From a virus, in the IMG/VR virus record IMGVR_UViG_3300042505_001173, positions 64,001 through 128,000 of that record: DNA of 64,000 nt; one strand, written 5' to 3'. A program made the translations under genes and the position numbers. Shown piece by piece: positions 1 through 64,000 of this stretch. The notes beneath the pieces were generated by a model. That model did no database searches, was not told where the DNA came from, and worked only from the letters and a program-made list of their open reading frames with translations. Each line of letters opens with the position of its first letter. The stretch's first letter is position 1.

Positions 1-511
1 TACGTTCTACTTGTAAGTCAATATCATATTTTTTAAAGTGTTTGGTAAAATCGTGTATACTGTAGCCTTTATCATATAATTTTTTATTCGGTTTGAAATA
101 GACTCTTTCACCGTCAAACGATATAAATGGTACTGTACTACCAAACGTATATGGATCAACATCATATATTTGAGGTTCAAGATCAATTGGTACAGGAAAC
201 GTTGGAATTAACACGCGGCTATTCTTCTTTATTTGCTCCATCAATTCTAAGGTAGTGTGCGTTTTATACTTTGAATGTTTACTGTAACGGTGATAACTTA
301 AATTATATACGAACCATAAATGATCAGGGTGCGCGTATGTAATAGATCCGTCATACATTGTTATTTTATACACATCTGTGATACCTTGATCGTGCGTACT
401 TAATACTTTAGCTATTGTATTTTTAGGTGTTAGTACGTATTCACCCTTTTTAATTGCACCCATGGTAGTCCAACCAGTTGGTGTCATAACTTTACAGCGT
501 CTTGGTTGAGC
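1..511 (-). mobile_element. Intein (Ala1, class-3-like) right after the Walker A Lys of UvsW; partial
   Basis: GK|AQPRRCKVMTPTGWTTMGAIKKGEYV (block A); AHPDHLW (block B with Trp). Confidence 0.8.
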
Positions 512-955
512 TTTTCCAAAACCTGTTCCAGCTAATGCGATACCACTGCCAGCAGCTAACATTGTATTTGCAGCTTCGATTTGATGAGCAGCTAACTTAT
601 AAGGTGTACCGGTTTTTGGATTTGTAATATGACTAAAATAATCTTCATTAACATCGGGCTGTACATCGTAAAATGTACCAGATCTATTATCGACAATATC
701 AATATTATTATATCCTAATTTTCGTAGTGATTTGATAACCTCTGTCATCAAATATACATATGTATTTCCATTATTATAGAAAAATTTGATCTTACCATCC
801 CATGAACCTAATTGAAATAGGGTCATATACTGGTACCCGTCAACAAATAACGCGTAACGGTCACATAAAAAGTTTATATGATCTGCATAGATACCTGAAA
901 AATTACAATTGATCTCATCAGAGATAGTAACCCTAACTTTAGTATTGATAATCAT
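1..955 (-). CDS. uvsW: UvsW-like SF2 helicase, N-terminal part with intein; runs off the window edge
   Basis: Not in ORF track. Manual translation from ATG 955: MIINTKVRV...GSWDGKIKFF...LAAHQIEAA...AGTGFGK (Walker A); next to uvsY and uvsX. Confidence 0.85.
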   Translation of the reverse strand, partial: MIINTKVRVTISDEINCNFSGIYADHINFLCDRYALFVDGYQYMTLFQLGSWDGKIKFFYNNGNTYVYLMTEVIKSLRKLGYNNIDIVDNRSGTFYDVQPDVNEDYFSHITNPKTGTPYKLAAHQIEAANTMLAAGSGIALAGTGFGKAQPRRCKVMTPTGWTTMGAIKKGEYVLTPKNTIAKVLSTHDQGITDVYKITMYDGSITYAHPDHLWFVYNLSYHRYSKHSKYKTHTTLELMEQIKKNSRVLIPTFPVPIDLEPQIYDVDPYTFGSTVPFISFDGERVYFKPNKKLYDKGYSIHDFTKHFKKYDIDLQVER

Positions 956-967
956 TTATAGTCCTGT

Positions 968-1438
968 TTATGGAATTAACCAATCATCGTTCGATGCGAT
1001 AATTAATCTTGTTAGATTGTTTAATGCGTACCCTAACTTATCATAACTACTCACAACACGTTTGAACTGGTCATGAAGTTCTTCCACTTTAAGATATTTT
1101 TCTAGCATGTCAAGGTACACTGGATCATGCTTAATATATTCTTCTTTATCTTTTGGTGTTAATACCCGATCCATTTTTTCAGTATATTTTTGCCATAATT
1201 TACCTTTTGTTGAATCAAGAACTAATTTTACATATTCTTTAATGTATTTTACTTCTACTTCTTTTTCATGGTAATAGTTGGCCCAACCGGATTGTTCTGC
1301 ATTCACAACACTAATAGGTTTACCAGATATTCTTAAAAGATCTTCAACTTCGTCCAAATATGATGTGTATACATTGATAACTTTATCTAAATTATTCAAA
1401 TCTTTCTTAATCAAATCGAGAGCTTTCATTACCTTCAC
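968..1438 (-). CDS. uvsY: UvsY-like recombination mediator
   Basis: Helical 156 aa, LTPKDKEEYIKHDP...LGYALNNLTRL; between uvsX and uvsW. Confidence 0.75.
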   Translation of the reverse strand: MKVMKALDLIKKDLNNLDKVINVYTSYLDEVEDLLRISGKPISVVNAEQSGWANYYHEKEVEVKYIKEYVKLVLDSTKGKLWQKYTEKMDRVLTPKDKEEYIKHDPVYLDMLEKYLKVEELHDQFKRVVSSYDKLGYALNNLTRLIIASNDDWLIP

Positions 1439-1449
1439 CGTATAACGAA

Positions 1450-1471
1450 GAGTGCTCCTTAAGGAGCACTC
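1450..1471. terminator. Palindromic hairpin between uvsX and uvsY
   Basis: GAGTGCTCCTTAAGGAGCACTC. Confidence 0.5.
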
Positions 1472-1483
1472 AGTTTAAAATGC

Positions 1484-2629
1484 TTATTCTACAATAAAAT
1501 CATCATCATATCCAGACATATCTACAGCTGTCGAATCTACTAATGGTATCGATACACCTATATTAGCTGGTACAGCTTCTGGAATTTCTTCAAGCTCAGC
1601 ATCATCTTTTGAAATTTGCAAGAAAACATTTGTTTTTTCATTACATTTTTCAATAATTCTATCAGCATGCTGTGCAATATCTCTAGCGTACCATTTATTT
1701 TTCTCTTCGCCGTCGATATAAACATACGACCCAGCTTTTTTCAATACACCTAATCCAACAGCAACATCAGATAAACCACTTAATGGATTCATACCGGTAT
1801 CGTATGGTACTTCTACTGTAACTGTTTGATAAGGTTTAGTAAACCTTGTTTTGAATGCTTCGCATTTCATTCGAATACCAGCGATACCTGCTTCAGCTGA
1901 CTCACCTTTCAGTTTTAATTTAGTAATTAAAATAATTTGAGACAAGCTGTATCTAATAGCGCCATTAACTACCCAAGCGCCTTCACCTTGCATTAACTGA
2001 TCACGTGATGCTGCATAGACCTGTTTAGTAACGATCATGCTAATATTCAATCCCTTAACATCGCCGACGAAGGTTTTAAGCATTTGTTTAATTTGTTTTG
2101 GGTGTTGCCCCTGATCAGCATTAGCATCACCTTTCTCGTATTTGTCTGCTTCTGTTTCAGTCTGTAACATATCACAGCTATCGATAGCGATCAATACCTT
2201 AGGTGCATCTACACCATCTCCGTATTCGCTACGATAACCTTTAATATACGAGCTTACAATTTTAATTACTTGAGGTATAGTTACTACTTGTACAGGCATA
2301 TAATACGGGTCTTCTGTATCAATACCAATTGCTGACGCAAATTGATCATCAAAAGCGCCCTCACTATCTAGTAATAGAATAAATGCGCCTTCCTTTTGAG
2401 CTTGTTTAACAATATTTGCTAATAAGAAGCTTTTACCAGCTCCTGATGGACCTGCTAAACCGGTCACACGACCTTGAGGTATACAATGGTTAAAATCACC
2501 GCTTACGATTTTATTTAAAACGTAATTACCAGAACCAAACCAATATCTTGGAGGTGAAGTATCAGTACTTACACCTTCCATCTTGCTGATGGTTTTTTTG
2601 AAATCTTTTAAAAAATCCATTGTCATCAC
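1484..2629 (-). CDS. uvsX: UvsX/RecA-like recombinase
   Basis: GPSGAGKS, LDSEGA, IAIDS, KTRFTKPY. Confidence 0.95.
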   Translation of the reverse strand: MMTMDFLKDFKKTISKMEGVSTDTSPPRYWFGSGNYVLNKIVSGDFNHCIPQGRVTGLAGPSGAGKSFLLANIVKQAQKEGAFILLLDSEGAFDDQFASAIGIDTEDPYYMPVQVVTIPQVIKIVSSYIKGYRSEYGDGVDAPKVLIAIDSCDMLQTETEADKYEKGDANADQGQHPKQIKQMLKTFVGDVKGLNISMIVTKQVYAASRDQLMQGEGAWVVNGAIRYSLSQIILITKLKLKGESAEAGIAGIRMKCEAFKTRFTKPYQTVTVEVPYDTGMNPLSGLSDVAVGLGVLKKAGSYVYIDGEEKNKWYARDIAQHADRIIEKCNEKTNVFLQISKDDAELEEIPEAVPANIGVSIPLVDSTAVDMSGYDDDFIVE

Positions 2630-2767
2630 CTATAATATACATAATGTTAAATTAAGGAGATTCAATGACCGAGTCTTTTAATAACGTATTATTAAAAATC
2701 ATTTCTCATTGAATCTCCATTAAGAGACATTAAGGAATAATATGTCGCAACGACAATTATAGATTAA

Positions 2768-3046
2768 CTATGCTGCAACAATATCTGTATTATTCCAAAA
2801 CGCTAACGGTAAGAATACTGCATCTGATTTCAAGTACTTGTGTAACCCTTGATATACGTACAGGTTCAATCCGTCTGTAGTTAATGCTGTAGTTAGATCA
2901 GCTGTATAAGCTGGTGTTATTAGTTTCAAAACTGCTGCTACAGATTTATTATCAATTGTTATGTTTTTATAATTATAAAAAACATACCACGAATAATGTT
3001 TAATAACACAATCTAAAATGCTAAAATCTGGTGTAGTCATGTTCAT
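2768..3046 (-). CDS. Hypothetical protein
   Basis: ORF with 4-nt overlap to the upstream gene. Confidence 0.6.
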   Translation of the reverse strand: MNMTTPDFSILDCVIKHYSWYVFYNYKNITIDNKSVAAVLKLITPAYTADLTTALTTDGLNLYVYQGLHKYLKSDAVFLPLAFWNNTDIVAA

Positions 3047-3384
3047 GCATGTACCTCTGGTTGGTTAACTACTGTGTAGTTAGTTGAATTAGGAATCACT
3101 AAAATATTATTATTAGGGAACACCGCTTTAAATTTAGCAGCAGTTTGTGTCGCTAATGATTGGTATTTCGATGATGATAATTCACCACGATTAATGCGTA
3201 CTATGATTACAGAACCAGTTTTTAAACATAAAACTTTAGGCTGATCGCAACATCCTTCAGATGCTTCTGAACAATCCTCATCACCATCGTCAATAACATC
3301 GACGATATCAACAGTAACTGCCGTTGATGAGTTAGAAGATTTTGAGGATGAATTTGAATTAGTATTTGATTGGGTCTCCGCCAT
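3043..3384 (-). CDS. Hypothetical protein, Ser/Asp-rich N-terminus
   Basis: ORF with GGAG RBS and an upstream ATAAATA late-type motif (~3442-3449). Confidence 0.65.
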   Translation of the reverse strand: MAETQSNTNSNSSSKSSNSSTAVTVDIVDVIDDGDEDCSEASEGCCDQPKVLCLKTGSVIIVRINRGELSSSKYQSLATQTAAKFKAVFPNNNILVIPNSTNYTVVNQPEVHA

Positions 3385-3490
3385 TTTTACAACTCCCTTA
3401 TATTAAAAATACATGCTCACCGAGTCATTCGATGTGCATTGTATTTATTATATTTGAGAGTTGCAATTAAACGGACACCTTACAAAAATT

Positions 3491-4129
3491 TTAAACTAAT
3501 TCTATATGTACTGGTTTTTTTGATTCCAATACAATTTGTTGTTCTACTACAGGGTTAACGTACGGTTCCGAATTTACTAACTTATTCCAAAACTCTGGAT
3601 CTTTCCACGATTTAACGATTGCATCACTAAATTTAATATCTTGAATACCAAAATTCCACCAACCGTTCCAATTACCCCAGGTTTTGTTTGTTGCTTCTGC
3701 CCAACCTGAAGTTGTTTCATGTACTCTTACAGAATGCAATGACATTGAATTTGCATTCTCGCCATTATTGAATTGCGTATTTTTAATTATTGCATCAATA
3801 GCATGATACATCATTAATGAAATTGCTTCAGCGCTAGGTGAGGTAGGTGTAATAATAACTCGAGGACAATGATTAGCAATCATATTTTTAAATGATTCAG
3901 GTTCTGCATCCCAAATTGTATAAGCATTATCAAACGATTTTACAAATTCACCGATGGTTGGTTTAAACAACCCAAAATCCATAACCATTTGACCATTATC
4001 TAATTTGTCACCCTGTACTACTACTTCGACGGAATACGTATGAGAGTGTATGCTACGTTTACAACGCTCGCTAGAGCAATTTCTAACGATATGCATATTA
4101 TTGAACTGAAATTGTTTTCTAATTAACAT
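3491..4129 (-). CDS. queD: 6-carboxy-5,6,7,8-tetrahydropterin synthase (QueD-like)
   Basis: HIVRNCSSERCKRSIHSHTY, GQMVMDFG, SPSAE, VRVHET. Confidence 0.85.
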   Translation of the reverse strand: MLIRKQFQFNNMHIVRNCSSERCKRSIHSHTYSVEVVVQGDKLDNGQMVMDFGLFKPTIGEFVKSFDNAYTIWDAEPESFKNMIANHCPRVIITPTSPSAEAISLMMYHAIDAIIKNTQFNNGENANSMSLHSVRVHETTSGWAEATNKTWGNWNGWWNFGIQDIKFSDAIVKSWKDPEFWNKLVNSEPYVNPVVEQQIVLESKKPVHIELV

Positions 4130-4133
4130 CGTT

Positions 4134-4508
4134 TTAACCCTCGATATGGTAGCTTAATACATCTGAATATCCTGGAGCGCTTACATCACCTTCAAATGTA
4201 CATTTACATAAGGAAACTTTAATAGTGTGAGGTCTATCAATCGTTTTTAGTACTCTTTCTTTTATCATATGACTAATAACGCTACACACGTCATAATAAA
4301 GATTTTTTGATTCTGCTAATAAGAAATGACGTAAACTGTACGAAGCTATTTCAGCACTATCAGTAATTAAACAATGATCCAGTGAATCAATAATTTGCAA
4401 ATATAACGCAGGCTCTACTACACGGTCAAACATTAATTCGATTTTTACAGAGCCACCTATATATTTGCTATGACCCATTTCAACGACATCTGATACAATA
4501 AAATTCAT
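4134..4508 (-). CDS. Hypothetical, possibly a degenerate QueD/T-fold paralog
   Basis: EMGH and IIDSLDHCLI resemble QueD His motifs; adjacent to queD. Confidence 0.45.
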   Translation of the reverse strand: MNFIVSDVVEMGHSKYIGGSVKIELMFDRVVEPALYLQIIDSLDHCLITDSAEIASYSLRHFLLAESKNLYYDVCSVISHMIKERVLKTIDRPHTIKVSLCKCTFEGDVSAPGYSDVLSYHIEG

Positions 4509-4687
4509 AACTGTTCCTGTTTACCTGGTACTACTGAAAGAGAGTTATGATCATAACTCGGTTTGATTATTTGGTTTTCTTCTTCATTATCCATAGGTCT
4601 TCGATCGTAAACAACGGTATCGATAATACCAACTACCATGATCGTGAATAAAACCCATAAAAGAAAAGTTTTTAAATCTGAGGCCAT
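4505..4687 (-). CDS. Small membrane protein
   Basis: N-terminal hydrophobic helix; AGGAG RBS. Confidence 0.6.
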   Translation of the reverse strand: MASDLKTFLLWVLFTIMVVGIIDTVVYDRRPMDNEEENQIIKPSYDHNSLSVVPGKQEQL

Positions 4688-4705
4688 TTTTATCTCCTAA
4701 TAAAT

Positions 4706-4732
4706 GAGTGAGTAGCTAATAACTACTCACTC
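4706..4732 (-). terminator. Hairpin downstream of gp32
   Basis: GAGTGAGTAG...CTACTCACTC. Confidence 0.6.
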
Positions 4733-4741
4733 GAGCATTAT

Positions 4742-5680
4742 TTAGCCAGCTTTGTTACGTCTTGCGTTTCGAAGTTGCTCTAAAATAGCTTCAGCTTCAT
4801 CATCTTCATCGTTTGATACTTGAATCGTTGGTTTAGATTCTGCAGCGACTGCTACAGTTGCAGTAGGTGCTGATGTTGCTTGTAAAATATCACTGGTAGA
4901 TGATAACGTCGCTGTAGGTGCACTAGACGCACCAGGAGTATAGGATGTACCGTTTAGGAACGCGTTTAATGCAGCATTAACATCATCTAATGATGGTTTA
5001 GCTGGAAGTAATGACTTCAACTCGACGTATTCTGATTCAATAAATTCAATTGTTTCATCATCTAACGCTGTTGGTTGTTTTGCGAAACGACTTCTAATAT
5101 AACTGAAGTAATTCCCATCAACTGTTTTACGAGCAATGAAGTTACAACCTAATTTATAATCATGTGGTGGCTCATCAACATCTTCTAATGAAATATCCAC
5201 CGCTTCATACACTTGTGATCTAATAACCACAGGACAAACCTTACCTTCATATGTTTCAGAAGTTTCTGGATTGGGTGGTAATGGATCTTTAACAACGTAA
5301 ACTTGAGCTAACCAATCTCGACTACGGTATAACTGTTTACCAGTTACAGAAGTTTTACCTTCGTTTTTGTAATACATCACACTTGCTTTACAGATTGGGC
5401 ATTGATCGCCATACATTTTAAGACATGGGACACGTTTCTTTTCACCGTTAATCGTAAGAATATGAATATCACGTTCTGCAAAGAACCATTGATTATCTAT
5501 ATCTTTATCTGGTAAAAATCTGAAAATTGCTTCTGAGCCAGCTTCTGCTGAAAAGAAAGGGTAGTATTTGGAATTGCCGTAGTTGGGTTGAGCGCTAGGT
5601 GCGCGACCGTTGCTTTTGAATTTTGATCTTAAAGCGTTAAGGTCAAAGGTTCTACGAGTTGCTGTCATATTAATCACCAT
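4742..5680 (-). CDS. Single-stranded DNA-binding protein (T4 gp32-like)
   Basis: IFRFLPD, PCLKMYGDQCPIC Zn motif, VYVVKDP, acidic tail. Confidence 0.9.
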   Translation of the reverse strand: MVINMTATRRTFDLNALRSKFKSNGRAPSAQPNYGNSKYYPFFSAEAGSEAIFRFLPDKDIDNQWFFAERDIHILTINGEKKRVPCLKMYGDQCPICKASVMYYKNEGKTSVTGKQLYRSRDWLAQVYVVKDPLPPNPETSETYEGKVCPVVIRSQVYEAVDISLEDVDEPPHDYKLGCNFIARKTVDGNYFSYIRSRFAKQPTALDDETIEFIESEYVELKSLLPAKPSLDDVNAALNAFLNGTSYTPGASSAPTATLSSTSDILQATSAPTATVAVAAESKPTIQVSNDEDDEAEAILEQLRNARRNKAG

Positions 5681-5783
5681 TATTTTATCTTTATTAATTT
5701 AGAATTAGGTTTAAGATTTCTCTTTAAGGTGAACCTATACACCTCTACCATTAGCACATTTAGTTAACTAAACACACTCTACT

Positions 5784-5812
5784 ATTATATGATTGTTTAC
5801 TTAAAAAATCAA
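5784..5812 (-). promoter_or_regulatory. Sigma70-type promoter upstream of gp32
   Basis: TTGATT-17 nt-TATAAT on the minus strand. Confidence 0.7.
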
Positions 5813-5970
5813 TGTATATTCTTGATATCCGATAAAAAATCATCGTTATTCGTTGTTGGTAGTTCTACCTGTTTCATTAAAAATGTAATGTAGTCAGAAA
5901 ACTCAACTGGTGTTAATTCTTTGAGGTCTGTACCGTAAATCTCATTATATTTGTCTATAGATAGTTGCAT
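5809..5970 (-). CDS. Small hypothetical protein (53 aa, below ORF-track cutoff)
   Basis: MQLSIDKYNEIYGTDLKELTPVEFSDY...; GGTG RBS. Confidence 0.5.
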   Translation of the reverse strand: MQLSIDKYNEIYGTDLKELTPVEFSDYITFLMKQVELPTTNNDDFLSDIKNIH

Positions 5971-6046
5971 ATTTATCACCAAAAAATGAATATTAACCTT
6001 GATTTTCGCAGTCTAAATATTTATAAAAATACATTATGAGGTCGTT

Positions 6047-6229
6047 ATGAATTTACACACAAAAACACAATACGCCATTAAAGTTAATGGTATGATTCAA
6101 CAAAAGTATGCAACATCAGAAGAAGCAAATTATCAGTTATCAGGTTTGAGACAATCACACCCAGGTATATACGAACATGCTTCAATTGTAGTTGTTTCAG
6201 ATGATAATAGAGAGATGCTCCTTGGTTAA
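6047..6229 (+). CDS. Hypothetical protein
   Basis: GAGG RBS; TAAATA motif upstream. Confidence 0.65.
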   Translation: MNLHTKTQYAIKVNGMIQQKYATSEEANYQLSGLRQSHPGIYEHASIVVVSDDNREMLLG

Positions 6230-6539
6230 TCGTTTACCTGAAATTAAAACTCTGTACAATAGACTTAAATCATCTGCTAAGTCTCGTAATATTGAGTTTA
6301 AATTAAGCATTACTGATTTATATGATTTATCGTTTCCGATAACTTGTCCTATTTTAGGAATACCTATGAAATTTAATAGAGGTGTACCACAGGATGATAG
6401 TTATTCGATTGATAGAGTTGACTCTTCTAAAGGGTATATAGCTGATAACATTAGAGTTATCAGCTATAGAGCTAATCGGTTGAAAAGCGATGGTACTAAA
6501 ACTGAAATTATTAAATTATCAGATTATATTACACTATAG
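6192..6539 (+). CDS. HNH-like endonuclease (start uncertain)
   Basis: CPILG...SIDRVDSSKGYIADNIRVISYRANRLKSD. Confidence 0.8.
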   Translation: MFQMIIERCSLVNRLPEIKTLYNRLKSSAKSRNIEFKLSITDLYDLSFPITCPILGIPMKFNRGVPQDDSYSIDRVDSSKGYIADNIRVISYRANRLKSDGTKTEIIKLSDYITL

Positions 6540-6565
6540 TACACAATTACAACACACTAAAAATA

Positions 6566-7255
6566 TTAAGATAACATAGTACCTACATCATTACGATTTA
6601 GATAACAATCTTGTAAGAAATCTAACACTTCATTCATTAAATTATTACTAACCTTAGCTGTTTTAAGGAAATGGGTTAAATATTCGTTATCTTCTTTATC
6701 GCTCCAAATTTTTACATAAGTTCCATCTTTATATCCGTTGTTTTGACGGAAAATATTTAATGCGTTTTTACCAATATACATTTTATACAGATCGTTAAAA
6801 TTCTTTCCTAATCCGTACCAAACTGCAAAGAATGATTCAAAGCAAAAGTAACTTTCATATGGATCTGGAGCTGTTACATGATGTACCAAGTTACAAATAT
6901 CACCTCTAATTTGCGCTGCATCTAAAATAGTAAAGTCATCCTCAACACTATTAATAACTTCAACCATATTGTCCCATTCATCGTCAGTGATGGTGACGTT
7001 CCCGTTTGCATCAAGTACGTAACTCATACCAAAATGCCAGATATCGACCATTTCCATGATTACTTGATTCATGTCAGGCTCTTGATGTTTCCACCATTTA
7101 TACCCGAGGTGCTCAATTAGTTCTGCACTCTCAGCTAAAATTGCTTCATTCCAAGCAAAGTGTTGAGATTTCCAATCGGTGTGTACATGTTTATTAAAAC
7201 TATCTTGCATTGCGAACATAGTTTGAATTAATTCTTGTTTTGAAGCTTCGCTCAT
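6566..7255 (-). CDS. dut: Dimeric all-alpha dUTPase
   Basis: ESAEL...GYKWWK...EMVDIWHF...KNALNIFRQNNGYKDGTYVKIW...EDNE. Confidence 0.9.
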   Translation of the reverse strand: MSEASKQELIQTMFAMQDSFNKHVHTDWKSQHFAWNEAILAESAELIEHLGYKWWKHQEPDMNQVIMEMVDIWHFGMSYVLDANGNVTITDDEWDNMVEVINSVEDDFTILDAAQIRGDICNLVHHVTAPDPYESYFCFESFFAVWYGLGKNFNDLYKMYIGKNALNIFRQNNGYKDGTYVKIWSDKEDNEYLTHFLKTAKVSNNLMNEVLDFLQDCYLNRNDVGTMLS

Positions 7256-7264
7256 AATGTAACC

Positions 7265-7720
7265 TTATTTTTTAACATGATTTAAATAATACCCAACCCA
7301 ATCCCCCATAAAGATGTTTTGCGCATCTTTAAGTGAAATTTTTCCCCTACAAATATCTTTTTGCATTTTACGTTCTAACACATCTTTATTATAAGCAGTA
7401 ACATTTACACTTTTGTATGGTTGAGGCCACAAATTAGCTTCACTAGATGGTGCACCACCACTCGATAAAGGTAAAAGATGATCAAGCTCATAATGAGATA
7501 AATTTGTATCTGCATACCCGTATTTTTTAATTAATTTTTTTTTCAATTTGTTGGTGTACGATACCGGTGGACGTACCGTACTTGTCCAATTTGGTACACA
7601 AATTGTTTGATGAATGTTATCCTGTGTTACATCAGGGTTAATATCTCCAGGAGTGTAGATGTTTGGTACAGCTGACACGGTTGAAGATACAAATATCCCC
7701 AAGATTAATAATTTTTTCAT
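7265..7720 (-). CDS. Signal-peptide-bearing HNH-fold protein
   Basis: N-terminal signal peptide; YELDHLLPLSSGG...NLWPQ...KDVLE. Confidence 0.7.
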   Translation of the reverse strand: MKKLLILGIFVSSTVSAVPNIYTPGDINPDVTQDNIHQTICVPNWTSTVRPPVSYTNKLKKKLIKKYGYADTNLSHYELDHLLPLSSGGAPSSEANLWPQPYKSVNVTAYNKDVLERKMQKDICRGKISLKDAQNIFMGDWVGYYLNHVKK

Positions 7721-7735
7721 ATAGATCTCAACATG

Positions 7736-8422
7736 TTAAATGAATGATTGTGTGATATATGTAATATCATGCTTGTAAAAATGTTTATATTTTTGCAAGA
7801 TCTGTACAGGTACTTCAGTTCCATATCTTTCGTACATTAAATGTAATGTTGATCGACTTGTAATATAATGGTATCCACGAAATACATCAACTAGATGAAT
7901 ACGTACAGATTTTTTATTTGGATTGAACCACGAACTATCAGCTGTTACACTTTCCACACCATTATAGTCTACTCTAGATGTTTTGACATCAGCTGAAACT
8001 CTATTTCCGTTGCAATAATATGTAATATCCTCGCCACGAATTTGACTATCTTTTGATTGATTAATTACACCCATCTCAAAATTATCTAGTACTACTTTTA
8101 ATGAAATATATTCAGACATCATACCTATAATTGAGCAGTATGCGCCATGTCTAATATTATATGTCATATAAGGTAGGCTAATATCCATACCATTAAACTT
8201 TTCGGGTATACCCATATGTTCATATACATTGATAATAAAATCTTTATATTTTTCACCTTTAATATCATCATGGATATTAAAGTTGGGATAATTACCACTA
8301 AGATATTGAATTATATCAACAACTTGAAAACCATCATCTACATTTACATTCTGCGTTTTTAAAAAATTTAGCAAATTTGTTGAATCTGTTATGAGCTGTT
8401 CAACTGTATTCGGTTTATACAT
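7736..8422 (-). CDS. Hypothetical, possible PD-(D/E)XK nuclease fold
   Basis: G..SE...GEDI...ADVKT pattern. Confidence 0.45.
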   Translation of the reverse strand: MYKPNTVEQLITDSTNLLNFLKTQNVNVDDGFQVVDIIQYLSGNYPNFNIHDDIKGEKYKDFIINVYEHMGIPEKFNGMDISLPYMTYNIRHGAYCSIIGMMSEYISLKVVLDNFEMGVINQSKDSQIRGEDITYYCNGNRVSADVKTSRVDYNGVESVTADSSWFNPNKKSVRIHLVDVFRGYHYITSRSTLHLMYERYGTEVPVQILQKYKHFYKHDITYITQSFI

Positions 8423-8618
8423 TGTATACTAGTTTAAGAAGTTGCTTACGTAACTCTATTGTATATTCTTTTAATACATTTTCATATGGAATATCATATG
8501 TTTCTGCACATTGTTTTGCAATGCTATCTAAAGTGCGCCAATGATCATCGTTAGGTGACTGTAAAGTTTTAATCCCGTAGTATACTAAGTTATCTATAGT
8601 TTGCTGATATCCACTCAT
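8415..8618 (-). CDS. Hypothetical protein
   Basis: ORF overlapping the next gene. Confidence 0.55.
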   Translation of the reverse strand: MSGYQQTIDNLVYYGIKTLQSPNDDHWRTLDSIAKQCAETYDIPYENVLKEYTIELRKQLLKLVYNV

Positions 8619-8835
8619 TTAAATTCCATGCACAAATTAAACTATTATTTAATATGTACATTTTACGGGTAAAATGGTTGATAAACTGTACCGTTTTATG
8701 TATTATATCAAATACACTAACAATATTCAACCAATAACAGTTGGACATTTGAAACACTATTGTGACGTATTGAAAACCTTAAAGTTCTAAAAAACGACTG
8801 ATAAATATTAATTTTACAAATAAGAGCATTATTAA

Positions 8836-9624
8836 ATGAGTAACCCACTATTAACATCATTAAAAATACCAGGCGAAATAGTACGTTTACCTTCTGGAGG
8901 ATTATTCTATGATGAAGGTGTAATAGACCCATCAGTAACGAATGCTGAGGTTACAGTTTACCCTATGAGTGCATATGATGAAATATGCATGCGTAATATA
9001 GGTGAAGTTATCAACGGTAGATCTATATCAAATGTTTTTTCAAGATGTATTCCTCAAATTTTACAACCAGATGAATTATCAGGTAAAGACGTAGATACTT
9101 TATTCATGGTTTTACGTAAAGTTACCTACGGTTCAACACTAATGGTAACATACAAACATGATTGTGAAGAATCTAAAACACACAAATATAGCATCTCACT
9201 GAACAACATTTTAAACACCGTAAAATATATTGATCCAAGTTTAATAGATGATGAATTTACAGTTGTTTTAGAAAATGGACAAGTAGTACAACTAAGACCA
9301 TTAAAATTTAAAGATATTTTATCTATTATGTCAGATGCGAAAGATATTGATTATAATGATTTTTCACATTTTGATATTCAACAAAAATTATTACGTTCAA
9401 CTGTACACTTAATTAAATCTGTTGATGATATTAAAGATCCTGCGTTGATTCAAGAATGGTTAGATACAATTCCGGTTACATGGTTTACACAAATCACTGA
9501 TAAATCTGGATTAAGCAATTCATGGGGAACAGAAAACACCTATACAATCACATGCGAAGATTGCGGAAAAGAGATTGTGATTGATGTTCCTGTTAATCCG
9601 CTAACTTTTTTTTTGGACTTTTAA
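8836..9624 (+). CDS. Baseplate hub assembly protein (T4 gp26-like)
   Basis: RLPSGGLFY, PMSAYDE, DVDTLFMVLRKVTYG, CEDCG, C-terminal NPLTFF; late motif at ~8800. Confidence 0.8.
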   Translation: MSNPLLTSLKIPGEIVRLPSGGLFYDEGVIDPSVTNAEVTVYPMSAYDEICMRNIGEVINGRSISNVFSRCIPQILQPDELSGKDVDTLFMVLRKVTYGSTLMVTYKHDCEESKTHKYSISLNNILNTVKYIDPSLIDDEFTVVLENGQVVQLRPLKFKDILSIMSDAKDIDYNDFSHFDIQQKLLRSTVHLIKSVDDIKDPALIQEWLDTIPVTWFTQITDKSGLSNSWGTENTYTITCEDCGKEIVIDVPVNPLTFFLDF

Positions 9625-9845
9625 GATCGAATGATAAGCAACGTATCAGTAAATACCTAGAACAACTAACAAAAGAAACCAGTCGCATAATAGAGGAAAT
9701 AGTAGAGTTGACTTATTATATGCGCGGTAGTATACAATATAACGATATGCTCCATTTATCAGTACCGGAACGAACCGCTGTTAGCGAGTTTATTAATACG
9801 AGAATGGAAAGCGAACTTAAAAAACCAAAATTTGCAATATATTAG
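9606..9845 (+). CDS. gp51-like reading frame, probably entered by -1 frameshift from the gp26-like gene
   Basis: Open -1 frame FFFGLLRSNDKQ...YYMRGSIQYNDMLHLSVPERTAVSEFI...; starts at a T9 run, no good independent start. Confidence 0.65.
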   Translation, partial: FFFGLLRSNDKQRISKYLEQLTKETSRIIEEIVELTYYMRGSIQYNDMLHLSVPERTAVSEFINTRMESELKKPKFAIY

Positions 9846-9878
9846 GTGATATAATGAAACATGAAACGCAGGTGAATT

Positions 9879-12800
9879 ATGGGTAAGATGACAGATATTT
9901 TTCAAATTGTCACACCGTCAACACCTACTTCGGTTGTTCAAGACAATCAATTGATGGATACCGGTTACGCTGCAACTAGCAATTACACGTGGTATCAGAG
10001 ACTAATACAAGGTAGTGGTACTAGACTCACACGTTATAACGAATATGACGTCATGGATAACGATGTCGAGGTAGCTAGAGCTTTAGATATTATCGCAGAA
10101 GAAATGACGGGTAGAAATACAAAGACAAGTCTACCAATTGAACTTAAAATTCTAGACGAAAAACATGCTAATACCGAAGATACAATTGTATTAACGTTAC
10201 GCACCGCATGTCACCATTGGTGTAAAATACACGGGTTTGATGCAAATAGATTATTTAAATTATCTAGAAACATGGTAAAATACGGTGATTGTTTCTTTAG
10301 AAAATCATCTAATTTTAAAAAATGGGAGTGGATACCATCAGGTGCGATAGTAGGTGCAATCGTAGATGACCGTGACGTTACAAATGTTTTAGGTTATCGT
10401 ATCCGTACAGATACTAAATCTACTGGTGTAGCTAATAGTACCAGTTCACCTTTTAGAAATGCAGCTGATCATGGTAAGTTTGAGAATGTATCTATTGATA
10501 ACATGGTTGTATTTTCAATAAACGATGATATGTCGGATGCTGCACCATTCGGTGAATCTGTATTGCGTACGGTTTATAAAACACATAAACAAAAAGAATT
10601 ATTAGAAGACGCTATTATTATTTACCGTATACAACGTGCACCTGAACGTAGAGTATTTTACATTGATGTTGGTAAAATGCCTCCACATCGTGTCAAATCA
10701 TACTTAGAAACGATTAAAAATGAAATTAGACAGAAAAAAATACCGTCTAATAATATGAATGGTCAAAGTTCTGTTGATTCTATTTACAATCCTCAGTCAA
10801 TGTTAGAGGACATATTTCTCGCACAAAGATCTGATGGGGTTGGATCAAAGGTTGAAGTACTGCAAGGTGGTTGCTTCTCAATGGATACAAAAGTATCATT
10901 ATTGGATGGTAGAGAACTATCAATTAGTGATATTGAATTAGAATTAGCTGCAGGTAAAGAGCTATGGACATATTCATGCGAAAAGAGTACTGGTAAAGTA
11001 GTACCTGGTATCATTTCTTGGGCTGGTGTTACACGTAAAGCAGCTAATGTTATGCGTCTAACATTTAACAACGGCGAAAGTGTTGTTTGTACACCTGACC
11101 ATCGGTTCTGTGTATACGGTCAAGAATACAAACGTGCACACGAATTTACAATCGGCGATAGTGTTATACCTCTATACCGTCGTAAAGAATGCTTAAACGA
11201 CGATTATCGTCGCGATTATGAACAGTTTTTTGACAATAGTACTAAAACATGGGTTCACACTCATAGAATGGTTGCTGACACTCTTAAAGATACCGCTGTA
11301 AAATATTGGGTGTATAAACCTGAAAAAAGCAACGGTAAATACGAAGTGAGACACCATATTGACTTCAATAGATTTAATAATAGTCCTTCTAACTTGTGTT
11401 TCATGTCATATATAGATCATCGTCATTACCATGCGAAAGTGACTGCAACATTCTTTAGGGATTTAAAGCACTCTAATATTGATGAATATAATAGAATTAA
11501 AGAAGCGAGACATAACTCTATTAGACGGTACTGGGATAACATCACTACTGAACAAATTGAAGCTCGAAGCGCTAAAGCTCGCAAAACTAAAAGTGAGTGG
11601 TCACAAGAACGCAAATCTAACCACAGATTAACAGTATCTAATTCGTTACGAAAATACATTAACGGGTTATCACCGGAACAGCGTGCAGCACGTGATGATG
11701 CATCTCGTAAGCATTTCGGTAAACATGCTAACAGTATTTTTAATGAAAAAATGTTGAATGATTTAGAGTTTAGAGCGCAAGTTTTAGCTAACCGTAGAAA
11801 AGCTTGGACTGATGGAAAACGACAATTGAAAGCTGAGCAGATGTCTGCTCAACAAAAACAACGCCATTCTGACCCTGAATATCAGCGATGGTATAGAAAA
11901 CAGCATCAAGAAAACCAAAAAGTTGTATTTACGCATGATATGTTGAAGTTTGCTATTAATTTAATTAAAGGTAAAACATCTCATCAATTTACGTTAGTTG
12001 ATGTTATTAGAGAGCTTAACGCAAACGAAGAATTAATATCTGAGTTACGTGATTTAAACAAACATAAAAATGTACCAAACTGGAACATTGATGATGGTTT
12101 TACCAGTTCAAATGTAAGAACTATGGTTAAGCAATTTGGTTATGATAGTTGGTATGATTTACGTAAAAATGAAAGTATACACAATCATACAATCGTAAAA
12201 ATTGAGTACTTAGATGATACTGTCGACGTCGGCACGTTAACAATCGATCAAGATGAAGTGCATCATAGTCATCACACCTTCGCGTTAAGTTGCGGGGTGT
12301 TTGTACTAAATTCTCAGCTTGGTGAAAATTCCGATCTGGACTACTTCAGTGATAAAGTATTATGCGGTTTACGTATCCCAAAAGGATGGATGGGCAGACA
12401 CAGAGAAGATTCAGGTGCTGTATTTAACGACGGTAAATTAGGTGCAGCATATATTGAAGAACAACAATTTGCTAAATTCGTTGAAAGGTTACAGGTATAC
12501 GTATCAGCTGTACTAGACTACGAATTCAAATTATTTTTATTTGAAAGTAACATACAAATAGATAACACTATATTTGAAATTGCTTTACCTAAACCATCTA
12601 ACTACGAAAAATACAAACAAGCTGATCTTGATAGTGCTTTATTAGGTACAATTGGTACCGCTGACAGCATTTCATGGTTATCGAAACGTTGGATTGCTAG
12701 AAACTACCTACAAATGAGTGAAGAGCAACTAATTGACAACGAAAACTTGTTGAAACAAGAAAAAGGTATTGATAGTAAAGATAAAACGTTACAATCTATT

Positions 12801-13031
12801 TACGGACCTCAAGCTGAAGGGGATATGGGTGGAGGTTTCGGTGGAGGTATGGGCGGCTTAGGTGGTGATCTCGGAGGTTTTGGAGGTGAATTAGGTGGAG
12901 GTGCTGAAGCAGCTCCGTTTGGTTCAGAAGGAGGAGAAGGTGAAATAGAAGGTTCAGTACCTGCAGAACAAACAGCGCCATTAGGCGGAACCGCTCCCGG
13001 ATCAACTTCAAATGTAGCTTCTCCGCGGTAA
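9879..13031 (+). CDS. Portal protein (T4 gp20-like) with intein
   Basis: LLEDAIIIYRIQRAPERRVFYIDVGKMPP, GSKVEVLQGG, LRIP. Confidence 0.95.
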   Translation: MGKMTDIFQIVTPSTPTSVVQDNQLMDTGYAATSNYTWYQRLIQGSGTRLTRYNEYDVMDNDVEVARALDIIAEEMTGRNTKTSLPIELKILDEKHANTEDTIVLTLRTACHHWCKIHGFDANRLFKLSRNMVKYGDCFFRKSSNFKKWEWIPSGAIVGAIVDDRDVTNVLGYRIRTDTKSTGVANSTSSPFRNAADHGKFENVSIDNMVVFSINDDMSDAAPFGESVLRTVYKTHKQKELLEDAIIIYRIQRAPERRVFYIDVGKMPPHRVKSYLETIKNEIRQKKIPSNNMNGQSSVDSIYNPQSMLEDIFLAQRSDGVGSKVEVLQGGCFSMDTKVSLLDGRELSISDIELELAAGKELWTYSCEKSTGKVVPGIISWAGVTRKAANVMRLTFNNGESVVCTPDHRFCVYGQEYKRAHEFTIGDSVIPLYRRKECLNDDYRRDYEQFFDNSTKTWVHTHRMVADTLKDTAVKYWVYKPEKSNGKYEVRHHIDFNRFNNSPSNLCFMSYIDHRHYHAKVTATFFRDLKHSNIDEYNRIKEARHNSIRRYWDNITTEQIEARSAKARKTKSEWSQERKSNHRLTVSNSLRKYINGLSPEQRAARDDASRKHFGKHANSIFNEKMLNDLEFRAQVLANRRKAWTDGKRQLKAEQMSAQQKQRHSDPEYQRWYRKQHQENQKVVFTHDMLKFAINLIKGKTSHQFTLVDVIRELNANEELISELRDLNKHKNVPNWNIDDGFTSSNVRTMVKQFGYDSWYDLRKNESIHNHTIVKIEYLDDTVDVGTLTIDQDEVHHSHHTFALSCGVFVLNSQLGENSDLDYFSDKVLCGLRIPKGWMGRHREDSGAVFNDGKLGAAYIEEQQFAKFVERLQVYVSAVLDYEFKLFLFESNIQIDNTIFEIALPKPSNYEKYKQADLDSALLGTIGTADSISWLSKRWIARNYLQMSEEQLIDNENLLKQEKGIDSKDKTLQSIYGPQAEGDMGGGFGGGMGGLGGDLGGFGGELGGGAEAAPFGSEGGEGEIEGSVPAEQTAPLGGTAPGSTSNVASPR
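10872..12311 (+). mobile_element. 480-aa intein with HNH endonuclease in the portal
   Basis: QGG|CFSMDTKV...CTPDHRF...HHIDFNRFNNSPSNL...GVFVLN|SQLGE. Confidence 0.9.
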
Positions 13032-13039
13032 CTAACAAT

Positions 13040-13072
13040 AAACCCTTCAACCTAAAAACTGAAGGGTTTTTT
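13040..13072 (+). terminator. Rho-independent terminator
   Basis: AAACCCTTCA...TGAAGGGTTTTTT. Confidence 0.8.
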
Positions 13073-13127
13073 ACCGTTTATACGAACATAAATAATAGAT
13101 GATGTTTAACTAATTACCCGAACTAGA

Positions 13128-13811
13128 ATGACTGATAATTACACTTTAGTATTCACCGACCCTGATAATCTAAATACGATTGAAATTGTACCGTATTCTA
13201 TCGATTATAGTACCTCACTAACTTTTTACGGTAAAAACGCGTTAAACTATTGGCACGATCTTAACAACAACCTATTGCTATTATTAACAAATTTTGGGCA
13301 TAAGAACCCACCATTGCATCCAATTGTTGGTCAAATATGGTATGATGCTACCAATAAACTATTAAAATATTTTGATAAAACCTGGCAAACAATTGTACCA
13401 CCTCAATTAGATTTATCAATGTTTGTGCAACAATCTGGTGATACATTAAACGGAAATTTAATTATTTTAAATCAAGGGTTTAATGCTAAATCGATAACGA
13501 CACGAGGGTACATAGAGCAACAATTAGCTAAATGTACATACGGTGATGAAAAGGGTACATGTTGGGTTAAACATTCTGGTAGTAATTATGTCGTGTTGTC
13601 AACATACGCAACCAAAGCTAAACAAACAGTTACATTACCATTTGAGATGGCTGACACACAATACTCAATTGTTGCTACTACAAACGATACAGCTAATAGT
13701 AACGACGGTTTGCACTGGACTACATACAATAAAACAACCAAAGATTTTCAAATATTTTTTGCGGGTAGTGTACAAACTTTAGCAATAGTAATAACAGGAT
13801 TTGCAAAATGA
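13128..13811 (+). CDS. Short tail-fibre-like protein
   Basis: Shares the N-terminal module (TSLTFYGK...NF...PIVGQIWYD) with the fibres at 35342-44622; CATAAATA upstream. Confidence 0.7.
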   Translation: MTDNYTLVFTDPDNLNTIEIVPYSIDYSTSLTFYGKNALNYWHDLNNNLLLLLTNFGHKNPPLHPIVGQIWYDATNKLLKYFDKTWQTIVPPQLDLSMFVQQSGDTLNGNLIILNQGFNAKSITTRGYIEQQLAKCTYGDEKGTCWVKHSGSNYVVLSTYATKAKQTVTLPFEMADTQYSIVATTNDTANSNDGLHWTTYNKTTKDFQIFFAGSVQTLAIVITGFAK

Positions 13812-14326
13812 AACAATTTCAATATTTAATGGAAATTACAGTTCCTCAAATTAAACAAAACAATAATACCGGGTTTCCAAATACAAAAAAACGTCAAAAT
13901 GTATCACATCTCGTAAACATCAGACATGTTAAATTTGAACCGTATGAACCATCAAACAAGTTAGTAGTTGTAGCTGAAGCATTATCTAACGGTAATACGT
14001 ACCAGCCAATGATTGAATTTAACGATATCGAGTATAGCGAGAACGGTAATAGTAAATTTGAAGGTACAGATGGCGAAGAGCATAAAATAAATAAAATTAT
14101 ATTAAACAGAGTTGATGTAAGCATTAACTGTACCTGTTCTGATTTTAAATTTAGGTTTGCGCACCAACATTATCAAAATAAATCATTAGTTGGTGAGCCA
14201 CCTGAGCAATATGTAAAAGTTCCAGGTTCAAATAGACCTCCAGTTAACCCTGATAATGTACTAGGTGCATGTAAACATATCTTAGCATTAGAACAATATT
14301 TGAAACGTCAAGGTATATTGGTATGA
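13808..14326 (+). CDS. SWIM-type Zn-finger protein
   Basis: CTCSDF...CKH. Confidence 0.7.
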   Translation: MKQFQYLMEITVPQIKQNNNTGFPNTKKRQNVSHLVNIRHVKFEPYEPSNKLVVVAEALSNGNTYQPMIEFNDIEYSENGNSKFEGTDGEEHKINKIILNRVDVSINCTCSDFKFRFAHQHYQNKSLVGEPPEQYVKVPGSNRPPVNPDNVLGACKHILALEQYLKRQGILV

Positions 14327-14862
14327 AATTAATTGAAGTTTTTAGCATGCCTGATTTAGACAAATACACCTACACCGTAGCATCTAAATCATCACATAAA
14401 GAAGTATATCAATTTACGCTTCAAGATGGGCAACGGTTTATTGTTACATTTAAAATGTTATCAACGCCTGAAAGTAGTGAAATTTATTACAAACTGTTAA
14501 ACTACGTAAAAACACCTGAACGTTTAAATGACCCAACAATAGCTGACCAAATACGTAAAAGTCTAGGCGGGATATACTATGTTACATTTCAAGATGCTGC
14601 AAAAGGTGAAAATGAGTATGATGCAACTAACAAAAATATAGATATGTTCTATATTCTTGGTCATGTTACTAAAATTCTTGTAGATTTTACAAAAAATCAT
14701 AAAATTTTAGAGTTAAGTTTTGCGTCTGAGAGTAAAGAGTTGTCTCGTATTAAAGTATACAATAGAATGTCTACAATCATACCTAGATACACTAATTTAA
14801 AATTGTTAACTATTGATAAGGATTCGTCAATATTCAATTATATATTTACATCAAAGCAATAA
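14323..14862 (+). CDS. Hypothetical protein, paralog of the next gene
   Basis: GGIYYVTF...TN...RIKVYNRM matches GGVYEVTF...TN...RVKLYNRI. Confidence 0.7.
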   Translation: MKLIEVFSMPDLDKYTYTVASKSSHKEVYQFTLQDGQRFIVTFKMLSTPESSEIYYKLLNYVKTPERLNDPTIADQIRKSLGGIYYVTFQDAAKGENEYDATNKNIDMFYILGHVTKILVDFTKNHKILELSFASESKELSRIKVYNRMSTIIPRYTNLKLLTIDKDSSIFNYIFTSKQ

Positions 14863-14863
14863 T

Positions 14864-15385
14864 ATGTTATTAAGTGAAATTTTAAAAAAATCAAATGTTC
14901 CGTACGATTTGGTGCGTACATCTCCTGATTTTTTATACACGTTCCATACACCTAGCATGTCAATCGATGTACATATAATACCAAAAAAATGGCCATCTAG
15001 TGAACAGGTCGCAAATGCGTTGCTACGTAAAATAAAAAATAATCAAGACCTCGAAGATTCAAACATGGCTGACTTAAAACAGAAATACGGTGGGGTGTAT
15101 GAAGTGACATTTCAACCTGCGGGGTCAGATTACTTTGGTATGACCAATACTCACGAAGATATGATAAAAATAATGAGTGCAGTAATTCAAATCGTTAAAG
15201 ATTTCGTTTCAACGCACAAAACAGCTGAACTTATGTTTGTTGCAAATAAGAAAGAGAAAGGACGTGTAAAGCTGTATAACAGAATAGTGCAAACGATGCC
15301 TCAATCGAACAATTTTACCTTAGTAGATAAAGTCGATACCGGTGACCGAATACACTATATGCTTGCTAATAATGATTTAATTTAA
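14864..15385 (+). CDS. Hypothetical protein, paralog of the previous gene
   Basis: Start reassigned to ATG 14864 (MLLSEIL). Confidence 0.7.
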   Translation: MLLSEILKKSNVPYDLVRTSPDFLYTFHTPSMSIDVHIIPKKWPSSEQVANALLRKIKNNQDLEDSNMADLKQKYGGVYEVTFQPAGSDYFGMTNTHEDMIKIMSAVIQIVKDFVSTHKTAELMFVANKKEKGRVKLYNRIVQTMPQSNNFTLVDKVDTGDRIHYMLANNDLI

Positions 15386-16281
15386 ACAGCTACCTGACCT
15401 TTAATCGTTGGGTGGCTAGTATAATTAAGTATTTCGATATCATCGTATTTGATATCTAGTATTGAATTGTATTTTTTACTAAACGATACAGTTGGAATAC
15501 AATCGATAGTTGTACGAGATAATTGTTCTTTTACCTGGTCAATATGGTTCACGTAAATATGTGCATCGCCAATAGTATGGTACAATTTACCCGGTTTCAA
15601 CCCGTGTACATGACATAACATATGTACAAATAACGAATAAAATACAATATTGAACGGAATACCTAAAAAGATATCACCTGATCTTTGATATAGTGTACAA
15701 TCTAGAAATTTATTACCCTTTTCATCAAATCTAACATAGAATTGAGATAATGTATGACAAGGAGGCAATGCCATCTCATCTATATTAGCTACATTCCATG
15801 CTGTAACTATCATTCGTCTACTATAAGGGTCTCGGTTTAACAAATCTTCCAATTGTATAATTTGATCAATCTCACGCGTAAATATAACCGATTGAGAATC
15901 CCATGAAATACGGCTCATATTTTGAGATATACAATAATTGTACTCAGTAGGTGATGTAACTATACGTGTATCATTCCAATGACGCCATTGTTTTCCATAG
16001 ACTTTATTTAAATTACCATCTTCATCAGCCCATTCATTCCAAATACGTACACCACTATCTTGTAAGTATTTGATATTGTCGCTACCTGATAACATCCAAA
16101 TCAATTCATGAATAATAGCTGGATAATGAATTTTTTTAGTAGTTAATAACGGTAATTTGTAGTCACTAATATCATATTCAGCATTTACGTTAAATTTTGA
16201 ATATGTATCAGTTCCGGTACGATTTGATCTCAAATCACCTGAATTGTACACATCAGATAAAATTCTTAAATATTCTTTCAT
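15382..16281 (-). CDS. thyA: Thymidylate synthase
   Basis: NRTGT, MALPPCH, YQRSGDIFLGIPFN, DAHIY. Confidence 0.97.
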   Translation of the reverse strand: MKEYLRILSDVYNSGDLRSNRTGTDTYSKFNVNAEYDISDYKLPLLTTKKIHYPAIIHELIWMLSGSDNIKYLQDSGVRIWNEWADEDGNLNKVYGKQWRHWNDTRIVTSPTEYNYCISQNMSRISWDSQSVIFTREIDQIIQLEDLLNRDPYSRRMIVTAWNVANIDEMALPPCHTLSQFYVRFDEKGNKFLDCTLYQRSGDIFLGIPFNIVFYSLFVHMLCHVHGLKPGKLYHTIGDAHIYVNHIDQVKEQLSRTTIDCIPTVSFSKKYNSILDIKYDDIEILNYTSHPTIKGQVAV

Positions 16282-16796
16282 GATATTATATCCCACTTTA
16301 TCATAGCTTCAGCACGTTTAATAGCATCGAGTTTTGAAACATACATTAAACGTTTAGCAATTAAATGATCTAATTCTGCGCAGTTCCATAGCATCTCACC
16401 GGACAAACACGTTATTAATGCTGTATTCGCTACATACGGTACCCATATTGAGCATTTAGTATTAGCACGACATAACGCATTGAATTCTTCGCGAGTTTCA
16501 ATACCTAGCGGCACTTCTTCGTTGTTCACTAAACAATTAGAGTTGATACGTTTATATTCCCACCCGGGTACGAACATAGGTGTTTTAGCTTCACATTTAT
16601 ACCAAATAGTACTTCCATCACCCTTAAACATCCACCATTTATGAGGTGTATTAGATTGCTCACAATCTTGTACCCATAATTTTAGTAAACATAAATGTGG
16701 GTGTGTGCTAGTTGCAGGTACAGCGTTTTTAATATCATCAGCTGTTAATTTAGTTGTTACATACACTACTTCACCGTTACTTTGTGTTACTATCAT
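16278..16796 (-). CDS. Hypothetical protein
   Basis: ORF in operon; GGAGG RBS before MIVTQ. Confidence 0.65.
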   Translation of the reverse strand: MIVTQSNGEVVYVTTKLTADDIKNAVPATSTHPHLCLLKLWVQDCEQSNTPHKWWMFKGDGSTIWYKCEAKTPMFVPGWEYKRINSNCLVNNEEVPLGIETREEFNALCRANTKCSIWVPYVANTALITCLSGEMLWNCAELDHLIAKRLMYVSKLDAIKRAEAMIKWDIIS

Positions 16797-17253
16797 AATA
16801 TACCTCCGGTTTTCTTTCCCATGGAAAATACACAAACGGTGCATTATCAGGTATCTCAGTAGTAAAGATTATATTTGGTACAATTTGCTGACATAACTTT
16901 GTAGATGAATATTTTGCTACTAGTACAGCAATATCTACAGTACAGTCTTTTTGATAATGTTTTGCACATGTTAATAATGTGTAGCCACTGTCAAGAATAT
17001 CATCAACAATAAGAATTTTTGAACCCGGTTTAATTTCAGGTAATATTGTATCGTGCCAATCTAAATTATCACCTTTCGATAATTCATGAGATACATCAGC
17101 AACATACATTGGTACACATAAATGATGAGACAAATATACAGCAGGAATTAACCCGCCACGTTTTAATCCAATAATGCAATCATACTTAGTTTGTATTCTA
17201 ATGTACAGGTTATCCATCATTTGTTTGAAATTTCGATCGTTGTAAATGATCAT
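16777..17253 (-). CDS. Type I phosphoribosyltransferase
   Basis: GLKRGGLIP, ILIVDDILDSGYT, FPWE. Confidence 0.9.
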   Translation of the reverse strand: MIIYNDRNFKQMMDNLYIRIQTKYDCIIGLKRGGLIPAVYLSHHLCVPMYVADVSHELSKGDNLDWHDTILPEIKPGSKILIVDDILDSGYTLLTCAKHYQKDCTVDIAVLVAKYSSTKLCQQIVPNIIFTTEIPDNAPFVYFPWERKPEVYYDSNTK

Positions 17254-17828
17254 AATAATGTATTCCACATTTTGTTAATTTGTGAGAAGGATTTTAATAT
17301 ATTTCTTGCATCAACTAAAGCATTTCTTTTGCCTTGTTTTATGTTTAGCAAATTATAAATCTCAACCTTTTTGACAGCGCCCAATAAAACAAAACCTAAA
17401 GTGCTTAAATCGTATACATGAGTACTAAAATTAAGATCGATATCGACACGCTTGAACATTGCATCAAAGAACGGTAATGTAAACGAACCGGTATTATGAC
17501 CAATTACGGTAATAGCACGTGTATCAAAATGATCAAGTATGAAACCACCCATTTCTTCGATAGCTTCATAGAATGGAATCCCGTTTGCTGTTAAATGTTC
17601 AATTGTAAAACCATTGATACCTAAGGCTTCTTTATCCCAACATACATTTGGAATATCAGTATAATCAATCTCAACATACATTTCATCGATTTTATTAAAT
17701 TTTTCATCGACGACAATTAAACCAGCACTAATAACAGCGTAGCTTAAATCATCAACCCCTTTTGTAGGTTCACGTGAGTTGCTAAAGTTTAACCCACTTG
17801 TTTCACAGCTTAACACTAGATATTTCAT
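17250..17828 (-). CDS. DEDDh 3'-5' exonuclease-fold protein with degenerate active site
   Basis: LSCETSG, GHNTGSFT, RNALVDA. Confidence 0.75.
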   Translation of the reverse strand: MKYLVLSCETSGLNFSNSREPTKGVDDLSYAVISAGLIVVDEKFNKIDEMYVEIDYTDIPNVCWDKEALGINGFTIEHLTANGIPFYEAIEEMGGFILDHFDTRAITVIGHNTGSFTLPFFDAMFKRVDIDLNFSTHVYDLSTLGFVLLGAVKKVEIYNLLNIKQGKRNALVDARNILKSFSQINKMWNTLL

Positions 17829-17829
17829 T

Positions 17830-18798
17830 TTAATCCTTACACAATAAATTAACCGCAACTTTTGCTTCAAAACCTTTTTTTGCATTTTGTAACAATGACA
17901 TGTACACAAACATATATCCAAACCTGATGATTGACTGGTTTATATCTTTACATTCACCCGTATCTGGTATACTTACTTCCCAACCTGCATTGATAGCGTT
18001 AAACGCTGCAGATTTACCATTACCGTATCTATCAGGGATATAAATCTTTCTTCTTCTAGACTGGTTTATTACTTTAATTTTAGCAGGTGATAAATCGCCA
18101 CCGTTAATTGCTATACCTTTTAAATGGTAACAATCAAAAAATCCTTCCGTAATGAACAATGGTTCGTCTATATCAGTATGTAATCGATTATAACCGTATA
18201 ATATTACACTATCGCCAGTTACCATTGAATTTTCATATCGATGTTTAGTTTTTAAAAAACTCCGTCCTTGATAGAAAATTAACTTACCATCCCGGTAAAA
18301 TGGAATTATCAATCTACCGTACCATTTTTTCTCAAAAGCTGATGTTTTTCCTAATGATAAGAAGAAGTTATCATCGTTAACGATACCTCGCTGTTCAAGA
18401 TATTCTATTGCAACATTTGACCATACATCTGCACCATCTGTTTTAATTCGATAAAATGATTGAGGTAATGGTAATTCAACTATAGGGTTATCATCTTTTA
18501 TAATAACCGTTTTCTTTGTTGGTGTTTTACCTAAATTAGCTAATTGAATTTTTTGTATTTCTTCTTTTGGAATGTTAAAAGCTAACAACACATCCATCAT
18601 TTGATCAGAAATATGTGAGTTTTTGTAGAATATTGATTTACACCCACAATTAAAGCAATTATACGCTACTTCGCTATCAGATAATAAGAACCCACCTCTT
18701 ACTTTATAATCATGGCATACTGCACACTTAGTAGTAAACCAACCTTTATTGTTTGCATGGGTAGATAATGTTACATATTTTCGAATTAACTCTTCCAT
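17830..18798 (-). CDS. DNA primase (T4 gp61-like)
   Basis: CAVC...CFNCG Zn ribbon, YLEQRG, RLIIPF, TEGFFD, PDR, KDIN. Confidence 0.9.
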   Translation of the reverse strand: MEELIRKYVTLSTHANNKGWFTTKCAVCHDYKVRGGFLLSDSEVAYNCFNCGCKSIFYKNSHISDQMMDVLLAFNIPKEEIQKIQLANLGKTPTKKTVIIKDDNPIVELPLPQSFYRIKTDGADVWSNVAIEYLEQRGIVNDDNFFLSLGKTSAFEKKWYGRLIIPFYRDGKLIFYQGRSFLKTKHRYENSMVTGDSVILYGYNRLHTDIDEPLFITEGFFDCYHLKGIAINGGDLSPAKIKVINQSRRRKIYIPDRYGNGKSAAFNAINAGWEVSIPDTGECKDINQSIIRFGYMFVYMSLLQNAKKGFEAKVAVNLLCKD

Positions 18799-18829
18799 AT
18801 CGATTTTTCATATTAAAATCAATATTATA

Positions 18830-19312
18830 TTATTTTTTTGTATAGACCACAAATGCTAAATCAGGGTGACCACTATCAATTTGTTCTTTATTAAAATTTA
18901 CTAATGGTTGTCCGGGAAACTGTTGATCGCATTCATAATTACGGTTAATAACAGATAGGTAAACTGTATCGCATTGTTTAATTGTTGTTTGGTATAATTT
19001 TGTACCACCAATAATGAATATCTCTTTATCGGTTTGAATATCTTCCAAATTTAAAACAGTTGTAGCACCTTTACACAAATTATCAGTATCAGAAGTAATT
19101 ACGTAACATTCACGGTTAGGTAAAACAGATTCACCTATATCTCTTAAACCGGCAATCTCGTTATACGTGTTTCTACCCATAACAACACAATGACCATCTG
19201 TTAATTGTTTGAAACGTTTCAAATCTAATTTACTAAAATCTTCACCTAACCATGGAATTTGCTTATCTTTAGCCATTCCACCCATAATATCACAACATGC
19301 TATTAACTTCAT
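18830..19312 (-). CDS. folA: Dihydrofolate reductase
   Basis: IPW, DLKRFKQLT, VMGRNTY, LPNR, IIGG. Confidence 0.95.
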   Translation of the reverse strand: MKLIACCDIMGGMAKDKQIPWLGEDFSKLDLKRFKQLTDGHCVVMGRNTYNEIAGLRDIGESVLPNRECYVITSDTDNLCKGATTVLNLEDIQTDKEIFIIGGTKLYQTTIKQCDTVYLSVINRNYECDQQFPGQPLVNFNKEQIDSGHPDLAFVVYTKK

Positions 19313-19392
19313 TTTAAACCTATGGTATTTTAAAGGGAAACATATCAAATTTAAATGACAATATTGGTATAGTGTTATATAATCAATTAACA

Positions 19393-19626
19393 CTAATCAT
19401 TGGGAGACTCAATTCTCTTAAGTTCTCCGGTATGCGCTTCGAGATCAGCTGAAAACTGTATTAGGTGTAATTCACGTACATTAACAAATTTTGTCCAAGA
19501 TACATCATCATCGATAGGTGTTATTTCAATGAAATGGTCCACTGACCTAACGACTGAATTAGGTTTATTAACGTACCTACCTGTACATTTAACCTCAATA
19601 TCCCCGTACAAATAATTTTTACTCAT
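19393..19626 (-). CDS. Hypothetical protein
   Basis: ORF overlapping the upstream gene. Confidence 0.6.
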   Translation of the reverse strand: MSKNYLYGDIEVKCTGRYVNKPNSVVRSVDHFIEITPIDDDVSWTKFVNVRELHLIQFSADLEAHTGELKRIESPND

Positions 19627-19861
19627 CCCACTCCCAACCGTTACCGATTTGATCTACTTCTTCACGTGAGTCGTCGAGATACACATCGAGCCATCTATTA
19701 ACTGTTTGGTATACTATATCGTTTACAGTATCATGTACCGCATCGGATTCATCAATGGTTATACCATATACATACAACATCTCTTCGCTATCCATGCGTT
19801 TAAGATCTTTCCGTACTGCTGTTTCAATTTGTTGCAAATATCTATTATTGTGTTTACTCAT
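19619..19861 (-). CDS. Hypothetical protein
   Basis: ORF. Confidence 0.6.
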   Translation of the reverse strand: MSKHNNRYLQQIETAVRKDLKRMDSEEMLYVYGITIDESDAVHDTVNDIVYQTVNRWLDVYLDDSREEVDQIGNGWEWDE

Positions 19862-19902
19862 TGGAGAACTTACTGATTATCTAAAAAAATTCTATTTAGA
19901 CT

Positions 19903-19935
19903 AAAAAAAAGCGTTATATAAAAATATAACGCTTT
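19903..19935 (-). terminator. Terminator after the TROVE/vWA gene
   Basis: AAAGCGTTATAT...ATATAACGCTTT followed by a U8 run on the minus strand. Confidence 0.75.
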
Positions 19936-19972
19936 GAGGTAGGACACTATATTAAAAACATCTAACAACTAA

Positions 19973-21457
19973 CTAAAAACTGATACTTTCGTATCTTGGA
20001 GAGTTAACAACCTCCATCATCATACCTTCAGGTGATAAAATCTCATCTTGCTCACCTGTTATATACTTCAAGATATTTGGACTAAAACCTGAAATCATAC
20101 AGGTATTAGGAGTATTATGTACTACTGGAAAATTGCCAGAGTTAGCATTAACATTCCAGAATACTAACTTAGGAATTGTATATCCAGCAATTTCAAATGA
20201 CGATCTAATTGTTTCATAGAACGTTTCAACCGCTGAAGCTTTAATTTGACTACGAGTAATAGCATTAAATTCCATATCAGAAATGATATAAATTGTTCCA
20301 ACCATATCACTAGGTGACAACTGATTAGTAATAGCTGCTTGTAGAATTAATTTAAACACTGCTTCAAGGTCTGTTGACATACCCCATTCAGCGTGTGAAA
20401 GATTATGAACCTTTTCAAAGATATTATTACCTTTTAAATCTTGAATTCTTGGGGTTTCACTAAACGTAATGAATTTGTCACGATATGGACCTTTTGCTCG
20501 TTCAGCAAAATAAATTGCTAACGATATACAAACTTCCATTGGAAGACCTGACATTGAACCACTAACATCAGCTACAACGATAGCGTTACTATCAACATCA
20601 ATTTTTGGTAAGTTTTTCCATAAAATTTCTGCTTCATCTGGTTTAATGTCACTTGTCCAATTGTTTAAAATTTTACCAACGATTTGATATGGATATAAAG
20701 TACTAGCGTTAACATGAACTTTCCCGTCTTTAGCTAATGTAATAAATTCTTCATAACGGGTAGCATCATTTCTTGCAAATGCTTTGCGATGTTTTAGTAA
20801 ACATTGACTTGGTAACTTAGAATAAGTAATGGTATCCCATTGTTTAGCACTCATACGATTTTCAGCAACTTCAAGATATCTGTTCAAATTTGAACATAAT
20901 TTACGATAATCTTTTGATGATAGCCCAAAAGCTTTACGCGTTAAATTACCTAATCGGACTGATTCTTTACTTGAAGTATTGATACGTTTTAACCATTTAC
21001 CTAAAATTGAAATAGGTTGATTTGATGTGATACCCTCAAGATCTCTACGTGATTGATCTTTCATTAAACTAAAAGCATATGATTCACAAGGTGTACCGAC
21101 AACTGAATAAAGATCATCCCATCTTCCGTATTCAGCAACGAGGTCTAATAGGTTTTTTGTTTGATCTGGGTAGTTACGAGCAAGCCATTCTAATTGAATA
21201 CGAAATGGTCTTCTTTGACCTTGACCACCACGAATATCTCTAAACATGTACATTAACCGTACAGCAATTGTCTTTTCTTGTGCAAATGCACGTGTAAACA
21301 AACTTAAAATTTCACTTTCGGTTCTTGATCTAATTGATCCACCTTGAGCAAAGAAATCAACACAATTGTTTAAAGATGAATGGTTAGTAATAGCACCGTT
21401 TTGTGTTGTTGAATGATTCATTTGATTTGAAATCGCTGATAAGAATTTTTCGGTCAT
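19973..21457 (-). CDS. Ro60/TROVE-like protein with C-terminal vWA domain (DUF2828 type)
   Basis: TQNGA, RDIRGGQG, YGRWDDL, GKWL, TLYPY; MIDAS DVSGSM...STD...ISDMEF, VFWN; start set at MTEKF after GGAG. Confidence 0.85.
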   Translation of the reverse strand: MTEKFLSAISNQMNHSTTQNGAITNHSSLNNCVDFFAQGGSIRSRTESEILSLFTRAFAQEKTIAVRLMYMFRDIRGGQGQRRPFRIQLEWLARNYPDQTKNLLDLVAEYGRWDDLYSVVGTPCESYAFSLMKDQSRRDLEGITSNQPISILGKWLKRINTSSKESVRLGNLTRKAFGLSSKDYRKLCSNLNRYLEVAENRMSAKQWDTITYSKLPSQCLLKHRKAFARNDATRYEEFITLAKDGKVHVNASTLYPYQIVGKILNNWTSDIKPDEAEILWKNLPKIDVDSNAIVVADVSGSMSGLPMEVCISLAIYFAERAKGPYRDKFITFSETPRIQDLKGNNIFEKVHNLSHAEWGMSTDLEAVFKLILQAAITNQLSPSDMVGTIYIISDMEFNAITRSQIKASAVETFYETIRSSFEIAGYTIPKLVFWNVNANSGNFPVVHNTPNTCMISGFSPNILKYITGEQDEILSPEGMMMEVVNSPRYESISF

Positions 21458-21467
21458 TTTGTACTCC

Positions 21468-22198
21468 AAGACATTAATTGTTAAATTGCGGATACTGTCT
21501 TTATAACTAGATGCATAAGTCATTTTCAATAATGAGTTGTTTAATTGCTGGAAGCATCTATAAGTGTTTAGGTTTTACCCTAAAAATATAAACTTGAAAC
21601 AAACTTATATTTTTAAGATCGAATGTTCCAACCAATACACCTCTAAGTCTGTCAGGACTTAGTTTATTTCATGGAGACTATTTTTAATCGCTGTATGTGC
21701 GGTTATTGGAACACCCAATTTTTAAAAATATAGACCTGTTTTTAGCAACCCACATTCATTCCAATAAGATTAGATATGTAATTGCTGTAAGTGAGTTTTA
21801 TAACAGGTCTACATCTGTACATCAATATGAGGTTTTTCACGATGATCGATCACTTATTGTGACCATCAAACGTTTAACCTCTCTGCATTAAAATTATATG
21901 CTGTACTACACCTACTTGGAGGTGCCATCTTAAACCAAGATGGAGCAAGATCTTATTAACATTTTCGATTATTGCTGTTAAGATCTTTGATAAAAGAGCG
22001 GTCACGATCTAAATTTAACATTTGCAGTGTTTATAAAATTGCTGTTGAGATCGTTGATTTTACTAATAACTTTCAAGACCTTATTCACGTTTTCGAGTAT
22101 GAGTCGATTATTGTTGCAGTTAAGGTCTTACGTAAACTAGATTCTGTTTATGTGTTCAGATTAGAGGTCTGATATTAAATGGTTGCTGTTCGAATCTA
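21468..22198 (-). ncRNA. Array of 8-9 divergent hairpin RNA units with ACAGCAA motif (Y-RNA-like candidates)
   Basis: Units with terminal inverted stems at 22138-22198, 22075-22129, 22004-22054, 21947-21987, 21731-21811, 21624-21713, 21508-21560, 21468-21501; partial unit ~21817-21906. Confidence 0.75.
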
Positions 22199-22205
22199 TA
22201 AAACG

Positions 22206-22234
22206 TATTATAATGATCTAAAAAAATTAAATCA
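22206..22234 (-). promoter_or_regulatory. Sigma70-type promoter for the hairpin array and TROVE gene
   Basis: TTGATT-17 nt-TATAAT; predicted +1 falls at the start of the first hairpin. Confidence 0.8.
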
Positions 22235-22248
22235 ACTATATCTTTAAA

Positions 22249-23202
22249 TTAATACGCTTCAAGCCAGCTACCTGACAACCCACCTTTAACATACGAGGTA
22301 GGTTTACTTTCAAAGAAGTTTGTATGCTCAGGTGAGCCAATTAATTCATCAAACCACGGTACAGGATTATCTTTAACATTAAAGTTACCTTTGAACCCCA
22401 TTTGAATCAAACGACGATCTAACAAATATTTCATATATTCTTTAACATCGTTTTTAGGTAAACCTTCAATGTCACCCATTTCATACGCTAATTCAATGAA
22501 TTTTTCATCTAATTCGTAGAATTTACGAGAAATATCATAAACTTGTTTTTTAAACTCATCGTTGACGATACGAGGATGTTCATCAATATACGTTCTAAAC
22601 AGCATAATCAAACCTTCACAATGTGCTTGCTCATCAATGATAGACCATAGATTAACTTCACTCATACCTTTAAACAAACCACGTCTTGAGAAGTTTAATA
22701 GCATGATGAACGTTCCAAATAATGAAACACCTTCAGAAAACACATTCTTAACTAACGATAAAGCTTTACCTTTATGAGTCGAGGTATCGTTATCACCCAT
22801 AAAATCAATCTTGCTATACATTTGCTCATATTCTAAGAATGCTTCAAAATCTGATTCAGGTAAATTTAAAGTAGTCAATAAAGCTGAGTAAGCTCTTTGA
22901 TGTACACCTTCACGAGCTGCAAACGATAAAAGCATTTGTTGAATTTCGTTATTTTTAAATGTAGGTATCAAATTATTCGTATACATTGAAGCAACTTGCG
23001 CGTCACTCTGAGTAAAGAACTTTAAGATCTGATGAATCAGATTCTTTTCTTGAGGAGTGAGGTTGTTTTGCCAATCAGCAACATCTGGACTAAAATCCGT
23101 TTCCTCATGTGTCCAATGTGAACGTTCCGATTGAAGAGCCATCTCAACAGCCCATGGGTAGCTAAAAGGTTTGTATGTTTTACTTACTTCTAATACTGAC
23201 AT
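22249..23202 (-). CDS. nrdB: Ribonucleotide reductase class Ia beta subunit
   Basis: FFTQSD, REGVHQRAY, EGVSLF, DEQAH, NFFE. Confidence 0.95.
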   Translation of the reverse strand: MSVLEVSKTYKPFSYPWAVEMALQSERSHWTHEETDFSPDVADWQNNLTPQEKNLIHQILKFFTQSDAQVASMYTNNLIPTFKNNEIQQMLLSFAAREGVHQRAYSALLTTLNLPESDFEAFLEYEQMYSKIDFMGDNDTSTHKGKALSLVKNVFSEGVSLFGTFIMLLNFSRRGLFKGMSEVNLWSIIDEQAHCEGLIMLFRTYIDEHPRIVNDEFKKQVYDISRKFYELDEKFIELAYEMGDIEGLPKNDVKEYMKYLLDRRLIQMGFKGNFNVKDNPVPWFDELIGSPEHTNFFESKPTSYVKGGLSGSWLEAY

Positions 23203-23231
23203 ATTATTTTCCTTAATTTACTGTTCGTGTA

Positions 23232-23474
23232 CTACGCGTGAACATCGATAATTTGTGATTGAAAAAACGGCACTAACTGTATGTTACCATTCTGTATTGT
23301 GTAGCTGACAATTTCAACAGAATTTGAACCATCAACTTTTGGGTGTCCGTTATACCCGAGAACTACATCAGAAAATTGAACTAAATCAGTACTGATGTTT
23401 GGCATATAATGACATCTAATAGATGGTGAATACATACTCACCGGTAAAACACTAGCATTAATTGCGGTAGACAT
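23232..23474 (-). CDS. Hypothetical protein
   Basis: ORF in the nrd cluster. Confidence 0.5.
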   Translation of the reverse strand: MSTAINASVLPVSMYSPSIRCHYMPNISTDLVQFSDVVLGYNGHPKVDGSNSVEIVSYTIQNGNIQLVPFFQSQIIDVHA

Positions 23475-23482
23475 AACTAAAC

Positions 23483-23905
23483 CTATTTGTTTAAATAATT
23501 TGCGACTGATTTAAGATCTGAAAACGATTTTGCACCGTTTTCAGATACCATTTTAGATACAGCTTCCAATGACTTCAATTGACCTTTATCAAACGTTTTA
23601 CCACCATCTGATTCAAGCACACAAAACACTGTTTTATTTGGTCTTTTGTTTGAATCGTCAACTACTTCTGCTACCGAATAAACACCTGACATTTTCGGTG
23701 TTAGTACGTATAATACATGATCGCATATTTTACGCTGTTTTAGTTCTTCTTGGTAGCATTCTTCTGTCCAATCATCTACAACTGGATTGAAGTAATCGAT
23801 TCTTAACAGTTTGATTAATTCATCCCGCCATGTACTTTCATTACAAGTACCACCTAAAAATACCGACACCTTTGATTTACCTTCAGCTATATCTGTTAAT
23901 TTCAT
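23483..23905 (-). CDS. Nucleoside 2-deoxyribosyltransferase-like protein
   Basis: VFLGGTCNESTWR, YFNPVVDDW, GVYSVAE. Confidence 0.8.
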   Translation of the reverse strand: MKLTDIAEGKSKVSVFLGGTCNESTWRDELIKLLRIDYFNPVVDDWTEECYQEELKQRKICDHVLYVLTPKMSGVYSVAEVVDDSNKRPNKTVFCVLESDGGKTFDKGQLKSLEAVSKMVSENGAKSFSDLKSVANYLNK

Positions 23906-23913
23906 AATTTGCG

Positions 23914-25806
23914 TTATGCGTGGCAAGATGTACATTCTACTTTATCTACTTCTTGACTTTCATAATCTTTTAATGCTGTGCGTTGAATTTTACCTGAAAC
24001 CGTTTCAAATGTATCGCTTTTATTAGCACGTAAATAATATAGAGTTTTCAATGGGTCACCAGGTAAAGCTGGATCTTTTGAAAACGCTCTCAAATGAATC
24101 TGGTTCAATGTACGTCTTGAAACACCTTCGTTCAAATAAAGATTAACTGAACATGCTTGATCGATATGCGCTTGTCTAATACGAGCTTGATCAACTACAT
24201 AATTTTGATCAATTTCAGTAGCAATTTTATACAGCTTTTGCTCTTCAGCGGTAAAGATATCATCCATACCTTGGATAGAACCATTATTTTGTAAAATACT
24301 GAGCCAAATATCATTCACGTTAAGATTTTTTTCATCAGCAATACGAATAATATCTTGTTCAAGAAATTTATTTTTAACTGTATAACTTCCAATACGTGTT
24401 CTATGTACATAAATGTTAGCTCTGATAGCTTCAATTGACGCACTCGTTTGACAAATAATTGAACTATTAGCATTAGGTGCATACGCAATACGATGAGCGT
24501 TGCGTACACCGTAACCTTTTAAATATTCAGGTTCACCACGTTCTGCTGCTAATTGTTTAGATGCTGCTAAAGATCTCTCATCTATTAATTTAGAATGTGT
24601 ATGGGCCCACTGTGCAGCTGAACCAACACCACCAGATTCAAATGGAATTTTATTCTTCATTAGGTAGTTGTGCCAACCCATATAACCAAGACCAATATCC
24701 CGTGAATTTCTGGCAGATCTTACAGCTTTATGTAATTCATCAGAAGCATAATCAACAAACCATTGTAGTACATTATCTAAGAAACGTGTACAATCTTCAA
24801 TAATTTTAGAATCTTTCCATTCGTCGTATTTTTCACCGTTGATACTTAATAAGCAGCAAATAGCTGTATGCAGCTCATCGATTATTAAAATGATTTCTGT
24901 GCATATATTAGAAGCTTTAACACTATATCCGCGCGCTTTTAGAGCTGGATGTAATTTATTATTAGATTCTTCAACATTATGAATATATGGTTCACCTGTT
25001 AAGAATCTTGTTTCTAATATTGATTGCCATAATTCACGTGCTTTAACAGTATGTACTACTTCTTTTGAATGTGGATCAGTTAAGTTCCAATCAGCATCTG
25101 CTTCAACAGCATCTAAAAATGCGTATGTAATGTTTACTGCGTTGTTAACATTGAATGCTTTACGATTTAAATCTGAACCACCTGATGGTACACGGACACC
25201 TAAAAACTCAATTAAATCTGGGTGTGTAATATCCAAATAACCAGCAACAGTACCACGACGTGTACCAGCTTGATGATAATATAAGATGTTACTATCCATC
25301 GTTTTGAGATAGGGAATCGCACCTGGCGATTTTTCAGTAATACCTCTCATACCTAGATACTGACCGACACCACCACCTATTGTTGATAAATGAGCTAATT
25401 CTTTCGCTGACTCAATTTGACCATTTAATGAATCGGGCACCATTGTAATGAAACATGATATCGGCATCGCACGAACTGTTTCATCTGTAGTGAAAGCAGT
25501 TTTTCTATGAACAATATCTTCTTCTGAATACCCCCATTTATCTACTAATGTATGCCACATTCCTTTTACTGAATTAGAAATAATTGGACTTGAAAAGCAT
25601 GCATGTTGATCTGATACATAATTATACATTCGTTGCGCAAATTCATAATCACCGTAACAGAAATTAGTAGCTGCTCTTGCGAATGCGTACTGAGGACTAT
25701 TCTCGTCCGGCTTCAAATAATGTTTCTTAAGTAGCTCCAATGGAAATTCATCATATGTTTCATCTTTAGATAAGTCAATCTCGATTCCTAGATATTGTTG
25801 TTTCAT
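23914..25806 (-). CDS. nrdA: Ribonucleotide reductase class Ia alpha subunit
   Basis: PISCF, GGGVG, SNICTEI, APNANSS, TLYYLR, C-terminal CTSCHA. Confidence 0.97.
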   Translation of the reverse strand: MKQQYLGIEIDLSKDETYDEFPLELLKKHYLKPDENSPQYAFARAATNFCYGDYEFAQRMYNYVSDQHACFSSPIISNSVKGMWHTLVDKWGYSEEDIVHRKTAFTTDETVRAMPISCFITMVPDSLNGQIESAKELAHLSTIGGGVGQYLGMRGITEKSPGAIPYLKTMDSNILYYHQAGTRRGTVAGYLDITHPDLIEFLGVRVPSGGSDLNRKAFNVNNAVNITYAFLDAVEADADWNLTDPHSKEVVHTVKARELWQSILETRFLTGEPYIHNVEESNNKLHPALKARGYSVKASNICTEIILIIDELHTAICCLLSINGEKYDEWKDSKIIEDCTRFLDNVLQWFVDYASDELHKAVRSARNSRDIGLGYMGWHNYLMKNKIPFESGGVGSAAQWAHTHSKLIDERSLAASKQLAAERGEPEYLKGYGVRNAHRIAYAPNANSSIICQTSASIEAIRANIYVHRTRIGSYTVKNKFLEQDIIRIADEKNLNVNDIWLSILQNNGSIQGMDDIFTAEEQKLYKIATEIDQNYVVDQARIRQAHIDQACSVNLYLNEGVSRRTLNQIHLRAFSKDPALPGDPLKTLYYLRANKSDTFETVSGKIQRTALKDYESQEVDKVECTSCHA

Positions 25807-26277
25807 TATTAGTCTCAGTAAGGGTGTAAATAATTTATGCCGTTTATAATTATGTATTCCATTACTTAATTATCTGTGTCATCCTTGACGTATAGTATAA
25901 CATATTTTTATCAAAATTAAAATATATATTTTGCTATACCTTTAGATAATATGTAGGTTCCTGCAATTGTTAATTCTTGTAATACTATTAACCTATTAGA
26001 GATTATAGTATGGATATGTTATTGTTTTATTACGGTTATGGTGTTAATGATTGTGGTTTTATTTATTGTTCTTTTTACTTGTTTTAACCCGGGTACATCA
26101 CACGATTTATTTTGATTAGCTATTATAGTGGTGATGTAACTTGTTTGTGATTTACCGTTTATGGTTTGAGCTATTCTATAGTTATTACTCACGACATTGA
26201 AATAATAGTTGTTAAATATCGCTTTCGATGATATAATATCATGTACCATAAAATAAAAACAGAGGTTAAATCACTAT

Positions 26278-27996
26278 ATGTTAGATCATCTTGTAAACCG
26301 GAAAATTAACGCCATCACCTTCAAGTATGACAAGAACAAACAAATGTTTCTTGATCATGTTGCTGAAAAATGGGTAGAAAAGATCCCACGTAACAAAACA
26401 TACACAGAAACATATGAAAAATATCGCACATGGTCAATTTATAGATTGAATGACTATGTAGAGGTACTATTAAAAAATAATGCTGTCGCTGAATCGATTG
26501 ATATTAAGCCACAATCAGCAAAAGTAAAAGATTCAATAGAAACAGGTAAAAGATTCAAGTTACGATATCAAAATCTTGTTGATTCGTTAAAAGTACCTGA
26601 CCCTATTAAGTTTAGTAATATTCGTGCAAGGTTACCAATCGGTTTATCTGATTCAGATATTATGCAAGCATTAGTTGAGTTTAAAAACAAGACAGGTGAT
26701 ACAAAATTTGTTTTAGATATTGATTATGCTAAAGCTATCTTAAGTACTATTATCATTACGTACTCTCAGTATAAATTATCATTAAGAAAAATGACATATG
26801 AGCCAAGATATCGCGAGAAAAAAGGGTATGTTCAATGTTCATGGAATCTATTACGTCATACATGTTCAAATGGCTACCCAAAATATTTAAAAGCATTGCA
26901 AGATGCTGGTATCGTTGAATGTGATGGTGTATATGCTAACTGGGGTGATAATAAGAAAGCTTATAGTTATAAAATCAATGATAGGTACTTTGAAACAACA
27001 GGTTCGCAAAAATATCGTTTTGACGATTATAACAATTATCATATCAGATATACACAATTATTGTATAAAATGGAGTATCGCAGAAAACAACGCGAAACAA
27101 AAAATGAATTCCATACTCAAATGATCGAGGATGTAGAAACATTGATTGCTCCTATTGATACAGTACAAATGGCTAAAGATTTTGAATCTAATAAGTATGC
27201 GTTCTATAATGTAAAAACTGAAGAAGAATTAGAAGCAAAATTAAAAAAATCAGAAACATTAACAATTGAAGATTTCGTTACATCTGTTGAACATATTCAA
27301 ACTAATGGCGCATATTTTAATGTTTCAGATGATTTTGGTGGTAGATTTCATAGTCCATTCACTAATCTTAAATCTGTTATTCGTAATCATGTCCAATATA
27401 ATGACATGAAATATATCAATATTGATATTAGCAATTCACAGATGATTGTTTTATCTACAATTATGGATAATCCAAAATTAGCTAAACGTTTGTTAACTAA
27501 TGTAAAATTCGGTGATCAAGATTCAGATAAGCTTATCAATGCTGTTGAATTGATTAACGGGTTAGAAGATGTTAAAAACTTTTGCGAAAAAGCAAAAACA
27601 GGTGAGATATACGAAACAGTTGCTGAGCATTTAGGAACAGACAGACAACAAGCTAAAATCAATTTATTGAGTATACTTTTCAGTAATGAAGATCAATTCA
27701 AACGCATCAAAACGAAAATGCAAGAATTATATCCATCATTGATTAAGTTATCAAATCAATTAAATTGTGTAAACGGTATACATTATCTTCCAATGTTATG
27801 TCAACGTTTTGAATCAGAACTATTCATCAATACAATTGTAAAAGAATTCTTCAAACATAAAAAATATCCTGCAATTACTATCCATGATTCAATCATGGTT
27901 CATCCAGAAGATTACGAAAAATTCATGTTAGTATACAAAAATGAATTTTCAAAATTAGGTCTTACATCGTTTCAAGTAAAGGTGGAGCAATACTAA
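26278..27996 (+). CDS. Family-A/T7-like polymerase-fold protein (TV-Pol-like), possible primase or replication initiator
   Basis: GGRFHS, motif A IDISNSQ, RQQAK, QRFES, motif C TIHDS; no exonuclease domain seen. Confidence 0.7.
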   Translation: MLDHLVNRKINAITFKYDKNKQMFLDHVAEKWVEKIPRNKTYTETYEKYRTWSIYRLNDYVEVLLKNNAVAESIDIKPQSAKVKDSIETGKRFKLRYQNLVDSLKVPDPIKFSNIRARLPIGLSDSDIMQALVEFKNKTGDTKFVLDIDYAKAILSTIIITYSQYKLSLRKMTYEPRYREKKGYVQCSWNLLRHTCSNGYPKYLKALQDAGIVECDGVYANWGDNKKAYSYKINDRYFETTGSQKYRFDDYNNYHIRYTQLLYKMEYRRKQRETKNEFHTQMIEDVETLIAPIDTVQMAKDFESNKYAFYNVKTEEELEAKLKKSETLTIEDFVTSVEHIQTNGAYFNVSDDFGGRFHSPFTNLKSVIRNHVQYNDMKYINIDISNSQMIVLSTIMDNPKLAKRLLTNVKFGDQDSDKLINAVELINGLEDVKNFCEKAKTGEIYETVAEHLGTDRQQAKINLLSILFSNEDQFKRIKTKMQELYPSLIKLSNQLNCVNGIHYLPMLCQRFESELFINTIVKEFFKHKKYPAITIHDSIMVHPEDYEKFMLVYKNEFSKLGLTSFQVKVEQY

Positions 27997-27997
27997 A

Positions 27998-28360
27998 ATG
28001 ACAACGTTCTATAATAACAACTCATGGAACTGTACAAAAAATAACGCATTGTTTTATTTGTACTTAAATGATTCAATAATGTTCAAGATAGATGAGCAAA
28101 CATATGGATGCGAATTTTATAATTATGATGCTAGTTTTAAAAACCGTAAACAAGTAGAAGCATTATTTGATACATCGATTGACATGATATCTCCTTATAA
28201 TATTGTTGAATTATGCGAAACAATGAAAGGTACTATATACGAGAATAAAGATATGCCAAACGATTCAAATTCAGGAACTTATAAATTTGAAAAATTAAAT
28301 TTAGATAGTTCTACCTTACGTAGAATGATGGATGGAGATATAGCATATTATGCAGCATGA
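27998..28360 (+). CDS. Hypothetical protein
   Basis: ORF immediately downstream of the polymerase-like gene. Confidence 0.6.
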   Translation: MTTFYNNNSWNCTKNNALFYLYLNDSIMFKIDEQTYGCEFYNYDASFKNRKQVEALFDTSIDMISPYNIVELCETMKGTIYENKDMPNDSNSGTYKFEKLNLDSSTLRRMMDGDIAYYAA

Positions 28361-28589
28361 TATTGATGGACCTAATTACAAAACTGATTACAAAACTGAT
28401 TACGATAGATTACACGGATTAATATCGTTAGGTATTTTAAAGAAAGATGAGCTGTATGATACTGGAACGTATCAAGATGTGATTGATAGCGCAATCGAAA
28501 ATTTAACGTGCTTGCAATCATATGCGACCGATGAAGCTGAAACAATGATATCGAATTCATTTAATCGGGGTTCAGCTTATTTGTGGTAA
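28350..28589 (+). CDS. Hypothetical protein
   Basis: ORF; GGAG RBS. Confidence 0.6.
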   Translation: MQHDIDGPNYKTDYKTDYDRLHGLISLGILKKDELYDTGTYQDVIDSAIENLTCLQSYATDEAETMISNSFNRGSAYLW

Positions 28590-28597
28590 AGGGGTAA

Positions 28598-28625
28598 GAA
28601 GGGCGAATTAATCGCCCTTCAAAAA
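28598..28625 (-). terminator. Terminator between convergent genes
   Basis: GAAGGGCGA-ATTAA-TCGCCCTTC. Confidence 0.7.
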
Positions 28626-29357
28626 TTACTTTAATGATAACGATCTATCAAATGCATCAATATAATAATCGTGTAATTTGTCTAAGTAATTAGAATTTCG
28701 TAAATCTTTAAATACTAAATTTTCAATTGAGAACTCACCGCCTCGTTCGAGTCCAGCTTGTCTCATATTTTTGATTTTTTTACGAAGTTCTTTAATTTTA
28801 GCGCAATTTTTACTATCTTTAAATCCGTCAATGCGTTGTTTTAAAGCTTGTGATTTTACATTGATAGCGTATTCGTTTACTTCACGTTCAATTCCTTTTT
28901 TACGTTTGGGTTGAGTAACCCATTCGTCATTTTGCAAGCTGTACACGCCAGTTGAATGGTGTGGCTCATCTTCTAGTTGTGTATAAACTTCAACAGGAAA
29001 ATTAAAGATTGTAATATCGTGTAAATCATTCCATATCTGATTTTTATCTTTTAATATATCAGCTAATTCAAACCCGCATTCACCGCAGTCTGAGTCACTT
29101 TTATTAATTATAACATGAACATCGATATCTGAAAATCTGGTATAGTTATAATTTGCTAAACTACCAGTCATTACGATGTCAGTTATATGATACATAGGAT
29201 CAAGATCTAAATTTTCAAAATATAAGTTAGCAATTTTTAACAATTGACGTCTTACTTTTGCTTTTAGTTTGTTGTTGTCCCATAATCTTGAATTTAATTC
29301 AGAATGATATTCGAAACTGTATGATTCGATTAAGAATTGTGTTAATGATTGTTTCAT
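28626..29357 (-). CDS. Pol-beta superfamily nucleotidyltransferase
   Basis: GSLANYNY..SDIDVH (GS-DxD), PVEVY, GVYS, ENLVFK. Confidence 0.8.
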   Translation of the reverse strand: MKQSLTQFLIESYSFEYHSELNSRLWDNNKLKAKVRRQLLKIANLYFENLDLDPMYHITDIVMTGSLANYNYTRFSDIDVHVIINKSDSDCGECGFELADILKDKNQIWNDLHDITIFNFPVEVYTQLEDEPHHSTGVYSLQNDEWVTQPKRKKGIEREVNEYAINVKSQALKQRIDGFKDSKNCAKIKELRKKIKNMRQAGLERGGEFSIENLVFKDLRNSNYLDKLHDYYIDAFDRSLSLK

Positions 29358-29388
29358 AATTGTTTTTTCTAAATTGTGATAAACAACA

Positions 29389-29396
29389 TATTTATA
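29389..29396 (-). promoter_or_regulatory. T4-type late promoter
   Basis: Exact TATAAATA ~30 nt upstream of the start; gp55 is encoded in the window. Confidence 0.7.
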
Positions 29397-29435
29397 TGAG
29401 AATCAGTATAGATAACGTATAACTATTAAGCTATC

Positions 29436-30080
29436 TTAACAATTCCATTTTTTTAATGCTAAAGCTTTACGTGTAGGTTTACCATGTTTGTCTTTCATTG
29501 GTCCTTTAACACCGCTCATTCTAGCACAAAAGCTTTTACGTCTTTTATAAGCTTTACTATCTTTCTTTAATTTACTTGGTTTGGTTGTTACAGCTGTCTG
29601 CAATTTACTACCAGGATGTTCTTTACGGTAGCTTGCTACACCTTTTGCGTTTAAACCACCGTTTTTATTTTTACCTTCTTTACGAGTCCATGCAGCAGCT
29701 TCAAAAAGCTCATCATCACTTACAGACTCAAAATCATCCCAAATAACATCGCTATCAACACCATGATGAATAGCTAAATTATCTACCATAGTTTCAATCA
29801 TATCAAACATTTCATGAACAGATGGGTTAATACCACGTTGTTCTTGACTTTGCAAATAATCCCAAACTGATACAAGAATATACTCAGCTTTAGCTATTTT
29901 TTCTTGAACCCATTCAGGTAAATTCTCATTTTTTTCAATTGTCTTCATTAGACCCGATGCAGCACGGGCAATCGTGAGTAGATGACCGTGAGCAGTGCCT
30001 GCTTCATCATTATACTCAGAATTCATATTTTCGTTAGCAACCGTGCTAACACGAGTGGTTAATATATCATTTACTTTCAT
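29436..30080 (-). CDS. Phage protein with basic C-terminal domain (DUF6321-like)
   Basis: AAWTRKEGKNKNGGLNAKG...RRKSFCARM...KWNC. Confidence 0.7.
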   Translation of the reverse strand: MKVNDILTTRVSTVANENMNSEYNDEAGTAHGHLLTIARAASGLMKTIEKNENLPEWVQEKIAKAEYILVSVWDYLQSQEQRGINPSVHEMFDMIETMVDNLAIHHGVDSDVIWDDFESVSDDELFEAAAWTRKEGKNKNGGLNAKGVASYRKEHPGSKLQTAVTTKPSKLKKDSKAYKRRKSFCARMSGVKGPMKDKHGKPTRKALALKKWNC

Positions 30081-30105
30081 AGTTGTATCTCCATTATATT
30101 AGGAA

Positions 30106-30113
30106 TATTTATA
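30106..30113 (-). promoter_or_regulatory. T4-type late promoter
   Basis: Exact TATAAATA. Confidence 0.7.
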
Positions 30114-30144
30114 AAAGTAATATCAGTACTGTTTTTAATGACAT

Positions 30145-30183
30145 AAAAAAAAGACTTAACTGAAAAAACAGTAAGTCTTTTTT
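30145..30183 (-). terminator. Terminator of the tRNA-like RNA
   Basis: AAGACTTA...TAAGTCTT with A/U tracts on both sides. Confidence 0.8.
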
Positions 30184-30188
30184 AATAC

Positions 30189-30302
30189 AAGATTCATTTT
30201 AATTTCAATTATTCTACCAACTGAACTACATAACCTTTCGGTTATGGTGGGAATCGAACCCACGACACATTGATTCCGATTATATATTGCTGTTAGAATC
30301 TT
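30189..30302 (-). ncRNA. YrlA-like RNA: ACAGCAA stem enclosing a circularly permuted tRNA-like domain
   Basis: AAGATTC-TA-ACAGCAA...T arm GTGGG-TTCGATT-CCCAC, closed acceptor CATAACC-GAAA-GGTTATG, D arm TAGTTCAGTTGGTAGAAT...GAATCTT. Confidence 0.85.
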
Positions 30303-30315
30303 AACTTCAAATACA

Positions 30316-30344
30316 ATTATAATATGTTATATAGTATTGATCAA
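30316..30344 (-). promoter_or_regulatory. Sigma70-type promoter of the YrlA-like RNA
   Basis: TTGATC-17 nt-TATAAT. Confidence 0.8.
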
Positions 30345-30428
30345 CTGTTTTTATATGGTTCACAATAGAGTTTATCTACTATTGTCATACATACTAATCC
30401 TTTATTTTTAAGTGTTTTTTAGGATTGG

Positions 30429-31628
30429 TTAATAATTAATTTCAATTAACGGAAATAGCAATCTAAATGCTGTACCGTGGTTTGATTCAGCTGTATTTGA
30501 GTCGACGATAATATGACCATTAGCGTCATGTACCATACCGCTAACGGTTGACAATCCTAAGCCTGTACCTTCACCAATAGGTTTTGTAGTAAAAAATGGA
30601 TCAAAAATATGATCAATTACAGTTTGATCAATACCTGTACCAGTATCTAGAACACGTAATTCAATATAATCATTTGAAATAATATGTTGAGCACACGATG
30701 TACAAATTTGATTATGAATATTGACTTGTTTTAATGAAACTACAATAGTACCACCATTTTTCATGGAATCACGAGCATTAATAATCAAATTAGTTAAAAT
30801 TTGATGTAAATCAATAGCATCTATTTGAATATCAAGATAGTTGTCGACATTTGTTTCAAGGTGAAACCTACTAGTTAATGCTGGACCTACCATTGATGCA
30901 ACATCGTATATTACTTCTTGTGTTGGTCGTATTTCTATATCTTTATCAGCTGAGTTTTGACGTGAATAAGCTAGCATTTTACTAATCAAGCTAGATGCGC
31001 GTTTACTAGCAACGTTAACTGCGTTTACATTGTATATAAAGTCAGCTTTGCGTTGTTCATCCGGACAATCTTCTGCTAATAATAAGTTGAGTTCGTTGTA
31101 ACCTAATATACAGTTTAAAATATTATTAAAATCGTGTGCTATACCTGCTGTTAACCGACTAAGGCTTTCGATTTTTTGCATCTGGTTAACTTGTTTGTTT
31201 AATAATAGTAAAGCGGCTTTATTTTTTTCACGCTCAGTAATATCTTTAAACACACCCATATAGCCAATTATATTACCGTCATCGTCATTAATTGTAGATG
31301 GTCTAACAGATACTTGATGTTTACCTAACGTCATTGTAAACTCTTGACAGCTTGATAATTTTTTGATTAGTTCTTTTTGATTGTTAGTATTTTTATGAAA
31401 CATAACAATATTAACGCCAATCATTTTATTAACGTTAAAAGATGGGAATTTTTTTTGAATCTCTGATTCTGCAGCAGTAAAAATTTTTACTGCGCTATCA
31501 TTATAATAAACAACGTTGCGATCTGCATCTGTAATAACAACAGCATCGTTTAATGAATTTAAACCTTTTGTTAGACGAAAATTACATAGACTGAGATTTT
31601 CATTGGGTGTAGCTGTTATTGTTGGCAT
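30429..31628 (-). CDS. PAS-domain sensor histidine kinase (PAS-HisKA-HATPase)
   Basis: H-box GIAHDFNN, N-box NLIINARD, DTGTG, FDPFFTTK, GTGLGL; Aer2-like PAS with FHKN. Confidence 0.93.
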   Translation of the reverse strand: MPTITATPNENLSLCNFRLTKGLNSLNDAVVITDADRNVVYYNDSAVKIFTAAESEIQKKFPSFNVNKMIGVNIVMFHKNTNNQKELIKKLSSCQEFTMTLGKHQVSVRPSTINDDDGNIIGYMGVFKDITEREKNKAALLLLNKQVNQMQKIESLSRLTAGIAHDFNNILNCILGYNELNLLLAEDCPDEQRKADFIYNVNAVNVASKRASSLISKMLAYSRQNSADKDIEIRPTQEVIYDVASMVGPALTSRFHLETNVDNYLDIQIDAIDLHQILTNLIINARDSMKNGGTIVVSLKQVNIHNQICTSCAQHIISNDYIELRVLDTGTGIDQTVIDHIFDPFFTTKPIGEGTGLGLSTVSGMVHDANGHIIVDSNTAESNHGTAFRLLFPLIEINY

Positions 31629-31721
31629 TCGGTGATCCTTTTAGTTGAAAATGTGTTTACCGATAAACCGCCCCATGTATACCATACAAAACATCCTGAT
31701 ATAATGTATTTATTAATTATT

Positions 31722-31753
31722 TTATAGAGGGTTAGCAATGTAACCCTCTATAA
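31722..31753 (-). terminator. Hairpin after HU
   Basis: TTATAGAGGGTTA...TAACCCTCTATAA. Confidence 0.7.
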
Positions 31754-31761
31754 TTAGCTAG

Positions 31762-32043
31762 TTAATCAATATCGTTAACAGCTACTTTTAAAGATTTACC
31801 AACTTTAAAAACAGGTATTTTAGCTGCTTTAATTTCAACAGGCTCACCTGATTTTGGATTACGTCCAACACGTGCAGCTCGTTCTCTAATATCCCAAGTA
31901 CCAAACCCAGTTAAAATAACAGGTTCACCTTGACTCAAGACATGAGTAACAGATGAAATAAAACCATCTAATGCACGAGATGATTCACCTTTTGTTAAAC
32001 CTGATGCTTCTGCAATTGCGCCAATTAATTCCGATTTATTCAT
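31762..32043 (-). CDS. hup: HU-family DNA-binding protein
   Basis: MNKSELI...GFGTW...RVGRNPKSGE. Confidence 0.95.
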   Translation of the reverse strand: MNKSELIGAIAEASGLTKGESSRALDGFISSVTHVLSQGEPVILTGFGTWDIRERAARVGRNPKSGEPVEIKAAKIPVFKVGKSLKVAVNDID

Positions 32044-32077
32044 TTTTAAGCCAGTACGGGTATATAGGTTGATTGAT

Positions 32078-32368
32078 TTATTCAACAGCCAATGCAAATT
32101 TTGGGATGCCGCCACCTTCATTCATTTCAATGAAAGTAGCGTTTTTAAGAGTTCCATCAACTTCATCATCAAAACATTTACAAACTTCAAAACCATTTAA
32201 CGTAGTTTTGATAAAAAATAATATTTTCTTACCAATTTTTGAGTTATAATAATCTGAAATTTCTGCTTCATTTTGCCCATTTTCGACGCGGTGAGATATC
32301 ATTTTTGATATTTCATCAGAATCTAACGGAGTAGCTAATTCTAATTGTGTTTTAAAATACTCTAACAT
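32078..32368 (-). CDS. Hypothetical protein
   Basis: ORF in operon. Confidence 0.6.
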   Translation of the reverse strand: MLEYFKTQLELATPLDSDEISKMISHRVENGQNEAEISDYYNSKIGKKILFFIKTTLNGFEVCKCFDDEVDGTLKNATFIEMNEGGGIPKFALAVE

Positions 32369-32371
32369 AAA

Positions 32372-32644
32372 TTAACCTGTACGTTTAATGATATGCCAAC
32401 CAAAGTTGGTTTTAATAGGTTGACTAATTTTTTCAATATCTAATGCAAATGCTGCTTCTTCAAATGGTCTAACCATTTGATTACGACCAAACGGTCCTAA
32501 ATACCCACCTTCCTTACCGCTAGGACACGTACTGTGAACTTTTGCAAGTTCAGTAAAATCAGCACCGCCGTTAATCTGGTTTAAAAGGTTAATAGCTTGC
32601 TGTTCATCAGCTACTAAAATATGACTTGCTTTAATTACTGTCAT
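32372..32644 (-). CDS. ppiC: Parvulin-type peptidyl-prolyl isomerase
   Basis: ASHILV, HSTCPSGKEGGYLG, MVRPFE, FGWHII; start moved to 32644 because the upstream extension is a tRNA. Confidence 0.93.
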   Translation of the reverse strand: MTVIKASHILVADEQQAINLLNQINGGADFTELAKVHSTCPSGKEGGYLGPFGRNQMVRPFEEAAFALDIEKISQPIKTNFGWHIIKRTG

Positions 32645-32662
32645 TGTATTTCTCTTATTGAT

Positions 32663-32736
32663 TGGAAGGCCTGAGAGGAATTGAACCCCTACTAAATCCG
32701 TCAAAGGGACTTGTGCAACCACTACACCACAGGCCA
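32663..32736 (-). tRNA. tRNA-Gln(UUG)
   Basis: Cloverleaf; AGTCC-CTTTGAC-GGATT anticodon arm; encoded CCA; U1:U72 mismatch. Confidence 0.85.
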
Positions 32737-32750
32737 ATAATATTGATTAA

Positions 32751-32930
32751 TTATAATGCATCTTCTTCATTATAATCAACAGGTAATTCACGTTTTTTGT
32801 GTTTATGCATTCTTGATTCCGAACAATAAGCACATGCCCCATGGTTGCGACATGTACGATCAAATGCTTTTGCATTATAAAAAGACTTACGATGATCTTT
32901 TCTGTTTGGATAATTTTTATCGAATGACAT
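32751..32930 (-). CDS. Small basic protein with C/H motif
   Basis: MSFDK...DRTCRNHGACAYC. Confidence 0.65.
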   Translation of the reverse strand: MSFDKNYPNRKDHRKSFYNAKAFDRTCRNHGACAYCSESRMHKHKKRELPVDYNEEDAL

Positions 32931-32952
32931 AATAATTACCATATAACGTGTA

Positions 32953-33029
32953 TGGTCTCTCATATTCGGTTCGAACGAATGGCCTCACCGTCCCAAGCGG
33001 TGCGCTCTACCAGACTGAGCTAATGAGAG
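32953..33029 (-). tRNA. tRNA-Pro(UGG)
   Basis: CTCTCAT/ATGAGAG acceptor, CACCG-CTTGGGA-CGGTG, TTCGAAC loop, ACCA end. Confidence 0.93.
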
Positions 33030-33035
33030 AATAAC

Positions 33036-33111
33036 TGATCAGAGTGGAGAGAATCAAACTCCCTTAACTAGTGGATTTAAGACTAGCGATCAACCAATGA
33101 AACACACTCTA
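33036..33111 (-). tRNA. Atypical or pseudo tRNA with 9-nt anticodon loop
   Basis: TAGAGTG/CACTCTG acceptor, CTAGT-CTTAAATCC-ACTAG, GGGAG-TTTGATT-CTCTC; weak D arm; ends TCA. Confidence 0.55.
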
Positions 33112-33188
33112 TAAAAACTTATTTATTACGTATAACAATGAGTTAGGAAAACCAGTGTAAATTGACGAGGTATCTAGCTCATGTCAGT

Positions 33189-33217
33189 AGTATAAATGTA
33201 TTAACGTAAAGCATCAA
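33189..33217 (-). promoter_or_regulatory. Sigma70-type promoter for the tRNA/ppiC/HU operon
   Basis: TTGATG-17 nt-TATACT. Confidence 0.7.
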
Positions 33218-33247
33218 CTTATTTTTTACTATGACAACGTTTGGTAG

Positions 33248-33276
33248 TTGAATTTGCACATTAAATCTTATATAAT
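33248..33276 (+). promoter_or_regulatory. Sigma70-type promoter for the helicase
   Basis: TTGAAT-17 nt-TATAAT. Confidence 0.7.
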
Positions 33277-33307
33277 ATTGATTTTAATATAAAAAAAGAA
33301 TAATACA

Positions 33308-34891
33308 ATGACTATATTAGACCATTTCGCACTCGATAAACCAAGAAAGACACAAATTGAAACACTAAACTGGGTAGCAAAGAATATAAGTAAAAAATAT
33401 ATTTTTTGTGAGTTACCAGTAGGTGCAGGTAAAAGTCCAATTGCTGTAACAGTTGCTGATTATCTGCAAGATGGTACTAAAAAATCATCGTTTATATTGA
33501 CACCTCAAAAAATCCTACAGAACCAATATGAAAAAACGTTCATCAAAAAAGATGATGATCGATATTTCAAATCATTATACGGTAAGAGTAATTACCGGTG
33601 TTCTGGTAAAGGTACGACATGTGATGTTGGCGCAATTATCAAACCAAAATGTGGGAACTGTCCACATTCAAATGCTGTTATGACTGCATCAAAATCAGAG
33701 CATGTTGTAATGAGTTACGCATTAGCTATTCGTTCTTTTAAGTATACAAAAGTATTTAAAAAACGTGAAGTACTGATAATGGACGAATGCCATCAATTAG
33801 AAGACATATTAACTGAGTATAACAATCTTACTATACTGAAATCAGCATGTGATAAACATCATATCAAATGGAATGTTAGCTCATCAATATTAAACACGTA
33901 TAATTGGTTAGAGAACATCTACATACCTGCTATGAAAGATGTATGTACTACGTTAGAAGATGAATGTGGACCATTATTAGAAGATGGTTACAATATTACT
34001 GGTCCTGATATTGCACGGTTAAAGACGTTGGTATCAATGCAGGAACATATTGAGTTGTTATCTGAGTTTGTTAGTCAAACAGTTGAAGAAATAACTGAAA
34101 AATATATTTTAAATGTAGACGATAAAAATATTAAGTTCAAATACTTATACGGAGCTGAAAACTTTCATAATATATTAGAACCGATGGCGAGTAAATTTTT
34201 ATTTCTATCTGCAACTATATTTGATCATGAAGAGTTCTGTAAGAATTTAAACATTCCATTAAGTCAAACATGTTTTATATCAATGGACTCAGAATTTGAC
34301 GTTGATAACAGACCAGTATTATATCATCCAATAATGAAAATGAATTACGGATGGAATGATCAAAAGAATTACGAACAGCGTAAAGCAATGGTAGAAGCTA
34401 TTCTTAATATCTTAAATGAGCATCCAACAGAGAAAGGTATAGTACATACCGGTAATTTTGCTATTGCGCAATGGTTAACATCTGAGTTGCGCAATTCGAA
34501 ACATGTAATCTTGCATCATAATCCTGGATCTAATCTAAAGCGAGATACAGTAATTGATCAATTTACAGGTATGAAAAAACCTGCATTATTAATATCACCA
34601 TCTATAACAGAAGGGTTAGATTTAGTTGACGATAAGGGTAGGTTTGCAATATTCGTAAAAATTCCATTTGGTACATTAGGAGATCCATGGGTTAAAGCAA
34701 GAATGTCATTATCGCAGAAATGGTATTTGCTAAAAGCGATGACAGATGTCATACAAGGTGGTGGTAGAGTTGTACGTACACCAGAGGATTATGGAACAGT
34801 GTATATTTTAGATGAGAGTTTTCAATCATTGTATGACAGAACAAAGCAATATATTCCACAATGGTGGAAATCAGCATTACATAAACTTTAA
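33308..34891 (+). CDS. DinG/XPD-family SF2 helicase
   Basis: PVGAGKS, Cys cluster, DECH, LSAT, EGLD, QGGGRVVR. Confidence 0.9.
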   Translation: MTILDHFALDKPRKTQIETLNWVAKNISKKYIFCELPVGAGKSPIAVTVADYLQDGTKKSSFILTPQKILQNQYEKTFIKKDDDRYFKSLYGKSNYRCSGKGTTCDVGAIIKPKCGNCPHSNAVMTASKSEHVVMSYALAIRSFKYTKVFKKREVLIMDECHQLEDILTEYNNLTILKSACDKHHIKWNVSSSILNTYNWLENIYIPAMKDVCTTLEDECGPLLEDGYNITGPDIARLKTLVSMQEHIELLSEFVSQTVEEITEKYILNVDDKNIKFKYLYGAENFHNILEPMASKFLFLSATIFDHEEFCKNLNIPLSQTCFISMDSEFDVDNRPVLYHPIMKMNYGWNDQKNYEQRKAMVEAILNILNEHPTEKGIVHTGNFAIAQWLTSELRNSKHVILHHNPGSNLKRDTVIDQFTGMKKPALLISPSITEGLDLVDDKGRFAIFVKIPFGTLGDPWVKARMSLSQKWYLLKAMTDVIQGGGRVVRTPEDYGTVYILDESFQSLYDRTKQYIPQWWKSALHKL

Positions 34892-34972
34892 CATAAAAAA
34901 TAGTTGAATAAATAATCAAGCTTAATTACTATACTAATTAGTTCATTTTATTAACACACATACGGAGTTACA

Positions 34973-35239
34973 ATGGCAACAACCACACTTACAATTAAAG
35001 ATCAAGAAATCGCAGTAGCTGATTTACCAACGAACATTCAACAAGCAGTCGCTTTTTATGATGAAGCTGAAGTACGTTTACGTAAAGCTGAAGCTGATTT
35101 AGTATTAGCGTCATCTGCTAGTAAATGGTTAGTTTCAGATATTACACGTTTAGTTGATACTTGGATGAACGAAGAAAAAGCTGAAGAAGTAGCTGAAGGT
35201 GCAGAAGCTGAAACAGTAGAAGAAGCTGCTGCTGAGTAA
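34973..35239 (+). CDS. Hypothetical acidic-tailed protein
   Basis: GGAG RBS; own promoter-like site and terminator. Confidence 0.75.
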   Translation: MATTTLTIKDQEIAVADLPTNIQQAVAFYDEAEVRLRKAEADLVLASSASKWLVSDITRLVDTWMNEEKAEEVAEGAEAETVEEAAAE

Positions 35240-35254
35240 TAGCTTTATAATAGC

Positions 35255-35287
35255 AAAAACCTCAAGATACTATCTTGAGGTTTTTTT
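35255..35287 (+). terminator. Rho-independent terminator
   Basis: AAAAACCTCAAGATA-C-TATCTTGAGGTTTTTTT. Confidence 0.85.
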
Positions 35288-35341
35288 ATGTTTTTTAGAA
35301 ACTAAATATATGTTTGAATAATACACCTATGATGAGTCTGT

Positions 35342-38300
35342 ATGTCTCTTACTGATAAAATACTTAAATTCTCTGACACAATTAAACCTATTATAATTGT
35401 TAAAGACGATGAAATCGACGATACATCGACATCGTTAACATTATGCCCGTATAATAGTTTAAACAGTACTAATATTATCAACACTAGTGCGTTAAGGTTA
35501 ATGGAACATTTTTGTAGTCCTACAGTACCTCCTCATTCTACAGCTGGTCAACTATGGGTAGATACTAGTGGTGCTCCAAATGAACCAGATAGACTAAAAG
35601 TTTACATACCTCAAAACCCAGGTGCACTAGTTTATATGGATGTCGCAGGTACTGTAATATCAAGAACGGGTACATTAAGACATACTGGCCAGATTAAAGC
35701 TTTTAATGATTACAACAATATACTAAAGTATATAAGTGGTGCACCAAGTGCACCACCTTCAAGTACACCTGGTACTGGAACGGTAACAGTGACTGGAACA
35801 CCAACAGTTGGTCAAGTACTAACAGCATCAGTGACTAATTTAGTTGACCCTGATGGTATATCTAGTGCTACATATACATACTACTGGTATTCGGGTATCG
35901 TACCTACTTGGTCATTAGTATCTGTAGGTGCAATACCTTCGGTTCCCACTTACACATTAGCACAATCAGATGTTGGTAATAATATAGTTGTTATTGTAAG
36001 TTATACAGATGACGCAGGTAATTATAATGTTTTAGGTAGTTCGTTTATAGGGCCTGTTACAGCTGCATCAGCTACACCTCCAACGACGCTAACCCAACCA
36101 TTAGAAATTAGAATAAAAGGTCTAAGCGTTGCACCAACAACACTATCGGTTGATATTAGTAGTTTAACAGCTGCGGGGTTAACGGTAGGTGGGTATCAAT
36201 GGTCAAGAAACACAATGTACGGGATGAACACCTTAATTGGTGAAAACAATCCGACTTTTGCGACAATTTACTCTGGTAACACCAGTGTTACTATACAGGC
36301 AAGTGATAATAACATATACAGTGCTAATGTTATTGTTGGTAGTTTTCTTGACCCAAAATATCATTTACCGGAAGGTCCAATATACTTAACAGGAACGTCA
36401 GAAGCGGGGACAATAATAACAGTTGATACGTCACAGCTTGTAATACAAGAACCGCTTGTATCTGCTCCTAATGATTATGGTCCCCCTAGATTTTATTATC
36501 AATGGGAAATGGCTGTATCTCCTACCCCTTGGCAAAATGTTGGGACAGACAGTCCAACATTCACAATACCACTCAACGCTGTTGGATCTAAGGTTAGATG
36601 TAACGTAACATTTTATATACAAAGTACTGCTGTACCATCTGTACCATCACAAAAAGTCGTTTTAGGGCGAACCACAGGTTTTGTAACAATAACACCTGCT
36701 GTAAGTTTGGGAGCTACACCTTCAGCTGTATCAGGATTAGGTTTAATAACAGGTACACCAGCTGTTGGATCTGTGTTAACGGTATCGACAAGTGGTATAT
36801 CCAGTACTAACGGGATGACCAATGTTACATTTGCGTATGAATGGCATGCAGGTTTTCCGGGATTTCCAAAGACCGTTATTGGTACAAACACAAACACATA
36901 TACAGTAGCATCAACTAATGTTGGAAAATATATAAGCGTCACTATTAGCTTTACAGATAATGCAAACAACAATATAGTAGTAGGAAGTAACGTTGTTGGT
37001 TTAATCCCTGTAGTTCCAGCAGTACCGTTAGCGCCAGTAGGTTCAAACGCTACAGCGCTACTAGCATATTCTAAATTTGAAACAACAAAAAGATATTGTG
37101 ATGAAAATTACTTATCGGGAATGACAGAAGATGATACGTTTTATGTTCGAAATGATAGACGTATTGTATATACTTCAGATGTAGCATATACCGCTCCATT
37201 AGCGTCACCTGATAGTGATGAAGCTGCATTTTTACCACGTAAATATATTGATGATAATTATTTAAACGGGTTTAATAACCCAGATAATACGTTTACCATA
37301 ACGGATAATAAACCACTATATTACACAGTAGATCGAGTACCGACCGACTTATACGAACTAGTTACAAAAAAATATGTATATGATGTTAACGCTACACTAG
37401 TTCAAGCTTATTCTAGTCAATTTCAAGCGTTATTAGATAGGTTAAATCTTGCGTTCGCTAAGGTATCTGCTGCTAGAGATAGTGCTGAAGCAGCTTACCA
37501 AGCATTTCTCGCACTACCATCACCTACAGCAGACACTCCTATAGATGGTGGTACAATATTGCGTGAAGACATATCTTTACCGACCGTTGATTCATATTCA
37601 GGTGTAAATACAAGCCCTCCACTATCAGGTACTATTACTACATTACCAGCTTTAACAGCAGGTGCTACATATGAGGTAAAAGTCGATGGTATTCTCGCAA
37701 CCGGTGTTGTCATATCAGGTTTTAGATGGTCATTAGATTCAACAAGTTACGCTTGGACTGCTCCATCTACTCATACTATTTTAGTTAAACGTACTGAAAC
37801 CTCTGGTACAAGTTACGAAAGTGTCGGTGCAAGTCAGATAAACATTACAGCATTGCCTGTGCCTCAAGTTCCAACGATATCACCAGCAGCTGGAACCACA
37901 ACATTGCCAATAGAAGTACCAGATATTGAAGATATACAAATATCAGGCACAGTAGGTACGACCGTGTTAGGTACTGGCGAACAATTTAATGTTACCGTTA
38001 AGAAAGTAGGTGCAGCTGTGGGTTTAATTATACCATCTACTAGTTTAGTTGTAACCGGTACAACATGGACGTTAGCGTTACCGTTGCTAGCGCTAGGGAC
38101 CACATACGATGTCACAGCTACTAGAACTGATGCAGCAGGTGTTGCAACTAGCGACCCAACTTCAGGTGAGTTAGTGGTAACAACACCAGCTAATGTTGTG
38201 CCACCAACACTTACACCAATGGTAACAAGTAGAAAATGGCCAGTGATTAAAGGAACAGTAGGTACAATACCAATTACAGCTGGTCAAGATTTCAAAGTAA

Positions 38301-38974
38301 AAATTAATAACCTTGATTACACAGCAGTATTAGATAGTACAAGATTAAATTGGTCTGTAACATTAGATAGAAATGAAATTACTCAAAAATTACCGTTAGG
38401 AGCTATTAACGTTATTGTTAAACGATTTGGTAAACAGTCTACTGAGCGTATAATCAACGTTGTAGATTATTTAAGAGTTTATAACCCTGATTCAATGCGT
38501 GGTGCTGCATATATGAATTACAGCTTAAAATTCTTAGAAGAGGATTTACAAGTTGGTTATTATATGTACGAAGTACCCGATGCATTAAAAGTAAAAATAA
38601 CTAATAATGGTGTCACTACTATAGTAGCACAAACAGAGAAACCTACCGGTACATATTCAAAAGTATCGTACGGGTACCCATCAGATGTTACAGTGGTATG
38701 GACACAAGCTAAAGCAAGAAAAAATATGCATTATTTTACAATAAATAAAGACTTAATTAACGATGATGCCGTACTAGGAATTTATATCAACGAAGGTGAT
38801 GCAACAGGTCGCCAAACCCAATTTGAATACGTTCTTCAAGTTGCAGGGGACTTACAACCAATTGAAGGCAAAGTGTTAAAAGAAGGTAAGCTTGCTAGCA
38901 ACCCAGATAACTGGGTTCCATTAGTATTAGGTACTTATACAATTAACTTAGATGGCTCTGTAACATCTCTATAA
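35342..38974 (+). CDS. Tail fibre/adhesin with Ig-like repeats
   Basis: Shared N-module (GQLWVDTS...LRHTGQI); repeats such as TGTPTVGQVLT...Y.W...DVG. Confidence 0.8.
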   Translation: MSLTDKILKFSDTIKPIIIVKDDEIDDTSTSLTLCPYNSLNSTNIINTSALRLMEHFCSPTVPPHSTAGQLWVDTSGAPNEPDRLKVYIPQNPGALVYMDVAGTVISRTGTLRHTGQIKAFNDYNNILKYISGAPSAPPSSTPGTGTVTVTGTPTVGQVLTASVTNLVDPDGISSATYTYYWYSGIVPTWSLVSVGAIPSVPTYTLAQSDVGNNIVVIVSYTDDAGNYNVLGSSFIGPVTAASATPPTTLTQPLEIRIKGLSVAPTTLSVDISSLTAAGLTVGGYQWSRNTMYGMNTLIGENNPTFATIYSGNTSVTIQASDNNIYSANVIVGSFLDPKYHLPEGPIYLTGTSEAGTIITVDTSQLVIQEPLVSAPNDYGPPRFYYQWEMAVSPTPWQNVGTDSPTFTIPLNAVGSKVRCNVTFYIQSTAVPSVPSQKVVLGRTTGFVTITPAVSLGATPSAVSGLGLITGTPAVGSVLTVSTSGISSTNGMTNVTFAYEWHAGFPGFPKTVIGTNTNTYTVASTNVGKYISVTISFTDNANNNIVVGSNVVGLIPVVPAVPLAPVGSNATALLAYSKFETTKRYCDENYLSGMTEDDTFYVRNDRRIVYTSDVAYTAPLASPDSDEAAFLPRKYIDDNYLNGFNNPDNTFTITDNKPLYYTVDRVPTDLYELVTKKYVYDVNATLVQAYSSQFQALLDRLNLAFAKVSAARDSAEAAYQAFLALPSPTADTPIDGGTILREDISLPTVDSYSGVNTSPPLSGTITTLPALTAGATYEVKVDGILATGVVISGFRWSLDSTSYAWTAPSTHTILVKRTETSGTSYESVGASQINITALPVPQVPTISPAAGTTTLPIEVPDIEDIQISGTVGTTVLGTGEQFNVTVKKVGAAVGLIIPSTSLVVTGTTWTLALPLLALGTTYDVTATRTDAAGVATSDPTSGELVVTTPANVVPPTLTPMVTSRKWPVIKGTVGTIPITAGQDFKVKINNLDYTAVLDSTRLNWSVTLDRNEITQKLPLGAINVIVKRFGKQSTERIINVVDYLRVYNPDSMRGAAYMNYSLKFLEEDLQVGYYMYEVPDALKVKITNNGVTTIVAQTEKPTGTYSKVSYGYPSDVTVVWTQAKARKNMHYFTINKDLINDDAVLGIYINEGDATGRQTQFEYVLQVAGDLQPIEGKVLKEGKLASNPDNWVPLVLGTYTINLDGSVTSL

Positions 38975-38987
38975 AGGTGGAATAAAA

Positions 38988-41900
38988 ATGGCTGTATCAG
39001 ATACAATAATCCGGTTTACAAATAATACAAAACCGACAATTAGCGTTAAAGAAAATAGAGTAGATAACACATCAACCTCACTATTTTTATATGGTAAATC
39101 GACATTAATTCCGTCAAAGTTCATTAATACTAATTTATTGTATATACTTGAGAACTTCTGTAATGATACTACACCATTAAAACCAATTGAAGGTCAAATC
39201 TGGTGTGACACTAGCGATTCGGATGCTGGTAATGAGCATGGTAGATTAAAAGTTAACATTAAAGATAATAGTGGTGGGATACATTTCCACGACATTGCTG
39301 GTACAGTAATGGATGTTGATGGTAATTTACGACATACAGGTCAAATTGAAGCGGTTAATGATTATAACGATATACCTCAAACTGATAAAGCTGTTTACCC
39401 TGAAAACCCTGTATATAAAAAGTACCTAACAACTAAAAAACATTGTGATGAAAACTACTTATCTGGTGAATATTCTACTGATAATTCTACATTTACTGTT
39501 AGAGATAACAGAAAAATAAAAACACCTATAGCGATAAGTTTCACAAAGCCGAGTGTTTATGACGATGATAGATTCAAATTAATCAATAAAAAGTATTTAG
39601 ATACGCAGTTTTTAACTGGTCAAAATTTTAGTGATCACTTTATTATACCAACAGATAAAAAATTATATTATTCAGCGGCGTGCGTGATTGATTTACCGTA
39701 CCAGTTAATAACGAAAAAATATTGTCTTGATCAAGATGCTGCTGCTCGCGTAATTTTAGACGCTCTAATGCAGGATCCTAACAATGGGTTAGAAAAATAT
39801 GTAATTGAAGCTGAAGCGGCAGCGGAAGCTGCAAGAATAGCAGCTGAAGAAGCTTGGGCGGCAGTAAATTCTGTACCACCACAAACAATACCGGCTGTAA
39901 TAACAATCACTGGTTCAAATACTTGTACAGTTGACACATCAATACCAACCGTAACTGGGTATACAGGTACAACTGTACCACCACAAGTTACTGGTACATT
40001 AACAGATTTAGCTGATATGGCAACCGGTGCAACGTTTACAGTTAAAGAAGGTACAACTGAGTTAACTGTAACACGCAACCTTAAAAATTGGACATTAGAT
40101 ACAGCTACATTAGGTTGGACGGTACCGTCCAACCATACATTAGTAGTTACACGTACAGAATCAAACGGAACACCTTATTCTAGCACCAGTACAGCACAAA
40201 TTGTTATTACTGCTGCAGCCACTACTACTGACACATCAATACCGACTGTAACTGGTTATACAGGTACAACTGTACCACTACAAGTTACCGGTACATTAAC
40301 AGATTTAGCTGATATGGCAACGGGGGTAACATTTACGGTTAAAGAAGGTACGACCGATTTAACTAGCCACGTAACACGCAACCTTAAAAATTGGACATTA
40401 GATACAGCTACATTAGGTTGGACGGTACCGTCCACCCATACATTAGTAGTTACACGTACAGAATCAAACGGAACACCTTATTCTAGCACCAGTACAGATC
40501 AAATTGTTATTACTGCTGCAGCTATTATTACTATACCTATTACAATGATGGATGTATCTATTCCAACGGTAAATTCGTATGTAGGTGTTGGTACACACCC
40601 AACTATAGATGGATTGATGTCTACTGAACCAGCATTAGGTTCTGGGACAACATTCACAATTAAAATCGACGATGATATTGTTCCCCAAGCAAAAATATTA
40701 GTGGCTCCAATAGTAGGTACAGGTGTGGTATGGTCAATTGATACGACATACCTTGGATGGGTCCAAAACAGTATACATGATGTACAGGTCAAACGTATTG
40801 AGGATCCGACTCACTCATTCGACAGTACTTCAAGTAATCAAATACAAATTACATCATTGATTATACCTACAGTTAACGCTCAGGTTGTATCATCGACTGC
40901 TGTGACCATTACCATTACTGGTACAATTGGTGATGCTGGATTTGCTGCAGCGCCAGCTAACGATAATATCAAAATTGTGTTTAACAACTTAACGTATTAT
41001 AGATACAATACAACTAACGCTAAGGATTCAAGTAAGTTAACCGTAACAGGTGGTAATTGGACACTCACAGATGTACCAAACCCACCAGTAGGGCAATGGG
41101 ACGTTATTGCTACCCGTAACGATAATGCATTACAGATCGATAGTACAACAAACGAAATTACAGTTGCTGCATTGAAAGATTCAGTTTTACCAACAGTTAC
41201 AGATCTAACATTAAAAAATACCTCTGCAACAATGGCTAATGTAGTGGTTGCTGGTACTGTTGGGTTTAAAAACTTGGCAGACTCATCGAGCACGTTTGCT
41301 GTTGTTGTAACTAGTTCAACCGGTACAGTAATTACAGGTACATTATTGGTTACGGGCGTGAATTGGACATATACGATACCTACTATTAACACTGGTGACA
41401 TATATAATGTAGTAGCGACACGTACAGATGAATTTAATAATACGTTTGTAGATAACACCACTGATGAATTAGAAATACAACATTTATTAGATATAGCTGT
41501 ACCAACGGTTACACCAGTTACTGTAAATGGTGGTTTCACTGTAGATGTTATAGGTACAGTAGGCAGTAAAAGATTATTAGATTCAAATAGTACATTTAAT
41601 GTAGTTGTAAAAAATACGTCTTCACCTTTTGCAGAGGAAACAGGTACATTAACATATGACACAACCGGGATAAATTGGACTTACCGTCTTACAGATATAC
41701 CTGAACGAGTAACATATAACGTAACAGCAACTCGAACAGATGAGTACGGGTATAAGTATGTTGACACTACATCTAATGAACTAGTTGTTAACGCTGCTAT
41801 TATTGCACCGCCTGCAATAAAGATGTTTATGGACCCACCGAGTACTGGCGCGTATTACAGTTATACTGTACCTGCAGGAAAAACATCAATTGATGTAACA

Positions 41901-43010
41901 GTAATCGGTGGTGGAGGAGGAGGTGGTGGATGGGATTCTAGACCAACTGTCGGTGGGTACGGTGGAGACGGTGACAAAATACTAGCAACAGGTATACCCG
42001 TCACTCCTGGTGAGGTTCTTCGGGTTTACATTGGTCTAGGTGGCGCCGGCGGGTTTACAGGGGTTAATGACGGTAGTACAATCAGTAAAGGTAGAATGCC
42101 TCCAGATATCGGTTTTGGTAATTTATATCAAATTTTCAACTTAGATAAATTGTTAGCAGTTACCCCAGCTGTGGGTCCAACTCCAGTAAAATATACATAT
42201 ATGACCAAACGTGGTTCGTTCTTAACTAATCAAAGTTTTTGGGATGTCAATAAATCAGCACCACCAAATGGTACAACTAGAACTTGGGAGTGGGATATTG
42301 AAATACCTAGAGGTGGCATTTATATAGCTACCTTAGCTGGAGATGATTATTGCTATTTGTATATGGATGGAGTAAAACTTATAACAAATGAAGATAATCG
42401 TAACCTAGGTATTCATATGAATTTAACACCAGGTACTCATAGGTTAAAAGTCATTGGTAAAAACGTTGGTGGTGGTCCAGCTTGTCTTGCTGTGGATATT
42501 AGTGAATTTAGTTCTGGATTTACATACGGTGGTGAAGGTGGACAAACAGCAAACACTAATGTTGGTAAAGGTGGGTCAGGTGGTGGGTCGTCTGCTATTG
42601 TTAGAGAAACCGGTAATGAAGTATTGATCGTCGCAGCTGGTGGTGGTGGGGGTGGTGGAGCTGATTGGAACCACGATGGTTATGATGCCACGAAGTTTAC
42701 ATCTGCAAGTTACTTCTCATCTGATCCGAAAGGTGATGACACTGCTCGTGGAAATGGTGGGGGAGGTGGGGGAGGATACAATAAACCGGGGCTTATCAAT
42801 ATTGGTAATGGTGTAGGTGGTACCGCTTCGGCCATTGGTCCAATGTTAGGTGGGTATGGCGGAAATAAAGGCGCATCATATGTTAAGACTGGAATTACAT
42901 ATACGATTGAACCAGCTGGCAATAAAGGTCCTCCAAGTACTAGTACATTAGTCGGTGATGGTGGACAAGGGTATATAAGAATAAAAGCAATTGGTGGTGT
43001 TATCACGTAA
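38988..43010 (+). CDS. Tail fibre/adhesin with Ig-like repeats, Gly-rich tip and PA14-like insert
   Basis: Shared N-module; D.S.PTV repeats; GGGGGGG loops; LAGDDYCYLYMDG. Confidence 0.8.
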   Translation: MAVSDTIIRFTNNTKPTISVKENRVDNTSTSLFLYGKSTLIPSKFINTNLLYILENFCNDTTPLKPIEGQIWCDTSDSDAGNEHGRLKVNIKDNSGGIHFHDIAGTVMDVDGNLRHTGQIEAVNDYNDIPQTDKAVYPENPVYKKYLTTKKHCDENYLSGEYSTDNSTFTVRDNRKIKTPIAISFTKPSVYDDDRFKLINKKYLDTQFLTGQNFSDHFIIPTDKKLYYSAACVIDLPYQLITKKYCLDQDAAARVILDALMQDPNNGLEKYVIEAEAAAEAARIAAEEAWAAVNSVPPQTIPAVITITGSNTCTVDTSIPTVTGYTGTTVPPQVTGTLTDLADMATGATFTVKEGTTELTVTRNLKNWTLDTATLGWTVPSNHTLVVTRTESNGTPYSSTSTAQIVITAAATTTDTSIPTVTGYTGTTVPLQVTGTLTDLADMATGVTFTVKEGTTDLTSHVTRNLKNWTLDTATLGWTVPSTHTLVVTRTESNGTPYSSTSTDQIVITAAAIITIPITMMDVSIPTVNSYVGVGTHPTIDGLMSTEPALGSGTTFTIKIDDDIVPQAKILVAPIVGTGVVWSIDTTYLGWVQNSIHDVQVKRIEDPTHSFDSTSSNQIQITSLIIPTVNAQVVSSTAVTITITGTIGDAGFAAAPANDNIKIVFNNLTYYRYNTTNAKDSSKLTVTGGNWTLTDVPNPPVGQWDVIATRNDNALQIDSTTNEITVAALKDSVLPTVTDLTLKNTSATMANVVVAGTVGFKNLADSSSTFAVVVTSSTGTVITGTLLVTGVNWTYTIPTINTGDIYNVVATRTDEFNNTFVDNTTDELEIQHLLDIAVPTVTPVTVNGGFTVDVIGTVGSKRLLDSNSTFNVVVKNTSSPFAEETGTLTYDTTGINWTYRLTDIPERVTYNVTATRTDEYGYKYVDTTSNELVVNAAIIAPPAIKMFMDPPSTGAYYSYTVPAGKTSIDVTVIGGGGGGGGWDSRPTVGGYGGDGDKILATGIPVTPGEVLRVYIGLGGAGGFTGVNDGSTISKGRMPPDIGFGNLYQIFNLDKLLAVTPAVGPTPVKYTYMTKRGSFLTNQSFWDVNKSAPPNGTTRTWEWDIEIPRGGIYIATLAGDDYCYLYMDGVKLITNEDNRNLGIHMNLTPGTHRLKVIGKNVGGGPACLAVDISEFSSGFTYGGEGGQTANTNVGKGGSGGGSSAIVRETGNEVLIVAAGGGGGGGADWNHDGYDATKFTSASYFSSDPKGDDTARGNGGGGGGGYNKPGLINIGNGVGGTASAIGPMLGGYGGNKGASYVKTGITYTIEPAGNKGPPSTSTLVGDGGQGYIRIKAIGGVIT
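39933..40522 (+). repeat. Recent tandem duplication (~297-nt period) of one Ig-like module
   Basis: Near-identical DTSIPTVTGYTGTTVP...QIVITAAA copies at the DNA level. Confidence 0.9.
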
Positions 43011-43080
43011 CATGGCGGTAGGTATAATTTTTAGGTATGCTAAAAATATAACAAATAACAGTTAAAGATGAGATTTACTA

Positions 43081-44622
43081 ATGTCAATACAAGATAAAAC
43101 AGTTAATTATACAATACCGACGAAGACTGCTATTACTTTAGTAGAAAATACTATTGATAATACGTCTACCACTTTAGAATTACCATACCAAAACGATGTA
43201 AACATTAATCGTATTGTTAATAATAATTTAATACATTTAGTAGAAAATTTTTGTAGTAATACAGCTCCATCACCAGCTATTGAAGGTCAATTATGGTTAG
43301 ATACAAGTGACGCTGATAATAAGCAGGAGCTCGGTAGATTAAAAATCTATATGTATCAAACAGCTGGACTACAATTTGTAGATGTCGCTGGTACAGTAAT
43401 GGATAAATTTGGCAACTTGAGACACACAGGTCATATAGAAGCATTTAATGATCTTAACAATATACCTGTGAATACTAACGAGTTCCCAGACGATCCTGAT
43501 TATTATAGGTTTTTAACGACAAAAGCGCATTGTGATAGCAATTATCTATCTGGGTATTATTCAACAGATAACACAGAATTTTTTATTCGTGGTAATAGAC
43601 CTGTAACATATACAAAAGAATTGATATTTGGTTTACCTTTTGCTACAAAAGATTCACGGACATTAATACAAAAGAAATTTGTAGATACATATTATTTGTT
43701 TGGTAAAACTAACTTAGCTACCTCGTTTAATATAACAAACGATAAAAAATTATATTATGACAACTCAATTGAAATGACACAAGATTTTCAATTGATTACC
43801 AAGATAAAATGTGATGATAAATTTGCAGAATCCATAGCAACCGTTTCAAATTTAGCAGCTAATATTATAAGCACTGCTGAAAAAATAAAGCATATGGCTT
43901 ACGATCCATTTAACGCTAATGATTTAGCTCATTCAGGTGCTATTGCAATCGCGGATGAAGTTAAGCGTTTGGTGGCTGCAAGACCGAGACCTGGTACACC
44001 AACACCAACTGTACTAACACAAAATGGTTGTACGATCACTGGCACTGCTACTATTGTACAGCAAGGCTCAGCATCGTTGGTAGGTATTAGTAAGATTCAT
44101 GTTGGTGTTAAATGGTACTTAGGTCCAGTTAATTCACTTGCTGGTGTAGACGCTGATTATGCAGCTACAGGATACAGTTTAGCAGGAGCACAGTTGGTGC
44201 GGTTTAATTATAGTGGTGTATCAGTGCAGGGTCTTGTACCGGGTTCATCATCGACCGCAGTTAACGGTGCTTCATATGAAGATTTAAAAGGATACGGTTT
44301 TGATGGTACAAAATACTTTAAAATTAATGATCCAACAAATGTTGCAAAACAGTTTACGACATTTGAAGCGTGTATTGAAAATGAAGCGTGTGATATTGAT
44401 TTAACACAAGTAGATGCTACTATTGAATACTTTACAATATCGTTAAACGGTAAAGTTAATTTTGGTACATATAGTAAATGTCAACTTGCTGTTTACGACA
44501 CAACCACTGGATCGACACCATTAACAACTATTGATTTAGTTACAACAGCTGCTAATGTATCGACTAAAGATATTGCTAAAATTAAACGTGTAACAGGTGG
44601 TTGGACATTTGAAGCGCTATAA
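43081..44622 (+). CDS. Tail-fibre paralog with C-terminal TerD-like domain
   Basis: Shared N-module; KIHVGVKW...ENEACDIDL...NFG...KRVTGGWTFEAL. Confidence 0.7.
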   Translation: MSIQDKTVNYTIPTKTAITLVENTIDNTSTTLELPYQNDVNINRIVNNNLIHLVENFCSNTAPSPAIEGQLWLDTSDADNKQELGRLKIYMYQTAGLQFVDVAGTVMDKFGNLRHTGHIEAFNDLNNIPVNTNEFPDDPDYYRFLTTKAHCDSNYLSGYYSTDNTEFFIRGNRPVTYTKELIFGLPFATKDSRTLIQKKFVDTYYLFGKTNLATSFNITNDKKLYYDNSIEMTQDFQLITKIKCDDKFAESIATVSNLAANIISTAEKIKHMAYDPFNANDLAHSGAIAIADEVKRLVAARPRPGTPTPTVLTQNGCTITGTATIVQQGSASLVGISKIHVGVKWYLGPVNSLAGVDADYAATGYSLAGAQLVRFNYSGVSVQGLVPGSSSTAVNGASYEDLKGYGFDGTKYFKINDPTNVAKQFTTFEACIENEACDIDLTQVDATIEYFTISLNGKVNFGTYSKCQLAVYDTTTGSTPLTTIDLVTTAANVSTKDIAKIKRVTGGWTFEAL

Positions 44623-44646
44623 TTAGTATAGCGCTCCACCATATAA

Positions 44647-46002
44647 TTATAAATCTTTAAATTGGTCAAGCAGTTTAGAACGTTTTTCGTTTTGAGCTGC
44701 TTTCAGTTCATCATTGGTAACAGCGAACACTGGTGCAGCATGTTGTTTATCTCCACCTGATGTTATTCTCAATGTTTTACGATTAACTCTCAACGGTACA
44801 ATAGACCCAACCCCGTCACTAGAACGAGTTTTCAATAACTGCAGTGCAATTTCACCTTGTTGTTTCATAACATCTGATGTTATGATAGCGAACATATAAT
44901 CAGCAGTATTAGCTTTTGACATACCACCAGCAATATTAGCAAAGTTCATTACTTCTTTATCAACACTAGATCTATTTAACTGACTAGCTGTTAACATTAA
45001 GCAGTTAATACCACCGCTTGCACCAGATATCAAATCAGTGCTATTTTTACTACCAAGGTTACGCAACGCCTCCGAAACGCTTTTATCTTTTTGGAATATA
45101 TTATCAGCTGAAATTCGTTCAGTAGAACCCATTAAATCCATATAATCGACAACAATTACATCTGGAATAAACCCTTGTTTTGTCTCTAGTTCAACTAATA
45201 GAGCTCTTATTGAATTAACATCGCTACCAGCCGGTAACTGCGATATTTGTAAATCACCCATCGTTTCACGTTTCTGTTTCAATTTGATACGAGCTTCATT
45301 ATGACGTGCGCGTAATTCTGTTTGAGGAATATCAGTAATGATACCAGTTATTCGACTTAACACCATTTCACAAGATAGCTCTAACGAAATATACAGTACA
45401 TTCAACCCTTGAGCCATATAATTGATAGCAAAATTACTTAAGAATAACGATTTACCTGTACCAGGAGCACCAGCAACAATAATCAACTCACCTTTACAGA
45501 AACCTTTACCAGCGATACTATGTAAATGGTTATCTAAATTCTCATAACCTGTACTCATTGCTGGTTGGAAGTCTTGGTCACTAAAGACTACTTCATAGTC
45601 CTCAAATAAACTTAACCCTAATGATCTATGAATAGACGTTGTAACAGCATCTTTAATGATTTTTTCAATGCCACCAAAATCTCCTTTGCGTAATAGATCA
45701 GGTGAATCTAGAATAGCGCATTCGATCGCTTTATTTTTACAAAAAGATTCTACCTCGATGATACAATAATCAACTTTATCTCTTGTTAATTGATGAGTAG
45801 ATAATGATAAATCTGTTTCAGCATGAATTTGCTGAATGTCAGGCAGTGCTCTAAAATTATTGTAATATGTTACAATAAAGTGAATAGTGTTTCTAAATTC
45901 AGCATCAAAATATTTTGGTTGAATTATATTTGATGTAATTGTGAAAACATCTGGGCTTGATATAAGATATTCAATTAGTAGTTTTTGTTTTTCTGGTGTC
46001 AT
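44647..46002 (-). CDS. Replicative helicase (T4 gp41/DnaB-like)
   Basis: GAPGTGKS, YISLEL, VVDYMDLM, TASQLNR, KTR. Confidence 0.93.
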   Translation of the reverse strand: MTPEKQKLLIEYLISSPDVFTITSNIIQPKYFDAEFRNTIHFIVTYYNNFRALPDIQQIHAETDLSLSTHQLTRDKVDYCIIEVESFCKNKAIECAILDSPDLLRKGDFGGIEKIIKDAVTTSIHRSLGLSLFEDYEVVFSDQDFQPAMSTGYENLDNHLHSIAGKGFCKGELIIVAGAPGTGKSLFLSNFAINYMAQGLNVLYISLELSCEMVLSRITGIITDIPQTELRARHNEARIKLKQKRETMGDLQISQLPAGSDVNSIRALLVELETKQGFIPDVIVVDYMDLMGSTERISADNIFQKDKSVSEALRNLGSKNSTDLISGASGGINCLMLTASQLNRSSVDKEVMNFANIAGGMSKANTADYMFAIITSDVMKQQGEIALQLLKTRSSDGVGSIVPLRVNRKTLRITSGGDKQHAAPVFAVTNDELKAAQNEKRSKLLDQFKDL

Positions 46003-46208
46003 GATGATTTCCGTTGTAAATGACGAATTTTACTTTCTAGGTCCTGAGACTTAGATTTCTCTTTTTTCAATTTACGGTCAGAATCCATTAACTTTTTTTC
46101 TAAATGCATGATATATTTTTGCATCTTATCGATATACGATTTACTATCGTGTTCCCCATGGGAGACTTGAGGAGATCTAATTTTCATACGCACCATTATA
46201 CATAACAT
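45999..46208 (-). CDS. Small coiled-coil protein (start uncertain)
   Basis: ATGA overlap with the helicase. Confidence 0.55.
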   Translation of the reverse strand: MLCIMVRMKIRSPQVSHGEHDSKSYIDKMQKYIMHLEKKLMDSDRKLKKEKSKSQDLESKIRHLQRKSS

Positions 46209-46305
46209 TAAAAATATCGGTCATTGGGGAGACCTAAGGAGAAAAAGGAGAAATTACTAATCTCTCCTCTATATTATAGATCAATATTGCTATATTAACA
46301 ACTAC

Positions 46306-47256
46306 TCAAACGAGTATTACATGAGGGTAACAATCACGTATGATTGATTCACTGACATACAATTCGTTATTGCGTACGTAGTTATTATTAATATTCAATT
46401 CAAAAATATTAACAACTTTATCATACACTTTATCGATATAATTTGAACTATTTGAAAGTAAAATGTACATCATAGGATTCTCTCCTACGTAACGATACGC
46501 TGAGAAATTATGAATAGTTGAGGGTGAATTATTGTTCAGTATTATATTCAATGTGTTAACTGCATAATTGTTACCATACATGTATACTTGATCAACGTCA
46601 CCCCATGCTTGACCGGGTAGATTATTACCTAATGGGTAATTCACTTCGACTTCATTCAAAAGAATTGATAGTGCATTGTTGTATACGCCTGTATCATTAG
46701 CGACATATAATTTATTATGTGTGTGTACACAGAAACTAAGAATACTATTGTTAGATATTTTAATAAAATTATCTGATTGTGCAACAACCTGCTTAACAGA
46801 TGAAGATGTTCGAACTACACATTGCAAGGTACCACTAAATTTTGGAATTATACCTTGATTATTTGCTGAAAAACTAATTTCTATATATTCATCTGTAAAT
46901 CTAAATGTATAGTCAGGTTCGTATAATTTAATATTAGTAGGTTTGTTATCAGCATCTACAGTACTAATATAAACAATAATAGACGGTACAGCAGTTAAGT
47001 TATGTTTAAATTTCCAAACACTCCTTGCGTGTTTTTGATCAAACGTTGCGACTTGTGGATTGTATTGCCAATCAGGTAACCCAGCTACGGTGTCAGGCGG
47101 TAACGGACGTAAAATATTATCGTTACGTTTAATAAAAAATAATGTACCTTTGCATTGTTTTGTAATAATACATTTACCAAAGACGTCTAAACTGGTTTTT
47201 TTCTCGGTAACATCTATTGTACGGTTACATACATTGCATCTATATTGAACTGTCAT
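46306..47256 (-). CDS. Hypothetical, probably virion-associated
   Basis: CNVC...C...C N-terminus; W..KHNL...P.I.VY module. Confidence 0.6.
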   Translation of the reverse strand: MTVQYRCNVCNRTIDVTEKKTSLDVFGKCIITKQCKGTLFFIKRNDNILRPLPPDTVAGLPDWQYNPQVATFDQKHARSVWKFKHNLTAVPSIIVYISTVDADNKPTNIKLYEPDYTFRFTDEYIEISFSANNQGIIPKFSGTLQCVVRTSSSVKQVVAQSDNFIKISNNSILSFCVHTHNKLYVANDTGVYNNALSILLNEVEVNYPLGNNLPGQAWGDVDQVYMYGNNYAVNTLNIILNNNSPSTIHNFSAYRYVGENPMMYILLSNSSNYIDKVYDKVVNIFELNINNNYVRNNELYVSESIIRDCYPHVILV

Positions 47257-47516
47257 ACATTAATAATGTCGTTATAATTAGCCATTGTTAAAGATTTATT
47301 CATATGAAGAATATTTTCAACAGCTGCATGAAGTTCCATATCGGTTTTTGCATCTTCTTTTGCCCACTCAAGCATACGTATAAACAACGGAACATCCATT
47401 GTTATCATATCAGGTGGGTTTAAAATTTCATTTAGGTTCACAGTTGTACCTGTATATTGGTTAAAAACGTTTAATATATCTTGTAGTGATCTAGTATTTA
47501 TTGGATATGAATTCAT
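47253..47516 (-). CDS. Hypothetical protein
   Basis: ITMDVPLFIRMLEWAKEDAKTDMELH; ATGA overlaps on both sides. Confidence 0.7.
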   Translation of the reverse strand: MNSYPINTRSLQDILNVFNQYTGTTVNLNEILNPPDMITMDVPLFIRMLEWAKEDAKTDMELHAAVENILHMNKSLTMANYNDIINV

Positions 47517-48001
47517 AATGATTGGTGTGTCCTTGCTAAGTAATACGCATCAGTGATGTCGTAAAGTCCATTTGTTGTTTTATATTTTGTTTTGAATAAT
47601 GCTTGAATATCTTCTGGTAAAGAATCAAACATATCTTTTTTTGTTACTTTCTTTTTTGTACCACCGCCAGAACCAGTTGCAAATTTCTTTATAGTTTTTG
47701 GTGTAATAATTTGTACATCATCGATATGAGTATGATTATAAATCCTATCAATAATAACAAATTGCAAACCCGCTAAATCGCGGGTTGCACTACCTCTAAT
47801 ACCGAATGCTAAACCTTCAATTGATACTTTTGAATCAGGGTATTTGTTAATTAACTCAATAATATTATCTGCAGAATTACCAGCTCTACGGTATATTAAA
47901 TCAGATGGATCTGTTTTTATAGTACCAAAATCTATAACATCTTGATCTACAACACAATACCCTGTAGATGTGTACGACTGATCAATTCCAATGTAAACCA
48001 T
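47513..48001 (-). CDS. RuvC-like Holliday junction resolvase
   Basis: IGIDQS, IEG, KKFATGSG, DITDAY. Confidence 0.85.
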   Translation of the reverse strand: MVYIGIDQSYTSTGYCVVDQDVIDFGTIKTDPSDLIYRRAGNSADNIIELINKYPDSKVSIEGLAFGIRGSATRDLAGLQFVIIDRIYNHTHIDDVQIITPKTIKKFATGSGGGTKKKVTKKDMFDSLPEDIQALFKTKYKTTNGLYDITDAYYLARTHQSL

Positions 48002-48183
48002 TATTGTTCCTAAACAAAATAGTATATATTAGTACATAATCATGGTAACACAAACACTTTATCCGGGAATATACATTAAACCTTTATCCCAATACAACAT
48101 TATTTCATTCTCTGAAAAAATAGCATTTTTTAGGTCTATTGTTTTGTAGCGTGTGTAAGTGTCATAATGTATCAATAATATTA

Positions 48184-48221
48184 GATAAATCAACACCATC
48201 AAAAGATAGTGTTGATTTATC
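48184..48221. terminator. Long intergenic hairpin
   Basis: GATAAATCAACAC...GTGTTGATTTATC. Confidence 0.55.
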
Positions 48222-48269
48222 ATATATATTGAAATGTTGACAGTAGATCCTGATTACTTACATAATAGC

Positions 48270-50003
48270 TTACCCGTTGAACGATATTTTACTAAAATCA
48301 TTTTCCATATACACGTGCATAACTTTATCAAATAATGAAGATATTTCATCTTTATGTGTTACGATATACATTGTAATATTATCTTCTTTTGCTTTCTTTT
48401 TTAGCATTTTAATAGCTAATGACATAACACTAGAATCCAATCCTATATCTAACACTTCATCCAAGCAACAGATATTTACCGGGTTGCACATTTTCTGTCT
48501 TACATCTCTAAAAGCCATGGTTAATCCAATATTAACACGTGATCGTTGACCATGTGACAAATTTGAGAATGTAATGTTGCGTCCCAAGTATTTGATATCA
48601 GCAGTCATATTAGAGTTAAATGAAACTCTATAAGGTAATTCTAACTCATTCAAATAATGTTCTAATCTTTGATTTAAGAATTTTAAATTAGACGATAGTA
48701 GATTTTTGCGTATAAAGCTATCTTTTTTCGTTAATAATTTTAACAGAAATTGTTGATGCTCAACGATAGTTTTCAATTTATCTAAACTTTCATAATCGCA
48801 AGGATCCAAAGTAATTTGTTCTAATTCAGCTAACTGCTCCAAATAAACGTTATTGCTATTGTGTAAATCGTTAATTTTTTCGTGAATCAATTCAGCTTTA
48901 TTACGAATGTTAAGTAATTCTTCTAGATTTGTAACAGATAATTCACTGATAAGTTTTTTATGCTCTTCAGATTTTTCTATTAATTCTTTATCTAGCTCAG
49001 CAAGGTGATCAATCATTTCGTTAATTGTTTCGTCACATTTCTCAATCGCTTGTTCATTTTCAATAATTTTATCTTCGTTTGTATATTGTTGTTCACAATA
49101 TGGACATTTATTAGCTTTCAGTAAAACTAACTCGTTTACATGTTTTTCTTTACGTTGAGTATATTTTACGTATTGAGTACTTAACGCTGATTGTTGCTGC
49201 TTTATTTCTGATAAAGATGATTTAGCAGATACCGACGCATCGTATAATTCACGTTCTTTATCAAGATCAATTGACTCGATCATTGACAATTGCGATGTAT
49301 ACATCTCCAATTGTGTTAGTTTTGTCTGATCATATGTTGATGCTTTTGTTTTAGCGTTAAGAATTTGAGTGTCTAATCTACTTTGTTCTTGTTTTATTCT
49401 ATCAATCTTTGTAATTTGATCTTTGATCTGCTCTTCTGTAGATTTTATATGAGTCTTTAATATTGACGCTTTATCCGCAAGAATATGTAAATCAAACAAC
49501 CGTTCCATAAAACTAGTTTGCTGTGGAACAGGAATATTTAAAAATGAAGTATTGATAGCAGATATAACGACCATGCGTTTAAACATATCAGCTGGTATAT
49601 CAATAACATCTACAATTTTACCGTTCGTGTTACGTGAACTATCTAACGTAACCTCATGTTGATCTAAGAATTCACGATCTTTTGGGTTATGAAAGAATTT
49701 TACATAATTTCCTTGTTTTGTTTTACGACCTCGGGTAATTTTATAAAATCCTGAACCAGCTTTATGAAATGTAACAGAGCATACCATATCTTGTGTATTG
49801 ATATTATTGATCAATTCATCAGCGTTACAGTCTGTTAACGATTCATCATAACAGGTATAATAGATGCCATTAATTAATGTTGTTTTACCAACACCGTTGT
49901 GTCCAGATATTAGAATGACGCTACCTGTATCCAACGGTATCGTTGTTGATTGGTTTCCGTAACTTAAAAAATTTTTAAGTTCGATCTCTAAAAACGTAAG
50001 CAT
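48270..50003 (-). CDS. Recombination ATPase (T4 gp46/SbcC-like)
   Basis: KNFLSYGN, GHNGVGKT, CPYC hook, LSHGQ, LDEVLD. Confidence 0.95.
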   Translation of the reverse strand: MLTFLEIELKNFLSYGNQSTTIPLDTGSVILISGHNGVGKTTLINGIYYTCYDESLTDCNADELINNINTQDMVCSVTFHKAGSGFYKITRGRKTKQGNYVKFFHNPKDREFLDQHEVTLDSSRNTNGKIVDVIDIPADMFKRMVVISAINTSFLNIPVPQQTSFMERLFDLHILADKASILKTHIKSTEEQIKDQITKIDRIKQEQSRLDTQILNAKTKASTYDQTKLTQLEMYTSQLSMIESIDLDKERELYDASVSAKSSLSEIKQQQSALSTQYVKYTQRKEKHVNELVLLKANKCPYCEQQYTNEDKIIENEQAIEKCDETINEMIDHLAELDKELIEKSEEHKKLISELSVTNLEELLNIRNKAELIHEKINDLHNSNNVYLEQLAELEQITLDPCDYESLDKLKTIVEHQQFLLKLLTKKDSFIRKNLLSSNLKFLNQRLEHYLNELELPYRVSFNSNMTADIKYLGRNITFSNLSHGQRSRVNIGLTMAFRDVRQKMCNPVNICCLDEVLDIGLDSSVMSLAIKMLKKKAKEDNITMYIVTHKDEISSLFDKVMHVYMENDFSKISFNG

Positions 50004-50050
50004 TATTCACCTTAGTATAATGTAAAAGATATGATATTATAAATGATAAA

Positions 50051-51073
50051 TCATAGTTTTTTATATATTTTTACAAGGTGTTCATTATCGATTGATGGAC
50101 TCGATATTGAGTCTAACATTGTAATGATAGCGTCATGTGTATTAATATTAGATGTATCTGTTATCTCTTCAACATCATCATTTGTTATTTGTACGGTAGG
50201 TTCAGTAATCGTAATAGATGCTAAATTATACGTACTTGAAATAGCTGATTTAACTTCCATCATTTTACTATATTCCATATTGATATCAGCTACACATGAG
50301 ATATATGAATTATCAGGAATTTCAACTGTACCGTTAACAATTTCAGATAAACTAGTTCTAATATATTTTGGACACTCTTTCCAGTTTACAAAAGTGACAG
50401 AATCAACACTATGATCATGAATAGCAAACCCTCTATCGAAATCATTGGCATCTGAAAAATCCATCGGAAACGTGTTTCCAATATAGATAACATTACCTGA
50501 TTTTTGACGTTTATGAAAATGTCCTGAAAAAATTCGTTTGTATCTTTTAAAATCTGTGTGGTCATATCCGCCTGAGAATGTATTTGTTGCACCCGTGAGT
50601 ACAAACCCGTTAAATTCAAAATGTCCGTATGCATGCTCAGCATCATATTTGTTGAGAATATCATACTCTTCATGTATTAAGAAAGGACATAACAGAACAC
50701 CGTTACCAATATTAGGCTCTAATAACGGTTGATCTATTACGGTAAAGTTAGTAAACTCTTTATATTCAATAGTCGCATACACATTTCTATGTACTTTTGT
50801 GTACATATCGTGGTTACCAATAATGAAATAAATTGGTATGCCTAAATCGTTTAATTTTTTGGCACCATGGTATGCGTAGTTTAGTGTTGAGATATTAATT
50901 GCGTTTCTGTGTTCAAACCAATCACCTAGAAAAATGATATGATCAATTTTATTAGGTATGATATTTTCACAAACGAAGTTGATAAAATTAGTACAATCAT
51001 CATTATGTGTGTCAGAGTTTTGTTTTTTACCCCAATGAATATCTGTAAACAGTAAACCTTTTGTTAAACGCAT
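50051..51073 (-). CDS. Recombination nuclease (T4 gp47/SbcD-like)
   Basis: TDIHWG, LGDWF, GNHD, SGHFH. Confidence 0.95.
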   Translation of the reverse strand: MRLTKGLLFTDIHWGKKQNSDTHNDDCTNFINFVCENIIPNKIDHIIFLGDWFEHRNAINISTLNYAYHGAKKLNDLGIPIYFIIGNHDMYTKVHRNVYATIEYKEFTNFTVIDQPLLEPNIGNGVLLCPFLIHEEYDILNKYDAEHAYGHFEFNGFVLTGATNTFSGGYDHTDFKRYKRIFSGHFHKRQKSGNVIYIGNTFPMDFSDANDFDRGFAIHDHSVDSVTFVNWKECPKYIRTSLSEIVNGTVEIPDNSYISCVADINMEYSKMMEVKSAISSTYNLASITITEPTVQITNDDVEEITDTSNINTHDAIITMLDSISSPSIDNEHLVKIYKKL

Positions 51074-51091
51074 TATAGTACCTTTTGTTGA

Positions 51092-51613
51092 TTAGATTTC
51101 TTCGAATAATATAGCTTCATCATCTAGATCATCAATATCTGTTTCTTGATCTTCTTGTTTACGTTCCATAAACTCAAAATTGTCACGACGAATATACAAT
51201 GAAGCGGGATCTACGATATGATTATCTTCCATCGATGATTCTATAACGTAAGTATGAGATGGACTCGCTCCATAATCAACTAATAATTTATCTCTAATAG
51301 TTCGTTGTTTTTTCTCAATTTTTAGGTATTGAATAAATGAGTTTTTTATCGTCTGAGTATAGTAGGCGAACGGGTTACTTGACCTTTCAGCGTCAAATGT
51401 TGACCAGGTTTTACATAGATTTACTAAAGCATTCATTTTCATATCTTCGAGATATGTATACGATGCAAAATTACCTCTAGTAGCGTAACGATCACATAAT
51501 AGCGTAAGCATTTTCACTAACTCGTTACTCATTTGCTTATTTGTTTTACTAATAGCAATCTGTTCTAACAGATTATAATTACTTAAATAATTTCTGGGGG
51601 CACGTTTCGACAT
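51092..51613 (-). CDS. Late sigma factor (T4 gp55-like)
   Basis: NYLSN, NFASYTY.EDM, NPFAYYTQ...F...EKKQ. Confidence 0.9.
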   Translation of the reverse strand: MSKRAPRNYLSNYNLLEQIAISKTNKQMSNELVKMLTLLCDRYATRGNFASYTYLEDMKMNALVNLCKTWSTFDAERSSNPFAYYTQTIKNSFIQYLKIEKKQRTIRDKLLVDYGASPSHTYVIESSMEDNHIVDPASLYIRRDNFEFMERKQEDQETDIDDLDDEAILFEEI

Positions 51614-51724
51614 ATATTTCTCCATAAAAGTAAACAATATAACGGATTTTCAACACCATTTACAACTTATTTTTGGCAATTTAACTAATAAATACTAAAT
51701 GAATAAATTTTACGAGAACACTTC

Positions 51725-52318
51725 ATGTTACCTGATGCACAGCAACATCCGTACAAGTTAAGATTAGTTGGTACTATTACCGGTAAGATTGTTACGTTTA
51801 ATACTATGCCATCGATATACGAAAACAATAGTGCTACATATGAGACACTATCACCTGCTCATATGATTGGTGATTTTCACGTTTTTTCAAAATCACCTAG
51901 TAGATCATTTGAAATTAGTGAGTTAAAATTAGTATCACGAAATCAACAAGAAGCCCGCGCAAACATTGAACGAGTGTTTGCACTTAAAGGTTGGACAAAA
52001 TCATATTTTGGTAATACAGATGGTGATGCATCGCCAGAATTAATGAACTGGTTGGGTGCTCCTCCAGAGGTATTAAAATTTTCCGCAATTGGCTACTTTA
52101 ACGAGATTCCAGTTGTTCTAGAAAAAGTAAGTATAAACTTTCCAAACGATGTAGACTATATACCGACAGCATCATTAGAAGAAGGTGACCCATTAGGTAA
52201 TATTCCGTTTCCGCTAGTAACATCGATATCATTTACTATATTAGAACAACATTCTGCTTCTGAATACGAAATGTTCAATTTACACTCATACCGAACTGGT
52301 ACCCTACCCTCATTCTAA
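51725..52318 (+). CDS. Baseplate/tail-tube-associated protein
   Basis: TKSYFG, GAPPEVLKFSA, FPNDVDYI; AATAAATA late motif at 51687. Confidence 0.6.
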   Translation: MLPDAQQHPYKLRLVGTITGKIVTFNTMPSIYENNSATYETLSPAHMIGDFHVFSKSPSRSFEISELKLVSRNQQEARANIERVFALKGWTKSYFGNTDGDASPELMNWLGAPPEVLKFSAIGYFNEIPVVLEKVSINFPNDVDYIPTASLEEGDPLGNIPFPLVTSISFTILEQHSASEYEMFNLHSYRTGTLPSF

Positions 52319-52320
52319 TC

Positions 52321-52602
52321 ATGGCACAGAAATTTAGTAGATATACAAAAGGTGGTAAAGTAGATAGTACAGGGTTTTGGACCAGATCTATTTTTATCAA
52401 ATCATATGATGATATTTCAATAACAATTAGTAAGAAATACCACAGACGGCCGCACTTATTAGCAAGTGATATTTATGGATCATCTGAGTTATCATGGTTT
52501 ATTTTACAATATAATAATATTATAGATGTACATACAGAATTCGTTGAAGGTGTTGTATTGACATTACCTACTGCAACACGTTTCACTGCAGGAATGGTAT
52601 AA
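52321..52602 (+). CDS. Baseplate wedge protein (T4 gp53-like, LysM fold)
   Basis: RPHLLASDIYG..L.W.I..YNNI.D. Confidence 0.8.
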   Translation: MAQKFSRYTKGGKVDSTGFWTRSIFIKSYDDISITISKKYHRRPHLLASDIYGSSELSWFILQYNNIIDVHTEFVEGVVLTLPTATRFTAGMV

Positions 52603-52603
52603 G

Positions 52604-53803
52604 ATGTCAAATGTATACAATCCGCTGCATAAGTTCAGAAGTACGCAATATCATTTTGTATGGTTGTGTGCCGCATCTGATGAGGTTATTGCAAACATAG
52701 ATAAGGAAGAAGATGTATCTGATCTAAGTCGGTATTACCACCCTACTGGTGGACCTCAAAACAAATATAATGCAAAGGACATGAATGGTGGAAGCTATGT
52801 AGTGTTGTATAACTCTATGACTGACGTTGAATTCTCAATTGATTCAGTTACCATAGAGCATATTATTGCAGGTGGTGGCACTTCTCAAAATTACGAGACT
52901 ACAAATGCACAAGGTACCGTAAATTTGCGAATTGAGGTGATTGAACCATATACAGCTGATTTTGTTGCTGCTCTATACACAGCCGCTGACGCTGTTGGTA
53001 CCGATTTAGTTCATTTAAAATGCGGGTTAAAAATATTATTTGTAGGATACCCTGATGATAATAATGTATCTTCTCCTCATATAATTTCAGACATAAATGC
53101 AACTGCATTTATAATTAACGATATGACCATTGCATTAACAGCTAGAGGTGCACATTATGATATTGAGTGTACACCGATATTCAATAATGCAGCGTATCAT
53201 CATAGTGCAAGTAAAATTGGTGGGTTGACGACAGCATTACCGGAATCGTTACCCGATGCTATTGCCAAATTTGAAACACAAGCTAACGAGCAATCAAAAA
53301 AATCACAAGAATCGAACCCTGAATCAAAACCGTACAAGTATAAAGTTATATTAGATGATGCTTACAAAGATCCAAAATATAAATTAGATATTGTTTCTGA
53401 TGATCAGCGAAACACATTTAATGGTGCAAAACCATTAACTAAAAACAATACATCTAGTGATAAAGTCCCAGATTATGCTGACCAAACTGCTGATTCTACT
53501 AACGCTACCGGTGGCGATACAACTCAGGGAACACAACAAAACAAAGATAGTAAAGGTGTTGTCGGTGGTTCATCTGATCCAGCACCAGATATGACAGCTG
53601 TTCAATACGGTGAGGAAAAATTAAGATCGTTTGACAGTAAAAACTTTGAAGATTATCAAAAATATCGTGATACATTATTCATTACAGCTATTCAAAAGGG
53701 TGCCAATGTTGATAGAGCATTACAGGATGCAAGAATTGGTGCCGCCGATAAATTTAGTACAGAGATACAATCATCGATAGATAAAAGTAACGCTATTAAA
53801 TAA
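52604..53803 (+). CDS. Baseplate hub-like protein, N-terminal half
   Basis: NPLHKFRS..YHF, IEVIEP; follows the gp53-like gene. Confidence 0.55.
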   Translation: MSNVYNPLHKFRSTQYHFVWLCAASDEVIANIDKEEDVSDLSRYYHPTGGPQNKYNAKDMNGGSYVVLYNSMTDVEFSIDSVTIEHIIAGGGTSQNYETTNAQGTVNLRIEVIEPYTADFVAALYTAADAVGTDLVHLKCGLKILFVGYPDDNNVSSPHIISDINATAFIINDMTIALTARGAHYDIECTPIFNNAAYHHSASKIGGLTTALPESLPDAIAKFETQANEQSKKSQESNPESKPYKYKVILDDAYKDPKYKLDIVSDDQRNTFNGAKPLTKNNTSSDKVPDYADQTADSTNATGGDTTQGTQQNKDSKGVVGGSSDPAPDMTAVQYGEEKLRSFDSKNFEDYQKYRDTLFITAIQKGANVDRALQDARIGAADKFSTEIQSSIDKSNAIK

Positions 53804-53831
53804 TTTACATACTTGGTAACGATTAAAAGCT

Positions 53832-55835
53832 ATGGCTACGAGTACAGATAAACCTAAATCAACGGAATTAAATCTAGGACCAACATTAGCTGAAAAAACA
53901 TCTAATGCAACTGATTTAAATCTTGGTACACTAACAATGGCTGATGTTAATAAAGCCAAAGATCAAAAACCTTCTACAGAGCTTAATTTAGGTACCTTGA
54001 CAATGGCTGATGTTAATCAGCCAAAAGATCAAAAACCTTCTACAGAGCTTAATTTAGGTAACCAAAAAGCTTCCGATCTTAACAATCCAAAGCAGAAACA
54101 AGATGAACCTATAATATTTCAAACAAAAGTTGGTAATAAAATTCCTGATGCATTGAATGATATTATGTTGCTAAGTACAGAAGTTCATAATGATTCTATA
54201 AACATTGATAGTTCTGATCCAAATAATCCTAAAACGTACATACCTCGTATACAAAGTAGTGTTATTGAAGATCCAAAAACAAAAGAACGTACAGTTGTTT
54301 ACCATATAGGTAAGTTTGCTAAATTAATGAAGCCTGTAGATGAGGAAGCTCAGAGTGGTAAATCGGTTGAAGGATCAAGCAGTCTTCGTGGGTCAGGAGC
54401 AATGGGTATTGACCCAAACGGACCTTCAGCTAATACAGGTACCGGGAATCCAGGGAGTATAGGATCAAGTAGAGATAGTTCTGTTTTACCGGATATATTA
54501 GAGTACGATTACATATACACCGGTAAAAATGTAGATGTGCTTCAATTTGATATGAGCGTTAAATTAGGATATAACGCTCTTACACAAATACAAGTAAACC
54601 ATCCTGAACCAAATAATTCGAATCAAACAATATCACCTGAAAATTCCGCATTATCTCAACCTGATCCAAACGAAGAAGCTGGTGGTGCAAGCAAAGTAAC
54701 TACATCAAGATTGCGAGGTACTGATACATCTAGTACACCTAGTGGAAGTCCTATTGGTCCAACGGTGGTAGATCCTTTCCGAATAGGTAGTGGTTCGTTA
54801 AGTCCTGAAACATTATTTGCAGCTAGAAAAAATGTTTCAGATCAAATATCTATTGCGCTATCTAATCAAGTTAGTGTGTTAAAGATTGTTGGGAACCCTC
54901 TACTGTTAGCTGGATATACAGTGCCGTCCGATATGTTAGGGTCCGGTGCAGAGGAACCGACATCAGAATCGGTAGCGAATGCACAAAAGGAACATGAAGC
55001 TAAAACCGGAGGTAAAACCGGGATGACACCTACTGTAAAAGTTAATGTACGTTCTCCAAAGCCTTCATATATGCAAGGTGATACCCAGGGTGAAGATGAT
55101 AATTATTATAGTTCACCGTTTTGGATTAATATAAACAATTTTAGAATTGATAAAATCACCAGTAAATTTACAAGAGGTGAATTTGTTCAATTTCTTGACC
55201 TATACTCATTAGCGGAACAAAGCAATACCGATTACCATTCATCTGATCCAAATAGTCCTGCTGCTGAAGGTGGAGGCGAAGGTGGAGGTGGGAGCGGAAC
55301 GACAAGTCCATCCGATTACGGCCCTAATGTTAAGAACAATGGATCAGGTGTTAAACCGGGGTACCAAAAAGACTTTATGGATAAAAACTGGAATGCTGCA
55401 AATAAAGCAGCTGATGAGCTTGGAACAGATCCAAAAATATTGTTAGCGCAGTCAGCTCAAGAAGTCGGTTGGGGTAAAAGAACAATTAAAGATAAAGATG
55501 GAACGGATTCAAATAACATGTTCAATATTAAAGCTGATAAGAGTTGGCACGGACCAACCGTTACTAAACGTGCACTTGAATATAAAAACGGTAAACCGTA
55601 TTACTCGGATCAAAAATTTAGAGCGTATGGTTCACCGGAAGAGTCATTCTCAGATTATGCGAACTTCCTAAAAACAAATCCACGTTATAATAGTATTACA
55701 AAAACCCCAACGAAAGATGCGTCGCAGTATTTTGGACGGTTAAAACAAGCGGGATACGCTACAGCGCCAAATTATGCATCAGCTTTAACTGGTATATACA
55801 ACGGTAAAAGCATTAAAAACTATAAGCCGGAGTAG
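53832..55835 (+). CDS. Baseplate hub-like C-terminal half fused to a FlgJ-type (GH73) peptidoglycan hydrolase
   Basis: YDYIYTGKNVDVLQFD, IVGNP; AQSAQEVGWG, NNMFNIKA, FRAY, AGYATAPNY. Confidence 0.8.
   Translation: MATSTDKPKSTELNLGPTLAEKTSNATDLNLGTLTMADVNKAKDQKPSTELNLGTLTMADVNQPKDQKPSTELNLGNQKASDLNNPKQKQDEPIIFQTKVGNKIPDALNDIMLLSTEVHNDSINIDSSDPNNPKTYIPRIQSSVIEDPKTKERTVVYHIGKFAKLMKPVDEEAQSGKSVEGSSSLRGSGAMGIDPNGPSANTGTGNPGSIGSSRDSSVLPDILEYDYIYTGKNVDVLQFDMSVKLGYNALTQIQVNHPEPNNSNQTISPENSALSQPDPNEEAGGASKVTTSRLRGTDTSSTPSGSPIGPTVVDPFRIGSGSLSPETLFAARKNVSDQISIALSNQVSVLKIVGNPLLLAGYTVPSDMLGSGAEEPTSESVANAQKEHEAKTGGKTGMTPTVKVNVRSPKPSYMQGDTQGEDDNYYSSPFWININNFRIDKITSKFTRGEFVQFLDLYSLAEQSNTDYHSSDPNSPAAEGGGEGGGGSGTTSPSDYGPNVKNNGSGVKPGYQKDFMDKNWNAANKAADELGTDPKILLAQSAQEVGWGKRTIKDKDGTDSNNMFNIKADKSWHGPTVTKRALEYKNGKPYYSDQKFRAYGSPEESFSDYANFLKTNPRYNSITKTPTKDASQYFGRLKQAGYATAPNYASALTGIYNGKSIKNYKPE
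53850..54080 (+). repeat. Short coding repeats (KPSTELNLG/TLTMADVN)
   Basis: Four LNLG units, two nearly identical in DNA. Confidence 0.8.
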
Positions 55836-55900
55836 TTGATTGTTTATGTAGTACTATTATATAATACTCTAGTGTTTAATTTATTAAATTGGAGTATTAT

Positions 55901-56179
55901 ATGACTACAGAAATTATTTTACCTACAAGTCCAGTTGACCGTAAAAAATTATTTGGGAATGTTCAAGAAGCAGCATTATGTTTACAACGTATCGAAGATC
56001 AACGTAGTCACTACCGCGATATCGTAAAAAGCATTAAAGAAGATTTCCAAATTGGTCCTAAAGCGTCTGGTCAAATGATTAAGACCTATCATAAAAATAA
56101 CTTCAGAGAAGTCCAAAGTCAACAACAAGAATTTGAAGAATTGTACCTAGCTATCGTAGGATTAGATTCTGACGATTAA
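55901..56179 (+). CDS. dsbA: T4 DsbA-like dsDNA-binding protein
   Basis: P..P.DRKKL...KTYHKNNF...EFEELY. Confidence 0.75.
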   Translation: MTTEIILPTSPVDRKKLFGNVQEAALCLQRIEDQRSHYRDIVKSIKEDFQIGPKASGQMIKTYHKNNFREVQSQQQEFEELYLAIVGLDSDD

Positions 56180-56239
56180 TTTGTAGGGTGCTATACGCAC
56201 CCTAATTTCATTAAAACCTTCAAATAAGGAATGTGAATT

Positions 56240-56431
56240 ATGAAAGAAGAATATATTACTATTACTGGATCAAACCAAAAATTTAAATTATTATCAAAGA
56301 CAGCTATACCTTTTCATAAAGTACAATTAGTTGTAGAAGACAGTGAAGGTGTACGGTTTGTTTTTACGAGACAAGCAGGCTGCTATATAAGAACAACAAA
56401 ACCGGTAAATGATTACACAGAGGAATCATGA
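56240..56431 (+). CDS. Hypothetical protein
   Basis: AAGGA RBS; ATGA overlap with the polymerase. Confidence 0.6.
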   Translation: MKEEYITITGSNQKFKLLSKTAIPFHKVQLVVEDSEGVRFVFTRQAGCYIRTTKPVNDYTEES

Positions 56432-59046
56432 CATATATTAGCGCAATTATGAAACGTAACGATAACGGTTTCGTTACAGGTGATGATGTTTTAGTATGGG
56501 AATGCGTGGATGGGAAAAACGTATTAAAAACATACCCAGGTATTTTTAAATTTTATGTTAAAAAAGAAGATGGTCCATATAAAAGTGTATTTGGCGATTC
56601 TCTCGAAAAATATGAATTTGATACATTCCAAGAATTTAGACAAGCAAAAAAATACCTGTTGCAAGAGAAAAAACTCAAATTATATGAATCAGATATTTCA
56701 CCAGATACAAAAGTTTTATCAGCTCACTATTATGAGAAGCCATCTCCAAAACTAAATGTACTACTGTACGATATTGAGGTTGATTACTCCACGTTGTCAT
56801 ATGGAAGTGATTATATAGCTAAAGCTCGAATGGTAGGTAAGGATAAGGAAATTGATACACCATTACATGAAATACGTAACCTTTCACCTAAACAACAATT
56901 ATCAATTGAAGTTTATGATCCTAAAAATAAAAAATGGCAACCATACCCATATTCAAAATTAGCTTATGAAGGTCCTGTAGGGTTCAGTAGTCCTCAAAAC
57001 CCTTATGCACCAATTAACGCAATATCAATTTATAAACAATGGCTTGATAAGTCTATTGTTATGGCAGTACCACCTCCAGGGTTCGATCTTAAAACAGTTG
57101 ATCACTCGTTACATGAATTAACCGAAATTAGATTCTATAAAAATGAAAAAGAATTATTACTCGCATACTTAGATGAGATTGAAGAAGCTAGTGTGCTATC
57201 AGGATGGAATAGTGGTGGCTTTGATGACCCGTATGTAGCGAAACGAGTTGAAATAGTCCTTGGAAATCATCATTTTAAACGGTTAAGTTTCGAAGGTGCA
57301 AACGTACCATTATATCGTGAATTATTCGTTAAAGGCGCTAAGCAATTACGTGTTGATTATAGTGGTCGTATTCAACTAGATTATCTTGAGTTATTTAAGA
57401 AATTTGAAGGTGGTGAACGAGCTAGTTTCCGATTAGAAGCTGTTGCTGAAGATCATTTACCACATCTTAAAAAGTTAACATACCCGGGTACATTAGAACA
57501 GTTATATAGTAATGATTTTAATCATTTCTTACGATACAATATCCGTGATACAGAAATCCTAAAAGGTTTTGAAAATAAGCTAACGTATATCCAGTTAGCG
57601 AATGATATGATTCATTCTAGTACAAACCAGTTTAATCATATATTTGGTACTGTACGTATGGTTGATAATGCAATCGTTAATTATTGCCATTATGAGATTG
57701 ACCGTATTGTACCTGATAGATGGGATACAAAAGATGGTAAAATTCAAGGAGCTTATGTATTATTTCCTCAAAGAGGATTACATAAGTGGATTTGCTCCAT
57801 TGATATTAATTCTCTATATCCATCAGCAATTCGGTCTATTAATATTAGTCCAGAAACTGTTATTGGTCAGTTTGAAAATAATATTAAAGATTGGAATAAA
57901 ATATTTGAAGGTATCGAAGATGATATCACTATTAGGTACGATGACGGTTCATTTGAAACTAAGAAAACACAAGAATGGGTTGATTATTTTGCAGAACAAT
58001 GTTGGGCTGTTAGTGGTTACGGTACAGTATTTACACAAAAAGAATTAGGTATTATTCCATCGTTGTTAGCCAAATGGTATTCTCAACGAAAAGTATATCA
58101 AGCTGAAATGAGAAAATATGTTAAAGAGGCAGAAGCTTTAAAATATGATTTCTCAACAGGTACAGCTGTTGAACGTAAAGATTATGATAAAGATCTTTAT
58201 TTTGAGTTAACAGAAAAAGGTAAGTATTACAACCGGTTACAGTATATTTTCAAGATTAAACTGAACTCAACTTACGGTTGTTTAAGTAACTATAATTTTA
58301 GATTCTTCAGATTAGAATTAGGTGAATCGACAACAGGTACCAGTAGACAAATTCTTAGACATCAATGTAGATATACAAACTATGTAATCGATGGTGAATA
58401 CAATATAGATTTTCCAATTTACGAGAGTATGGCTATTATTGATAACATCAATAAAGAGAACGCTAAGCGGTTAGCTGAAGAAGCTGAGAGTGAATTTGAA
58501 TTTGAAGAAGTGGACGCAGTACATAATGATAGTTTGTCACTAGCTCAGTTAGTTGACTATGAACGTCAAGAATATTATCATGCTAATACAGTAACGCATG
58601 AAATGGCATTAGATGGTCCTGTATTCAAAGGTAAGTTTTCATCGCAGGTAGTAGTGTATGGCGATACAGATAGTGTTTTTTACCAGTCTCTGGTTGACAT
58701 CGACGGAGAAGAAAAAACCATTGAAGACCATTTTAACAATTTAAAGGAAAATGATGATACAATGCTGTTACATTATCCTGATAATGTCGAATATTTGTTA
58801 TTAAACGGTAACTATGAATCCCCATGCATAGCTGAAAAAGAATGGGAATATAAACCAGTAAAAGCAATATACAGACATAAAACCAAAAAACGCATGTATA
58901 GAGTTACAACATCTTCTGGTAAAATGGTAATTGTGACAGGTGATCACAGCATGATGCGTGTGAATGACAATAATGAGTTAGAATCGTTAAAAACTACTGA
59001 TTTACAAATCGGCGATAAAGTAATTGAATTAAATAATAAACTCTAA
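56428..59046 (+). CDS. Family B DNA polymerase N-terminal part plus split-intein N half
   Basis: YDIEV, GWNS..FD, YNIRD, DINSLYPS, KIKLNSTYG, YGDTD|S. Confidence 0.95.
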   Translation: MTYISAIMKRNDNGFVTGDDVLVWECVDGKNVLKTYPGIFKFYVKKEDGPYKSVFGDSLEKYEFDTFQEFRQAKKYLLQEKKLKLYESDISPDTKVLSAHYYEKPSPKLNVLLYDIEVDYSTLSYGSDYIAKARMVGKDKEIDTPLHEIRNLSPKQQLSIEVYDPKNKKWQPYPYSKLAYEGPVGFSSPQNPYAPINAISIYKQWLDKSIVMAVPPPGFDLKTVDHSLHELTEIRFYKNEKELLLAYLDEIEEASVLSGWNSGGFDDPYVAKRVEIVLGNHHFKRLSFEGANVPLYRELFVKGAKQLRVDYSGRIQLDYLELFKKFEGGERASFRLEAVAEDHLPHLKKLTYPGTLEQLYSNDFNHFLRYNIRDTEILKGFENKLTYIQLANDMIHSSTNQFNHIFGTVRMVDNAIVNYCHYEIDRIVPDRWDTKDGKIQGAYVLFPQRGLHKWICSIDINSLYPSAIRSINISPETVIGQFENNIKDWNKIFEGIEDDITIRYDDGSFETKKTQEWVDYFAEQCWAVSGYGTVFTQKELGIIPSLLAKWYSQRKVYQAEMRKYVKEAEALKYDFSTGTAVERKDYDKDLYFELTEKGKYYNRLQYIFKIKLNSTYGCLSNYNFRFFRLELGESTTGTSRQILRHQCRYTNYVIDGEYNIDFPIYESMAIIDNINKENAKRLAEEAESEFEFEEVDAVHNDSLSLAQLVDYERQEYYHANTVTHEMALDGPVFKGKFSSQVVVYGDTDSVFYQSLVDIDGEEKTIEDHFNNLKENDDTMLLHYPDNVEYLLLNGNYESPCIAEKEWEYKPVKAIYRHKTKKRMYRVTTSSGKMVIVTGDHSMMRVNDNNELESLKTTDLQIGDKVIELNNKL

Positions 59047-59196
59047 TTATTCAGGAATTAACAAATGAGTGATTTAAAAATTGAAACTGTTGTTTCTATT
59101 GAAGACTTAGGGTATGTCGACGATTGGGTATACGACCTTACAATGGAAGATACAAATATTCCATATTTTTTTGGTAATGGTATATTAGTACATAAC
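58672..59196 (+). mobile_element. Naturally split intein: IntN 58672-59043 (124 aa), IntC 59065-59196 (44 aa)
   Basis: IntN SVFYQS...VTGDHS...stop; IntC MSDLKI...VYDL...FFGNGILVHN|STYF with its own AGGA RBS. Confidence 0.92.
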
Positions 59197-60006
59197 AGTA
59201 CATATTTCACAGTACCAGCAGATACGAAAGAACAAGCAATTAAATTTGCTGATGCAGTTGCTGAAGCAGTAAACGACTCATATCCAGAATTTATGAGAAA
59301 GGCATTTAGATGTCAACCAGGGTATGATTTGCAAGTTAAATGTGGACGTGAAGTTGTAAGTGACCATGGGCTATTTGTTGAGAAAAAACGATATATCTTA
59401 CATGTTGTTGACAATGAAGGTGAAACTGTTGACAAAATGAAGATTATGGGTCTAGATATCAAAAAGACAACATTACCTAAAATAATATCAGCACAGTTAA
59501 CAGAATTCATTAAACGTTTATTACGAGGTGAAGAGTGGAATGATATTGCAACAGATATTGTAAACTATAAAGAAGAACTAATGAAGTTCGATAATTTATT
59601 AGAAGTAGGTTTACCAAAAAACGTTAATAATGTTGAAAAATATGATATGTCGTATAAGATCGATGGTGAGAAAGCGAGACTTCCAGGTAACGTTGCTGCA
59701 GCGTTACATTTCAATATCAGATTAAAAGAAAACGATGATAATGATACAGAATTAATAACATCAGGTACAAAAATTAAAGTTTATTACTTAAAAAACAAGA
59801 TGTTAAACAAATTTACTTCAATAGCATTACCATCTGATATAGAACACATTCCAGAATGGTTTATGGAGCAGTATGTACCATTAATCGATAAAGATAAGCA
59901 ATTATCGAGGTTAGTAGACAATCCATTACAGAACATACTTAAAGCTATCAATGTAAATGTACCAACAGCACAATCAGTGCATGCACAAGAACTGTTTAAT
60001 TTTTAG
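59065..60006 (+). CDS. Split-intein C half plus DNA polymerase B C-terminal part
   Basis: HN|STYF, KKRY, KIMGLDIKK. Confidence 0.95.
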   Translation: MSDLKIETVVSIEDLGYVDDWVYDLTMEDTNIPYFFGNGILVHNSTYFTVPADTKEQAIKFADAVAEAVNDSYPEFMRKAFRCQPGYDLQVKCGREVVSDHGLFVEKKRYILHVVDNEGETVDKMKIMGLDIKKTTLPKIISAQLTEFIKRLLRGEEWNDIATDIVNYKEELMKFDNLLEVGLPKNVNNVEKYDMSYKIDGEKARLPGNVAAALHFNIRLKENDDNDTELITSGTKIKVYYLKNKMLNKFTSIALPSDIEHIPEWFMEQYVPLIDKDKQLSRLVDNPLQNILKAINVNVPTAQSVHAQELFNF

Positions 60007-60014
60007 GAAAGACA

Positions 60015-60710
60015 ATGGTATTAGATACACAAACAATTGAAAACATAATGAACTCTATTAAACTTGCAAAACTATTTGAGGTTGAAAGTTTGATTGTAGA
60101 GCCGCATGTTATACGAGGTATCAATTCAAAATCTACAGCAGCTATATTTACTGAATGTACCAATAATATAGGGTGTGCAGCAGCCGGTATCAATAGATTT
60201 GATGTATTAGGAAAAAGACTTACATTGGTAGATCCAATCGACGCTTCAATTGAGTTAGAATACGAAGATGAAGAAGACGAAGCTACTATGATCCGGATCA
60301 AATCAAAGAAGTTAAACATTGCGCATAGATGCGGAACATTACGTACAATTACAGCTCCAAAATCGTTAGCTGTAAAACCAATGTATAAAGTTGAGTTTAC
60401 AGATGAGTTGTATAAAACTCTATCGTCAGCAAAACAAGCTATGAAAACTGATGAAGTTCTATTATTATCTGATGACGGTAACGTGTGTTATGAATTTATT
60501 GATCAATCAGACAAACTACAATACTTTGATGGAACCGCTGTAAATATTGATGATGAATTTAAAAATGTAAATTTCATCATTAAATTCCCATTAAAATTTT
60601 TATTGCATTTGATCAATGGATTAAACGTTAATGAATTTTTTATTATGGAAAAAGAAATGATACATGGTGTTGTAGACGGTGTTGGAATTTATATACCTAA
60701 AAAGAAATAA
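60015..60710 (+). CDS. Putative sliding clamp (T4 gp45-like)
   Basis: Size, two-domain alpha/beta pattern and position after the polymerase; no strong motif. Confidence 0.6.
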   Translation: MVLDTQTIENIMNSIKLAKLFEVESLIVEPHVIRGINSKSTAAIFTECTNNIGCAAAGINRFDVLGKRLTLVDPIDASIELEYEDEEDEATMIRIKSKKLNIAHRCGTLRTITAPKSLAVKPMYKVEFTDELYKTLSSAKQAMKTDEVLLLSDDGNVCYEFIDQSDKLQYFDGTAVNIDDEFKNVNFIIKFPLKFLLHLINGLNVNEFFIMEKEMIHGVVDGVGIYIPKKK

Positions 60711-60812
60711 ATCCTTTGGATACTTAGTTCTCCCTAATGTTCATGTATAGTAATACTACTACCTAAAAACTCTTTCCCATAAGGGACACTCAAGGGAATA
60801 AAAGGATACAAT

Positions 60813-61025
60813 ATGATTCCAAATATATTTAAGAAAAAGAATGAACCGTGGGTTAAAATTATAGAAGCTGTTGATGACCCGATACACGGATACAAATTCA
60901 AATTAGACTGGAATGACGCATTTATTACAGAACTGCGCAACAACGGATACACCGGTGATATCGACGAACAGATAATCGAATGTTGGTTACGAGATTTATG
61001 TAACGACAATAGAAGCAAGGAATAA
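60813..61025 (+). CDS. Hypothetical protein, paralog of the next gene
   Basis: LDWNDAFITELRNNGYTG...W. Confidence 0.7.
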   Translation: MIPNIFKKKNEPWVKIIEAVDDPIHGYKFKLDWNDAFITELRNNGYTGDIDEQIIECWLRDLCNDNRSKE

Positions 61026-61027
61026 CA

Positions 61028-61291
61028 ATGTTTAAGTGGTTCAAGAAAACAGAAAAAGTACAAGAAATCAAACCATCCTATCAATTTACGATTCAGGTTA
61101 CATTGCGTCCAGAAAAAGACGTTGAAGAAGTAACTTATGAATGGGATGATGATTTTATAAAGTTTTTACGAATGAAAGGGTATTCAGGTACATCTGAGAA
61201 CCTAGTTGTAAAAAAATGGCTACAAGTGTTGATAGGTAAACTAGCAACTAACTTGTTTGATAAATCAAACACGCAAAGTGATTTTGAATAA
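61028..61291 (+). CDS. Hypothetical protein, paralog of the previous gene
   Basis: YEWDDDFIKFLRMKGYSG...W. Confidence 0.7.
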   Translation: MFKWFKKTEKVQEIKPSYQFTIQVTLRPEKDVEEVTYEWDDDFIKFLRMKGYSGTSENLVVKKWLQVLIGKLATNLFDKSNTQSDFE

Positions 61292-61300
61292 GGAAAATAA

Positions 61301-61996
61301 ATGTTAACAATTACAGAAGCGGCTCAACAATTTTTAAACCACGGTGAGCAAAATCAAGTATTGTCGCCAATTGATTATGACGGGGCAGAACATTTGCTAT
61401 TTGATATTGTTGATTTTTCTGACCAAAAAGTTAAGTTTTTAATAGACGATAAGTACGTGATTGTTTATGTCGTACGAGATACAGGTCCAGGAAATTGGGA
61501 AGAGGTAAAACAAAATTACACAGACAAATGCTTAGGTACATCAGCTTTATACCCTGAAGAAATCAGAAAGAAATTAATAAAGAAGTATGGTAAGCAGCCA
61601 ATATACAAACATCTTGAAACAGGTGAGATTGTAACATCGTTTGACTGGGATACACATAAAGATGAGTTTGATGAATCACAGTTTGAGGTAAAACTAAATG
61701 CGACATCCGATTATGCGTGCGCATCAAAAGAAGCTCGTGATATGTTGTGGTCGTCTTTAACTGATGAAGAGATCGCTAAAATACATTCACGAGTAGTAGA
61801 TCGTATTTCTGATTCATTGAATGAGTTGATGCAAATTGAAACCTGCGTTGAACGACCATACTCGGTACATGTATTTAACGAGACAAGCGATTCATTTACA
61901 CGAGTATTTGAAACATATGAGCAGTGTTTAGAATTGATTGAAGATATTCATACTAATAAATTAACCGTGTTATTAAACAGTATGGTAATCGCATGA
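61301..61996 (+). CDS. Hypothetical protein
   Basis: ORF; AAGGA RBS. Confidence 0.7.
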   Translation: MLTITEAAQQFLNHGEQNQVLSPIDYDGAEHLLFDIVDFSDQKVKFLIDDKYVIVYVVRDTGPGNWEEVKQNYTDKCLGTSALYPEEIRKKLIKKYGKQPIYKHLETGEIVTSFDWDTHKDEFDESQFEVKLNATSDYACASKEARDMLWSSLTDEEIAKIHSRVVDRISDSLNELMQIETCVERPYSVHVFNETSDSFTRVFETYEQCLELIEDIHTNKLTVLLNSMVIA

Positions 61997-63000
61997 ACCG
62001 TATATTAGTTATGGATATGTCAAATATTTTATATAAAACATTTTATGTAAAAGATGACAAAATGTCCAACCATATTGCACATAAATCATTACCTCAAGAA
62101 GAGAAAGATGATTTAGAGATTCGTAGCGCGTTTCATAGGTCGCTAGTATCATTGAACCGGTATTATCTTGACCATAGTCCTACTACTATGATATGTGTGT
62201 TTGATCGATTTAACTGGCGTGATGATTACTCTAAGTCAGAAGAATGCTATAGTAAACGGGTATATAAAGGTACTCGTAGACAAAAGCAAACCCCTGCAGA
62301 GCAACAACAATACCAAAGATTCAAACAATTTACAAATGAGTTTGAAGTAATGTTGACAGAAATGACAGCAATCCCGTGCCTATCAGCGAATTTGTTAGAA
62401 GCGGATGATATTATCGCTGGGTTATGTAAAATATACGGTGGAAATGATACCGCTCCTGATAACGGTAGTACATTTGATCATACTGAAGACCATCATGAAG
62501 TAACGATTGTAAGCGCTGATAAAGATATGATTCAGTTGTTGCGGTACGATAGAGTTAAATTATTAGATCCTGCTACCAAGAAATACCGAACATTAGAAAA
62601 CACTGGCAATGAATCTGTTGATTTATATCTATACGTTAAGTATATGAGAGGTGATAGAGGTGATAATGTAGCTTCAGCGTTCCCTAGATATAGATTGAAA
62701 AAGATAGTAGAAGCGTACGAAGATCCGTATAAGCATACAAATCTAATGAAAAGTGAATGGACTGACCATGAGGGTAATATAATGGTAGTTGGTGAGATAT
62801 TTAATGAAAATAAATTATTAACTAATTTAACTCACCAACCGAAACATATTCAAGATATCATGTTAGAAACAATACTAACAGGTTTAAATTCACCTAAGCG
62901 TTTTGATAGGTTTCAATTTGTAAAATTTCTTAAAAATAACAAATTGAATAATGTAAACCGACTCATTGATTCATATATACCTTTACTAAGTATGAAATAA
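61993..63000 (+). CDS. rnh: T4 RNase H-like 5'-3' exonuclease
   Basis: MDMSN, WR...YKGTR, EADDII, SADKD, GDRGDNV. Confidence 0.92.
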   Translation: MNRILVMDMSNILYKTFYVKDDKMSNHIAHKSLPQEEKDDLEIRSAFHRSLVSLNRYYLDHSPTTMICVFDRFNWRDDYSKSEECYSKRVYKGTRRQKQTPAEQQQYQRFKQFTNEFEVMLTEMTAIPCLSANLLEADDIIAGLCKIYGGNDTAPDNGSTFDHTEDHHEVTIVSADKDMIQLLRYDRVKLLDPATKKYRTLENTGNESVDLYLYVKYMRGDRGDNVASAFPRYRLKKIVEAYEDPYKHTNLMKSEWTDHEGNIMVVGEIFNENKLLTNLTHQPKHIQDIMLETILTGLNSPKRFDRFQFVKFLKNNKLNNVNRLIDSYIPLLSMK

Positions 63001-63309
63001 TTATTGTTTTGCTTCATCTGCGCTATTTGTCGCAGAATCAGCTGCGTAACCTGTGGTGAGCCCTATATAAAATATTGTAGAAAGGCTCATTTCAGGTGTA
63101 ACAACATCATACGATAATGCACTCATTGTAGCTAGTAACGATGTACCAAACGAACATAATGTACCAAACACGTTAACACTACCAAACCAATCCTTAAGTG
63201 ATACTAGAGTTTCTTCTTTAGCTCGTTTTTTAACGTAGTGACTTATCATACCAACAGCAACACTTACTACGAATGTAAAGTAGTAGTGAGTATGGAAAAA
63301 CTCTTCCAT
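63001..63309 (-). CDS. Membrane protein, holin candidate
   Basis: About three hydrophobic segments in ~100 aa. Confidence 0.5.
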   Translation of the reverse strand: MEEFFHTHYYFTFVVSVAVGMISHYVKKRAKEETLVSLKDWFGSVNVFGTLCSFGTSLLATMSALSYDVVTPEMSLSTIFYIGLTTGYAADSATNSADEAKQ

Positions 63310-63363
63310 ATTAATCTCCTTATTTTTCAATTATATAGTTTTTTCAACCTTGAAAAATACACA

Positions 63364-63371
63364 TATAAATA
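63364..63371 (+). promoter_or_regulatory. T4-type late promoter
   Basis: Exact TATAAATA. Confidence 0.65.
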
Positions 63372-63419
63372 TTTTTGATAACATTTTTAAACCAAATATA
63401 TTTATTGGAGATACAAATT

Positions 63420-63896
63420 ATGGTACAATCAGTTCAGTCACGTTTTAGATTTATTGAATGGTTAGATTTAGACGGTACAGGTGTATTAACCGAATGCGCA
63501 ATCGTAAAACGTTTCACTAACGGTGATACTTACTACTTTACGTTAGAATCATTAGATATGATCGACAAACAACGTTTAAAAACTATTTTAGTTAACCGTA
63601 ATTCATCTTTATACGATGAATTGTGGAAAGTACTAGAGCAAAACACATTAGGTAACGGAGTGAACGCGTTAGTATATTTTAATCAGCTCGTTAAACAAAT
63701 TACTCCAAATGGTACAATTTTACCATTTGGTACAAATAGACATAGTGCTACAAACTATAATTACACTCCAGTAGGCGCGGAGAATATTCAAACTACACCT
63801 GAACCAACTGTTCAAGCAGCTCCAGCACAAACACCACCTCAAAGCTTTGAACAAGTAACTAAATCAACAGCACCTGGAAAAAGTAAAAATCAATGA
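63420..63896 (+). CDS. Hypothetical phage protein
   Basis: GGAG RBS before MVQSV; LDMIDKQRL...LW...TLGNGVNAL.YFNQLVK. Confidence 0.75.
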   Translation: MVQSVQSRFRFIEWLDLDGTGVLTECAIVKRFTNGDTYYFTLESLDMIDKQRLKTILVNRNSSLYDELWKVLEQNTLGNGVNALVYFNQLVKQITPNGTILPFGTNRHSATNYNYTPVGAENIQTTPEPTVQAAPAQTPPQSFEQVTKSTAPGKSKNQ

Positions 63897-64000
63897 TAGA
63901 TAACCCATATCAACAATTAGTTGAAATGGAAACTCGGTTAGCACGTGAGGTATACGATTTGTACGTGTATATTTCACGGATAATTTTAGAAGAAGATGAT

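What the first reader, a model, noticed from the sequence alone, without database searches (positions are those of the whole stretch)
30145..30344. Stand-alone circularly permuted tRNA mimic carrying the same ACAGCAA handle
Seen: a 114-nt RNA with its own promoter and terminator. The order is terminal stem AAGATTC + ACAGCAA, TCAAT, T arm, a 7-bp acceptor-like stem closed by GAAA, D arm, ATTGA, GAATCTT. The acceptor end is sealed and the anticodon loop is replaced by the handle stem, so it cannot be charged as transcribed. Known: this T-AS-D permutation is the YrlA Y-RNA architecture. Inference: it is a ligand of the Ro-like protein 8.7 kb away, and it independently supports the array units being Y-RNA analogues. 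It could be a decoy for tRNA-targeting defence nucleases or a tether for RNA decay/repair enzymes. A tRNA scanner could miss it or call it a pseudogene.
Basis: partly seen in the sequence, partly recalled or inferred. Interest (0 to 1): 0.88.

Follow-up and report, generated by a model that had tools for sequence, protein, structure and literature searches.

The report
Phage tRNA-shaped partner RNA, Ro60-like protein
A marine T4-like phage encodes a 114-base RNA shaped like a tRNA with its ends sealed and its anticodon loop replaced by a conserved "handle"; across phages and bacteria this handle travels with a Ro60-shaped protein, which points to an undescribed relative of the Ro60/Y-RNA particles.

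Summary
Window 30302-30189 (minus strand) encodes a 114-nt RNA: a 7-bp closing helix, ACAGCAA, a 5-bp stem, a variable loop, a T arm, a 7-bp acceptor stem sealed by GAAA, and a D arm. A -10 box lies upstream and a strong terminator downstream. ARAGORN misses it. Rfam YrlA matches only the tRNA-like core (41 bits, cut-off 69).

It is a conserved family. An ortholog in a related phage keeps the fold, and 22 phage RNAs covary in every helix.

The handle is tied to the DUF2828/DUF7788 protein at 19973-21457, whose model folds like Ro60:
- In this genome the RNA's model otherwise finds only the hairpins in front of that gene.
- In 40 phage loci, handle units lie on the gene's strand 118:14.
- An RNA-only pattern over 185,579 species genomes found 71 loci; 53 carry the gene, all on the same strand.
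- RNAs with the handle go with DUF7788 and never TROVE. YrlA-like RNAs without it do the opposite.

Best reading: a Y-RNA-like partner of a Ro60-like protein, and a new variant of a known kind. Binding, expression and function remain untested. This scan had already noted the same system in at least 44 other genomes. I found no paper or Rfam family describing it.

The parts
30316..30344 (-). Promoter-like site TTGATC-17-TATAAT. The -10 box ends 13 nt before the RNA's closing helix.
   Evidence: 10 of 12 matches, but such sites are no commoner here than in shuffles. The ortholog L122 keeps TATAAT at the same 13-nt distance but has no good -35.
30189..30302 (-). The 114-nt RNA: closing helix, ACAGCAA handle and a circularly permuted tRNA-like body (T arm, sealed acceptor stem, D arm).
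   Evidence: Sequence. Folding gives z about -3. Rfam YrlA 41.2 bits. Own family model R1 105.5 bits. Ortholog L122:760-869.
30287..30302 (-). 5' half of the handle: arm AAGAUUC (30302-30296), UA, and ACAGCAA (30293-30287). It pairs with GAAUCUU at 30195-30189.
   Evidence: In 22 family members C, G, C, A of the motif are invariant, while all 7 helix pairs show compensatory changes.
30211..30263 (-). tRNA elbow module: T arm 30263-30247, acceptor stem of 7 bp closed by GAAA 30246-30229, U8 A9, and D arm 30226-30211.
   Evidence: alignment to YrlA. Covariation in the T and acceptor stems.
30147..30183 (-). Intrinsic terminator hairpin followed by a U run. It reads as a terminator on both strands.
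   Evidence: -14.3 kcal/mol, z -5.5, 0 of 200 shuffles fold as well.
19973..21457 (-). Gene for the DUF2828 + DUF7788 protein (494 aa from the ATG that homologs support). It is a Ro60-like helical-repeat ring plus a vWA domain with an intact MIDAS motif, and is the inferred protein partner.
   Evidence: Pfam. Homologs start at this ATG. AF2 model. Foldseek matches to Ro60. D297, S299, S301, T362 and D394 are invariant in A1. It is the only DUF7788 gene in the record, and the record has no TROVE gene.
21508..22235 (-). Leader of the DUF2828 gene. TTGATT-17-TATAAT lies at 22235-22207, followed by hairpin units with the same kind of closing helix and (A)C(A/U)GCAA motif: 22198-22138, 22130-22074, 22054-22004, 21987-21947, 21811-21731 and 21560-21508.
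   Evidence: Sequence, motif count and stem scan. Three of these units are the only other matches of model R1 in the 147.6-kb genome.

Best explanation
This is a small non-coding RNA of the Y-RNA kind, made for the phage's own Ro60-like protein (DUF2828/DUF7788, 19973-21457).

Proposed assembly. The RNA is transcribed from its own sigma-70-type promoter and ends at an intrinsic terminator. Its 5' and 3' ends pair into a short helix that starts (A/U)AG(A/G). Together with the adjacent unpaired ACAGCAA, this helix forms the docking site ('handle') for the ring protein. Canonical Y RNAs dock on Ro60 in the same way, through a terminal helix and a GGUCCGA/CGAA-type motif.

Proposed role of the body. 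The rest of the RNA is a complete tRNA core (acceptor/T coaxial stack, D/T elbow, variable loop, 5-bp anticodon stem). It has no anticodon loop and no free acceptor end. On the particle it would be displayed as a tRNA look-alike, and host tRNA enzymes such as TruB and Dus probably modify it. It would either tether the ring to a tRNA- or RNA-handling host factor (PNPase in the known Ro60 particles) or hold such a factor away from real tRNAs.

Small handle hairpins in front of the protein gene would share the same protein.

Shown here: the anatomy, the conservation and covariation, the genomic coupling of handle and protein, and the Ro60-like predicted fold.

Inferred: transcription limits, binding, modification and the downstream partner.
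For: 1. Architecture and conservation. Rfam YrlA aligns to the tRNA-like core (41.2 bits, E 1.6e-7). The ortholog in a phage whose protein is 81% identical is conserved over exactly the RNA's span, and it keeps the acceptor and D stems through C-G to U-G and G-U to A-U changes. In 22 phage members, 95.8% of cells are paired against 71% in shuffles and about 41% when slid. 17 of 21 pairs show double changes, and 0 of 500 shuffles reach this.

2. Same handle as the protein's leader. Model R1 was built without the leader units. Searched over both strands of the 147.6-kb genome, it finds the RNA (105.5 bits) and then only three leader hairpins of the DUF2828 gene.

3. Protein-side test. In 80 IMG/VR DUF2828 loci, all 96 R1 matches lie on the gene's strand. 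In 40 full loci, handle units number 118 on the gene's strand and 14 opposite, peaking within 1 kb upstream (44) and just downstream (23). At least 15 loci carry the same handle + T + sealed acceptor + D design.

4. RNA-side test. A pattern of ACAGCAA, T arm and D arm over 185,579 species genomes gave 71 loci. 53 have a DUF2828 ORF within the stretch of 8 kb or less, 53 of 53 on the RNA's strand, mostly 50-500 nt downstream of the RNA.

5. Partition. 19 of 21 records with handle-bearing tRNA-like RNAs encode DUF7788 and 0 of 21 encode TROVE. Of 9 records with sealed-acceptor RNAs lacking the handle, 0 encode DUF7788 and 7 encode TROVE (Fisher p 4e-6 and 2e-5).

6. Protein. AF2 pLDDT is 88 and pTM 0.88. 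The 12 matches with E below 0.001 that Foldseek lists are all Ro60/TROVE entries, over about 545 columns at TM about 0.6. The MIDAS residues are invariant.

7. Cultured phages show the same pairing: Archie, JH2, P100 and KP2025.

8. Precedent. Rsr-YrlA (PMC4201824). Thermus phage phiLo Ro60 binds two Y-like RNAs and host PNPase (PMC12135203).
Against:
- Binding is inferred from co-occurrence only.
- The RNA is 8.7 kb from the gene with plus-strand genes between them, whereas most relatives have it adjacent.
- Close relatives L121, L123 and L124 lack a tRNA-like member within 10 kb and keep only small hairpins, so this RNA is dispensable for the system.
- The protein has no detectable sequence similarity to Ro60, even with a profile.
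- The record has no RtcB or RNA ligase (the Rnl1 search also rang in no control genome, so that one is weak), so a repair role has no local support.
- The co-occurrence counts use records that may be related to one another.
- The conserved ends could instead be processing signals.
Confidence: 0.75

Rival explanations
1. After transcription, host RNase P cuts between the GAAA loop and the 5' strand of the acceptor stem (30236/30235) and the 3' end gains CCA, as in M. smegmatis YrlA. This would give a two-piece tRNA-like RNA with a real acceptor end, held together by the handle helix. It could then interact with CCA-recognising factors or even be charged. This refines the main reading rather than excluding it.
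For: [quoted passage not shown] M. smegmatis YrlA is cut and gains CCA in vivo (PMC4201824, read). Seven-bp sealed stems are the norm in the family.
Against: The loop is only 4 nt here and 3-8 nt in relatives. Loop and stem sequences vary freely, so no aminoacylation identity is conserved. There is no anticodon. Salmonella YrlA and Deinococcus Yrn1 are not cut (PMC4201824).
Confidence: 0.15
2. A free-standing tRNA decoy that works without the DUF2828 protein. It would soak up a host tRNA-directed defence nuclease or a tRNA-modifying or tRNA-binding factor through its elbow. On this reading the handle is only a clamp or a processing signal.
For: It has its own promoter and terminator 8.7 kb from the protein gene and lies near the phage tRNA cluster (tRNAs at 32663-33111). 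A relative has real tRNA genes in the same slot. The full tRNA core is kept.
Against: The handle motif is invariant, and across hundreds of loci it is coupled to DUF2828 in strand and position. A mere clamp would not need ACAGCAA. The RNA lacks the anticodon loop that most known tRNA-targeting nucleases cut (general knowledge).
Confidence: 0.08
3. A cis-acting leader (attenuator) for the downstream DUF6321 gene at 30080-29436: promoter, structured RNA, terminator, gene.
For: The layout of promoter, RNA, terminator and then a gene 66 nt later resembles a riboswitch-type leader. The ortholog also precedes the homologous gene.
Against: In the ortholog there is no terminator between the RNA and the gene. 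In relative L121 the same gene is preceded by ordinary tRNA genes. In other genomes the same RNA design sits next to DUF2828, not DUF6321.
Confidence: 0.03
4. A decayed remnant: the junction of two tandem tRNA genes, or a tRNA pseudogene without function.
For: It lies in a tRNA-rich region. Junctions of tandem tRNAs give the same T-then-D order and were picked up by the same DNA pattern.
Against: The acceptor halves pair perfectly and are closed by a tetraloop. The fold is kept by compensatory changes in more than 20 phages, and the handle is conserved. Conservation stops exactly at the RNA's ends.
Confidence: 0.02

Closest known systems
YrlA, the bacterial and mycobacteriophage tRNA-like Y RNA bound by Ro60/Rsr (Rfam RF02553; Chen et al. 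2014, PMC4201824)
   Same: Both have a circularly permuted tRNA-like body (T arm, sealed acceptor stem, D arm) closed by a helix of the 5' and 3' ends. Both are encoded on the same strand as a ring-shaped Ro60-type protein, and genomes often carry several such RNAs. The Rfam model aligns over the whole core.
   Different: There is no GNCGAAN0-1G/CGAA motif; ACAGCAA next to the 5' arm takes its place. The score is 41 bits against a cut-off of 69. The partner is DUF2828/DUF7788, with no sequence similarity to TROVE. In my sample the two RNA types and the two protein types never mix. The RNA lies 8.7 kb from the gene, not within 4 kb.
Thermus phage phiLo Ro60 with Yrl1/Yrl2 (PDB 9KOP, 9L5Y; Hu et al. 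2025, PMC12135203)
   Same: A phage-encoded Ro60-type ring with its own small partner RNAs encoded upstream. That particle binds host PNPase and damps it, which is a worked example of what a phage Ro particle can do. 9KOP and 9L5Y are among the structural matches of the protein here.
   Different: The phiLo RNAs use the CGAA motif and, as described, have no tRNA-like body. The phiLo protein is reported as an Ro60 homolog. The protein here matches no solved structure by sequence.
Class I RNAs of dictyostelid amoebae (Rfam RF01414; Kjellin et al. 2021, PMC7919456)
   Same: Both start with AAG, have a short covarying helix joining the 5' and 3' ends, carry a conserved motif directly after the 5' arm that contains ACAGCAA (Rfam consensus), have a variable remainder, and end in CUGU-like letters. 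The dictyostelid model's best matches in 13 DUF2828 phage records fall within 600 nt of the gene on its strand for 8 of 16 hits (p below 1e-10).
   Different: Class I RNAs are 42-65 nt with no tRNA body. All phage matches are below the Rfam cut-off (at most 30 bits against 41.5), and the model does not hit this RNA or the leader units significantly in this genome. The one known binder is an RRM protein, Rnp1A. Whether dictyostelids have DUF2828 could not be tested here.
Circularly permuted tRNA genes of the red alga Cyanidioschyzon merolae (recalled from memory, not checked here)
   Same: The 3' half of the tRNA is encoded before the 5' half, with the acceptor ends joined by a short linker.
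   Different: Those genes yield functional tRNAs with an anticodon loop after circularisation and processing. Here the anticodon loop is absent, replaced by a 22/9-nt internal loop and the handle helix.

Membership tests
YrlA (Rfam RF02553; Chen et al. 2014) | tRNA-like module in the order T arm, acceptor-like hairpin, D arm, enclosed by pairing of the flanks | tested here: met
   cmscan alignment over model positions 1-114, with the core at high posterior. Sequence reading.
YrlA (Rfam RF02553; Chen et al. 2014) | Score at or above the Rfam gathering threshold (69 bits) | tested here: not met
   41.2 bits. Both outer helices of the model align with non-pairs or deletions.
YrlA (Rfam RF02553; Chen et al. 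2014) | GNCGAAN0-1G (CGAA) Ro60-binding motif near the 5' end | tested here: not met
   The motif is absent from the 5' 45 nt. The only CGAA is formed by the acceptor stem and its GAAA loop, and it is not kept in the ortholog, whose loop is UUAC.
YrlA (Rfam RF02553; Chen et al. 2014) | Encoded within about 4 kb of, and on the same strand as, a TROVE-domain Ro60 ortholog | tested here: not met
   No TROVE match in the 147.6-kb record or in the protein. The nearest Ro60-like gene is DUF2828, 8.7 kb away on the same strand.
   AAGAUUC, then UA, then ACAGCAA, with GAAUCUU as the 3' arm. Same layout in 22 aligned members.
   General rule shown.
   Complex prediction takes proteins only, and no pull-down data exist.
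Dictyostelid Class I RNA (Rfam RF01414) | 42-65 nt; AAG start; short closing helix; 11-nt motif after the 5' arm; CUGU end; score at or above 41.5 bits | tested here: not met
   The RNA is 114 nt with a tRNA body. It has no RF01414 match at E up to 10. It shares only AAG, the helix, 7 of the 11 motif letters and a CUUGU end.
tRNA (Rfam RF00005) | Cloverleaf with anticodon loop and free acceptor end | tested here: not met
   Not called by ARAGORN or the Rfam tRNA model. The acceptor stem is sealed by GAAA and there is no anticodon loop.
Ro60/TROVE proteins (for the partner protein) | TROVE domain recognisable by sequence (Pfam PF05731) | tested here: not met
   No match at E up to 10. No PDB sequence match with the single sequence or the profile.
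Ro60/TROVE proteins (for the partner protein) | Helical-repeat ring closed by a vWA domain with a MIDAS motif | tested here: met
   AF2 model with pLDDT 88. Full-length Foldseek matches to 1YVR, 2I91, 9KOP, 2NVO and 9L5Y. D297, S299, S301, T362 and D394 are invariant.

The most novel reading that the evidence does not exclude
The handle (AAG start, closing helix, ACAGCAA) may be the signature of one ancient RNA family. That family would include the dictyostelid Class I RNAs, abundant RNAs of unknown mechanism reported as unique to social amoebae. On this reading Class I RNAs would be Y-RNA-like partners of a DUF2828-type Ro60 paralogue, or descend from viral ones. This phage RNA would then be the same module carrying a tRNA body as cargo.
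Probability: 0.1. Interest if true: 0.9.

Novelty: new variant of a known kind. Interest (0 to 1): 0.7.

Why it matters
Ro60/Y-RNA particles are known from animals, some bacteria and a few phages, and what their tRNA-like RNAs do is still open. The data here point to a second and much more widespread version, with a different protein family and a different RNA docking motif.

- The protein occurs in 711 of 50,697 cultured-phage records.
- I checked the RNAs in Escherichia phage JH2 (Felix O1 type), Listeria phage P100, Mycobacterium phage Archie and Klebsiella phage KP2025. They also occur in many gut bacteria.
- This gives easy laboratory systems for asking what a tRNA-shaped Y RNA is for, including whether phages use it against host RNA decay or tRNA-directed defences.
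- It also explains elements that tRNA scanners miss inside phage tRNA clusters.

This window adds one specific point: a member can be encoded far from the protein gene as its own transcription unit.

Tried and rejected
- blastn of the RNA region against cultured phages found no match. The flanking genes hit only short pieces of marine phages.
- PDB sequence searches with the protein and with its profile found nothing relevant. Only the fold comparison links it to Ro60.
- RF01414 over this genome gave no significant match and none on the leader units. The weak match at 21508-21558 (16 bits, E 7) is only a lead.
- RtcB, Rnl2-type and Rnl1-type RNA ligases were not found in the 147.6-kb record, which CheckV estimates as 54% complete. 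The Rnl1 search rang nowhere, so it is uninformative.
- Relatives L121, L123 and L124 have no tRNA-like member within 10 kb.
- Chen 2014 supplements, Avesson 2011 and Aspegren 2004 are not held, so I could not see which 22 phages were reported or which other proteins bind Class I RNA.
- Paper searches for DUF2828 and for ACAGCAA gave nothing relevant.
- The genes after DUF2828 in ten bacterial loci are heterogeneous: WYL, Cas3, AAA-ATPase/PD-(D/E)XK, beta-lactamase and FliD-like. None is a recurrent partner.
- Rejected readings: functional permuted tRNA gene (no anticodon loop), pseudogene (covariation), leader of the DUF6321 gene (not kept in relatives).
- My first loose stem scan of the genome was too noisy to use: 51 hits against 21 in shuffles.

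Full report
**What is there.** The window is part of a 147.6-kb IMG/VR virus record. Relatives carry T4-type portal, baseplate and Gp23 genes next to ribonucleotide reductase, DHFR and thymidylate synthase, and DNA matches are to marine phages. The order is:
- arm AAGAUUC, then UA, then ACAGCAA
- a 13-nt linker
- UCAAU
- variable loop GUGUC
- a T arm with the loop UUCGAUU
- a 7-bp acceptor stem closed by GAAA
- U8 and A9
- a D arm with the loop AGUUGGUA
- A26, then AUUGA
- a 9-nt linker
- arm GAAUCUU

All nucleotides that build the tRNA elbow are present. The anticodon loop is replaced by an internal loop plus the closing helix, and the acceptor end is sealed.

A -10 box (TATAAT, 30321-30316) with a TTGATC -35 lies 13 nt upstream. 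On its own this is weak, because such matches are as common in shuffles. A 15-bp hairpin with a U run follows at 30183-30147 (-14.3 kcal/mol, z -5.5). ARAGORN and the Rfam tRNA model do not call the element.

**Is it more than chance?**
- Rfam YrlA matches at 41.2 bits (E 1.6e-7 in the region, 6e-9 in the genome). This is below the 69-bit cut-off, and only the tRNA-like core contributes.
- A phage whose DUF2828 protein is 81% identical has an ortholog in the same slot, upstream of the DUF6321 gene. The two are 80% identical over exactly the RNA's span and not alignable outside it. Changes keep the acceptor and D stems (C-G to U-G, G-U to A-U). The tetraloop differs, and the motif reads ACUGCAA.
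- Two pattern scans of IMG/VR gave many more RNAs of the same design. In an alignment of 22 of them, 95.8% of cells are paired against 71% in shuffles and about 41% when partners are slid. 17 of 21 pairs show changes on both sides, all 7 pairs of the closing helix covary, and C, G, C, A of the motif are invariant.

**The handle and the protein.** I built a covariance model (R1) from those 22 RNAs.
- Within this genome, on both strands, R1 finds the RNA (105.5 bits). Its only other matches are three hairpins in the leader of the DUF2828 gene, at window 22074-22130, 22003-22055 and 21946-21988. The leader itself shows TTGATT-17-TATAAT followed by units with (A/U)AGA-type helices and (A)C(A/U)GCAA.
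- From the protein side, in 80 IMG/VR loci chosen only for a DUF2828 relative (36-81% identity), all 96 R1 matches lie on the gene's strand. A simple helix-plus-motif scan of the 40 full-length loci finds 118 units on that strand and 14 on the other. They peak within 1 kb upstream (44) and just after the gene (23). At least 15 loci hold the full handle + T + sealed acceptor + D design.
- From the RNA side, a pattern made only of ACAGCAA, a T arm and a D arm, run over one genome for each of 185,579 prokaryote species, returned 71 loci. In 53 of them a DUF2828 ORF lies in the stretch of 8 kb or less, in all 53 on the RNA's strand, and usually 50-500 nt downstream of the RNA.
- The two RNA types and the two protein types partition cleanly. 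Of 21 virus records with handle-bearing tRNA-like RNAs, 19 encode DUF7788 and none TROVE; the two exceptions are small fragments. Of 9 records whose sealed-acceptor RNAs lack the handle, none encodes DUF7788 and 7 encode TROVE.
- The same pairing is visible in cultured phages. Mycobacterium phage Archie has a gene annotated 'Ro-like RNA binding protein' followed by two units. Escherichia phage JH2 (Felix O1 type) has four units, Listeria phage P100 three and Klebsiella phage KP2025 five.
- The outer 4-5 pairs of the helix tend to be genome-specific: AGAU/AGAC here, AGACC in JH2, UAGGAA in P100, UGGAC in Archie. This fits either recognition by the cognate protein or duplication within a genome.

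**The protein.** Pfam gives DUF2828 plus DUF7788 and no TROVE. Homologs start at the ATG at 21457. Neither the sequence nor a 26-member profile finds any Ro60 in the PDB. The AF2 model is confident (pLDDT 88, pTM 0.88). The 12 matches with E below 0.001 that Foldseek lists are all Ro60/TROVE entries over the full length, at TM about 0.6 and E down to 1.6e-8. The vWA half keeps an invariant DxSxS...T...D MIDAS set. So 'Ro-like' is supported as a fold, not as family membership by sequence. It is the only such gene in the record, and there is no TROVE gene.

**How it most likely works.** By analogy with Ro60, which grips the terminal helix and a 5'-strand motif of Y RNAs (PMC4201824), the closing helix plus ACAGCAA is the docking site for the DUF2828 ring. 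The tRNA-shaped body is then the displayed part.
- In Salmonella and Deinococcus, such bodies are modified by TruB and DusA, and the particle includes PNPase (PMC4201824).
- In Thermus phage phiLo, the Ro60/Y-like RNA particle binds host PNPase and damps it (PMC12135203).

My best guess is a phage particle that engages a host RNA-decay or tRNA-handling factor through a tRNA look-alike. This step, like binding itself, is inference. The record has no RtcB or RNA ligase, so a repair role has no local support. The RNA is not essential to the system, because close relatives keep only the small hairpins within 10 kb of the gene and one has ordinary tRNA genes in the slot.

**Rivals.**
- RNase P cleavage at the sealed acceptor followed by CCA addition, as in M. 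smegmatis YrlA, is possible because the stem is 7 bp. The loops are tiny and unconserved, which argues against it.
- A protein-independent decoy does not explain the invariant motif or its coupling to DUF2828.
- A leader for the DUF6321 gene is contradicted by relatives.
- A pseudogene or tandem-tRNA junction is contradicted by the covariation.

**Comparison with what is known.** The RNA works like YrlA but fails three of four defining tests: Rfam score, the CGAA-type motif, and a TROVE neighbour within 4 kb. I therefore file it as a new variant rather than a member.

The handle has the same design as dictyostelid Class I RNAs: an AAG start, a short covarying helix, a motif containing ACAGCAA right after the 5' arm, a variable remainder and a CUGU-like end (PMC7919456; Rfam consensus). 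The dictyostelid model's best matches in DUF2828 phage genomes land beside the gene far more often than chance allows, with 8 of 16 hits within 600 nt on the same strand. All those scores are below the Rfam cut-off, and I could not test whether dictyostelids have the protein. I keep this as a low-probability bold reading.

**Novelty and earlier notes.** I found no paper on DUF2828 as an RNA-binding protein or on the motif, and no Rfam family covers the handle. Chen et al. searched only genomes annotated with TROVE proteins. This scan has already noted the same system in at least 44 other genomes, with follow-up agents reaching the same reading. One later check put the bold reading at 6 in 100. 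Those are unchecked AI notes. The tests cited above were run here independently, and I reached the Class I resemblance and the DUF2828 coupling before reading the notes.

Noticed in passing
window 30429-31628 (-): A phage-encoded PAS + HisKA + HATPase_c histidine-kinase-like protein (399 aa) lies directly upstream of the RNA. This is an unusual gene for a T4-like phage. No response regulator was looked for.
   Followed up: no
window 33039-33111 (-): A third tRNA-like element next to tRNA-Pro and tRNA-Gln scores exactly at the Rfam tRNA cut-off (29.0 bits), with non-pairs in the D stem. ARAGORN does not call it.
   Followed up: no
window 21508-21560 (-): The last handle unit (UAGAUGC, then UUCCAGCAA, closed by GCAUCUA) lies 51-103 nt upstream of the ATG of the DUF2828 gene at 21457, inside the longer TTG-started ORF that is not supported by homologs. 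It gave the weak Rfam match to Dictyostelium Class I RNA (16 bits).
   Followed up: partly
L031:10147-10316 and L236:13211-13380: A 170-nt family member in which a complete small handle unit is nested in place of the loop of the sealed acceptor stem: an RNA within an RNA.
   Followed up: no
L300 (Klebsiella phage KP2025) 2414-2845: The record annotates a 432-nt 'tRNA-Arg-TCT' that overlaps the start of the DUF2828 CDS. This is probably a scanner artefact or a tRNA with an insert. Five unannotated handle RNAs follow the gene at 4060-4608.
   Followed up: partly
L121:230-810: In the relative whose protein is 82% identical, the slot that holds the tRNA mimic here is filled with four ordinary-looking tRNA genes. 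The mimic therefore occupies a tRNA-gene slot.
   Followed up: partly
L123:18193-21342 and L124:12168-15317: In a freshwater relative, the T4-type portal gene carries an intein (Portal_T4, Intein_splicing, Portal_T4).
   Followed up: no
L301-L371 (bacterial and archaeal MAG contigs): The RNA plus DUF2828 pair also occurs in MAGs labelled Clostridia, Lachnospiraceae, Akkermansia, Treponema, Methanobrevibacter and others. Downstream neighbours vary (WYL regulator, Cas3, AAA-ATPase/PD-(D/E)XK). Whether these are prophages or chromosomal islands was not checked.
   Followed up: partly
window 39932-40522: Two 303-bp tandem copies, 92% alike, are reported by Tandem Repeats Finder. I did not check which reading frame holds them.
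   Followed up: no
window 30147-30183: The terminator hairpin's own stem starts AAGAC and ends GUCUU, like the handle helices, but has no ACAGCAA. This may be coincidence.
   Followed up: no
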